The notes below the pieces were generated by a model. That model was not told where the DNA came from. It saw nothing but the letters and a program-made list of their open reading frames with translations, and searched no databases. Position numbers and translations under genes: made by a program. Shown here in pieces: positions 1 to 64,000 of a DNA stretch of 64,000 nucleotides. How positions within the stretch are numbered: the stretch's first letter is position 1; each line of letters starts with the position of its first letter. The DNA lies in the NCBI GenBank assembly GCA_951406725.2, contig OX597814.1, positions 170,190,001-170,254,000 on the forward strand, in the 5' to 3' direction. Source of the stretch: Octopus vulgaris (lineage: Eukaryota).

Positions 1-1331
1 GCAGATGATATGTGGCAGTTGATACTGAGTGGTACTTTCTTATGAAGAAGCCTCTATGGGGTAATGATTTTCTAGAAATAGCAGCAAATCTGTCAAATTT
101 TACCCTACTGTCTTCAGAATGCGCATTACAATAGTTGTTGCTACTGCTATTGTTGATGGTGGTGATTTTTGTTGTTGTTGTTGTTGTTGTGGCTGTTATT
201 GTTGTTTTTGATGGGAGTTTTGTTTAATCACAGCCCAACTCTGCTTGAGTAGACCTTTGTTGGTAGTGTTGTTTAACCACAGGCCAACTCTGCTTGAGCA
301 GACTTCTAATCAAAGGTATTCCAACCACAACCATCATGTCATTTTTGAATTATGATTAGGACTTATTTATTTATGCACCCTTTTCAAGCTTAGCCAGGCT
401 CATGGGCCCGGTTTTCCAGTTTCTATGGCATATGTGTTCCCCCCAGCTAGATGGGATGCCAGTCCATCACAGCATTACTCAAAAAACAGAAAGAAAGAGT
501 GAGAGAAAGTTGGGCGAAAGAGTACAACAGGGGTCGCCACCACCCCCTGCTGGAGCCTCGTGGAGCTTTTAGGTGTTTTCGCTCATAAACACACACAATG
601 CCCGGTCTGGGAATCAAAACCACGATCCTCCAACCACGAGTCCGCTGTCCTAACCACTTAGGACTAAATTATTCAAAATATCCTTTCCTTCTATAAGATA
701 ATAAGGCTCTGATTTAAGGTTTAAGGGACATTTGGCTGCTATTTCTAGCAGATCAAACAAGTGTGAAACAATCGTACAGCTGGAACTCCATTCAATTAGC
801 TAAACATGAAGTGTAGAGACTGGAATTGTTTTATCAGACAGTAAAAATTGGATCAATAAAATTAAATGGTTCGCTAACAAGTAAAAGTCACTGGTTGTTA
901 TTTTAACCCTTTCCCTGTCCAGTATATCACATGTTATATACAGGACATATTTCCCTAGTGTCCATGCATGATATATTCTTTTATTCATTTTTTCTTTCTT
1001 TTACTTGTTTCAGTCATTTGACTGTGGTCATGCTGGAGCACCACCTTAAAGGGTTTTTAGTTGAAGGAATCAACCCCAGGACTTATTCTTTGTAAGCCTA
1101 GTACTTATTCTATTGGTCTCTTTTGCTGAACTGCTAAGTCATGGGGACGTAAACACACCAGTGTCAGTTGTCAAGCGATGGCGAGGCAACAAACACAGAT
1201 AAACACACACAAGTATGATAAAAATTTTCTCATGGCTGAACAAGTATTCTCAAATTATTAGAAAAGAATGGTATCAAACTGTACTATTGTGATGATCATT
1301 TACAGTTACCACATGATGTCAAGACAAGAAG

Positions 1332-1332
<1 letters not shown>

Positions 1333-1392
<60 letters not shown>

Positions 1393-1424
1393 CACACACA
1401 CACGCATGCACACGCATGCACACA

Positions 1425-1463
<39 letters not shown>

Positions 1464-1492
1464 ACACACACGCATGCACACGCATGCACACA

Positions 1493-1538
<46 letters not shown>

Positions 1539-1598
1539 CACACACACACGCATGCACATGCATGCACACACAAACACACACACACATACACACACACG

Positions 1599-1632
<34 letters not shown>

Positions 1633-1663
1633 CACGCACACACACGCACACACACACACACAC
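1333..1663. repeat. (CA)n microsatellite with higher-order duplication
   Basis: The interruption CGCATGCACA(C/T)GCATGCACACACAAAC recurs three times. Confidence 0.95.
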
Positions 1664-2026
1664 AAGATGGGCTTCATTCAGTTTCTGTCTACCAAATCTG
1701 CTCACAAGGCTTCAGTCTGCCCACAGCTATAGTAAAGGGCAGTTGCCCAAGGTACAACACAGTAAGACTGAACACAGAGCCATGTGGTTGTGAAGCAAGC
1801 TTCTTACTACACACCCATGCCTGCACTTAGCCCTCGTACTCATAAAGCTAATTACCCAGTTTGCATGACATACAAGTGGCTGAGATCACAACATTTCTCC
1901 CTGAATGAAACACTGTTCTGTTGCAGTGAGGCACAAGGCCAGCAATTTTGAGGGGAAGATTACAAATCAATTGCATAGACCCCACTACTTCAATGGTACT
2001 TTATTTTATCTTTATATATATATATA

Positions 2027-2565
2027 CAAGCAAAACGCCCCCTGTCCAATGGATGGTGTTGAGTTGTCAAACATTTAAACCAAATTTTCTCAAAACAACT
2101 TGTCCAACCGTCTCATAGGCCTCTCCTTTGAGAAACACTGATTTAAACTAAATTTGAGACACCAGCAAAAGAAGAAATAACGATAGACTTTTTTTCTATT
2201 CCAAAGGAATAGGATTTTATTCACACAAATATGCAGCCAAAGAGTTTAAAGTACCAGTAATGATAAGGCTGTTGAGTGGTTTAAACAGTAAGCTTGGCAG
2301 GAAAGAAATGTGCCTTTAAGCAGTACAAAAACAAAAAAAAATGGAAGGTGCAGTTATGTACAGGTTGACGGAAGAAAGGCAGAACAAAAACGTCTTTATC
2401 GGTCGCATTTTTACCGGGAATCAATTTTTGTTGCATTTTCAAGATTTATGCACGCCCTGATACTGTCGGTATCTACATATCAAATTTGAGCACAATCGGA
2501 TGGAGGATGCCTGAGATCCTAGAAGACACACACACAGACAGACAGAATGGATTTTATATAATAGA
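2027..2565 (-). mobile_element. Non-autonomous Helitron-like element, family A copy 1
   Basis: About 540-bp repeat shared with 5377-5913. Minus strand starts A|TCTATTATATAAAA and ends with a subterminal palindrome. Confidence 0.65.
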
Positions 2566-4243
2566 TGTTTACGTGTGGTTGTGTTTGCGCTCCCTTCTAC
2601 CATATGAACCTTTCTTTTATTATAGGCACAAAAAGGCGGTGAGCTGGCAGAATCATTAGCACACTTGGAGAAATGCTTAGCAGTATTTCATCTGTCGCTA
2701 CGTTCTGAGTTCAAATTCTGCCACGGTTGACTTTGCCTTTCATCTTTTTGAGGTTGATTAAATAAGTACCAGTTACTCATTGAAGTCAATGTAATTGACT
2801 TAATCCCTTCCCCCAAATTTGAAGCCTTGTGCTTCCAATAGAAAGACACAAAGCCTGGAATTTTGGGCAAGAGGGCTAATTGATTACATCAACCCCAGTG
2901 CTCAACTGGTGCTTTTATTTTATTGACCATGGAGAGGTGAAAGACAAAGTTCATCTTTGCAGGATTTGAACTCAGAACAAAAAGAATTGAAAGAAATGTA
3001 GTGAAGTATTTTGTCTAACATGCTAACAATTTTTCCAGCTCATCCCCTCAAAATCCCCTATACTATCTCTCAAATTTGGGATTTTATACCTTATGTAAGA
3101 AATCAATAACTTAAGCATAGGCCAACCATTTTGGCAGAGAGAAAGAGAGTAGAGTTAATAAAATTCTCCCTATTCCTCAATACTTGTTTGGTGCTTAATC
3201 AATTGATCAAAAGAATGAAAATCAAAGTCAGTCTTAACAGCATTTGAACTCTGAATGCAAAGTAGTATAACCAAACCACCTAAATTGTTTGGTTGTCTCT
3301 CTTTTGATTCTGCCTGGGAAAGATACCCAATGTAGACTAACAGTCTATCCCAGCATGCAATTTGTCTCTCATCCACCTACCATCAAAAACCAGAGTTAAA
3401 CTGAAACTTTGAAAATCTCCCTCAGGGTTCAAGAGACATCTACATTTATCATTTACTGATATCATTAGAATTTGTTTTAGAATTATTTTACAGACAATCT
3501 GTTATTATTTAAGCACAGATCTTTTACAAAATAGAAGTTAACTAAGGCAAAAGAGCTGATACAGTCAGATTACATTAAATCATGTTGTACTTGATACACT
3601 GAGAAAAAGACTTAATAGTTGTAGTTGGAAATGGCTATGATCCTGGGTTTGTTTGATCAGGTTTGACCTGACTTAACAATAACAGGTAAAATCAAGTTTA
3701 GCTAGATCTGAACTCAGAACAGTGAAGTACTGCATCAGTAAGCATTCAGTCAAGTATACGATTCTTTTGGTTACTTCCATTGGCTTCCTAGAAAATAGAT
3801 AGTCACAGAGATAAAATGAATAACAGCTACGGTTGCAATGTATCGATTAAATCTTGGAGATACATTGCACTAATGAATGATTTTTGATGATGAATAAATA
3901 CTTTATTTTTGATAATCATATTAACTCAGCCACTATAGATCTTGGAAATCACATTAAGAATTAGCTAAAATGATAATAAACCCCACCAATGAATTGGATT
4001 TTCAATGCGCGAATAAAGAAACAAAAAGAGACATTGAATACGTTTATTGATATATTACCAAGCATGACATTTGTTAATTGCCTAAATGTCTGAGATGAGA
4101 TATTGTTAATAAACTAACTTTTCATATTCCAACACGTCATTCCTTAATTTTGATAAACATTTCTTCAAAATAATTATAGCCCAAAGGAAGTCACCAATGA
4201 GTGGCTGCTAATGAATAGAAACTGAACATCTATTCCGACCCTG

Positions 4244-4471
4244 TTAACCCTTTAGCATTTAAACCAGCCTTATCCAGCCCAAAAATTCTACCTGTTTTAC
4301 ATGCAAGCTAACTAGATCTAGCCTCTCACACCAACCCTGTAATGTCATTCTAAAAATAAATAATGACATCATTGAAATCTCAAAGTTATGCGATAATGCA
4401 CGATTAATTTGAGACCATGTAAATAAATAAGGATTACATTTGACAGAGTAATCTGAATGCAAAGGCTTTAA
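4244..4471. mobile_element. piggyBac-like MITE (about 225 bp); other copies about 18718-18945, 19344-19541, 26707-26913 (inverted), 47890-48117
   Basis: TTAA flanks, CCCTTTAGCATT-type TIRs and shared internal sequence in five copies. Confidence 0.75.
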
Positions 4472-5376
4472 TGCTATATGCAGCCTAGTTGCTTTTGACA
4501 AGATAGTAATCAGTTCCACATATTTTGTATATAGCAGGGATCCTCAACCAATCAGCCACAGACTAGCACTCAGCCATGGACATGTACTGGGTAGTGGATC
4601 ATTTGATACCAAAATTTGATGACTGGCATCCATGCTAGTGGAGCGCTATGAGCACCATACGAGCGTGATCATTGCCAGAATGGCTAACTGGCTTCCATGC
4701 CAGTGGCATGTAAAAAGCTCCATTCGAGCGTGATCTTTACCAGTGTCGCCTTGCTGGCACATGGAAAAACATTCGAGCGAGGTCATTTCCAGTTCCGTTG
4801 GACTGGCTCCTGTGCAGGTGGCATGTAAAAAACACCATTTGAGCGTGGCCATTGCCAGTACCGCCTGACTGGCCCTCGTGTCAGTGGTATGTAAAAGCAC
4901 CCACTACACTCTCAGAGTGGTTGGCATTAGGAAGGGCATCCAGCTGTAGAAGATCAGATTGGAGCCTGGTGCAGCCATCTGGTTCGCCAGTCCTCAGTCA
5001 AATTGTCCAACCCAGGCTAGCATGGAAAGCAGACGTTAAACAATGATAATGATGATGATTTTATTGACTATCACAGTCTGCATGATGTTTTTGCATTATA
5101 TGTACATAACCAACAAAGGATCAAAGGTCCTTTCTGAGCCATAGGGTCATAAAGCCACTTTCTTTGATTCTGTTGCATATATATTTCTCTGCCCTTTGCA
5201 GGATTACACATTCTTTGCCAGATGAGTGAACTGGAGCAATGTGAAATGAAGTGTTTTTTACTCAAGAACACAATACATTGCCCAGTCCAGGAACTGAAAC
5301 CACAATCATACGAGCATAAGGGCACCACCCTAACCACTAGCCCTTGCACCTCCACATTTATGTATTATATATATAA

Positions 5377-5913
5377 CGATCAAAACGCCCCCTCCCCGTC
5401 CAATGGACGGTGCTAAGTTGTCAAACATTTAAGCCAAATTTTCTCAAAGCAACTTGTCCAACTGTCCCATAGGCCTCCCCTTTGAGAAACACTGATTTAA
5501 CCTAAATTTGAGACACCAGCAAAAGAAGAAATAAAGATAGACTTTTTTTCTATTCCAAAGAAAAATGATTTTATTCACACAAAGTACCAGTAATGATAAG
5601 GCTGTTGACTGGGAGAACACAAACATGGTTTAAACAGTAAGCTTGGCAGGAAAGAAACGTGCCTTTAAGCAGTACAAAAACAACAAAAAATGGAAGGTGC
5701 AGTTATGTGTAGGTTGACAGAAGAAAAGCAGGACAAAACGGCTTTATCGATCGCATTCTCACCTGGAATCGGTTTTTGTAATTTTTTCAAGACTTATACA
5801 GGCCCTGATATCGTCGGTATCTACATATCACATTTGAGAGCAATCGGATGGAGGATGCCCGAGATCCTAGAAAACACACACACAGACAGACAGAACGGAT
5901 TTTATATAATAGA
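5377..5913 (-). mobile_element. Non-autonomous Helitron-like element, family A copy 2
   Basis: Highly similar to 2027-2565; palindrome CCGTCCA-A-TGGACGG near one end. Confidence 0.65.
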
Positions 5914-8900
5914 TATTTGAATTATATATTATGCACTTTATTGTGATTTGTTATGCATGTGATCTGGTTTGCAGTAAAGTTGTCTTGTACGAAACCAATC
6001 CATGATGCAAAAAAAGGCTGGGGACGGTAAGTATTTAAGATAGATATGTAGATGTGTCAATCTTCTGAAGGATGACAACATTAATACCCTTCGTTTAGAA
6101 ATAAAGATTTCTAGTTCAAATCCAGTACAGTAGCGTATACATTAAGGAATAAAACACCTGATGATAATCAGAGATCATTATAATCGAAACATAATATGGA
6201 TATGAAATATTGGAAAATTAATGTTTCATCTCTAACGATGAGGTTAATTGACTGAAAAATTATGGTCTCATTATGTCATTTGTTGATGTTAGCTTTGTTG
6301 TCTTTTTATTTTTATTTTTCTTGCTTTATTATATTCATTGTTGGATGAATTTTGTATAATTTGAATATTTATATAATGCTAAAGAAATTGATTTTACAGC
6401 TGGACGCTTTTGTGACTGTTTATTCCTTTACAGAGAAAATAAGAGGCAAATCTGTTATCAGTTAGACAAATTAAGATTAATGGAGGGTGCCCCCACAAAA
6501 CATCACAGCTTCCTTCTTCTCATGATACATAAATTATCATATTTTATGAATTTAATTTAGTAGTTCAAATCAACACAGAGCATCACCAGTTTCCTCAGGC
6601 TCTACTTTGCATTGTTTTTTTAATTTCGTTTAATTGTTCCAGCCTTTGGACTACTGCGGCCATGCTGGAACACTGCCTTGAAGGGTCAAACAAATCGACC
6701 CCAGTACTTGTATTTTTAAGGCTGGTACTTATTCTATAGGACTCTTTTGCTAAACCACTATGTTATAGGTACGTAAACAAACCAATACCAGTTGTCAAGT
6801 GGTGAAGAAGGACAAAGACAAACACAGAGACATCATCCTCATCATTTAACATCCATTTTTCCATGCTGGCATGGGTTGGACAGTTTGACTGAAAGCTAGT
6901 AAGCTGGAGAGCTGCACCATATTTCATTCTGATTTGGCATGGTTTCTACAGCAGGATGACCTTTCTAATACCAACCATTCCAAGAGTGTAGTGGGTGCTT
7001 TTTACATGCCGCTGGCACGAGTGCCAATTATGTAAAACCAGCATCGGCCACAACAGCAATCTTGCTTCACTTGACAGGTCTTCTCAAGCACAGTATATTC
7101 TTTTCTACTCTAGGCAGAAAACCCGAAATTTTTGGGGAGGGGGCCTATCGATTAGATCGACCCCAGTATGCAACTGGTACTTAATTTATCAACCCCAAAA
7201 GGATGAAAGACAAAGTCGACCTCAGCAGAATTTGAACTCAGAACATAAAGACAGACGAAATACCTATTTCTTTACTACCCACAAGGGGCTAAACACAGAG
7301 AGGACAAACAAGGATAGACAAAGGGATTAAGTCGATTACATTGACCCCTGTGCGTAACTGGTACTTATTTAATCGACCCCAAAAGGATGAAAGGCAAAGT
7401 CGACCCTGACAGAATTTGAACTCAGAGCCCAAAGACAGACAAAATGCCGTTAAGCATTTCGCCCGGCGTATCAAGCACAGTATATTGCCTAAGACCTTGG
7501 TCACTTGTCACTGCCTCCATGAAGCCCAAAGTTTGAAGGGTGCCTTTTACATTTCACCAGCACGGGTGCCATATAGGCAACACTGGCACCAGCCATTACT
7601 CATGACATCAGCCATATACACACACACACATGTATGTATGTATATTTATATGCAACAGGACTTTTTCAGTTTTTGTCAACCAAATCCACTCACAAGACAC
7701 TGGTTAGCATAAGGCTATGGTAGAAGACACTAGCTCAAGGTGCTACACAGTGGGACTGAACCCAGAACCATGTGGTTGGGAAGCAAACTTCTTACCACAC
7801 TGTCATGCTCTTTGGCTATGAACACAAAAACAATACTTATAGAAACATTTGAAGTGATGGCCAGTAACCATATCTGCAAAATGTATATTTTCCTTAGCAA
7901 TAACAAAGGAATTAATATAACAATAAGTAACAGCAAATTCTTTTATAACATTGCCTTTTAAACATTTTAAACTGGAGGAAGTTGATTCACACTCTGTGAC
8001 TGTGTACATTTTTATTTCATTCTCTTTATAGAATCAATGTATTACCTTGTTATGAAGCGAATGTTTATGCGGCTATAGCTATGGCTATGTGCATGGGGTT
8101 GGGGTGCGGGGTGCAGTGTAGTAGTATAAGGCAGATTACATCAATAGTCACGGTTTATCAGTGTCTACTTAGAATACTTAGGACAGACAGAAGGAGAAGA
8201 AACTTGATATATGCCTGTAAGGTAATATAGCAGGAAAGTGAACTTCAAAAGCAACTACCTCTTGGAACTCTGTAAATTTGGAACAAAGGCTATTTATACA
8301 ACTTATTTAAGAGGTAATTCAACAATCTGAAGAGACAGCAAACGCTTTTACAAACCGAAATCATTTTCTAAAAGAGGTTGTCAGTCAAAGACACACAAGT
8401 AATTCAAGAATAGGTTTGATGAATACTTTTAGAACAAGAAATTGAAAGCATTTTTTTTCTAATGTAGAAGAAAAGGTGCATTTCATAAAAGTTGGCTTCT
8501 GCAAATTTTTGCCTGTCAGTTATGAAGATTCTTAAGTAAAATAAAGAAAACGGAATCTTATTTTCTAGTAATTCATGAAATATCTATTAGAATCTCACAG
8601 CTGATATTTTGGATGACATTTAGAAATGTGATGAGAATGTGATGATAAACAATGAAGGAAATTATATATAGTGTTTCTCTGTAGTGCCATGCTGACAAGT
8701 TGATAACTTGTTGATGAAGCAAATGATTGTAAGTTATTAGACTCCGTTTAAAACTAAATGTAGTTCCTAATGCAAGAGGATATTGTTGTCAGTGATATTT
8801 GTTCATTACTTAAATGATTACAAATGAATGACTAAGCAAAAAATAATTGAAAGCAATACAGTCATACAGACAAGAATAGCTTGTTATTTCTTACATTGGC

Positions 8901-10231
8901 ACAGACACACATATTGCAGAAGATGAAATTTGATAGAATGAATCAATCCCAGTGATAGTCTAATATGTGGAGACATGTGGTTTATTGATTAGGGTGATGC
9001 ATTCATGATCATAAGATTGTGGGTGTTGATTCCTAGACTGAGCAATGCATTGTGTTCTTGAGCAAAACACTGCATTTCATGTTGGTCCAGTCCACTCATC
9101 ATCATCATCATCATCATCATCATCGTTTAACGTCCGCTTTCCATGCTAGCATGGGTTGGACAATTTGACTGAGGACTGGCGAACCAGATGGCTGCACAAG
9201 GCTCCAATCTTGATCTGGCAGAGTTTCTACAGCTGGATGCCCTTCCTAATGCCAACCACTCTGAGAGTGTAGTGGGTGCTTTTACGTGCCATCGGCACGA
9301 GGGCCATCTGGCAAAAATGAATAATCCTGCAACGGACTGGTGTCACATCCAGGAGATAGATATATATGTCACAGAATCCAGAAAACCAGCCTTATGAGCC
9401 TATGGCCTAGGAAGAACCTTTGATTCCTTTTTATTGAATAGCCCGTATGTATTTTTATTGAACCCAATGAGAAGAAAAGCTAAAATGGACCCTTAGACAA
9501 AGCCAAATATTATTAGGCTAAAATCCAGAATCTGAGGAAACTGGTAAGTTCCTCTATTGCCAACAATAATAATTACAGCAAATTGAAGGAGTTTCTAACA
9601 TATCAGTAGGTTCTCAGTTACCATGAAGAATGGGAAAAGGTGACATTTTGGGATATAACCTTTGATGGACGGTTATAGCTTAAAACAAACTCTTTTCTGT
9701 GACTCATTGTAACCATACTTATAGATATTCAAAAAATTCATCTGGATTTACTAATTGTTATTAGATATTTAATTTAGTCCAGCTTTTACCTATAACTTGG
9801 AATTCCTTTGGCCTAAAATACAAACACATTTTCAATAAAATTCATTTCTGATGAGAAAAATGGGGAGAAATATCAAATATTTAAGTCATAAAATATAATA
9901 ATTGATTGATTCTAACACAATATTTTTCTTTCTCAACATCTGGTGCAAGATCTGCATTTGCATTTATGCATTCTTATTTCTTTATTGCCCACAAGGGGCT
10001 AAACATAGAGGGGACAAACTAAGACAGACAAGGTTTGAACTCAGAACAAAGATGTATGAAACCGCAGGAGTGGCTGTGTGGTAAGTAGCTTGCTTACCAA
10101 CCACATGGTTTCGGGTTCAGTCCCACTGCATGGCACCTTGGGCAAATGTCTTATACTATAGCCTCAGGCTGACCAAAGCCTTGTGAGTGGATTTGGAAGA
10201 CAGAAACTGAAAGAATCCCGTCATATATATG

Positions 10232-10268
<37 letters not shown>

Positions 10269-13200
10269 TTGTGTGTCTGTGTTAACAACCGATGCTGATG
10301 TGTTTATGTCCCCATAACTTAGCTGTTCGGCAAAAGAGACCAATAGAATAAGTACTAGGCTAACAAAGAATAAGTCCTGGGGGTGATTTGCTCAACTAAA
10401 GGTGGTGCTCCAGCATGGTCGCAGTCAAATGACTAAAACAAGTAAAAGAATAAAAGAGTAAAAGAGAAACCAAATACTGAAAGATATTTGGCATTCTACC
10501 ATTCATTCTCTTGAGATAATATTTATGTTGTTGTCATTTAAATTCATGCTGGCCATTATCGAAGAGATATATATTCAAAAAGATATTGTATCCATGACTT
10601 TGATCTTTGCTATCTCTGTTAAATAGGTGGTATTAACGTGTCTGATACACAGCAGGTCAACACTTGCAGGAAAAATGTGCTCAGAGAAGGAACCATGGAT
10701 CTGATCTAAATTCTTGCAGCAGAATGGACTTAAATAATGGTAGTGAAGGTTGAGTTAATGGCATTAAACAGAACAGTATGTTAGACATAACACTCACTGA
10801 TGAAAAATATATTTTATTTTGCTAAAGATGACTTAAATTTTGCAATCCTTTCTTAGATGAATAATTTCTTGTGTTATAATTTGTTGCTTCACCAACATTG
10901 ATAAAATTGCCTGTTTTTAAATGTAGAATACTCAGAGTTTGTTTTCTCTCAGAGCTGCTATAGTGTACCATACCCAGGATGCTTGACACTCAATACTTAA
11001 AGCTACTTCAATATAAATAGGTACTGCATGGTAGTACCTACTTAAAATAACTTGCCTCTTTTGTGTTATCAAGTGAGCTTCTTTAAGACTGCTGTACCTG
11101 GTTGCTGTTGCTGTTGAGCAAACGGTCTTCGTCCCAGAGTTCGCAAGATGAGAGAGGTCCGAAACATGATCCTTTGCTATTTGTAAGACTCGCAGAAGAG
11201 AGAGCAGGTCAACCCCCAACACCGAGAGCATCAACGGATGGATGAATGTGCATCCAGGCTCAGCGGTTGCATAGGAAGTAGGGGACAAGAAACAGGAAGG
11301 AAGAGTGAGAAAGTTAGAGCGAAGGAGTACAACAGGGTTCACCACCATCCCCTGCCAGAGCCTCGTGGAGCTTTAAGTGTTTTCACTCAATAAACACACA
11401 CAATGCCCGGTCTGGGAACTGAAACCACGATCCTCCGACCACGAGTCTACTGCCCTAACCATTGGGCCATTGCACCTCCACTTCTGTACCTGGTGGAAAT
11501 AATAGCCAAATATTCCTCATATTATACCCTATTTTTTCTTTAATTATTTTTGTGATGAACTCTAAACCAATATCAATCTCCTTGCATCTATCTTTACAGT
11601 CTTTAAATCTAGAAATGTCTTTCTATTTGTCATATAGTTATTATACACATAGAAACAACCAGCCACAGACACAAGAAAATACGAAGAAATTAGCTTTATT
11701 AGTCTGAAGTAATAAATTTGTCGATTTCTCGCTCCAATAACCTGACTATACTTCATTCATTTCTTTGGCTTCACCTCCATCACCATGAAGTTCACTAATG
11801 AAAGACTTAGACAACTTATTTTTATCCCCAAACACAATTTGCTAACAACCCATGCAAAGAAAATATTTATAAGTCATCTTATAGAGACATACATATATCA
11901 TTTTCATCATACACACAAATTATCATCATCAGAAAGAGCAACATAATAATTATTGTCATCACAATCAATGTCATCTTCTTTTTCATTATCATCAGTTGTT
12001 ATTGGGTTATGACACCATTTATTTTCTTTCCTATTAGAATAGTTAGGATGGGTCAATGGTGTAGCATTTCCTTTGTGTCTTAAATCTTTATCTTCTCATC
12101 AGTGAGTTTTAACCTCTAAAAGTCCTTTATAATAATTTATCTCAATTTTATTTCATGTTTTTAGCTATCCACATTATTGACTACACCTGAACACTTCATT
12201 CACCTTCAATTCTCAACAATACTTCTTAACTTTCTAAAATTTGATCAAAATATCTCCTCCTCCCAGGTCTGAATTTACCCATTCCTCAATGCCATCTATT
12301 ATTTCTAACCTTCCACATTTGAACCTCATTATCCAATACTACAATGACCAATAACCCAACTATCTCCAGTCTCCTCATGCCTGAACTACCTCAACACCTG
12401 AACTACCTTGGATTTCTTCTTTACCTCTTTGCCCTTCCTAAAGCCCATTTTAGCACCATACTTGCAGCATGGGTTGGACGATTTGACTGAGGTCTGGCAA
12501 ACCAGATGGCTGCACCAAGCTCCAATCTTGATTTGGCAGAGTTTCTACAGCTGGATGCCCTTCCTAACACCAACCACTCCGAGAGTGTAGTGGGTGCTTT
12601 TATGTGCCACTGGCACGAGGGCCCGTCAGGCAGTACTGGCAGCAGCCATGGAAAGATCGTGTTTTTTTTTTATGTGTCACCTACACAAGTGCCAGTAAGG
12701 TGACGCTGGTAATGATCACGCTCGAATGGTGCTTTTTACGTGCCACTGGCACGAACGCCATTTAGCTGCTCTGGCAATGATCACACTCGGATGGTGCTCT
12801 TAGTGCTCCACTAGCATGGATGCCAGTCAGCGAATTTCATTTCGATTCCAATTTCACTTGCCTCAACAGGTCTTCGTAAGCAGTGTCCAATGAAGGGAAG
12901 GTACATGGTTGTTATATTTTTTTGATAACATGATAGGTTAGATAGGATGATGTCTTTATTACAATAACCAATAATATGTTGTGCATGTATAGTAATATTA
13001 CGATTATGAAATTAGCATTAGCTTATCTCACTCTTTCTCGCAGAACCACTTGGAACCTTTTGTGGAACCCTAGGGTTCCAGGGAACCCCAGTTGAGAAAT
13101 GCTGCTCTAGACTATCAGCTCATGACAGTTGGTGAACCAACATACATCATCTGTCCACACCATATTTCCAAAACTGGAAAAAGGTGAGCCCACATTGAAT

Positions 13201-15544
13201 CAAGTCTATGTCCCAGTTTTTATTCACAGTTGCAGTAAGTTCATCTTCCTTTCATTGTTTAAAGCTTTTGATAAAAAAAAAATGGCATGAATGTCACACA
13301 ATAAATCTCATCCTTAATAAATGTAGGATCTCATACTAAAACAAGAAACCATTATATTTTCAAAAGCAGAATAGTCATTTACTTTTGATAAAATAAGAAA
13401 CAAAAATGCAATTAGATAAGTTCTCGGGTCTTCTTTCAAATCCACAACAAGCATTTTTATTGTGTATTTGTACACAAATTGTATATGCTTGTATTTAAGG
13501 CACATCACCAGATTAGTCATACTCCCATTTAACCCATTCCACATATTTGGTAAGATTATCAAACTATTTCTTCATGTTATTCAAAAGTTGCATGAAAGGA
13601 AGTGAAGAAATTCATCATAAAGTATTAATTTTCATTTTCTGTTCCAATATTGGTTATATAGTGGAATATTGAGAGTTACGAAGTTTAGGGTCTCAAAAAG
13701 TGCTCTGTGTGTGTGTCTGTGTGTGTGCGTGCACATGTGTTGCATGTGTGTGCATGTGTGTGTTGTGTGTATGTGTGTATGTGTGTGCATGTGTCCATGT
13801 GCATGTGTCCATGTGCATGTGCATATGTGTGTGTGTGTGAGAGAGAGAGTGAGCAGGAGAGAGAGTATACACTAAAGAAAATTTTACAGAGTGGCTCTAA
13901 ATGAGGCAGTTTTTCTTTTGCTAAAAATAGCAGCACAGTGTTGTCATTTTTTAAGATTTGTCTGTGGAATACTACAAATAGAAAATATTCATCTCAATCA
14001 GATAAAAATAAAAAATGATCTGTCATTTGAATTCAATAAATAAGAAATGTTTCTCCATTAGATAGATAGAGAAATAGTGAGTAAGGTGAGAGATCCTCAT
14101 TGCTGTCAGTGACACAGAGTCTAGCATCAACTTAGAAGACTTTGTGATTTTTATCATCATGAAAGTTCAAGAAGGTTCTTCTGGGATTTCTAAGCAAAAA
14201 CTTGCTGAACCAAGCCCATGTATTCCCATGTTTATTTGACCTTTATCCAGTTCTTTTAATTATTCCAAGTTTCATCTCAATTTTCATTACTAGATTCACA
14301 GCACATGCAGCAACTAATTTTTGCCCATCCAAAGATGTCCTTCCCACTCACACTCTTTTACTCTCTTTTACTTGTTTCACTCATTTGACTATGGCCATAC
14401 TGGAGCACCGCCTTTAGTCGAGCAAATCGACCCCAGGACTTATTCTTTGTAAGCCTAGTACTTATTCTATTAGTCTCTTTTGCCAAACCACTAAGTTACG
14501 GGGACGTAAACACACTAGCATCGGTTATCAAGCAATGTTGGGGGGACAAACACAGACACATGAACATATACATACACATACATATACATAAATATATACA
14601 TACATATATACGATGGGCTTCTTTCATTTTCCATCTACCAAATCCACTCACAAGGCTTTGGTCAGCCCAAGGCTATAGTAGAAGACACTTGCCCGATGTG
14701 CTATGCAGTGGGAATGATCCCGGAACCATGTGGTTGGTAAGCAAGCTACTTATCACACAGCCACTCCTGCGCCTAAAATGTGTTTGTCACTGTAATAATT
14801 CTGTATTTTTCTCCCCCTTATTCTTTCATTCCCTCTTTGTCCTTCGCTCTTGTTCTTACTCTCATTTAATACTTCTCTCTTCTTCTTCTCCCCGCCACTT
14901 ATCATTTTCTCTTTTCATACTTTACATGCCCTCTCTCCTGAGTCCTCACCTGCTCTCTTTCACATTTACTTTTCTTCTCTTTCATACTCTCTCCCAAATT
15001 TCGCCTGCACACTACTGTCTCTACTTTGGGTTAATCCCAATATTCTTCACTCTTATTCTGTCTTTTCAACTGAAAATTTCATTGAAACCAGAAGCTTTTA
15101 ATTCCTGCATTTTCCTTTTACTGTAATGAAACCTTAGTGTCTCTTCTTCCTTTCTTTCATATAACTACTCAGCGAATGTTGTTTTATTCATGCCTTGCTG
15201 AAATACTTCCACATGTGTATATGTATATATATATATATATATTGTTAATCCAAACATGAAAACACAAAGAGAAAACACAACAACACGAGGACGTGGAACA
15301 AGTAAAGTATTACTGGACATTCTGGAAAGGAAAGAAAGAAGGAGGAATTAATGTTTCGAGCAGAGCTCTTCGTCAGAAACATAGAAAAAGCAAAGATCCA
15401 AGGAAGGGAAGACGGAGGAAAAAAATCACCAAAGATACACACGTGGTTACATATTGAAATATATATATAAATATACCGGAGTAAACACATAAATGTGAAA
15501 CAAGGTGGAAAAAAAAAGAGTACTCAAATACCAGTGGTAGAGTA

Positions 15545-15670
15545 ATATGCTTTATTTAAAGCAGCAGAAAATTCAACAAAACCTGTTACTCTGAGTTTCA
15601 CGTTGCCGGCAATGTGAAACTCAGAGTAACAGGTTTTGTTGAATTTTCTGCTACTTTAAATAAAGTATAT
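15545..15670. repeat. 126-bp near-perfect palindrome with no loop
   Basis: Centre TTGCC|GGCAA at 15607/15608; arms pair with about 3 mismatches. Confidence 0.93.
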
Positions 15671-15889
15671 ATATATATATATATATATAAGGAGAATTCA
15701 CCAAAAAACAAAAGATGAAGACAGGTGGTGTAGGCAACAAACAGATGTATTAGTTTAATGCTCGGGAAGTGAAAAAGTCTTTAACATTTCGAGCCCATGC
15801 TCTTCCACAGAAAGGAACACAGAAAAAAGCAGGGAGAGAAAATAAAGAATGTGTAGTGGTTAGTGATCTATCATGGCGAATATATACAT

Positions 15890-15900
15890 GTGTTTGTGTA

Positions 15901-15939
<39 letters not shown>

Positions 15940-15990
15940 ATGTGTGTGCGTATGTGTGTATGTGTATATGTATATATGTGTGTATATGTA

Positions 15991-16032
<42 letters not shown>

Positions 16033-16070
16033 CTTGTGTGTGTGCTTGTGTGTGTTTATATATACATATA
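15890..16070. repeat. (TG)n/(TA)n compound microsatellite; pure (TG)n also at about 16382-16461
   Basis: Direct reading. Confidence 0.95.
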
Positions 16071-16379
16071 TTTCTTATACCACTGTATCAATTGTTCCCG
16101 TTCATAGTTTTCTGTCTCACTTGTATGCTATAGTCCTTCATGTTTAGTCTTTCATTGTTCATAATTTCAGTGATATTCCCAAATATCACTTGTACAACCA
16201 GAGAAGTGGTACCATGACATTTAAAGTCTTTGAACTTTTTATGTGTCAAAACTATATTGAATAGGGTCTCCATGGCTAAGGAGAGGATTTCCATATTTAT
16301 TTGCCCTTTGTACTTTACTGTTCCTTGTCTCCATGATTCATTTTGATTTTTCATACACACACACAAATATACATATATG

Positions 16380-16464
<85 letters not shown>

Positions 16465-16984
16465 GTTAGTTGAGTTAGAGATAAAAATAACTGTCTAACA
16501 TATTATGCTCATAAATTATAAGTAAAGACAAGGATAATACATGGGTTTATCAAGAATCAAATTTTAAAGAAAACAGAAAATGGAGAAGTATTGATGGACA
16601 ATAATTGACTTACATCAATTATTATTTATTAATTCATTGCAAATAGACAGCATCCCAGCTAACAGCTGTACTTCTCCATTTTCTGTTTTCTCTCTCTCTC
16701 TCTCCTATATATATATATATACATGCATACACATGCATACCCATTATGTATATATGCATCCTATACACTAAGTGGTAAGTCTTGTCGCTGTCATCTCCAC
16801 CCACTACACTACTTGCCTTTTGATGTATCCTAGTGAGTTGCTGACCCTTGACCCTATGTAAATTTCTATTGCATAATATAATTTATGGATACACACATGC
16901 ATATACACAGACAATGTGTTGGAGCAGCTGTAATCTATTGAAATGAATATATTGAATATTCTTTTCTACTCTGTTTGCTGGTCA

Positions 16985-17264
16985 TTGCCCCATCTGATGA
17001 CCATTTATTCCACGGTTTTCAAAATCATTTAGATGGAAGAATATGAATTCTGTAGACGATATCAGAACAGCCCTGGAGGAGTATTTTTCATCATGAGCAA
17101 ATAAATATTTGAAGAGGGGCTTTGCAAGTCTACCAGATAGAGGGAAGAGCATTGTAGAAAATGAAAGAGAGTATATTTTAGATTAAAAAGGAAATTTATT
17201 TATCTTAATTTTGAAAAAATAAAACAAGTATAAAAATCCACATTACTTATGGGATGACCTAATA
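16985..17264 (+). mobile_element. Mariner 3' fragment (different subfamily)
   Basis: APSDDHLFHGFQNHLDG...LPDRGKSIVENEREYILD* followed by a TIR-like TTACTTATGGGATGACCTAATA. Confidence 0.75.
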
Positions 17265-17581
17265 TATACACACACATATTATATATATATATACATGTAT
17301 ATATATATACATGTATATATATATATTTATATATATGAGTGGATTTGGCAGATGGAAACTGAAAAGAGCCCGTCGTATGTGTATGTTTGTGTGTGTGTGT
17401 GTGTGTGTGTATGTGTGCTTGTGTACGTGTGTGTGTTTTTGTTGTCCCCATCACTTGATGACCGATGTTGGTGTGTTTACGTCCCTGTAACTTTGCAGTT
17501 CGACAAAAGACTGATAGTATAAGTACTAGGCTTCCAAATAATAAGTCCTGGGGTTGATTTGTTCAGCATGGCCACAGTCAA

Positions 17582-18094
17582 ATGTTCGTGTCCGTTGCCA
17601 GCCTCGCCTGGCCCCCGTGCCAGTGACACGTAAAAGCACCATCCGTTCGTGGCCGTTTGCCAGCTCTGTCTGGCCCCCGTGTCAGTGGCACATAAAAGCA
17701 CCATCCGTTCGTGTCCGTTGCCAGCCTCGCCTGGCCCCCGTGCCGGTGACATGTAAAAGCACCATCCGTTCGTGGCCGTTTGCCAGCTCTGTCTGAACCC
17801 CATGTCGGTGGCACGTAAAAGCACCATCCGTCCGTGTCCGTTGCCAGCATCGCCTGGCCCCGTGCCTGTGACACGTAAAAGCACCATCCATTCATGGCCG
17901 TTTGCCAGCTCTGTCTGGCACCTGTGCGGGTGGCACGTAAAAAGCACCCACTACACTCACGGAGTGGTTGGCGTTAGGAAGGGCATCCAGCCGTAGAAAC
18001 ACTGCCAGATCTGACTGGGCCTGACGAAGCCTTCCAGCTTCACAGACCCCAGTTGAACAGTCCAACCCATGCTACCATGGAAAGCGGATGCTAA

Positions 18095-18138
<44 letters not shown>
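17582..18138 (+). mobile_element. RTE 3'-UTR-derived repeat with tandem array and (GAT)n tail. Other copies about 4610-5058, 6830-7080(-), 9098-9305(-), 12460-12890(-), 29115-29375, 41880-42140, 46700-46990(-), 51360-51705(-), 55845-56280, 60120-60680
   Basis: Same terminal ~200 bp (CCCACTACACTC...GTTAGGAAGGGCATCCAG...CCAACCCATGCTAGCATGG...(GAT)n) as the RTE at 21730-23012. Confidence 0.88.
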
Positions 18139-19029
18139 ATAAATATACCTACACGATATTTCATTCAAAATATTCAATACAAAACATATTTTTCCCCAGA
18201 ATATCTAATAAAACTACATGCAAACATATCTTTTGGTTGCTCTTAGCAAATTAAATCCATGTTAATAAACTCTCTTTATTCTCTATCTTTAATAATTCTA
18301 TTTTATTTAATCACATACAACAGCACACACACCTTAAAAAAAAATCATCACATATCACAAAATAAATAACACACTTTAGTTACCCTGGCAGGTATACAGT
18401 ATCCCCTTTATATTTTAATTATATCAAAAACATTTTCTGAAGTAAAACACGCATTTGGAAACTTGCCAAGGAAAGCATATTACATGTCGACAATATACAG
18501 ATAATACACTGCGATAGCCTGCTCTGCTGCCATTATGTGCAGTAATAAGGTATTGTAACATTAATAATGGATAACAATATTTAGCTGGCTTCTTGCATTG
18601 TCAATAAAGGATTCAATGGGTTTGTTTACTAATAATAAATTATGAGGTTCAGAAATTATTAAATTTTCATTAGTGACTGGTAACTGAATAATTAAAGTGT
18701 GTTATTACAGTGTGACGTTAATTCTTTAGCATTTAAAATAGCCATATATGACCCAAATATTGTACCTGTTTAATGTTTGGACCAGATGGATCTGGCTTCT
18801 CATATATACCCTACAATACCATTCTAAAAATAGACAATCATATCATCAAAATCTTAAAGCTACAAGATAGTGAATGATAAATTTTGAATTATGTGGATAA
18901 ATAAGCATTATTTTTGACAAAGTAATTTGCTTGCGAAAGGGTTAAATATCCTCAAAACCATGTCAAAGATAGAGAATAGAATATTTTCTCAAATTATGAA
19001 AATGTACCACCAACGGCACATGTAAATAA

Positions 19030-19290
19030 GTAAAGTAAATGTTCCTTCTCGAGCCATGCCAGGCTCATAAGGGCCGGTTTCCCGGTTTCTGTGACGTAGA
19101 AATTCCCTACTTGGACAGGACGCCAGTCCGTCACTGTGTTACTCATTTATGCCAGCTGAGTGGACTGGAGCAATGTGAAATGAAGTGTTTTGCTCAAGAA
19201 CACAACACATCGCCCGGTCCAGGAATCGAAACCACAACCTTACGATCATGAGTTCAACACCCTAAACACTAAGCCACGCGCCTCCACAGT
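19030..19290 (-). mobile_element. tRNA-derived SINE, fourth head type; other copies about 5130-5355(-), 8966-9420(+, interrupted), 21068-21400(+), 29408-29715(+), 39700-39945(+), 62708-63015(+)
   Basis: Head GGAGGCGCGTGGCTTAGTG..TAGGGTG...TTCGATTCCTGG; body TTGAGCAAAACACTT...GCTCCAGTCCACTCAGC. Confidence 0.78.
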
Positions 19291-20079
19291 GGTACATGTG
19301 GCAGTTAACATTTTAATAATAGTTTGATTCAGCTCCACATTACTTAACTCATTAGCATTTAAATTGGTCATATTTGGCAATCAAACCAGCTAGATCGAGT
19401 ATCTCACACCTACCCTACAATGTCATTCTAAAAATAAACAATCACATCATTGAAATCTTTAAGCGACAAGATAAATTTAAAACAATGAATAAATAAGCTT
19501 CACATATATTTGACAAAGTAATTTGAATGCTAGAGGATTAACCAACAAAAACACTATGTCGTAAACTGCTATTAAGCAATATTTTGTATGAAGGTTTTTT
19601 TGTATGTTCAGTAAAAAAAAAGAATCACATGCTAGCTTTTATGTTGTAATTTGTGGAAAATGTCTTATTTATACACGATAGATCTACATTGCTCCTATCC
19701 ACGAACTTGTCAAGAATAAGTAATAGATCATCTAGAAATGTTACATGTCACAAACTAATATCCTATCAAAGGAGGGATTTATCTCACATCTGTTTATCAC
19801 CATCAAGTATCAACCATTAAAAGTCTTTTGAAGCTATTGGAGATATTTACAATTATATACATGAGCTAATATTTTGTGGCTATTCTTTTTGTTATTATAT
19901 TTGTTGTTTTTGTTTTGTTTTGTTTTGTTTTTGTAAGAAAAGAGATTAGGCTGTGGAGGAATGAAGACAGAGTAGCTAAATCTGGTCTTAGATAACATGA
20001 TATAAGGATTAGAACTGATTGGGGAATTGATGCTTATGGTAACCTGACCAACACGAGCTTAGGAGTAGAGCGAAAGATG

Positions 20080-20430
20080 ATTATAGTGATGATGACTGTG
20101 GTGGTGATGGTGATGATGGTGGTGATGGTGGATGCAGAGGAGGAGGAGAAGAGGAAGGACAACGGCAACAAAGACTGTCACAATGATGATGGTGAGGGGC
20201 TCATGGTTAGAAGATGATGAGGAGGAGAAGGAGGAAAAGGAAAAGTAATGTCATGGTGGTAATGGTTATGCTGACAATAATACCAACGACGATGAAGACG
20301 ATGACAACAACAGCAACGATGGTGATGATGAGGATGGTGGTAGTGGTGGTGGTGGTGGTGGTAATGATGGTGGTGGTGGTGGTGATGATGATGATGATGA
20401 TGATGATTATGATGATGATGATGATGATAG
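20080..20430. repeat. (GAT)n/(GGT)n/(GAG)n trinucleotide low-complexity tract
   Basis: Direct reading; source of the poly-His/Met/Val ORFs. Confidence 0.9.
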
Positions 20431-20773
20431 CAGTGCATTAAATCTGCAGCTTCCAGAATGACATTGTGCCCTTAAGTCATGAATGTTACTCTGCTTGCCA
20501 AAATAGAAGACCCTACTGAAAATTTTACATCTAAAATATATTTTGCTGCTTCTTTGCTTAACATGATATTAACTTGTAACACAGGCAGGCAAAAAAGCCT
20601 CAAAGCTTAGAAGAAAAGAAGAATAATCAAGTAAATTATTTAAATGCATCCCATCTCCACCCTGGTAGTTGACTAGTACTTATTTCAGTGACTCCAAAAG
20701 AATAACAGGTAAAGCTGTCTTCAACAGGATTTGAACTCAGAACATAGAGGATATTTTATCGGATGCTCGACAA

Positions 20774-21008
20774 AGGCGGCGAGCTGGCAGACACGTTAGC
20801 GCGCCGGGTGAAATGCTTAGCGGTATTTCGTCTGCGATTACGTTCTTCTGAGTTCAAATTCCACCAAGGTCGACTTTACCTTTCATCCTTTCGACTCGAT
20901 AAATAAAGTACCAGTTTTGCACTGGGGTTGATGTAATCGACTTAATCCCTTTGTCTGTCCTTGTTTGTCCCCTCTATGTTTAGCCCCTTGTGGGCAATAA
21001 AGAAATAT
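20774..21008 (+). mobile_element. tRNA-derived SINE with Meta-like central domain (representative). Other copies about 2633-2835, 7100-7470(-), 21505-21720, 44470-44897(-), 48225-48822, 52921-53135, 56545-56757
   Basis: Head GGCGGCGAGCTGGCAGA...GAGTTCAAATTC; body GCCTTTCATCCTTT..GGTCGATAAA..AAGTACCAG; TSD GATGCTCGAC. Domain name from recalled resemblance only. Confidence 0.8.
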
Positions 21009-21408
21009 ATCTGATGCTCGACCAATTTTTGTTAGTAACTAGTATTAGTAATTTTTTATTATAGTTGTGTGAAGGCACATGACTTGGTGATTTGAGTGTT
21101 GGGCTGGCAATCGTGAGGTAGTGAGTTTGATTCCTGGACCAGGCTGTGTGTTGTATTCTTGAGCAAGACACTTTACTTCATGTTCCTCCAGTTCACTCAG
21201 CTGTAGAAATGAGTTGCAATGTCACTGGTGCAAGGCCTTTACCTTTCCCTTGGATAATATTGGTGGCATGGAGAAGGGAAGCTGGTATGCATGGGTGACT
21301 GCTTGTCTTCCATAAACAACTTTGCCCAGACTTGTGTCTTGGAGGGTAACTTTCTAGGTGCAATCCCATGGTCGTTCATGACCAAAGAGAGTCTTTACTC
21401 TCTTTATT

Positions 21409-21443
<35 letters not shown>

Positions 21444-21729
21444 CATAGTTGTAATTATTGTTGCTTTCAATAATTAAAATTGCATTATTACTGCAATCTC
21501 TTGGGGCAGTCAGCTGGCAGAATCATTGGCACACCAGACAAAATACTTAGCAACATTTCGTCCACCCATATGTTCAGAGTTCGAATTCCACTGAGGTTGA
21601 ATTTGCCTTTCATTCTTTCAAGGTTGATAAAATAAATACCAGTTGAGAACCAGGGTTAATGAAATCGACTTAGCCCCTCCCCCAAACTTGCTGGCCTAAA
21701 GCCCATAATAGAAAGGATTATTATTATTC

Positions 21730-23012
21730 TGTAGGAAAGGTGTAGGTAGAAACTCTATAAGATGTACCCAGTGTAAGCTATGGACACATAAGAGGTGCAG
21801 CAATGTCAAAGGTAGGCTAACTGGGAAGATAGTTTTTGTATGTGGCAGATGCTCGGGAGCATTAACCTCTGAAAATCTGCAGAAAACAACTTCCGTCACT
21901 TTCCAGGGGGAAAAACTAGAAGTAGTTGATAGCTTCCGTTATCTAGGTGACCAAGTCAGTAGTGGGGGTGGGTGCGCTGAAAGTGTAACTGCTAGAATAA
22001 GAATAGCCTGGGCAAAGTTTAGGGAGCTCTTACCTCTGCTGGTGACTAAAGGCCTCTCACTCAGAGTAAAAGGCAGACTGTATGATGCATGTGTACGAAC
22101 AGCCATGCTACATGGCAGTGAAACATGGGCCGTGACTGCTGAGGACATGTGTAAGCTCGTGAGGAATGAAGCCAGTATGCTCCGATGGATGTGTAACGGC
22201 AGTGTACATACTCAACAGAGCGTTAGTACCTTGAGAGAAATGTTGTACCTAAGAAGCATCAGTTGTGGTGTGCAAGAGAGACGATTGCGCTGGTATGGTC
22301 ATGTGGTGAGAATGGATGAAGATAGGTGTGTGAGAAAGTGCCAATCCCTAGCAGTTGAAGGAACCCGTGGAAGAGGTAGACCCAGGAAAACCTGAGACAA
22401 GGTGGTGAAGCACGACCTTCGAACTTTAGGCCTCACTGAGGAAATGACCAGCGACCGAGACCTTTGGAAATATGCTGTACGTGAGAAGACCAGGCAGGAC
22501 AAGTGAGCCCAGCCCACTTATGAATGCCTTTCCTCCCTTGGACACAAAGACCTGTTGAGGCAAGCGAAGTCGATATAGAACCTCATCCGACGACAGGCAC
22601 CCATGCCAACCCCTTTTGCTTGCGAAGACATGTTGGGGCAAGTGAAATCGAAATCGAAATCGAATTGAACTAGCCAGGATCCCTGGTCTGGTGGTACGTA
22701 AAAAGCACTATCCGACTCATGGCCGATGCCAGCGCCGCCTCGACTGGCTTCCGTGCCGGTGGCACGTAAAATACACCAATCCGACCGTGGCCGTTGCCAG
22801 CCTCGCCTGGCACCTGTGCAGGTGGCACGTAAAAAGCACCCACTACACTCATGGAGTGGTTGGTGTTAGGAAGGGCATCCAGCTGTAGAAACATTGCCAG
22901 ATAAGACTGGAGCCTGGTGCAGCCTTCTGGCTTCCCAGATCCCCGGTCGAACCGTCCAACCCATGCTAGCATGGAGAACGGACGTTAAACGATGATGATG
23001 ATGATGATGATG
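21730..23012 (+). mobile_element. RTE-clade LINE, 5'-truncated (end of ORF, 3' UTR, (GAT)n tail)
   Basis: One frame 21730-22506: Cys/His cluster, LEVVDSFRYLG, ARIRIAWAKFRELL, MLHGSETW, RRLRWYGHVVRM, RGRGRPRKT. One TGG>TGA stop at 22393; true stop at 22504-22506. Tail ...GGACGTTAAAC(GAT)n. Confidence 0.93.
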
Positions 23013-24105
23013 ATTATATGTCTGACTTTTGCCTTGTATTTGTATGAGTTGACTCCAAGTTTCACCCAGAGACCTCAAGAGAAAACAAGTTAGAAGTTCA
23101 AGTTAATGTTACAGTTTTGAACAAAGTATTGTTCTAGAGAATGTTTAAGAAAACGTAAGAAAGTTGCAAGTTTGTTTTAAAATTTGAGATTACATAGACA
23201 GTATTTTACACAGGATATGAGCAGTCCCAATGAGCACTATTTTTTGAATTTTTGCCAATTTTGGATTTTCTGATATCTGAGCTAGGTAGCAATCAGCCCT
23301 ATTATTATTAATTTAAAAGGTAATTCCTCACAAAGGTAAATAGACAATATGAAGAACATGATATGATTGCAATAGATATTTTATTGGTTTGAAGGATATT
23401 TTGACAGCTTGCCTGTCATTCTCGAGTTCAAAATGAAAAGTGATACATAGAAATTCAAAATTAGAAATTCCAATTTAAAAGTTTGAATAAGGGCAACCTG
23501 CATTCCTACATTGACAGAATGACATAATCAGACTTCAATTTTCAATTTTATAATTGACAAAAAGAAAAAGAAAGAAAAAAGAGAATAAAAAAGAAAAGGA
23601 TAAAGAAGAAGAATATTTAATCAAACAGCTTTGTGTAAATATGATGAAATTCCCGTCATTGTTCATCCCTTCAGGGCGTGATGTTAATAACTCGCAAACA
23701 TTTCTCCTCATGAATTTTGTGGACTGAAAGTGTTTCAGAGTCAGAATATTTTCTGAGAATATACACTTTCAAGTTTTTTTTTTTTTTAAATTGCTCCAGC
23801 TGAAGTTCATTGACCAAAATAAGTAGAAAATGAAAGATAAAAGATTACAGATAAAAGATTATTTCCTGAAAGAATTCCTATTATTGTAGTGATCGTTTCT
23901 GTTTCCAATCCTTACATTTCAATTAACTTTATTTCTAGTTCTTTCAAGTTGAATATTTTCTCCAATTCTTAGAGAGATAAATTATTATCTGTTAGAATTG
24001 ATAATTCAGTTAGGAGGCATTTATTTTCCTGGCAGTCCTTGACAACAACATCCAGCAAATTAACCTTGATTTCCTTGTCTGTGTATATTGGCACACTCTC
24101 TAGAG

Positions 24106-24375
24106 CAGTGGTTCCCAAACTTTTTCGGGCTGCCACCCCCTTGACACCCAGGCCACATTCCTAGCACCCCCACCCCAACTAACCATCACAAACATAGACC
24201 TCTTTCTGAAGCAAATTCAAAGCAACTGTATTTCACAAATAAAACCTAATGAACCCATTATTTTGTTGTTTTTACATGAATCTCTACCCCATTATCACCC
24301 CACATCTGTTCAATGCCACCTTGGAACTTTCCCCCACCCCCAGGGGGGCAATACTGCCCACTTTGAGAACCACTG
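24106..24375. mobile_element. hAT (Charlie-like) MITE
   Basis: TIRs CAGTGGTTCCCAAA / TTTGAGAACCACTG; perfect 8-bp TSD CTCTAGAG at 24098-24105 and 24376-24383. Confidence 0.9.
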
Positions 24376-25641
24376 CTCTAGAGCATGGTATCTTTGTTAT
24401 TCTTTGAGACTGCTACAGGTATATATTTATACCATCCCTTTTTTGTTGATAATTCATAATGCTGGAATAATTTCCAGTATGTGAAAACCCTCTGCAGCTC
24501 TGCCATGTTCTAAGGTGTATTCTCTTTTGGCTAAAACTAGACCACCAGAGACAATGTACTTAACTGTTTCCTCCCAACCTCCACATACACTGCTTTGTTG
24601 ATTTGTGATAGAAAGGCGCTGATTTTGTTCTGAAATAAAAAATCTTTTAGTCACAGTTTTAAGTCCTCTATTTTTTTAGCAAATCATGTAATTTTCTTTG
24701 TCAATCTCCACCCTGTTCAGTTTTTATCCAATTTATCTGTTATTTTTTTCTATGTATTTGTCATATAATCATACAAGAACCAATGCTTTTTCTTCCTATT
24801 GGTTTAATATGGCATTCCATAGCTTCATTCTCGGCTCAGATTTTAGCTTTTTACAATTCCTGTTGTTGTTCCCCTTTTTCCATCACAACTGTTTGTTGTT
24901 GTTGTTGTTGTTGTTGTAACAGAAATAGCTTACACCAACGATTAATTGAAAGAAACCAATTTTCAAAAAAACCTCTCCAGCCATGATAGTTTAACAGTAT
25001 TAAAAATAGATGGCAGGCATTAAGAATATAAAATAAAAATAAAAATAAACAAACATTCAAAAAAAAAAAAAGGAAAAAAAGCATACTCAATAGGCCTTCC
25101 CTTTTTTTTATGACCAATTTGGCATACAAAGATGCAGTTAATGGTTAAACAATGTCACTCTTGCAGAGAGAAATTCTGTCACGGTTATTAGAATCTTAAT
25201 AAAAGATATCCTGTCAAGAAACGTTCTGGCTTCAAAATATTGCTTCTTTGACTTGGTTTTGTATGCTTATATGATCGTTATCCTGCTGTGTTATATAGTT
25301 CAAACTAATTAATTTCCCAGCAGATAGTAACATTGTCGTCTCTAGAATATTGCTGGTAATTAACTGCTCTCTGTTATTTCATTGAATTCATAAAAGGTCT
25401 CATACACCTGAGATCAAACAAAAACCTTCATGCTAACGAGGAAACTTCTATGAGGTATCTCAAACTGCCGGAAGCAGTGGCCTTGACTCCCTCAAATAAC
25501 ATTACAACATCTTAAATAACAGGACACAATAAATTATGTAATCTGGGGTGCACAGTGATTAAAAAACTCATAGAGTTGATCATTTCTGGAATGTCTTTGA
25601 TCATAGGTCTTCTTGCCTGGTTGAGGCTAACCTGGGTCTGA

Positions 25642-25997
25642 ACAACATCATCAGCATTGTTCGACCGTGGTCGAGACAATGGAATTTACTATGTTACGCC
25701 AGACTTCACGGTTCATCATAGCATTACGGAGGTCCTGTTGCTGGATGGCCGTATCCCTGGGTAGGAGAGTGTGCGCCCTCTGGTATCACGAGCAGATGGC
25801 TTCCAGAGGAGAAGAGTAGAAATTACCTCGTTTTCAGCTCTACAATAATGTCCAGCAAACTGGAGTCTTCTACCTTTCACAAGAGATGATACAGGTGGTA
25901 ATTTCCCATATATTTGTACTTTGGTTGGATGCCACTTCCACGAGACATTTTGAGATCTCATAAGGAGGCAAGTGTAAGTTCCATCCAACTGCCTCTC
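25642..25997 (-). mobile_element. RTE-like LINE 3' fragment (second family)
   Basis: LDGTYTCLLMRSQNVSWK...RRLQFAGHYCRA...LLWKP...RGRTLSYP on the minus strand. Confidence 0.75.
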
Positions 25998-26266
25998 AAA
26001 ATGAAGTAATCATACAAATGAACATTAGATTAAATTTTTTTTGTAAAGACAGCCAGAGGAAGGAAGAAGTACCTATGACCATTTTCAGGACCTTCAAGAT
26101 TGATAGGAAGAATGGAGTAAGTTGGCTGCAAAACAGAGATCTGCCCAAAAACTTGCAAAAGGCCAAACTCCACCAAGAGCACCAAAGAGCCGAATAAGAG
26201 TACAAAACTGTACTACAGATTTAGTCTAACTCCACCCTATCTCCAGACAAGCCATCAGCAACATCA

Positions 26267-26643
26267 GGAGGTGCAATGGCCCAGTCGTTAGGGCAGCGGA
26301 CTCGTGGTCGGACGATCGCGATTTCGATTCCCAGATCGGGTGTTGTGTGTGTTTATTGAGCGAAAACACCTAAAGCTCCATGAGGCTCCAGCAGGGGGTG
26401 GTGGCGACCCCTGTTGTACTCTTTCGCTCCAACTTTCTCTCACTCTCACTTCCTGTTTCTTGTCTCCGACTTCCTACGCAACTGCTGAACCTGGATGCGC
26501 ATTCATCCATCCGTCGATGCTCTTGGTGTGTAGGGGGTTGACCTGTTTTCTCTTCTGTGGGTCTTACGAATAGCAAAGGACCACGTTTCGGACTTCTCCC
26601 AAGGACGAAGACTGCTTCGCTCAACAAACAAACAAACAAACAA
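26267..26643 (+). mobile_element. tRNA-derived SINE, third head type; other copies 11103-11483(-), about 363-660(-), 54761-55050(+)
   Basis: GGAGGTGCAATGGCCCAGT.GTTAGGGCAGCGGACTCG...TTCGATTCCC; 13-bp TSD ATCAGCAACATCA; (AAAC)n tail. The 11103 copy has TSD CTGTACCTGGT. Confidence 0.85.
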
Positions 26644-29600
26644 ATCAGCAACATCACTAGTCACAGAAGCAGTTCCCTGTAAACTCTGGAAAGCCAATTA
26701 CCTCATTTAACCCATTAGCGTTCAGATTACTTTGTCAAGTGTAACACTTATTTATTCATGTTGTTTTCAATTAATCATGCATTATCTTGTAACTTTGAGA
26801 TTTTAAGTGATGTGATTGTTTATTTTTAAGTGCTATGGATCCAGTCAGTTTGAATGTAAAATAGGTAGAATATTTTTGGCTGGATATGTCCAGTTTAAAT
26901 ACTAAAGGATTAAATTCCAAAGAACTGCAACTGCTATGCAGTAATTGAAAGTATCTTCTTACTCAGGATTGACACTGCCAAGATTTTCAAAAGTGAACGA
27001 AGAGACTAGATGACAAAATATATGCAACAATCAAGTCTATGTTTCAGAGATGAGGAATTTTATACTATGGACTAGTCAGAGAGACGTCTTCATCTTGAAT
27101 GCTGCTTTCACTATGTAGGCAACCTTATTTGAATCAGTGACGTTATGTTTCAGCAGGAGTCATCTATAATTATCTCCCCTGTTGCATCACTAGCTACTAG
27201 GTGGTGCTAGTTTCCTTGCCATAAAAGATGTGCACCAACACATCACTTTCTCTTTCTCTATAACATACACTGATGTTAAGAGATGAGCCCAGAGATGAGC
27301 TAAGCACTGCACTTTGAATTATTTCTGCTTGCCATTAGAAATGGGAATTTTCCTTTTTGTTACAGTTCTATATTAAGAGATGAGGAATTATGTACATTAT
27401 TTACATTATTTACATTCGACAAATATCCGTCGAATGTAAATAATGTAAACTTTTTGTTAATTGAGTTTCCTTAAGTTCTCACTCAGTTATGAAACTCAGC
27501 AAAATGCATTCAACCTTTTTATAGCAATTCCAGACAGCTTCGCTTGGATAATTATACACCCAGTGTATATACGTTTGTTCCAGGTCGGAATAAATTTCTT
27601 ATGCTTGAAGTTGTTACAAGTTCACACCTGTTGTCGTCATTCCTCATTGTATAAGTATTAACAGCTATTGAAGATGACCAGAATCTTATATTAAATTAGT
27701 GGGCTAAAAGCCTACTAAAGTGGTGACCTCAGAACCTTATATTCATATAGCAAACTTCCGTGCTATAACTACATTTCCATAGCATAGTGGATAAAGTCAC
27801 TGAAATGCAGTACAGCCAACTAGATGTACTGAGTTCAACTCCAGGCAAGGTATTAAGGTGATTGATAAAAAACCTTAAGAAGGTTGGAGTGTACACAGTC
27901 AAAATGTAGGGAAAGCAACAATTAAGATGAGGACACCATTCTGATTAATACATAATACAAATGTTTGGCTGCAGGACCACATTTATTATACTTATTTACC
28001 AAACCATAAAAACCAAACACAGCAAGCAAAAATATGTTGTATAGTTCCAAACTAGGCAGAAACATTGTAATCCTTGGTGCTAAGCCAATGTGAGAACATC
28101 TACGCAACTGTTTGATCTACTGGAAATAGCAATCAAATTCCCTCAACCTCAATACCTGGGAAATGCAGGCACAGGATTTCCCTGCATGGCATAGCTGCAC
28201 CAACAGAGGTGCTGCCTCCTATGAACAGAGCAGGATTGCAAGAACATTAAGAAAACATGAGCTGTGCAAGTTCAGAGCCAACACTTTGCCTTCAATCTCA
28301 GTAAACCACCAATGCCTTGTCTGCTTTTCCTTGTTTCTTTCTTGTAAACACAAGACACCCACCCACCCAGACACTGCTGGAAGTTGTTGCTGAACTTGTT
28401 GGCAAACAACAGCAGTAATTATATTCACCTCAATAGACGTCATTGATTGGTTGAAATTGCCAAAATACAAGAAATTAAACAAGAAGTAGCTTACAAACTA
28501 CAGAATTTTCTCAAGATAGCCAAGAGAAAAAGATGTTTTATGTGACACATTCTACCAGTATACGAAGTTTAAAAGTGTTTAGTTACAAAGAAATTATTTT
28601 TAAAATCTGCCAGTCAAAGTGAAAAGATCCACCTGTGGTAGAGGCTTCTGAGAATGTATGAGACTGATCAGCCACAGCTGGACACTCTGTGACCAATGTC
28701 CATCCATGTGGTGTCCTGAGTCATTGTTGACAAGGATGGATGAGCATTAATGTACCGTGCTTTCACTCCTGTTTTTAAGTGATTGTATAATCATCAGAAA
28801 GCGCAGACATACTGTCAGCCCTTGTACCCTTTATCCAAAAGAACCTCAAAAATATGGCAGCCAGAAGGAAAGAAATCTTCGCCCTACATAAAGATCCAGA
28901 ACAAACACCACAAGTCATTTTTTATGACATTCTGACATTTCAATCAAGCTTTCATTTAAAAAAAAAAGAAGAGCACATTAAATAAGATAGTAATAAATAT
29001 ACAAGAGGAGATATGGTCATGGCTGGAATGTTTTTGATCACAGGTTTATTCAATCAGGGCTGACCAGAGATTATTAATAAGCAGCAACAGCAATTAAATG
29101 ATTTCTCCTCACATCTGGCCGTTTGCCAGCCTCCCCTGGCCCCTGTGCTGGTGGTACGTAAAAAGCACTCACTACACTCACGGAGTGGTTGGCGTTAGGA
29201 AGGGCATCCAGCTGTAGAAATACTGCCAGATCAGACTGGAGCCTGGTGCAGCCTCCTGGCTTCCCAGACCCCAGTCGAACCATCCAACCCATGCTAGCAT
29301 GGAAAACAGACGTTAAATGATGATGATGATAATGATGATGATGATGAGGATGATGATGATGATGATGATGATGATCTGACTGACAGCAACATTCTATTTC
29401 TCAAATCAGTGAAGGCATGTGGTTTAATGGTTAAGGTATTCGGCTACCAATCATAACATCATGAGTCTGATTCCTGGCAGTACATTGCATCATTGAGCAA
29501 GACACTTTAGTTTGTATTGCTCCAGTCCACTAAGCTAACAAAAATGAGTAGTACCTGTATTTCAAAGGGCCAATCTTGTCACATTCTGTGTCATGCTGAA

Positions 29601-30061
29601 TCTCCCTGAGAACTACGTTAAGGGTATGCATGTCTGTGGAGTGCTCAGCCACTTGCACATTAATTTCATGAGCAGGCTGTTCTGTTGATCAGATCAACTG
29701 GGACCCTTATCATCATGTCATGATGTTTTCTCAAATCAAATACAAATCAAATACAATTTATTACTTAACTTCAAGAACAACAATAACCTTTCTGAACTAT
29801 TGGAGGTCCTCTATGCTGTCGTAGCTTGGGCTGAAAGAAATAGCAGCCAAATTTCCCTCAGATTATACCATTAATGTCTTAGAAAAAAAACAGCAGAGGA
29901 CAAATGAAACAATATAGTCGTTAATATAGAAAAAGACTTAAGATGGTGAATTGGTAGAATTGTTAGCATGCCAGGTAAAATCCTTAGCAGCATTTCATCT
30001 GTCTTTGTGTTCTGGGTTCAAATTCTGCCAAGATCAAGTTTGCCTTTCACCCTTTTGGGGT

Positions 30062-30751
30062 CCTACTGCCATGCAGTGCATCTTGGTTTTGCAGTGCTTC
30101 TCCCCTGTTTGTCAATTTTTGTGATGGCTGAAACAAAGGAACAGCATGCTTCCATGAAATTCTGTTTTCTGCTGGGGAAAATGATGGCTGAAACAGTTGT
30201 CATGCTTCAAACAGCTTACAAGCACGCTGCCATGAGCAGAATACAAGTTTACAAGTGGTTTTCATGCTTTAGGAATGGTTACTTGTTGCTTGAAGACCAA
30301 TATCGTTCAGGGCAACCATTGACCTTCTAAACAAATAAAAGCATCAAGAAAATTCATGAACTGATCTTAGAGAACAGCCACCGAATAATTGACGAACTTG
30401 TTGATATAATTGATGTGTCCCAGAGCTGTGGCTAACGAATTTTGAGCAAGGAATTGTGAACGAAAAGAGCTACAACAAAATTTGTGCCTTGCTTGCTCAC
30501 AGAAGATCAAAAGCAGTCAAGACTGAATACATGTTGTGAGCTGAAAGAACATTTGGAAGTTGATCCAGACCTTTTTGAAAATCATCACTGGTGATGAAAG
30601 CTGGTACTATGGAATTTGCAAATGTGGAAGAGGTGAAGAAAAAAAAATGACGGAGGTGTTAAAAGGTATCACTTTGCAAGAGTTTCAGCACTGCTTTGAA
30701 CAGCGGAAAGCATGTCTTGACTGATGCATTGCTTCAAATGGAGGATACTTT
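30062..30751 (+). mobile_element. Mariner transposase fossil, left part (interrupted by the Gypsy element)
   Basis: From ATG 30124: MAETKEQHASMKFCFLLGK...QVYKWFSCFRNG...EDQYRSGQP (Mos1-type HTH), FVPCLL (WVPxxL-like), ITGDESWYY, then a jump to the C-terminal CIASNGGYF. Catalytic core deleted; stops present. Confidence 0.9.
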
Positions 30752-31170
30752 TGTAGTGATGCTACTGTGTAGGGTTCGGCGCGCATGCGCAGAATGGGAC
30801 TACTTCCGGGTGGCCACCGGAAGTCTTCCCCATGCGCATGTGCGGGAAAACGTCCCTCGAGCCCGCGAACCTCAAATCTCTCTCTTCGGCTAAGACAGCA
30901 TTGCGATCGGTCACGAATTCTCGGCTCTGACCGCCACACGACCAGCAACCAACTTCAACCAACTTCAACGACCAACACGAAGCAGTATATCAGAGGCCGT
31001 CTTTCCCCCACCAGACAACGTACTACACTGAAATCAATAAACCAAACTACTGTCTGTTTACCCTTTTAACCTGAGTTCGTCTGTATTGTTTTCTGGAAGA
31101 ATTTTATATGTGACTAGATCGGATCTCGACACCCTTCCAGTGCTTCGATAATAGATCCTTTCACGTTACA
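30752..31170 (+). repeat. 5' LTR (419 bp)
   Basis: Starts TGTAGTGATG, ends TCACGTTACA; AATAAA at 31036-31041; followed by the PBS. Confidence 0.95.
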
Positions 31171-31172
31171 AT

Positions 31173-31182
31173 TGGTGACCCC
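31173..31182 (+). promoter_or_regulatory. Primer binding site, tRNA-Trp-like
   Basis: TGGTGACCCC 2 nt after the LTR end; complementary to the eukaryotic tRNA-Trp 3' end (...GGGGUCACCA). Confidence 0.8.
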
Positions 31183-31580
31183 AAGCTGAAAAAAAAAAAA
31201 AAGAACAGGATAGAAGAAGACACAGCGAACAGGTTTCTTTTGCCGGAGAGCGCGGAAAATTCATATTTATTTTCATTTTTTTTTCTCTTTTTCAGCACGG
31301 CGAGGTGGGTCAAATAACCTTATTCATCGCACTCAGTACACAAAACAAAAAACAAAACAAACAAAAAAAAAAAACAAACAGAAAAAAAAAGAAAACACAC
31401 ACATTCATTTTTCCTTTTCTGTATTTTGTTTTCCTTGTACACACACTTATTTTTTTTTTGCTACCCACGAGGTGCACACACAAACACAATTTTGATTTGC
31501 TTTGTCGGTTCCACGTGTTCTCTCTCCATTTCTCGACCATACTCTCTGCCCCCTTCTCACAGATTCCTTCCGACAAAGGC

Positions 31581-32060
31581 ATGGCTTCAGGTTTGCCTTC
31601 ATTCACGGGGGATGCGGGGCTGTGGTTTGCACAGGTGGAATCACACTTTGCCGCGCATACCATTCCTCCACAACAGCAGTTACATCTACTGTATTCAAGT
31701 TTGCCCTCCCGGCTCGCAACATCGGTCAGGGATCTCATTGTGAGTCCCCATCCTGACGCCACATATGCGTCAGTAAAGGCGGAAATCCTCCGTCGCAATA
31801 CGCGCTCAGAAGAAAGTCAGTTTAACGAGCTGATGGCCGACGAGCAGTTAGGGGACAGAACTCCATCCCAGTTTCTGCGCCATCTAAGGGAGCTAAGCGG
31901 CAACGCAGCAGACGCGCCGCTCTTACGTAAAATATTTTTTTTCAAGGCTGCCTGCCCACGTGCAGACAATGTTGGCCACGGCACTGGTTTCTGTGGACCA
32001 GATCGCCACGATGGCCGACAAGGTGTTGGACAAGGTGTCACCTTCTTCCATCTCGTTTCC
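31581..32060 (+). pseudogene. gag: Gypsy gag (capsid-like), frameshifted in a T homopolymer
   Basis: MASGLPSFTGDAGLWFAQVESHF...[18 protein letters not shown]...LLRKIF. Removing one T from the T8 run at 31935-31942 gives [15 protein letters not shown], in frame with ORF 31960..33630. Confidence 0.85.
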
Positions 32061-35000
32061 CAAACATCGTGCATTCTTTGTAAAAGATCTGGTGTCGAAG
32101 AAATTCTTCATGGTGGACACCGGCTCCTGTTGCAGCATCTGGCCCCTTCGTCTGGCTCCAGACAAGCCCAAGCGCTCTTCGATTGTCTTGCATGCTATTG
32201 ACTCGTCTCCCATAACCACTTACGGTCAGATTTCGCTGCGCCTCGACCTCAACCTTCGTCGAGACTTTCAATGGGTTTTCGTCATCGCTGACATCCCGCA
32301 TCCTATTCTCGGCGCTGATTTCCTGGATAGGTTTAATCTATTGGTGGATGTCAGGCGTCGGAGGCTTCTTGATAGCACGACGTCGCTCTCTACACCGACT
32401 GGGAGTTCCACCACTGCGGTCCTTAGCCCGACATTCTTTGTTGCCACCTCTGGAGACCCTTTTCACTCTCTTTTGGTTTCATTTCCGGAGCTAGGGGACA
32501 TTGCCTTTAAACCGGAAAAGCCTACCCACTCGACCCTCCATTTCATCACCACCACTGGGCCACCTGTATTCTCACGCCCCCGGCGCCTAGCGCCAGACCG
32601 ACTAAAAACGGCCAGAGCCGAGTTTGAGCACATGCTTCAACTTGGCCTTATACGCCCCTCCACCAGCCCTTGGGCATCTCCCCTTCATTTGGCGCGAAAG
32701 GGCGAGTCTGATTTTCGCCCGGTTGGAGACTATCGACGCCTCAATGCCGTCACAATAGCCGACCGCTACCCGATTAGAAATCTCCATGGTTGTACCATTT
32801 TTGCGAAGGTCGATCTGATACGCGCTTACCACCAAATACCGGTCAACCCAGCCGACGTTCCAAAAACTGCGATCACTACCCCGTTTGGGTGTTTTGAGTT
32901 TTTGTACATGAGTTTCGGTTTGCGGAATGCTACTAGCACCTTCCAGCGTTTCATTGATGAGGTTGTCCGCGGTCTTGATTTTGTGTTTGCCTATGTCGAA
33001 GACATACTCATTGCGAGCGACACACGAGAAAATCATCTCCGGCACCTTTCTCAACTCTTCCAGCGTCTTCACGCGTATAGTATACGCATAAATCCTGACA
33101 AGTGTGTTTTCGGACGCTCTTCCCTAGATTTTCTAGGGCATCATATTGATTCGACTGGAATCAGCCCCCTCTCGTCAAAAGTCGATGCCATTCAACGCAT
33201 CGCACCCCCCTCTTCCTTGCGCCAGCTCAGGCATTATCTAGGGATGATTAATTTCTACCGACGTTTCATTCCCGGTTGTGCAGATAAGCTGCTACCTCTC
33301 ACCAGGCTGCTAAAGGACTCTCCTAGAAAGGACGGTCAAGTCACCCTCTCTGTTGAGGCAGTGACAGCCTTTGAGTCCATTAAGAAGGAGCTGTCTTCTG
33401 TTTCTTTGCTTGCACATCCAGTTCCTGGTGCTTCTCTCTCTTTGACTGTGGACGCATCGGACACTGCGATTGGCGCTGTGTTACAACACACAGTGGATGA
33501 TCATGTTCGACCTCTAGCCTTCTTTTCCCGTCAACTGCAACCAGCTGAACGACGATACAGCACCTTTGATCGTGAGCTCCTAGCGATCTATCTATCGGTT
33601 CGTCATTTCCAGCATCAACTTGAAGGGTGAGATTTTGTGATCTATACGGATCACAAGCCCCTTACGTTTGCCCTGTTGTCAAAAACGGACAAACTCTCAC
33701 CCCGTGCTTTTCGGCACCTGGATTTTATCTCTCAATTCACTAGCAACATTCGACACATACCTGGAAAAGAGAACGTTCCTGCTGACGCTCTCTCTAGCCT
33801 TCCAGTTTGCGCCCTTTCGTCTCCTGCTGCTATCGACTTAGCTGCCATATCGCAGGAGCAGCCACCTTTGGTGTCGTTAGATTTAACTTCTCCCAAGTTC
33901 TCCTGTTGCCAGTTTTCCTACCTTCCGCTTCCGTCAGCCGAAGGCACCATTCTTTGTGACACTTCCACTGGATCTCCCAGGCCACTGGTGCCTGAGAACC
34001 ATCAACGCTCAGTGTTTGAAGCACTGCACTCCTTATCACATCCTGGCATCGCTGCCACCCTCAAACTAATCACTGCTCGGTTTTTCTGGCCGAATATGCG
34101 TCGCACAATTACTTCTTGGACACGCACCTGCTCCAAGTGTCAACGATCCAAGATTCAACGGCACATTCGTGCCCTGCTTGGACAATTTCCCCCACGGAGG
34201 CCCGTTTTCGCCATGTCCACATCGATCTGGTTGGACCATGGCCTGTGAGTCGCGGGTTCTCTTATCTATTAACTTGTGTCGATCGCTTCTCCCGCTGGCC
34301 AGAAGCCATTCCGATAGCAGACATTTCTGCTGAGACTGTTGCGCGAGCTTTCGTTTCAAACTGGATTTCTCACTTCGGAGTCCCGTCCCGATTGACAACT
34401 GATCGTGGACGACAGTTTGAGGCCTCGCTATTTCGCGAATTGTCGCGAATTTTGGGGATGCACCATATCCACACCACAAGCTACCATCCCGCGTCTAATG
34501 GATTGGTTGAGCGGTTCCATAGACAGCTCAAGGCCGCTCTTCGTGCCTCTTCAGACCCACAGTCCTGGATCGAATTTCTGCCCATTGTGCTTCTCGGCTG
34601 TCGGACTGCTGTCAAGGCAGACCTGGGGTTTTCTGCTGCAGAGCTGCTGTATGGTACCACACTGGCATTGCCCGGTACGATGTTGGTGCCAGACACTTCC
34701 CAGCCCCATGATCCGGCAACCTATGTCACCAGACTGCGGGCATATTTTTCGAACCTTCTGCCCATGGTTCCCAGAAAGCAATCTCCACCGTCCCATCTTC
34801 CACCGGATATGAACACCTGGTCGCATGTTTTTGTTCGGGACGATTCTGTGAAGGGCCCACTTGTTTCTCCCTATAAAGGACCTTTTCGTGTGCTTTCTCG
34901 CACACCAAAGGTTTTCACGATTGAGATAAATGGTCGTTCGGAGACCGTTTAAAAAAGGCATATTTTGAGACGTCTTCATCTTTTGATGACAACCTTGACA

Positions 35001-35209
35001 CACCCACCTATGCACCTTTAACAACACTTTCACCTGCACAAACGCCTTCACCTGCACAAACACCTTCACCTGCACAGACGCCTTTGCCTTCACCGGCTCC
35101 TACAACACCACCCTCGCCGTCAACGAGTGCCCCGAGCACACCGTATGTTACAAAATCGGGCAGAACAGTGCATTGGCCCAAGAAACTTTCAAAAACAATC
35201 TACATTTAA
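32061..35209 (+). pseudogene. pol: Gypsy pol (protease, RT, RNase H, integrase), disrupted
   Basis: Protease VDTGS...ILGADFL; [27 protein letters not shown]; RNase [26 protein letters not shown]; H2C2 (HSLSHPG...CSKC); integrase HIDLVGP, TTDRG, NGLVERF, PYKGPF; C-terminal TKSGRTVHWP. Stop at 33628-33630; frameshifts near 34190 and 34950. Confidence 0.93.
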
Positions 35210-35326
35210 CTTTCTTTAAAATGTTTTTCGTTGTATGATATCATGTACCAAGTCTTCTGGGGGATCGGCAAGCCTTCTGTTTTCTGCAGCAACACCACAA
35301 GATTCTTGTTGCCGTACTTCGCACTC

Positions 35327-35335
35327 GGAGGGGAG
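35327..35335 (+). promoter_or_regulatory. Polypurine tract
   Basis: GGAGGGGAG 3 nt upstream of the LTR copy starting at 35339. Confidence 0.75.
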
Positions 35336-35338
35336 CCC

Positions 35339-35515
35339 TGTAGTGATGCTACTGTGTAGGGTTCGGCGCGCATGCGCAGAATGGGACTACCTCAAATCTC
35401 TCTCTTCGGCTAAGACAGCATTGCGATCGGTCATGAATTCTCGGCTCTGACCGCCACACGACCAGCAACCAACTTCAACCAACTTCAACGACCAACACGA
35501 AGCAGTATATCAGAG
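35339..35515 (+). repeat. Internally deleted, 3'-truncated LTR copy in the normal 3' LTR position
   Basis: Matches the LTR 5' part but lacks 67 bp (equivalent to 30804-30870) and stops after TATATCAGAG. Confidence 0.92.
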
Positions 35516-35556
35516 TACATCTTGACTGATGCATTGCTTCAAATGGAGGATACTTT

Positions 35557-35975
35557 TGTAGTGATGCTACTGTGTAGGGTTCGGCGCGCATGCGCAGAAT
35601 GGGACTACTTCCGGGTGGCCACCGGAAGTCTTCCCCATGCGCATGTGCGGGAAAACGTCCCTCGAGCCCGTGAACCTCAAATCTCTCTCTTCGGCTAAGA
35701 CAGCATTGCGATCGGTCACGAATTCTCGGCTCTGACCGCCACACGACCAGCAACCAACTTCAACCAACTTCAACGACCAACACGAAGCAGTATATCAGAG
35801 GCTGTCTTTCCCCCACCAGACAATGTACTACACTGAAATCAATAAACCAAACTACTGTCTGTTCACCCTTTTAACCTGAGTTCGTCTGTATTGTTTTCTG
35901 GAAGAATTTTATATGTGACTAGATCGGATCTCGACACCCTTCCAGTGCTTCGATAATAGATCCTTTCACGTTACA
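35557..35975 (+). repeat. Third, complete LTR (419 bp)
   Basis: Same as 30752-31170 except 4 substitutions (3 are CpG>TpG); followed by TSD CTTT. Confidence 0.95.
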
Positions 35976-36051
35976 CTTTGAAGGCAATAAAAGTGTAAAC
36001 ATGTAAAACTAAGTGAAAAAAATACCGGTTTCTTTTGAGTACTCCCTCATA
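35976..36051 (+). mobile_element. Mariner right part: last codons and 3' TIR
   Basis: Joining the flanks across the TSD restores GGYFEGNKSVNM*. Ends ...TTTTGAGTACTCCCTCATA (TACGAGGG-type TIR with CpG decay). Confidence 0.85.
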
Positions 36052-37476
36052 CATACATATATACATATATGACTGGTTTCTTTCAGTTTCCATCTACAAA
36101 TCCACTCACAAGTGTTTGGTTGGCTTGAGGCTATAATAGAAAAACTTGCCAAGGTACCACGCAGTAGTACTGCGCCTGGAACCATGTGGCTGGGAAGCAG
36201 ACTTCTTACCACACAGCCATGCTTGCACCTATGCCAAGCCTGCAATTGCTTTGTTTTAGTTTTAGATTTAATATATCAAAACTCACAATATCCAATGTGC
36301 CCTTTCATTTTTTATATGATGAAAGTGTAACCTTGGCTGCCTTGTTTAGCAGATCGAGCTTCCTTATTTACTTACGTATACAATAGTAAAATAGCCAAGT
36401 ATATTTCTGAAACAGCTGTATGATTAACATACCATACTTTTGGCTCCGGAAATTATGGTTTCGAATCCAGTGCACACATGTCCTTGTGCTTTTATGAAGG
36501 ATATTAAATTCTATATTATTTTATTTCATGAAACAGAGTGGAATAACTAACAGACACTTCTAGAAAGAGTTATTTATGATAGTCTTTTATCTTTTACAGA
36601 GAAAGATTCACCACTTATTTACTTAACACAACAGAAACCAAGGCTGAGCCTTGTGAATATTTTGTGATATTTTCTTTTTCTTTTTTTTTTTTTGAGAATA
36701 GCCTTATTTTTTCCCCCCATTACAGTTCTAAACCTTTCTTCCTTGTATCCATGAAAAGCTCTATAGATTTTTCTCATCTCTTAAATTTAATTAAACAAAG
36801 ATGCAATAAAGATTCTAACATTAATAATTTTTTCATAAAGAAATCAATTAAGACTGATTTGTGTCAGTCTGCACAAGAACAATGGCAGATTGCCCTACTA
36901 TGCATCAATGTCTAGACTGATGTTATGGATAAAATGATGGGGATGTTTATTCAATGAAGTGAAGAGAAAAAAAGTCAACTCAATATACATGTCTCTGTTT
37001 GAAATTAACACTGGGAGATTTTCTACTTAATTAATTTCACCAAAGAAATGATACTACCAGTGAATATGATTAGCAAATTTCCCTGTGTTATCATATAATT
37101 AATATGACTTACTAATGTTTTCTAAGATGTCTACAGATAAAAATCATTTATTTCTTCATCTGTATACCTTTCAGATATATTAGGTATATTCACCAGTTTA
37201 ATACAAGCTTCCATAATGAACAGCAAAGTGGTAGGATTACTTGCAGCCAAATTTCACTCAAATGATATTATAGTAAGCATAATTAAATCTCAGGGACATG
37301 CGACATAATGTAGTCCCAGATGCACCATGTCTGGAAAGATAAAGATTGAGTGATTATGGCTGGAATGTCTTTGTTCATCAATCTGTTTGATCAGGGTTGA
37401 TCTAGGATCTGAGTTCTGTTATAATTCCACTCATATTTAGAATGCCATGTTGGAATATTAAGTCAACCTTATTTAC

Positions 37477-37708
37477 TAACCCTCTTGTTACCATATTTCT
37501 GCTGAAATTCGCTGCCTTCATTTTTTTTTTCATTACTTTTGAAAATAACAAAGAATTCAGTAAAATATTTTTATCATTGTTAAGCTGGTGTTTGGAACAT
37601 AACGTGACATTTTTGTGGATAAGGCTTTAATTCAAAACACTTCAAATCAGGAAGTTTGCATCATAAAACCAGGAACAGTTTCAGACAGATTGGTATCAAA
37701 AGAATTAA
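37477..37708. mobile_element. Second piggyBac-like MITE; partial inverted copy near 44338-44460
   Basis: TAACCCTCTTGTTACCA ... TGGTATCAAAAGAATTAA termini. Confidence 0.5.
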
Positions 37709-37823
37709 GCTGGTACTTTCTTTTATTGCATACTGAATAGTTGAAAGGCAAGATAGATTCTGAACTCAGAATGTAAAGATCCGTAACAAAAAATTACAGG
37801 CATGTTGTCCAATATTCTACCAA

Positions 37824-38214
37824 CTGGCAGTATTGCCCAGCGTTGCTCGGGTTTGTTTCGACCCTTTAGAATTGAAATTTTTGAAAAGTAAAAATTTTGT
37901 ATTATGTAGCTTATTATTCTCTTTAAGTGAACATTTTTCTGGTTGAAATACACCGAAAAATGGCGACATAGCAGTAAAAAAATCGTAAAAAATAGGGTTT
38001 TCATAGAAAAAAAGCACCTTTTTGATGTAAATAATTTTTGGTCTTAACATGGTCCGATTTGAATTTTTTCTTCTACGGAAGGAAGAGTACGCCTTCTTCT
38101 ATCATACTTTCAATTTTGGTCAACTTGCACCGCAGGGCCACAGAGGAGATAGTGTTAGTTGAAGGCTACCAAATCTGCCATACACAGACAACTTCAGCTT
38201 TATATAGAGAGAGA
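37824..38214 (-). mobile_element. Non-autonomous Helitron-like element, family B copy 1
   Basis: Shared with 57209-57572. Minus strand has a TC start and a GC hairpin (CCCGAGCAACGCTGGGC) before CCAG|T (CTAG-like). Confidence 0.7.
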
Positions 38215-39948
38215 TGAAGAAATTATAAGAAATGGGTGAATTCTAGGATTCAATGACTTACAGTATGTTCATGCAATTTCCAAAATTCTATGTTCTGATT
38301 TTATAAATCCTGAAAATGTCAACATTAACCTTTAACCAAGATAATTCATACTACTTGTTTGACAAAATGGTTGTGGTAAAATGTAGGATTACTTTTACTT
38401 ATTTAGTCCCTTTACTCTCTATGGAGGATAGGCCAACAACGACTTTTCTCCCCTGTTCTCTTTTTCCTAGGGGAAGGCCTTCTTCTCCCAGGCCTTGTTG
38501 GTTTTGGATTGTTATTGATAAATTGTCACTTTGTTTGTTTTTTTTCTAAGCAGGAGTACTGGCCCTACACAAATCCATTTTTACCACTGGGAAGAGGTGG
38601 TCCATATTATCCTGGCCTCTATCCTTTGACTTGTCCAGTATGGAAGGCCCTACCAGAAGCTTGTGCTCTGCTGGCATAACTCTTAGGGTCATTAGAGCAT
38701 ACAAGCAACCACAAGGACTGGACTTTGTGTTGGAATATTCAGAGTACCATTCTATAAACTAGTGGTGGTGGTGGTGGTGGTGATGATGATGATGATACAG
38801 TCATAGGGAATGCATATATGGATGCACATACATGCACACACAGCTTGGATAGATGAATACACATACACAGATTTCATACTGCTTTGTTTTTCTTTTATCT
38901 ATTGGGTGTGGAGGAAGGAGTAGTACCCATAGTTTTGTAGGCCTTCCTACATTCCTAGTTTGGGTGTATAAATACACTTGTATAGTAATAGGAAATGGAT
39001 ATAATGATGCACATATATACACATATAACTTGGATATATAAATACACATACACAAAGTTCATAGTGTTTTATTTTGTTTTTTTACACTTGCTGTGCAGCC
39101 CCTCCAAAACCAGTGACATTAATACCAGTAATATTCCACTCAAATATTAACAAGTAAACACCTGTAGAAAAGGCATAAAAGGTGTAAGGAAAAAGGAGGG
39201 GATTGCAAAAAAGATGATATATGAGAAAGAAAGGATTAAACAGGGATTAGCGTGAGAACTTGAGGCATTGGAAGCAAAAAGGTTGGTTAGAAGAGAAGAG
39301 ATGAATGGGACAGGAATAAATGATTGGAAAGTGGCAAGAGTTCAGCCAGCTCCAAGGAGTAAAAGCCATTATAGCTGTAGTAGAAAAGACACAGAGAGAG
39401 GAGAGAGTACATTCATGGGCCAGAGGCTGGAGCACGTCTGTGAGCGATTTTTTTGCTAGTCAGGTGGGTGGCCCTTTTCTAAATATTATGCGGGATGTCT
39501 GTGCTTGCAGCATCATTTAATATGGGTGGGGGGGCAATAAATACTCTCTTGGAGGTTTCATTTGAACCTTATAGAGTACCAGTAATTGTTGTGGGCTGAA
39601 GGATCTTCTGATGTAAAGAAAGGAACCATTTGCTGGGATGCAGTCAGAACTATGTTAAGGATGTGTGTGTGTGTGTGTTTGTGCATGTGTATAGAAAGTG
39701 CATGGTTTAGTTGTTAAGGTAATTAGGGTAATGAGTTTAATTTCTGGGGGCACATTGTGTCCTTGAGCAAAACACTTCTAGGCAAAAATGAGTTGTACCT
39801 ATAATTCACAGGGCTGGCCTTGTCACATTCATTAAGTGGGTACATGTCTCTGGAGTGCTCAGCTACTTGCATGTTAACTTCACAAGCAGGCTGTTCTGTT
39901 GATCCGATCAACTGGAACCCTCATCGTCATAACTGATAAAGTACCATT

Positions 39949-39982
<34 letters not shown>

Positions 39983-40144
39983 CATGATATATATTCACAC
40001 ACATACATGCAACCAGTTTCTGCAGAGTTTTCATCTCTCTAATTCTACTCACAACAACTGCAGAAGACATTTACTGAAAGAGCTTTGCAGTAGAATTTTA
40101 TCAGAGTGCAGAGCATACTCATAATTACACAGCCATATCCCTAT

Positions 40145-40520
40145 ACTTATGTATATATATATATATATATACACACACACGCACACACACACACATGCAT
40201 GTATTTATGCATATATATTTATATATACATATATATATATACACACACACATGCATCTATGCATATATATCTATATATACAGATATATATATATGCACAT
40301 ATATACACATATATATATGTATATACATATGTATGTGTGTGTATATATATATATATATATACACACACGCATGTATTTATGCATATATATTTATATATAC
40401 ATATATATATATACACACACACATGCATCTATGCATATATATCTATATATACAGATATATATATATATGCACATATATACACATATATATATGTATATAC
40501 ATATGTATGTGTGTGTATAT
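40145..40520. repeat. TA/CA-rich tract made of a tandem duplication of about 180 bp
   Basis: GCATGTATTTATGC...GCATCTATGC...ACAGAT...GTATGTGTGTGT occurs twice. Confidence 0.85.
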
Positions 40521-40655
40521 AAAGCATAACAAATGCGCAACCGGTAAAAAGAACTTTCACCTAATTAAATTACTTAAATTACTTCAATTATTTGTCAGCA
40601 TTTTCTTCATTTCCTTTTTTATATATCACCACTCGTGTTCGACATCTCCTTTTTT

Positions 40656-40707
<52 letters not shown>

Positions 40708-41183
40708 TTTATTCATTAAATAAATAAAATTACGAGAACCAAAGAACTTGATAAAAAATTCCAATACCTGTTTGTAGGAGGACCTTGGTAATCCAATATC
40801 TACTTTCCAGATATTGGATTACTGGTTAGAATCCAATATGTGGTATACAGTAGTTAACAAAATTCATTACAGTAATTAAAATACATTTTTTCAATCATTA
40901 TTCTCTGGCTGCCTTCATTAAATACAGAACCTTAAATAAAGAGAATATAATTAAGGTGAAAAAGGTAATTATATACTTCAGCAGAATTGAATTTCCATAA
41001 TTGAGTGAGAACTACAGTGGAAACTTTGGAAAACCAGAAGAGCAACACATCTGGTACTTAATCCATATGCTAACGTTGACTCAATATAATTGGCATTACT
41101 AAAAGGTAAATTTAAGCAAATAATTGTATATAGCTTCGTGGTGGCCTAATGGAAAAGAACATTATCAGTCTAAATTAAGCTAA

Positions 41184-41221
<38 letters not shown>

Positions 41222-41435
41222 ACGTGCATGCACATGGTTTCTATGGCATTAGGAATGACATCAAGCCATAGAAACCACGCTATATCAGACTGAACCAGAT
41301 GCAGCACTCCAGCTTACCAGTTCAAGTCAAACTGTCTAATTCATGCCAGCATGGAAAACAGACATTAAATGATGATGATGATATATATGCATATATATGT
41401 GTGTGTGTTGGATGTAGAGATTGTTTAAAGTGTTA

Positions 41436-41827
41436 GGCGCAGGAGTGGCTGTGTGGTAAGTAGCTTGCTTACAAACTACATGGTTCCAGGTTCAGTCCCA
41501 CTGCGTGGCATCTTGGGCAAGTGTCTTCTACTATAGCTTCAGGCCGACCAAAACCTTGTGAGTGGGTTTGGTAGACGGAAACTTAAAGAAGCCCTTCATA
41601 TATATGTATATGTATATGTGTGTGTGTTTGTGTGTCTGTGTTTGTCCCCCCAACACTGCTTGACAACCGATGCTTGTGTGTTTACATCCCCGTAATTTAG
41701 CAGTTCAGCAAAAGAGACCGATAGAATAAGTATTAGGCTTACAAAGAATAAGTCCTGGGGTCAATTTGCTCGACTAAAGGCAGTGCTCCAGCATGGCCAC
41801 AGTCAATGACTGAAACAAGTAAAAGAG
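41436..41827 (+). mobile_element. tRNA-derived CORE-like SINE with internal microsatellite (representative). Other copies about 10064-10466(+), 14353-14773(-), 46045-46432(-), 47330-47732(-), 49143-49543(-), 49888-50298(+), 63075-63437(-); partials about 995-1205, 1665-1826, 7640-7810, 17335-17582, 36060-36230, 60950-61190
   Basis: A box TGGCTGTGTGG, B box GGTTCAGTCCC, CORE-like CTTGGGCAAGT, (TA)n(TG)n linker, tail CAGCATGGCC(A/G)CAGTCAAATGACTGAAACAAG(TAAAAGAG)n. Confidence 0.88.
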
Positions 41828-42283
41828 AGATTTTATATATCAAGAAACAGGAGGTAGCCAGAATTTTCAATAATTATCAGCCAGGGACCCCTGACTGGTT
41901 CCCAAGCCAGTGGCATGTAAAAAGCCCTATCCAAATGCAATCGATGCCAGGCCCACCTGACTGGCCCTCTACACCCTCAGAATGGTTAGTGTTAGGAAGG
42001 GCATCGAGCTGTAGAAACATTGCCTGATCAGATAGGAGCCTGGTGCAGCCACTGGCTTTCCAGACCTCAGTCAAACCGTTAAGCCATGCCAGCATGGAAA
42101 ATGGACATTAAACAAAGATGATGATGATGATGATGATGATTCATCTCATTTCAGACATTCATTGGGAATTATTGTTTTTACAGAAAATATATGTTAGTTC
42201 AAAATATCTGGAGTTAAATTGGGAAGAGAATATTCTTTGTTATTTTGAATCTGTTTATGTGTGTGTGTGTGTGTGTATATATA

Positions 42284-42733
42284 TGGAGAGAAGACGGGGG
42301 AGGTATGCAGTAATATATGTCTGGAAGATCCTGGAAGGAATTGTGCCAAATTTTGGCATTGTAAGCAACACCAATGCTAGAACGGGACGACACTGCATAG
42401 TGCCAAAGATCCCAGCAATGCCATCATGCTTCAGGACCAGCTTCTGCAACAGCCTGGGTTTCAAGGGCCCACAGCTTTTTTATATTCTCCCAAAGAATCT
42501 GAGGAACTTGCACAAAGTAGATGTAGCGGTTTTTAAATCAAGGCTGGACATCTTCCTGTCAAGAGTCCCAGATGAACCTACCTCACGGCAAGAGGTGCAA
42601 ATGAGAGTAGCTGTATCAAACTCCATTCTTCACCAAGTGCCACATATTAGACGAGGTTCGTCGCAATAACAGTGTAGCACAAACCGGCCGTGCATCAGCA
42701 TGGCCGCAGCTCTGAGCTGAAACTAGAAAAAAA
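42284..42733 (+). mobile_element. CR1-group LINE ORF2 C-terminus and short 3' UTR
   Basis: ERRRGRYAVIYVWKILEGIVPN...KGPQLFYILPKNLRN...FKSRLDIFLSRVPDEP, stop at 42669, then a stem-loop and A-rich tail. Clade judged from motif resemblance only. Confidence 0.75.
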
Positions 42734-43227
42734 ATATATATATATATATAGCATCCTCATCACTATCATGGTTTAACGTCTGCCTTCCATGCTTGATGGG
42801 TTGGACAGTTTGACAGGAGCCAGCCAGGCAGGAGCCAGCCAGGCAGGAGCCAGCCAGGCAGGAGCCTGCACCGGACTTCTGTATCTGTTTTGACAGGGAT
42901 TTTTCAGCTACAAGGGCCTTCCTAAAACCAACCACCCAGCAGAGTGGACTGAGTGCTTTTTACACGGCACAAGCACAGGTGAGGTCAGTTTTAGCATGGT
43001 TTTTACAGCTGGATGCCCTTCCAAATGCCAACCACTTTGCAGTGTCGAGTGGATGCTTTTTACAACCATATATATATATATATACTGTGTATGTGTGTGT
43101 GTATACAAGTATGTGTGTGTATGTAAGAATGTGTGTGTGCAAGTATGCGTGTGTGTGTGTGTGTGGAAATGAGATGGAAACACTAAATAAATTATCCAAA
43201 ATTCTGACCATCTCCTTTATCTCAGTA

Positions 43228-43263
<36 letters not shown>

Positions 43264-43361
43264 TGTATGTGTGTGTGTATATAAATGTGTGTGTGTGTGT
43301 ATATATAAATATGTGTGTGTGTAAGTGTGTATGTGTGAGTATGTATGTATATGCATATACG

Positions 43362-43505
43362 TATTTGAAAAAAATGAATAGAAATGGTTTTTCTAATAAT
43401 TTTTCCACTTTAATAATTAGATGTTTTTTGTAAACTGATAAACATCTAATTATCAAAGTGGAAAAATTATCAGAAAAGCTATTTCTATTCATCTTTTTTC
43501 AAATA
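43362..43505. repeat. Imperfect palindrome of about 144 bp
   Basis: ATAATTTTTCCACTTTAATAATTAGATGTTT versus AAACATCTAATTATCAAAGTGGAAAAATTAT, extended by TTTGAAAAAA.ATGAATAGAAAT arms. Confidence 0.85.
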
Positions 43506-43589
43506 TATAATACTGTACCAAGGATTTCCTATTTCTTATTCTACTATATATATATATATATATACTCACACACACACACATATATATAT

Positions 43590-43795
43590 GTGACCGCGTG
43601 TGTACCGTTGGTGATTTTTTTTCCTCTGTCTTCCCTTCTCTGGATCTTTCCTTCTCCTATGTTTCCAACGAAGAGCTCCGCTCGAAATGTTAAACCCTCC
43701 TTCTTTCCTTCCTTCTTGAGCGTCCAATAATACTATATTTGTTCCACGTCCTCGCGTTGTTGTGTTTTTTTGTGCTTTCATGTTTGGATTAACTA
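43590..43795 (+). mobile_element. About 210-bp repeat with a hammerhead-like fold, probable Penelope-like terminal repeat remnant; second copy about 15245-15460(-), related repeat about 15690-15880(-)
   Basis: Two clearly homologous copies flanked by (TA)n; fold described in findings. No PLE ORF seen. Confidence 0.5.
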
Positions 43796-44899
43796 TATAT
43801 ATATGCATGTGTGTGTGTGTGTGTGCCTTTTGCTAATACACACATAAATGAGAAAGCCATGAAAAAAAATACATGTTTTTCAAATAGAAATAACCTGAAT
43901 AGTATTTGTTCTGCCCAAGTTGTACAGATAATCTTTTGTGGCTGTCACTCTTAGAAATGCACTGACACAGTGATTGGTCTATTGGAAACCTATATCTAAC
44001 AACACCATTCTTCATAAAATGCCAGATACAAAATTAAATACACATATTATGAAGTAGGGAAATGAGCCAAACAACAAACTTTCCCTAGCATGAAGATATT
44101 GATTTCTGCTGACTGCAAGAGAGCCACCCATTCCCAAACAGGCCTGGACTGAGCCAAAGAAGCTACTTGAAGTGAAACTGGAAGTGATAGATAATTAGGA
44201 AAGACTTTTGACAGTGTACAAGCACTGGAGTGATGAGAACAGATAGCTGCTGCTTGAACCTGTTGGCACGATTCTGAGTGTTTCATGCTCTGCAAAACAC
44301 AGCGCCTTCTAAGTCAAATGAAATCTTATTAGTTCTTTTAACCCTTTTGCTACCAACCTGCATGAGATTACCCCTGGTCCTGTAATAGAAACTCTGCTTT
44401 AAAGGGATCCAAATTAAGATCTTCCATCAAAATTTCATGTTAATTTGTTCCAAATACAAAGGTTTTAAAGGTTCAAATTTTGACACTAGGCCAGTAATTT
44501 AGAGACAAGATATAAGTCAATTACATTGACCACAGCATTAAACTGGTGCTCATTTTATCGACCCCAAAGGATTAAAGGCAAAGTTGACCTCAACAGAATT
44601 TGAACTCAGAACATATAGATGGGTAAAATGCCATCCTAGCATTTAGCCCAGTGTGCTAATGATTCTTATTTCTTTATTGCCCACAAGAGGCTAAACATAG
44701 AGGAGACAAACAAGGACAGACAAAGAGATTAAGTCGATTACACCGACCCCAGTGCATAACTGGTACTTAATTTATCGACCCCAAAAGGATGAAAGGCTAA
44801 GTCAACCTCGGCAGAATTTGAACTTAGAACATACCAGCAGACGAAATACCGCTAAGCATTTCATCCAGCGTGCTAATGATTCTGCCAGCTCGCCGCCAG

Positions 44900-46030
44900 C
44901 TTGGCTTGAATAATCTGTCTTGCCATTCTTTCCTGTGACATTCTAATTATATGTCCATAATACCAGAGCTGTCACTGTTGAATGCAGAAAAGAAACAGTT
45001 CAACCTGGAGAGTCTTCCTGATCTCCAAGCTATACCACCTGTCAAGTAATGTTACTCTGGAGATCCTTTGAAGGAACCCTAATTCTGCCACTTGTATTTG
45101 AAATTGTAATCTTTCAGTCACCACCCAACATTTATGACCATAAATAAGGATTGGCACAAAATCTGAGCTGGAGATGGCAACTTTGGATTTTTTTACCAAC
45201 TTCTCCACTTTTGAGGATCAAATTCTCGAGTTGGCACATTACTGTGCCAGCACATGCAATTGTAACATCGTATTCAACCTCCTGCTTCCCAGCACTTGTG
45301 GATAAAAGGATCCCATGTTCTTAAACTTCTCCACTTGCCTCAGTTATCTTCCACTAACATGCAGAGTGCAAGACTTTTTGACAGAACCAATATTTCAGTC
45401 TTCATAACATTAATTCTTATCTCTTCCTTGCAGCACTCACCAGTGAACTTATTCAGTGCACATTGGAGATTGCATTCTGATAAGCCAAGTAGCATCATGT
45501 TGTCTGCAAATATCAGCCAATCAATTCTATGCCTGTCCCAATTGTGATACCAGTTCCACAACAGCTGCACATGTCAATCCAGTTTATGAAAATTATGAAA
45601 TGGAGAGACTACAATACATACTCCTGCTAAAGTACAACCCAGAAAGAAAGGTTTCAATTTAGCATCATTTACCCAAGCACAAACATATAGGCATTCATAA
45701 AGGGACTTCACAGAAACCAGAAGTTGTTCATTAGCCCCAAACTCCTGTAAAACTCTCCAAGGCATGTCCTGTGGCATGCAGTAATACGTCTTTTCAAGGT
45801 CTACAAAGCAAATATACACTACATAGCAATTTTCCAATAATTTCTTGATGACATATCAAGTGAATATCTGGTTGGTTCTGTTTTGCAAGCTTGGATTCAA
45901 CATTCTCCCTGTATCTACTTTCCAGAAATCTGGCATAAACTTTACTGGGAAGCTCAACAAGGAGATTTCTCTATAATTAGGACACTTTCTCTTGTCTCCC
46001 TTTTTAAAAATTGGGGATTATCACAGTAAC
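44900..46030 (-). mobile_element. Degenerate RTE-like LINE reverse transcriptase fragment
   Basis: Minus-strand ORF pieces: YICFVDLEKTY, LIFADNMMLL, INVMKTEIL, FVPILIYGHKCW...ELGFLQRISRVT. Confidence 0.8.
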
Positions 46031-46697
46031 AGAGGAATACTCTTTTATACTTTTACTTGTTTCAGTTATTTGACTGCAGCCATGCTGGAGCACCGCCTTC
46101 AGTTGAGCAAATGATCCCAGGACGTATTCTTTGTAAGCCTAGTACTTATTCTATCATTCTCTTTTTGCCGAGCCGCTAAGTTACAGGAACATAAACACAC
46201 CAGCATCGTTTGTCAGGCAATGCTGGGAGGGACAAACACACACACATATATGTACATATACATATATACAACAGGCTTCTTTCAGTTTCCATCTACCAAA
46301 TCTACTCACAAGGCTTTGGTCAGCCCGAGGCTATAGAAGAAGACACTTGCCCAAGATGCTCTGCAGTGGAACTGAACCCGGAACCATGTGGTTGGTAAGC
46401 AAGCTACTTACCACACAGCCACTCTTGCACCTATGTATGTATAAACTTCATGGCTTAGTATGTTGAGGCATGATTAAACAAAGTTTACATGGCTGTTACC
46501 AGTTCCTGCTTATTTTATTTTTGAGACTATTTTCTCTTAGCTTCTATTCAGATTAAATTCTCAGAAAGAATATCTTGCATGCCACAGAAAATTTAGCTGT
46601 CTAAAACTTAGAAGAGAAAAATTGCCAAAGAAAGAAATGAAGAAATGCTGCAGTATTGCAATGACTCAATGCCTTTCATAATTTTCCTTTCATTATT

Positions 46698-46732
<35 letters not shown>

Positions 46733-48117
46733 AATCATCATCGTTTAACATCCGCTTTCCATGCTAGCATGGGTTGGACGATTTGACTGAGGACTGGTGA
46801 ACCAGATGGCTGCACCAGGCTACAATCTTGATTTGGCAGAGTTTCTACCGCTGGATGCCCTTCCTAACGCCAACCACTCCAAGAGTGTAGTGGGTGCTTT
46901 TACATGCCACCGGCACGTGGGCCAGTCAGGCAGTACTGGCAACGGTCATGAAAAATCATGTTTTTTTTGGCGGGGAGGGTTTACGTGTCGTTGCATAAAA
47001 GGAAAAATTATAAGCTAATGAAACTAGCCACACTCACAGGTACATCTACTCAGCTTATTGAAGATGAAGAATCACCACATCCAATTGACATGAATAGTGA
47101 AGCACCATCTTGGGAGCCAGCCATGTGATTTTCTGCCAGAGAAAAGGTCAAAATCAGCTATTCTCTTATCTAGCCTATCAAAGGGTGCAGTTTATTATTT
47201 TTACTGTGTACATTGATGTCAAGCTGATGTGTTAGGTTTTCCAACAAGGATGGCTTTAAACATTGGGAAAAAAGGAGAGGAAGAAATAGAAACACATGAA
47301 CAAAGCCAAAACATCAGAGATTTTGTGTTGCTCTTTTACTCTTTTACTTGTTTCAGCCATTTGACTGTGGCCATGCTGGAGCACCGCCTTTAGTCGAGCA
47401 AATCGACCCCAGGACTTATTCTTTGTAAGCCTAGTAATTATTCTATCTGTCTCTTTTGCCAAACTGCTAAGTTACGGAGACATAAACACACCAGCATCGG
47501 TTGTCAAGCGATGTTGGGGGGACAAACACAGATGCAGAAACATACACACACACACACCCATACATACATATATACGATGGGCTTCTTTCAGTTTCCGTCT
47601 ACCAAATCCACTCACAAGGCTTTTGGTCAGCCCGAGACTATAGTAGAAGACACTTGCGCAAGGTGTCAGGCAGTGGGACTAAACCCAGAACCATGTGGTT
47701 GGCAAGCAAGCTACTTACCACACAGCCACTCTTTCCTTACATAAAATATTGCTGTGCAATGTTTTATATAAGGAATGTTCTCTCATGCAAACAGGGAATT
47801 GGAAAAACAAGTGCAGGAAAACAAGAAATACTGGAGTGATGCCTAGTATTTTGTTTGTAGCTTATTTCTAGCTGAGAGACATCTGGCATTTAGCCCTTTA
47901 ATATTTACACTGGCTATATTCAGCCAAAATATTTTCACCTGCTTTATATTGAAACTGGTCTGGTCCTGCCTCTCACACCTGCCCTACACTGTAAGTGTAG
48001 AAATAAACAAATCATATCATCAAATTCTTGAAGTTACAAGATAATGCATGCTTAACTAAAAACAATGTGAATAAATAAGCATTACATTTGACAAAGTAAT
48101 CTGAGCACTAAAGGTTA

Positions 48118-51100
48118 GAAATAGTGAAGGGGTCGTAAGATCTAAGCACAATGGGTATTTTTTTAGGAATTATGGAACTTATTGCACAATATAATCCATT
48201 ACTAATAGGTCACTCAAAAGCATCAGGCAGTCAGCTGGCAGAAACGTTAGCATGCCAGGCGAAATGCTTAGCGGTATTTCGTCTGCCGTTACGTTCTGAG
48301 TTCAAATTCCGCCGAGGTCGACTTTGGCTTTCATCCTTTTGGGGTTGATTAAATAAGTACCAGTCGCGCACTGGGGTCGATGTAATCGACCTGATCCCTC
48401 TGTCTGTCCTTGTTTGTCCACTCTGTGTTTAGCCCCTTGTGGGTAGTAAAGAAATAGGTATTTTGTCTGTCTTTACGTTCTGAGTTCAAATTCCGCCGAG
48501 GTCGACTTTGCCTTTCATCCTTTTGGGGTCGATAAATTAAGTACCAGTCACGCACTTGGGTCATTGTAATCAACTTAATCCCTTAGTCTATCCTTCTTTG
48601 TCCTCTCTGTGTTTAGCCCCTTGTGGGTAGTAAAGAAATAGGTATTTCGTCTGTCTTTATGTTCTGAGTTCAAATTCCATCATGGTCGACTTTGCCTTTC
48701 ATCCTTTCAGAGTCGATAAATTAAGTACCAGTCGTGCACTGGGATCAATGTAATCGACTTTGTCTGTCGTTGTATGTCCTCTCTATGTTTAACCCCTTGT
48801 GGGCAATAAAGAAATAAGAAATAAAAGCATCTGGCAATCCTGGAAGTAGTATGCCATCATACTAATAACCTACCATTTACGAAGAAATTGTTGTGTTAAA
48901 TACAAAATATGTAAATCATATTCTGGCAGAACTTAAAACTACCAAGTATTTCTTATTTTTTGTAGATTTAGCATCAGGCTGGGCTCATTGTTTCTGGGAA
49001 GCTGATAGAAAGGTTTTTATTTTCCTGCAAACTGGTTCTCACAAAGTAGAAATAATGGCTACATCTCTGCCAGAATTTCTGAAAATAGAGGGTATCAATT
49101 TTGAAGACCGTAGAAGCAGTTCCATGACAACACCAATTATATACTCTTTACTCTTTTACTCTTTTACTCTTTTACTTGTTTCAGTCATTTTGACTGTGGC
49201 CATGCTGGAGCACTGCCTTTAGTCAAGCAAATCAACCCCAGGACTTATTCTTTGTAAGCCTAGTACTTATTCTATCAGTCTCTTTTGCTGAACCGCTAAG
49301 TTACGGGGACGTAAACACACCAGCATCGGTTGTCAAGCGATGTTGGGGGGACAAACACAGACACACAAACACACATACATATATACATATATACGATGAG
49401 CTTCTTTCCAAATCCACTCTCAAGGCTTTGGTCGGCCCGAGGCTATAGTAGAAGACACTTGCCCAAGGTGCCACACAGTGGGACTGAACCTGGAGCCATG
49501 TGGTTGGTAAGCAAGCTACTTACCACACAGCCACTCCTATGCCTATATGTGCAGTCATTACACAGAAATGCAAGCCAGACTTAAGAAAAAGAATGTGGGT
49601 GCAGTTTTCATTCCCAGTACTGCTCACTCATTGAATCTTGTTCAACGATTTGCTATTTCTTGTTGTGTTGATGTTAGCTATTTTGGTTACAAGCAAAGGT
49701 TGCACACATTTTTTTCTGTGTTGACACGTGGATGGGCAAATTTAATGAAATTTTGGAAAAGAAATAAAAAAGCACTAACTTTGAAGTCTTTGTCAGGAAT
49801 TCACTTGTCTGCAAGAACTGATGCTACTGAAGCTCTCATTGCATTTGAAATGCACTCAGATATTTTGAAGATGATATGGAACAAACAGGTGTAGGAGTGG
49901 CTGTGTGGTAAGTAACTTGCTTACCAACCACATGGTTCCAGGTTCAGTCCCACTATGTGGCACCTTGGGCAAGTGTCTTCTACTATAGCCTCAGGCCAAC
50001 CAAAGCCTTGTGAGTGGATTTGGTAGACGGAAACTGAAAGAAGCCCATCGTATATATGTATATATATGTGTGTATGTGTGTGTGTATATGTTTGTGTCTG
50101 TGTTTTTCCCCCCAACATCGCTTGACAACTGATTCTGGTATGTTTACGTTCCCGTAACTTAGCGGTTCAGCAGAAGAGACTGATAGAATAAGTACTAGGC
50201 TTACAATGAATAGGTCCTGGGGTCGATTTGCTCAACTAAAGGCAGTGCTCCAGCATGGCCACAGTCAAATGACTGAAACAAGTAAAAGAGTAAAAGAGAT
50301 GAAGCAAGATATGAAACTCAGTCATTGGCAGAGAAAATGGATTGTCTTGAAACTACTCTGAATATTAAGATCTGGAATTTAATTCTTGTAAGCTTTTCAA
50401 AGAGTTGCAGTTGATCTGAATAAAGTGGTGGTTCTAACTGGTTCTTTGGAAAAATTACTGTAATTCCTTCAGGGTAAGTATGAAATGTTAGAAGTAGATG
50501 CCAGGAATATATGTGGAAACACAGATTACAAAGCAACAACGCATAGGCCAAAGAAAAATAAACATAATGCACATCCTACATCAGCCTGAGGGAAAGTTGT
50601 CCTTTCTGGAAGAGAAAAATTCAGATGCGGGACTTCCAATGTAATTTTAGATAAGTTGTTTGCTACCTTATAAAATTACAGGGCAGCCTATATATCAGTG
50701 CATGATAAGTTCAAAGTTATTATGAACTTGCGTAGTTTATGATGCGGAGATAAGAACTGAAGCTGATAAGTTCATCAGTGCTTTCCTCTGTGATTTTAGT
50801 AATGAGTTCAGAGAAGAAATTGCTGTTTACAGCCTTTTGTAAGCTCAGGTAATGTTTCACCCTATCTCAACAGCGACTTTTAATCCATAATGAAGAGCTT
50901 GCTGAAAACTTCTTTGCTGTTTATGTAGTTCTTAGAATGTATTTGAGCTTGATGGTCATTTGTTGTTCAGGAGAGAGGTCATTCAGTAAAGTGGGACTGA
51001 TAAAAAGAATTATCCGAGAACTGCAATGCAGCATGAAAGACTAATTATTTTTTGCCTTCTGGATGTAGAGAGCTGTGTTCTAAAGATGATACAGCTTAAG

Positions 51101-51160
51101 GAAATCATTAACGATTTTTTTGGATGTCAAGTGTAGAAAAAAAGATATTTTTTGTAGGTA
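48118..51160 (+). mobile_element. hAT transposase fossil interrupted by three SINE insertions
   Basis: NGYFLGIMELIAQYNPLL; KYFLFFVD; MQARLKKKNVGAVFIPSTAHSLNLV (CxxH-like); LKSLSGIHLSAR (TRW-like); LRMYLSLMVICCSGERSFSK (hAT dimerisation domain, about 50930-50990). Many stops and frameshifts. Confidence 0.85.
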
Positions 51161-54100
51161 TTGTAGTAGTATATAGCAAAAAAGCAATAAAACTTGTTGT
51201 ACTTAGTTTAGATGACAAAATTTTGCATTATCAGGTGCATTTCAACTTGTTATATGTTAACTTGTCAACTTCAGTTGCATGCAGTAGATAAGTTTTGGTG
51301 ATTTGTCATGGATTTTAAAGAGAGAACTGGTTTCTAATAATGATACAAAGTTCCATTATTCATCATCACCATCGTTTAACGTCCGCTTTCCATGCTAGCA
51401 TGAGTTGGACGAATGACTGAGGGCTGGTGAACCAGATGGTTGCACCAGGCTCCAGTCTTGATCTGGCAGAGTTTCTACAGCTGGATGCCCTTCCTAACGC
51501 CAACCACTCCGAGAGTGTAGTGGGTGCTTTTTACATGCCACCAGCACGGGGGCCAGTCAGGTGGTACTGGCAACGACTTCACTCGAATCTTTTTACACAT
51601 GCCAACGGCACAGGTGCCAGTAAGGCAATGCTGGTAACGATCCCGCTCAAATGGTGCCTCCTACATGCCACCGGTACAGAAGCCAGTTAGCTGCTCTAGC
51701 AACGATATGTAGATAAAAACAAATTTACATTTTAAACTTGAGAAAGTTTTGAATATCTTTTACTGTTCTACTTACATATTGTATTTGTAATGTGCATGTT
51801 AGCTGGTTGATTACTTTTTTGAAAAACCTAACTTTTCCAGATTTTCACTTAGGTCTTATTAAGGGCACCAATTATTACAAGCGTGAATTTATAGTATGGA
51901 TATAGAAACTGAAAGTTTCAAAGCATTTGTCCATGGTAATTCTTTTTCTGCTTGATTTTTGAAGAAATATTCACATCAGCAGGGCAGCAGGCCTTTATGA
52001 CAGTAGGTAATCTTTCTTGTCTGCTCCATACAACAATATTTAGCCTGTTATATCTGCACTGAGTAGAAGTTTTGATGGGATTGTTCCACCAGTATTCCTT
52101 GTGTATATACTTGTGCATCTCTTTGTGTGTGTGTGTTTATTCTTACAAAGTGTTGGTCTTGTGCCAATGTAAGAAATCTTTATTTTTGAGAAACTCAGTT
52201 GGAGGTAAATAAAAATTGAAACCAGCATAAATTGAACACAGGCCAGTGAAGTACCTAACTAAAACAAAAAAATAAATCATTTTAGTTTTGGTGCCAAATT
52301 TACCACTTCTATAAACAGACATAGACTTTAGTACAAAATTATAAATCTAACAGGAAGTGTTAGTTTAGAATATTAAAACATGGGAATTATTCGATAGACC
52401 ACTCAGATTATTGAACCAACGATTATTGATGAAGTGTTAGTGTTTGGCTAACCATTAGGATTAGGTGTGGCTTTGTAAGAATAAAAAGATGTCTCCAAGA
52501 GCAAAGAAAAATATGAAGAAAACATGCATAACAAGTGTGAATTTTACAAATATACTTGGGTATTTTATATATTTAAAAATGATTATTTAATTTAAATAAT
52601 TTTTCTTACTTTAAAGTTTGTTATACTTGAAAAGTAATTTTAAAAAGTAGCTAAACTTACTGTCAGTCTTTTGCTAAATAAATGTATCACTGGCTATTGT
52701 TTCTATAACTAAGAAATTCATAACTAATGAATACTTATTATCATTATTATTATTATTATTATTAAATTATTATTGTTGTTATTATTATTATTATTATTTT
52801 TTACCTTCTTTCTTCAAATTTTCTTCCATTTCTCACCAAGTGTTTTCCATACACCTAGGGCAGAGAAGCTCATTGTATGCATTCCTAGATTACACATGCA
52901 AATTCACACATATATTACTAAGGCGGCAAACTGGCAGAATCATTAGCACGCTGGGCAAAATGATTAACAGTATTTCATCTGCTGCTACGTTCTGAGTTCA
53001 AATTCTGCCAAGGTCGACTTTGCCTTTCATCCTTATTTGATGAAATAAGTACCAGTTAAGCACTGTGGTTGATGTAAACGACTAAACCCTTGCCCCCAAA
53101 ATTTTCAAGGCCTTGTGCCTAGAGTAGAAATTATTATTATTACTAAATTATACCTCTCTTTTCCTTTTCATCACTACAAATACTAGACCACCCAATGCTT
53201 GATGATCTCTCTCATAGCAACCAGAAATATTTATTTAGTTATTTGTGTGTGTGCATGACGGGCATCAAGTCATTGCTACAAATAACATGTAGTCCAATAC
53301 AAATACTACAAATAACATGGTGTCCAGTACAACTTGTTACATGGTTAGTGTGATATTCTAACGATCTGTGGTTTCTTCACAGGTAGGGTATGACTTTGTT
53401 AACTGTGCATGACCGGGTCTGACCACACTTATAAATGACGGGCTCCTGGAATGCAAAGGGAAGAATTTCTTGCCATGATGTTCCTCGGAGTACATGATAA
53501 TTCCTGACATTTAATACGTTGCGACCATTCCGGTGTTCTTTTGATCTATGGACTATATTCTCTGGACAGGTTAAAATGAGTTATAACCCTTTCAATTGGT
53601 TCCAATTTTGACTTACATATAATAAAAAAATTTTGTCAGGTTGTCAGCAACTAAACTAGCAACCCCCACCAGGCTTGCCTAGTGAGGAGGGTTACTAGAA
53701 ACACGGAAGGACAAAAACAAAACAATACCAGTCAAAAGTATAGATGAAGTAACATAGAATCATTTACTATTTAGCAATAACACAATGGTGTTGCAAATGG
53801 TGTGGCTGCATGTGTATGATATAACAACACCATGCAAATATTTAATAGTAACTTTTATTTCACTGCACGAGCAATATTTAAGTTGGTCATGAATTATAAA
53901 GTTTCCATAACAAGTCAACAACAATTGAAAGAACAATGCTGCAGCATTCATAAATAGTTGATTACAAAAGCTCTGTACTGAGGCTTGCCAAGACAGGAGA
54001 ACATATACATGCTGGGTTCATGTTGTAAAACTGTGGTAGCATGTCTGCAAAACATTAGCCTGCTGTCCATAAGTTTGAGTAATAGTCTTAAGAACGACTG

Positions 54101-54676
54101 TTTAAAAGTAGCAAGTGAATGAATCGGCTGGTCTCTGCACAAATATGATGGCAAGAGTAGAGATGTCATTTCACTCATTTGTTTATAACACTCTGCTAAG
54201 TTGGCACTCAAAATGAGCCTATTTATAACGTTTGAACTGAAATATTCTAGAATGATCTTGAGTGATGTATCGTGTGAAGTCTGGTTGTTAATTGGTCCTT
54301 AACTTGGCCTCTAATGACTTAAACTTTATAATCTGAGTACTCAGTTTTGAGTCTTGCTACAGTGGCATAAAAATATTTGCAATGGTGAACTAGCTTGCGA
54401 CAAAATCACTCAGGAATGATAGGGCCACTGATTATAGTTAGAACATCTGTCTAAGTAAAGGATACTCTGAAACAAAAGTCATGGCACTCTAATGGTCAGC
54501 TTCAGACCATCCCAACCAATGATAGACTACTTGGTGGAAAACTGTTCTACCTTAAAAGTGAATACAGCTTTATGTATGCTTCACTTATTGTCATCAGTTT
54601 CATGTTCAGGGACTTTTTAGAATACACACTCTATATGTGTGTGCGTGTGTGTGTGTGTGTATATATATATACATAC

Positions 54677-54740
<64 letters not shown>

Positions 54741-57208
54741 ATATGTATATATATATATATGGAGGAGCAATGGCCCAGTGGTTAGGGCAGCGGACTCGCG
54801 GTCGGAGGATTGCGGTTTCGATTCCCAGACCGGGTGTTGTGTGTGTTTATTGAGCGAAAACACCTAAACGCTCCACGAGGCTCCGGCAGGGGGTGGTGAT
54901 CCCTACTGTACTCTTTCACCACTCTTTCTCCCACTCTTTCTTCTGTTGGCCTGCTCGCTTAGCCAGCGGGGTGGCGTCATTCAAAGGCTAAAACAATGTG
55001 AATGCATTGTGACCAGCGATGTGTAACAACATCTGATGGTCTGGTCGGTCACGTGATCACGTGATATATATATATATACATACATACATATAATCGAAAT
55101 AATAAAAAGACAAAGAAATTCTTTGATACATCTTTAATGATTCATTACAATTGTTTCTGTACAAACTCTGCTTGCAACACCAGTTTATTCAAAAATTTGA
55201 AGTGAAAACTTATATGTCTGCAGTTTCATACATTAGAGAGGCACTTCATCAGATTTGCATCAAAGGCAAAGGTGTCCTGTCACATTGTGCGTCTTCCAGA
55301 CATTGTTTTTTTTTTGTTTTTTTTTTTTGTTCATATCGGGAGGAAACAAAAAGTAAATAACAGTGTGGTTATGGGGTGAGTAAGAAGAGTATGGATCATG
55401 GAGAGTGTGGGGAATAAAGTGGAAGCAAACGAAAAAGAAGAAGTGGGTATTATGTTAGAGCACAGGATACTGCAACAGTTATTATGGGAGAAACTCTCAT
55501 ATTGGCTTTCGGTGCATATAAGCACTCTTATTTACATCACTACAAGGGAAATAAATCACCTGCCATCCCCACCACAAAGATTACCAATTTCACATGATTT
55601 TTAGCCATCCCTGGCCTTGTCAGTGATAAACACTGGGATGCTGGAGATAGCAGAAATTTCTCTTCTAGAGATATACATAGAATCTCAGTACCTAAACAGG
55701 CCCTGATGTTGCAATAGCCAGAGAGATTACTAAAAATAATTTTTTGCATCAGGAGAGGGGAAAATATTACCATTTGGCATTGATACATCTTCGTTACTAA
55801 TGACTGTATGTGTGTGTGTGTGTGTGTGCATATATGTATATATACAGCACCATCCAAGCGTGATCGTTTCCAAAGCAGCAAACTGGCTTCCATGCCGGTG
55901 GCACGTAAATAGCACCAATCAAGCGTGATCTTTACCAGCATCGCCTTACTGGCACTTGTGCCGGTGGCATGAGAAAAAACATTCGAGTGAAGTCGTTGCC
56001 AGTGCCGCTGGACTGGCTCCTGTGCAGGTGACATGTAAAAAACACCATTTGAGCATGGCCATTGCCAGTACTGCCTGACTGGCACTTGTGCTGGTGGCAT
56101 GTAAAAGCACTCACTACACTCTTGGAGTGGTTGGCATTAGGAAGGGCAGCAAGCTGTAGAAATTCTGCCAGATCAGATTGGGGCCTGGTGCAGCACCTGG
56201 TTTGCCAGTCCTCAGTTAAATTGTCCAATCCATGCTAGCATGGAAAGCGGATGTAAAACGATGATGATGATGATGATGACAGCAGGCTTCCATACTGTTT
56301 CCATCTACCAAATTCACTCACAAGTCATTGGTCAGCCTGAGGATATACTAGAAGACACTTGCCCAAGGTGCTGCACAGTGGACTGAACTCCAAATCTCTT
56401 GGTTTCAAAGCCAGCTTGTTGACCACACAACCTTGTCAGAAACAAAGGTAATAGTAGTTTCTAATATATGTACAAGGCCAGAAAATTTAGTTGGAAAGAA
56501 AACAGAAAATATTGACAACAGTTGATTAAATCAACAACAGAAAGGCAGCAAGCTAGCAAAATCATTAGCATGCCAGGGCAAAATGCTTAGCAGCATTTCG
56601 CCTGTCTTTACATTCTGAGTTCAAATTCCACCAAGGTCAACTTTACATTTCATCCTTTCAGGGTCAATGAAATAAGTACCAGTTGACTATTGGGGGTTGA
56701 TGTAATCGACTTATTCCATTCCCCAAATTTGCTGGCCTTGTGCCAAAATTTGAAATCATAATATTGACAACAGCACTGGGAAAGATGAAAAGCAAAGCTG
56801 ACTCCAGCAGAATTGAACCTGAAACATAGAGAACTGAAACAAATACTGCATGGCATTTTGTCCAATTCTGAAAATCCAACAGCAAAGCAAACAAGTTTTT
56901 ATTACATGAGAACGTGACTCCGTGGTGCAAGTGAAAAAATTTCTGCACATCTCCAATATAATATTGATTTCTAATATCAAATATAGATTTCTAGCTTTTA
57001 CTCCCAGTATGGTATTATACACATGATATATTGAGAATAGTTCACTTAATGAATTAAACAGAAAACATGAGATGGAGGTGTTATTCCTATCATTACCCTG
57101 AAGTCAGTTTTTGATGTATAACTAAGCACCATATCAAGTATCTTCAAACTGAAATCTATTTCAATAATTCTATTGTAAGTGCTTAGAGAAATTGATTATT
57201 ATTATATA

Positions 57209-57572
57209 CTGGCAGTATTGCCCGGCGTTGCTCGGGTTTGTTTCGACTCATTAGAATTGGAATTTTTGAAAAGCAAAAATTTTGCATTATGTAGCTTGTT
57301 GAAATGCACCGAAAAGTGGCGACACGGCAGTAAAAAAATCGTAAAAAATAGGGATTTTCATAGAAAAAAAGCACCTTTTTTATGTAAATAAATTTTTGGT
57401 CTTAACATGGTCCAATTTGAATTTTATCTTCTAAGGAATTAAGAGCAAGCCTTCTTCTATCATACTCTCAATTTTGGTCAACTTGCACCGCAGGGTCTCA
57501 GAGGAGATAGTGTTAGTTGAAGGCTTCCAAACCTGCCACACACAGACAACTTCAGTTTTATATATATATAGA
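57209..57572 (-). mobile_element. Non-autonomous Helitron-like element, family B copy 2
   Basis: Minus strand A|TCTATATATAT... to hairpin CCCGAGCAACGCCGGGC and CCAG|T. Confidence 0.72.
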
Positions 57573-58039
57573 TTGGTGTGTAAGCAGCATAAGAAATGCA
57601 GCTTCAAATATTATTTCAAGCTTAATTCCTCGAGAGACTAATCTCTTTGAGAATATCATAAACATCATGAAATTGTATTCTTCTGTATGCCAAGCCTTAG
57701 TACTTGGGAAAAAAAATTGTTTTTAAATAGCACTAATAGCAGAAAGCATTGTTAATGAAGTATGACATTTTTTTGGGGGGTTTGTTTTTGTTTTTTTTTG
57801 GTGCAGCTTTCATATAATTACTTGCAGTATGAATTTAACTTGCTGAACTACAACTAAGCACTGAAAGCTCTTTCTTTTTTTTTTTTTTGCCGAACTACAG
57901 TTACAGTTAAGTACTAAAAGATCTGCACATTGTAAGAATTAGAATTAGAATATACAGTCTAAACCAAAACCTTACAGAAAAAATTGAAATCTAAGAGTCA
58001 TACGGGAAATTAATCTTAGGAATGTGATTGATTCTCTTC

Positions 58040-58041
58040 TG

Positions 58042-58081
<40 letters not shown>

Positions 58082-58252
58082 TATATTACATATATATATG
58101 TATATATTTATATACATATATATATATATACATATATATATGTATATATTTATATACATATATATATATACATATATATATGTATATATTTATATACATA
58201 TATATATATATATGTATATATTTATATACATATATATATATATATATATATG

Positions 58253-58291
<39 letters not shown>

Positions 58292-58310
58292 GCATATATA
58301 TATATATATG

Positions 58311-58362
<52 letters not shown>

Positions 58363-58550
58363 TATACATATATATATATATATATAAAATCATCATCATC
58401 ATTGTCATCATTGTCGTCAGTCATCATCATCATCATTGTCATTGTCATCACCATCGTCATCATCATCGTCGTCGTCGTCGTCATCATCATCATCTTCATC
58501 ATCACCATCATTGTCATTATCATCATCATCTTCATCACCATCATCACCAT
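58040..58550. repeat. (TA)n-derived minisatellite followed by a (CAT)n/(CGT)n tract (tail of a minus-strand RTE-type repeat)
   Basis: Direct reading. Confidence 0.9.
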
Positions 58551-59207
58551 TTAATGCCTGTTTTCCATGCAGGCATGGGTTGGATGGTTCCACAGGAATT
58601 GGCAAGCCAGAGTACTACACCAAGCTCAAAGGTCTTTTAAGTCTTGGTTTAGTTGATCAAACCAACCCCATAAAGTCAACTACTTAATCTGTTGGTCTCC
58701 TTTGCCAAAACACTGAGTTACAGGATACCCTTCTTAATGTCAACCACTTTACAGAGTGTACTGGGTACCTTTTATGTAACACTAGTATCAGTACAATCAC
58801 CAGGTGATTTGCAAAACAAAGACCCCTTAATTAGGGGGTGGTGTAAAATTGTTGAACAGAAAAGAGGAGGGGGAAATGTTGCATTAGAGGAGGGGGAAAC
58901 ATGGCTACCTCTGATGTGGGGAGACTGTGAGGAGAGGAGGACAGTGGGGAGAAAGAGAAAAAGAGAGAGAGAGAGACAGGCAGACAGACAGACAGACAGA
59001 TAGATAGATGGTGAAGATGTGATGACGAGGGGGCAGTAATGAGTTGGTGGGGGGAAATCACAAGATTGCTAAAGAAGGGTGGTGGATAGAGTGTGAATGT
59101 AATGAATAGGTGCAGGTAGAGGGGGAGGGATATTAGTAGGATATGTTGCGAGGAAGAGATTCAATAGAGACATATTATGTGCACGTAGGGACAGAAAGAG
59201 AGAGAGG

Positions 59208-59241
<34 letters not shown>

Positions 59242-59559
59242 TAAAGAGATAAAAAGAGAGAGAGAGAGTGGAGGGGAATGCAATGCAGCAGGTAGGAAGG
59301 AAGGAAGATGTTGGAAAGATGGGTTGTGGGCCAGGTTTATCAGGGGCAAGGGATTGCATGCAGTGGTGGGGTTAGGACATAAAGGACATGACATTATGGC
59401 ATCAGTTTTACTTAGTTGGGCAGGTCTTGGTCTTCTCAAGTACAGCAAATCACCTGTTGACTTGGCCTTTCATCATCTCTTTGAGGCTCAACATCTGAAG
59501 GTCAATTCTCACCACTTTGTCCCATGTCTTTCTGGGGCTGCCCCTTTCAGGGGTTTCTT

Positions 59560-59768
59560 CAACATTTAGAAATCAGTACTTCTTTATACAACTGTTCTCA
59601 TCCATATGCATCACATGACTACATCAACACAGTCTTCTCTCTTGCACATTATAGCTGATGCCTCTTATACCCAATCTTTCTCCCAAAACAGTTACACTTT
59701 CACACTCACATGCACGCACACACACACACACACACTCACACACACATTCACTCACACACACTCACACA

Positions 59769-59817
<49 letters not shown>

Positions 59818-60860
59818 GTATTGTACATTTGAACTTTTTTCTCTCATTCTAGTAGAGATTGAGCTTTCAGCTATAAAAACAAGGTCATCAACATAGAGGA
59901 GCTCTCAGGGATAACCAGTCTTAAATGCTTTTGTTATGGCCCGGAGGACTATGATAAACAAGAGGGAGCTGAGAACTGATCCTTGGTGAACTCCTACCTG
60001 CACTCTTAATCTGTTGCTATGCTCATTGCTGACTTTCACCTTACTGACAATATCTTTGTATATGGCTTACACAGCTCTTACCAGCTACTCATCTATCCCT
60101 AGATTCTGCATTGACAATCAGACCGAGATCTCTGGAGATATGCTGTGACTGCAAAGACCCGACAAATAATGTGAGTTCATGGCTGCTTCCTGCACCAGTT
60201 TCACATAGCCCCAGCCCATCCAAAGTACCTTGGATTGCAAAACGACCTGCTGTGCTTACCTTGGATCGTAGGGTGACCTGCTGTGCTTGAGGAGACCTAT
60301 TGAGTCAAGTACATCAACATCAAAATAAATATCAAATGGAAATTGTAGTTGTGATGCCAGTGCCAGTGGCACATAAAAAGCACCATCCGAACGTGGCCAA
60401 TGCCAGCGCTGCCTTGACTGGCTTCTCAGCTGGTGGCACGTAAAAAGCACCAACCGATTGTGGCCACTGCCAGCCTCCCCTGGCACCTGTGCCAGTAGAA
60501 CGTAAAAAGCACCCACTACACTCATGGAGTGGTTGGTGTTAGGAAGGGCATCCAGCTGTAGAAACACTGCCAGATCAGACTGGAGTTTGGTGCAGCCTCC
60601 TAGCTTCCCAGACCCCGGTTGAACCATCCAACCCATGCTAGCATGAAAAACGGACGTTAAACAATGATGATGATGATGAGAGAGTGGAACGAAGGACTAT
60701 GCCGAAGGCTTTCTCCATATCAACAAGTGCCATGTACAGTGCTTTATTTTTGGCTACATGCTTCCCTTACAGTTGCCTTACTACGAAGATAACATTAGTA
60801 ATGCTTCACCCTGTCACAAAACCAAATTGCATCTCATCCAGGTTAACTCTCAAGATAGAC
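59560..60860 (-). mobile_element. Degenerate RTE LINE RT fragments, split by later insertions
   Basis: Minus strand: DEMQFGF...LYMALVDMEKAF (about 60690-60840) and VGVHQGSVLSSLLFIIVL...ELLYVDDLVFIAES (about 59860-60080). Confidence 0.75.
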
Positions 60861-62134
60861 ATTAAAATAATGAAAATGATGGTAATGTGAAAAGGAGAAG
60901 AATAAGGAGATGGAGAAGGATATATATATATATGTATATATATATATTATCTTTTACTTGTTTTGGTCATCAATCTGCACCCACACTTTGGTACTGCCTT
61001 GAAGGATTTACTTGAACAAATCAACCCCAGTACTTTTTTCTAAGCCTGGTACTTATTATATCGGTCTCTTTTTGCCAAACCACTAAGTTACAGGCACATA
61101 AACAAACCAACACCCATTGTCAAGCGGTAGTGGGCAACAAATACAATGAAACACACACAGACACACACACAGACACACACACACACAATGGTATTCACAC
61201 ATGCACACACATATGTATATATATATTCATGCAGATATACATACACTTACCTGATTGCTTCTAAATTACTGGAGAATGACTGGATACATGCATAGATGCT
61301 TGAACTGAATATTTCCTAATACTTAAATAGATAACATTTGGAAAACTTATTTACACTAAACTCACACATGGGCAATTATACTCTCCTTTCTCCTCACCCC
61401 ACTCCCACTTCCTTCTCTTCCTTTCACACTCTCTCTTCTTCCTAGCTCTCTTCTCTCGTATCTTGAACTATGATCCAGATTGCATCTCCACTTCTGATCC
61501 TACTATCCCATTACCCAATTCCCTTTTTACACCAAACCCACAATGTAAACAGATGTCGTAAATTTTGCAGTGTTTCCATTTCCTTTTTGTTTTTTTATTC
61601 TTCTAAACACTTTTATTTTATTTTAATACAGATAGAAACCTGAAATGTGAAACCAACCCACTTCTATTTATTTTCACATGGCATATGTATTTTCATCACA
61701 TACAATCTTCGTTTAGTAACGGGTTTTATTTTTCTATGCTCTTTCTACAACCTATTTCCTTATCTAGCTTAATATATTGTTTATTTCTTTGATTCGACCT
61801 TACCTTTCTATTTACTTTGCCTTATTTGTGTTTCCTCATTGCTCGCTTTTTCTCTATTCACATGCATGAGTGTGTGTGCCTTTGCACATGCGTGTGTGTA
61901 AAACAAAATATGAGAGATTGATTATAAGATATTTAGTCGCACCATCTTACGTACATTTCATTAACAATCGTTGATTATTGGTTACTTAATGCAAATTACA
62001 TTATCAACACTTACTGTCAAAACAATGTCAAGGACATAACTATTAAACTCAATATCATTGAATTGAAATGATGAAAGTATTCATCACTGTATGTGTGTGC
62101 ATGAAGCTACATCTCGCTCACTATATTGGTTTAA

Positions 62135-62383
62135 TGCATACATACATACACACATACATGCATACATACATAATACATACATAATACATAATACATACAT
62201 ACATACGTACATACATACATACATAATACATACATACATACATAATACATACATACATACATACATGCATACATACATACATAATACATACATAATACAT
62301 ACATAATACATACATAATATATACGTACATACATACATAATACATACATACATACATACATACATACATACATACATACATAC
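62135..62383. repeat. (TACA)n/(TACATAA)n microsatellite
   Basis: Direct reading. Confidence 0.93.
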
Positions 62384-62682
62384 AGGATCTTTACTTATTG
62401 CCCTACAAATTTAAAAAATAATTTTTTGTAACTAAACACTTTCAACCTTCGGACACTGGTAGAATGTGTCATATAAAACATCTTTTACTCTAAGCATTTT
62501 TGAGAAAATTACCGAAATACGAGAACTTTAACGTGAGATAACTTCGTAAATATAAGTTTTTCTCAAAAAGTGCTACGAGTAAAAGATGTTTTATATGACA
62601 CATTCTACCAGTGTCCGAAGTTTGAAAGTGTTTAGTCACAAAAAATAATTTTCAAATCTGTAGGTCAAAAGGTAAAGATCCT
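62384..62682. mobile_element. Foldback MITE with about 125-bp TIRs inserted in a (TACA)n tract; related half copy about 28505-28630
   Basis: Arms GGATCTTTAC...CACTGGTAGAATGTGTCATATAAAACATCTTTTACTC and the reverse complement. Confidence 0.85.
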
Positions 62683-64000
62683 ACATACATACATACATAC
62701 ATACATACATGGCTTAGTGGTTAGGGTTTTCAGCTCATGATCTTAAGGTAGTGGGTTAGAAATCCAACATCGTGTGCTGTCCTTGAACAAGACTCTTTAT
62801 TTCTAGTTGCTCCAGTCCACTCAGCAAGCAAAAATTAATTGTACCTGTAATTCAAGGGACAGACCTAATCACATTTTTATGTCATGCTGAATCTTCTTTA
62901 GAACTACGTGAATGATATGCATGTCTGAGGAATACTCAGCCACTTGCACTTTAATTTCACATGCAGGCTGTTCAAATGATCGAATCAACTGAAACACTCG
63001 TCGTCATGACCGACAGTTAGCCAAACTATGTGTGCATGCACGTGTGTGTGTGTGTGTGTGTGTTTGTATGTGTATACTCTTACTTGTTTCAGTCATTTGA
63101 CTGCGGCCATGCTGGAGCACCACCTTTAGTCGAGCAAATCGCCCCCGGGACTTATTCTTTGTAAGCCCGGTCTCTTTTTGCTGAACCGCTAAGTGACGGG
63201 GACGTAAACACACCAGCATCGGTTGTCAAGCAATGCTAGGGGGACAAACACAGACACACAAACACACATATATACGACAGGCTTCTTTCAGTTTCCGTCT
63301 ACCAAATCCACTCACAAGGCATTGGTCGGCCCGGGACTATAGCAGAAGACACTTGCCCAAGATGCCACGCAGTGGGATTGAACCCAGAACCATGTGGTTG
63401 GTTAGCAAGCTACTTACCACACAGCCACTCCTGCACCTGTATATGTGTATGTTAATAATATTCTTTTTATCACTGCTGTTATCATAATTTTTCATTACTT
63501 TCTTCTAAATATATTACCTCCCAATTTCATTGGTAAATTTCAATTTCTTGCCTTCAAATAGAAAATTTCGTCTCTTCAATTCAGTCTGTCTCAGTTATAT
63601 TAAGGTTTCCTTTCATTTTGAAAATCAGACACTTCTAACAATTTTCAGTTTTAGCTTGACCATTCTGCTCCAGTGAAGCCACTTTCAATTAATAATAGTA
63701 TTACACTTTGTTCCCATTTCATCACGAACATCCACTCCGACCAAGTAAAAAAAAAATATTAGAAACAACAGCAGCTTCCTCTTCAGGTATCTAACTTTCA
63801 TTTATCTGCGCTAAATCAGACCCTTCTAACAATTTTCAATTTTAAATTTCCATTAAACATTCTTCTGTATTCAAGTCATTTCCACTTACTAACATATATC
63901 TTTCCACTTCTGTTAACAGTTCATTTAAATTATCAATAATAACACCTTGCTTTCCAGGTATCTTTCTTTGCTTTCGATATAAATTTCGATTAATATTTGT

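What the first reader, a model, noticed from the sequence alone, without database searches (positions are those of the whole stretch)
35339..35979. Three-LTR Gypsy element with 37 bp of its own left host flank repeated inside it
Seen: after the PPT come a broken LTR (35339-35515), a 4-nt filler TACA, then TCTTGACTGATGCATTGCTTCAAATGGAGGATACTTT (35520-35556), identical to the mariner sequence just left of the 5' LTR (30715-30751), then a complete LTR and the TSD. Normal retrotransposition cannot put target DNA inside the element. Inference: the block flank+LTR+TSD+flank is what a solo-LTR allele of this locus would look like. So this is either a post-insertion template-switch/break-repair event copying from the 5' junction or a solo-LTR homologue, or an assembly joining a full-length and a solo-LTR haplotype. 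The 4 differences between LTR1 and LTR3 argue against a simple read duplication.
Basis: partly seen in the sequence, partly recalled or inferred. Interest (0 to 1): 0.72.

Follow-up and report, generated by a model that had tools for sequence, protein, structure and literature searches.

The report
Break-repair patch inside a retrotransposon end
A dead jumping gene carries, inside its right-hand end repeat, a 285-letter block that repeats its own left junction with the host DNA; this is likely an ordinary one-off scar of DNA-break repair, though an assembly error is not excluded.

Summary
A broken Ty3/Gypsy element (30752-35979, 4-bp target duplication CTTT, inside an old mariner copy) ends in: LTR fragment (35339-35515, LTR positions 1-244 less 67 bp), TACA, a perfect 37-bp copy of the left flank, then a full LTR. 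The simplest account is a normal two-LTR element with one 285-bp insertion (4 + 37 + 244) at position 244/245 of its 3' LTR, copied from its own 5' junction 4.8 kb away. LTR and flank share 6 bp in register at the joint (4 retained), which fits microhomology-guided repair or template switching. No solo-LTR allele is needed. The 4 LTR differences are what ordinary LTR pairs of this family show (0-7 in 6 elements). None of 26 other family sites has its own flank inside, so it is a one-off lesion. Reads did not settle reality: one sample shows the flank-LTR junction, no contig run (0 of 5) shows the two odd joints, but such contigs also drop this locus's private LTR variants, and the one raw-read run laid nothing. 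Assembly artefact about 20%. Low interest.

The parts
29953..30751 (+). Old, broken mariner (Mos1-like) transposase copy, left part; host target of the insertion
   Evidence: Pfam HTH_48 E=1.7e-7; stops and frame changes; other copies 80-84%
30715..30751 (+). 37-bp left flank that was copied; ends in the target duplication CTTT (30748-30751)
   Evidence: exact 119-nt contig 30655-30773 in run X2
30752..31170 (+). LTR1, 5' LTR, 419 bp; likely template of the copied block
31171..35338 (+). Internal region: primer-binding-site-like motif, gag (DUF7041), RT, RNase H, integrase, purine tract; broken (frame change near 31940, stop at 33628-33630, frame change near 34190, about 300 bp missing near 32030 against other copies)
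35339..35515 (+). LTR2: left part of the original 3' LTR (positions 1-244) with a 67-bp deletion and one own substitution (35434)
   Evidence: deletion joint found once in G000
35516..35519 (+). 4-nt junction block TACA, in register with 4 bases of both templates but equal to neither
35520..35556 (+). Perfect copy of the 37-bp left flank; first 4 bases shared in register with LTR positions 249-252
35557..35975 (+). LTR3, 419 bp; inferred chimera: positions 1-244 copied from LTR1, 245-419 the rest of the original 3' LTR
   Evidence: chimerism is inference
35976..35979 (+). Right copy of the 4-bp target duplication CTTT, followed by the rest of the mariner copy

Best explanation
The element's 3' end holds a 285-bp block (4 junction bases, 37 bp of left flank, LTR positions 1-244) that repeats its 5' junction and was likely pasted in during repair of a break or stalled fork near position 245 of the 3' LTR. 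Inferred steps: (1) a normal two-LTR element integrated with a CTTT duplication; (2) later the 3' LTR broke near 245-252; (3) the right-hand end invaded the homologous 5' LTR (same or sister chromatid), copied it leftwards and overran its start by about 37 bp into the host flank; (4) the released strand was joined to the left-hand end where flank and LTR share a short in-register match, 4 bases being replaced; (5) the 67-bp deletion in LTR2 arose in the same exposed single strand or separately. The fork-switch version (left end jumps to the flank by microhomology, copies through LTR1, returns by LTR homology) gives the same product and cannot be told apart. It has no function of its own: a scar in a dead copy.
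For: Shown: bookkeeping 4+37+244 = 285 = LTR2-to-LTR3 period; removing the block leaves a two-LTR element with correct outer ends and CTTT on both sides. LTR3 247-252 and flank 30713-30718 are identical over 6 bp in the register of the joint, 4 bp retained; chance over 125,780 LTR/flank position pairs 0.0038 for 4 bp, 0.0002 for 6 bp (post hoc, other registers not counted). Three of 4 LTR1/LTR3 differences lie right of the joint, where LTR3 would be the old 3' LTR (P=0.16, not significant). LTR2 and LTR3 carry their own CpG-to-TpG changes (115, 163, 268), the usual signature of ageing DNA and not of copying error in an assembly (established knowledge). The deletion joint has 2-3 bp microhomology, ends near the 3' foot of a predicted stem-loop (-32.5 kcal/mol, positions 22-120, no shuffle control) and is found once in G000, so it is not a family variant. 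LTR-LTR recombination is common here: 8 of 26 other sites are solo LTRs with matching 4-bp repeats, 4 of 26 carry extra LTRs or LTR pieces. Run X2 holds one unbranched exact contig across the 37 bp into the LTR at depth 27.6, beside single-copy contigs at 25.4 and 29.3, where a doubled flank would give about 34-39: a weak hint that a plain allele exists and the block came after insertion.
Against: No read-level proof: neither odd joint was seen in 5 contig runs from 4 samples (X1, X2, X16; X2, X3, X1, X4; X1 and X16 read only 76-80%), and raw run X21 laid 0 reads (no test). The two bases left of TCTT in the 6-bp match are not retained, so simple annealing at those 6 bp does not explain TACA. 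Timing is unconstrained: the likelihood is flat from insertion to about 0.9 of the element's age. The X2 contig has only 22 bases on the LTR side, under the tool's 31-base bridging bar. The SNPs fit the rival routes and two haplotypes as well.
Confidence: 0.5

Rival explanations
1. Assembly artefact: a full-length haplotype and a solo-LTR haplotype were joined, the left piece ending at 3' LTR position 244 and the right piece starting 37 bp before the solo LTR.
For: The right block is letter for letter what a solo allele would be; solo LTRs are 8 of 26 other sites; 0 of 5 contig runs show either odd joint, although low-depth 59-60-nt LTR variant contigs do survive in those runs; X2's contig crosses the 37 bp unbranched.
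Against: No N gap. The joint has 4 bases found in neither template at those positions, plus a separate 67-bp deletion, which overlap-based joining does not readily make (inference). Holes are uninformative: X2 also lacks contigs for LTR1's own variants at 30998 and 31059 (bins 30958-31049 zero) and the tool states that a filter removes records. No second copy of the flanks lies in G000. The laid samples may not be the source animal (best share of words 0.54).
Confidence: 0.2
2. Long-tract route: either a 4,805-bp microhomology-mediated tandem duplication (30715-35519) whose second copy later collapsed to a solo LTR, or a break 37 bp left of a solo-LTR allele that copied almost the whole element from a full-length homologue and was end-joined.
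For: Same product and same joint microhomology; a 2.16-kb tandem duplication with truncated LTRs exists at another family site (L058); solo formation is frequent.
Against: Needs two events or a 4.8-kb tract plus a second allele, and gives no reason for the breakpoint to lie only 37 bp from the LTR.
Confidence: 0.18
3. Integration-coupled switch: both cDNA ends were joined by integrase, but a free 3' end inside the 3' LTR (unfinished plus strand) primed on the gapped left junction held next to it, copied 37 bp of flank and the 5' LTR, and returned by homology.
For: Explains the nearness of the copied flank; no variant is shared by LTR1 and LTR3 against LTR2 (0 in 177 sites), as expected if all three are equally old; 3'-end priming on nearby host DNA is the published model for aberrant retroviral integration (PMC5041404, Discussion read); other family sites show element-only LTR switches with intact 4-bp repeats (L007, L020).
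Against: The star-like pattern has little power. The pure one-ended version fails because both outer ends are canonical with a 4-bp duplication. X2's unbranched contig hints at an allele without the block, though that allele could be a later solo LTR.
Confidence: 0.12

Closest known systems
Templated insertion at a DNA break: FoSTeS/MMBIR and one-sided invasion (PMC4888836, passages read; the one-sided invasion paper seen only as a reference title there); class 2 templated sequence insertions (PMC5110952, abstract only)
   Same: A block copied from elsewhere, no duplication or poly(A) of its own, short microhomology and extra bases at one joint, return to the original template.
   Different: The donor is the element's own 5' junction 4.8 kb away and the return is through LTR homology, so the product looks like a third LTR. 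Class 2 insertions are described as coming from distant regions.
Synthesis-dependent microhomology-mediated end joining (PMC2943611, passages read)
   Same: Short junction insertion; the 7-mer around TACA is the reverse complement of LTR3 266-272, about 25 bp from the joint.
   Different: Weak and post hoc: 9 of 256 random fillers would pass the same test. TACA also equals the LTR's last 4 bases.
Complex or tandem LTR retrotransposons with three LTRs (PMC1950507, part 1 of 2 read; bioRxiv 10.1101/452573, part 1 of 2 read; PMC11899658, passages read)
   Same: Three LTR copies within one target duplication; outer LTRs nearly identical; break repair of one LTR on the other LTR of the sister chromatid is cited there as one proposed origin.
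   Different: Those share a whole internal LTR between two internal domains and, in the parts read, hold no target DNA inside. Here there is one internal domain, a truncated middle LTR and 37 bp of host flank.
Aberrant one-ended retroviral integration (PMC5041404, passages and Discussion read)
   Same: Truncated element end joined through short homology to a duplicated stretch of adjacent host DNA.
   Different: There one end is host-made; here both outer ends are integrase-type with a 4-bp duplication, and the odd joint is internal.

Membership tests
Ty3/Gypsy LTR retrotransposon | Direct LTRs with TG...CA ends and a short target duplication | tested here: met
   419-bp LTRs, CTTT on both sides; 4-bp repeats at other family sites
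Ty3/Gypsy LTR retrotransposon | Domain order RT, RNase H, integrase | tested here: met
   RVT_1, RT_RNaseH, Integrase_H2C2, rve in that order
Ty3/Gypsy LTR retrotransposon | Primer-binding site after the 5' LTR, purine tract before the 3' LTR | tested here: met
   TGG-motif at 31173 and purine run ending 35335, by inspection; priming tRNA not identified
Ty3/Gypsy LTR retrotransposon | Clade placement by RT tree; env present or absent | not tested
   no tree built; only 5 frames scanned against Pfam
Complex/tandem three-LTR element | Complete internal LTR shared by two internal domains | tested here: not met
   middle LTR truncated, one internal domain
Complex/tandem three-LTR element | One target duplication around the whole, outer LTRs alike | tested here: met
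   CTTT, 415 of 419 identical
Complex/tandem three-LTR element | Made of element sequence only | tested here: not met
   37 bp of this locus's flank inside
Templated insertion at a break (MMBIR / one-sided invasion type) | Inserted block is a copy of an identifiable donor, without its own target duplication or poly(A) | tested here: met
   35520-35800 repeats 30715-30995 with 1 difference in 281 bp
Templated insertion at a break (MMBIR / one-sided invasion type) | Microhomology or short filler at the non-homologous joint | tested here: met
   4 bp retained in register, 6 bp between templates, 4 replaced bases
Templated insertion at a break (MMBIR / one-sided invasion type) | An allele without the block exists | tested here: inconclusive
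   X2 unbranched contig at single-copy depth, allele type not resolvable
Templated insertion at a break (MMBIR / one-sided invasion type) | The joint is present in real molecules | tested here: inconclusive
   0 of 5 contig runs, raw run laid nothing
Aberrant one-ended integration | One outer end is not integrase-made (no normal short duplication) | tested here: not met
   both outer ends canonical with CTTT
Aberrant one-ended integration | Truncated element end joined by short homology to duplicated adjacent host DNA | tested here: met

The most novel reading that the evidence does not exclude
A germline fossil of an integration accident in which both ends were correctly integrase-joined, yet an unfinished 3' end inside the 3' LTR primed on the gapped left junction held beside it and copied host flank plus 5' LTR: a two-ended counterpart of aberrant retroviral integration, recognisable genome-wide as 'short own flank between a truncated and a full 3' LTR'.
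Probability: 0.12. Interest if true: 0.45.

Novelty: new member of a known kind. Interest (0 to 1): 0.17.

Why it matters
Little on its own: one scar in a dead copy, with no sign of recurrence (0 of 26 other sites) or function. If real, it is a tidy natural example of the 5' LTR junction serving as repair template for the 3' LTR with overrun into host DNA, and a caution for LTR dating and solo-LTR calling, because LTR3 with its flanks mimics a solo LTR with a perfect target duplication. It would matter more only if a genome-wide screen found the pattern recurring with all three LTR copies equally old, which would point to the integration step.

Tried and rejected
Reads: (35200-36700; X1, X2, X16 contigs, X21 raw) gave zero depth at 35455-35505 in all three contig runs, and X21 laid 0 reads; 15 joints were shown, 32 not. 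One search (29900-31260; X2, X3, X1, X4) listed 6 joints, none the 67-bp skip or the jump back from 30995 to 30715. These holes prove nothing. Joints skipping 423 bp at 35551-35975 in X1, X2, X16 show mariner sequence without the LTR but cannot be assigned to this locus. A 46-nt stretch after LTR1 is unique in G000 and lies in an exact X2 contig at depth 35.8, but sibling copies absent from G000 could supply it. Rejected: 67-bp deletion as a family variant (1 match in G000 with up to 1 mismatch); the 37-mer from another mariner copy; a 37-bp target duplication followed by a second insertion at the same base (needs two independent hits at one nucleotide; TACA does equal the LTR end, 1 in 256, but the element would keep only 4 terminal bases); pure one-ended integration (right end canonical); TACA as CpG decay of the flank bases (three changes in four bases at under 1% divergence; one of 11 other mariner copies does read TACA there). 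Two apparent flank-inside hits among 20 regions were dropped: L050 is a TA repeat, L060 is inverted copies of another interspersed repeat at 74-92%. Dating the event from SNPs gave a flat likelihood. Paper searches for this exact pattern: three-LTR papers only; 0 hits; subscription journals are not covered and no supplements were read, so absence from print is not shown. Scan look-ups by words and by sequence found nothing; the genome-wide look-up showed 8 of 473 notes, none on this pattern.

Full report
Observation. LTR1 (30752-31170) and LTR3 (35557-35975) are 419 bp, start TG, end CA and differ at LTR positions 115, 247, 268 and 308. After the purine tract comes LTR2 (35339-35515), LTR positions 1-244 with 67 bp missing between about 53 and 119 and one substitution at 163; then TACA; then 37 bp identical to 30715-30751; then LTR3 and CTTT. 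The window has no N.

What the parts are. The internal region has DUF7041, RT, RNase H and integrase domains in Ty3/Gypsy order and is broken in several places. The target is an old mariner copy (HTH_48) whose best relatives in G000 are 80-84% identical. In 11 of 11 aligned relatives the 37-bp stretch differs from ours and runs straight on into the sequence found right of LTR3. So CTTT is a true 4-bp target duplication and the internal 37-mer is a copy of this locus's own flank. The genome is 2.8 Gb; earlier scan notes call it an octopus (not checked here).

Bookkeeping. One integration makes one flank-LTR junction; two are present, so one is a later copy (inference from the integration mechanism). 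LTR2 and LTR3 repeat with a period of 285 bp = 4 + 37 + 244. Without that block the element is an ordinary two-LTR copy with a 67-bp deletion in its 3' LTR. The finding is therefore one 285-bp insertion at 3' LTR position 244/245 whose donor is the 5' junction.

The joint. Written in register, LTR and flank share two bases, differ at two, then share six (LTR3 247-252, flank 30713-30718); the joint keeps the first two and the last four and has TACA between. Among 125,780 LTR/flank position pairs a 4-bp match occurs at 0.0038 and a 6-bp match at 0.0002 (post hoc). TACA itself has three readings, none decisive: replaced bases; a snap-back copy of LTR3 266-272 (9 of 256 random fillers pass that test; compare PMC2943611, passages); or the LTR's last four bases. 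The 67-bp deletion has 2-3 bp microhomology, ends near the foot of a predicted stem-loop (no shuffle control) and occurs once in G000.

The LTR variants. Against alignment rows of other copies (some rows repeat one LTR), LTR3's letters at 115 (0 of 32 rows) and 268 (0 of 31) and LTR1's at 247 (0 of 31) are unique, LTR1's at 308 is in 2 of 30 and LTR2's at 163 in 3 of 32. Changes 115, 163 and 268 are CpG to TpG. No variant unites LTR1 and LTR3 against LTR2. Three of the four LTR1/LTR3 differences lie right of the joint, as a chimeric LTR3 predicts, but P = 0.16, and the timing likelihood is flat from insertion to about 0.9 of the age. Six ordinary two-LTR elements of the family differ by 0, 1, 4, 4, 5 and 7 substitutions, so 4 is unremarkable.

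Family census. Of 26 other sites (from the 40 best of 1,979 candidates; 19 sites fetched at 6-10 kb and tested for flank 16-mers; 7 tested within 1.5 kb of each LTR), none has its own flank copied inside; two raw hits were dropped as a TA repeat and an interspersed repeat. Eight are solo LTRs with matching 4-bp repeats; four carry extra LTRs or LTR pieces made of element sequence only (L007, L020, L044, L058). Several sites have only one end traceable. LTR rearrangement is common in this family; flank capture is a one-off.

Is it real? Unresolved. No run holds more than 0.54 of the stretch's words. Neither odd joint appears in 5 contig runs from 4 samples, and the raw run laid nothing. Against reality: short low-depth LTR variant contigs do survive in those runs. 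Against reading the holes: X2 also lacks contigs for LTR1's own variants, and the tool warns of a filter. X2 has an exact 119-nt contig from the flank 22 bases into the LTR (under the tool's 31-base bar) at depth 27.6, beside 25.4 and 29.3 for single-copy flank, where a doubled flank would give about 34-39. So the insertion site is occupied in that sample, probably without the block; this fits a later, polymorphic repair event and an artefact alike. The joint's anatomy leans biological; I put artefact at 0.2.

Mechanism. Best (0.5): a break or stalled fork near position 245 of the 3' LTR, repaired on the 5' LTR with overrun of about 37 bp into the flank and closed at the short in-register match. 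It is one event with a tract under 300 bp, explains why the copied flank touches the LTR, and leaves the target duplication intact. All steps are inferred. Rivals: artefact (0.2); long-tract duplication or copying into a solo allele (0.18); integration-coupled priming (0.12).

Comparison. It works like FoSTeS/MMBIR or one-sided invasion with end joining (PMC4888836, passages; PMC5110952, abstract). It is not a member of the three-LTR complex elements (PMC1950507 and bioRxiv 10.1101/452573, first of two parts each; PMC11899658, passages): no shared whole LTR, one internal domain, host DNA inside. It is not a one-ended aberrant integration (PMC5041404, passages and Discussion), because both outer ends are canonical, although the priming-on-nearby-DNA logic is the same. 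Searches for the exact pattern found none, within an open-access library only and without supplements.

Verdict. Observation confirmed, interpretation partly supported. A new instance of a known kind of repair scar in a dead retrotransposon, possibly an assembly error. Interest 0.17.

Noticed in passing
L058:2342-8015 (G000:C28, 20.84 Mb): Family site with four LTR copies: full LTR, two LTRs cut at position 347 each followed by internal sequence from the RNase H region (a 2.16-kb tandem unit), full LTR; lies in a 34-bp-type satellite, outer LTRs differ by 18 and the 4-bp flanks do not match.
   Followed up: partly
L020:1384-2053: Mini-element with intact GAGG repeats: LTR 1-180, an inverted piece of the LTR start (43 to 1), 55 bp of purine-tract region, full LTR; looks like a fold-back template switch.
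   Followed up: partly
L007:1016-1899: Mini-element: LTR 1-281, last 174 bp of the internal region, then an LTR in which positions 10-48 are repeated; the break at about 48 is close to the left end (52) of the deletion in LTR2, next to the LTR's palindrome.
   Followed up: partly
L044:1627-2060 and L045: The closest LTR relative (97.9%) is followed by a primer-binding-site motif and unrelated internal sequence, and its internal region is preceded by a different LTR: likely a tandem or chimera of two families sharing an LTR.
   Followed up: partly
window 30773-30871 (LTR positions 22-120): The LTR holds nested palindromes predicted to fold into a long stem-loop (-32.5 kcal/mol as DNA, no shuffle control); several family rearrangements break near it.
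   Followed up: no
window about 32030: About 240-300 bp of gag-protease region present in most other copies is missing here.
   Followed up: no
window 40142-40485: 172-bp direct duplication inside a TA/CA-rich simple repeat.
   Followed up: no
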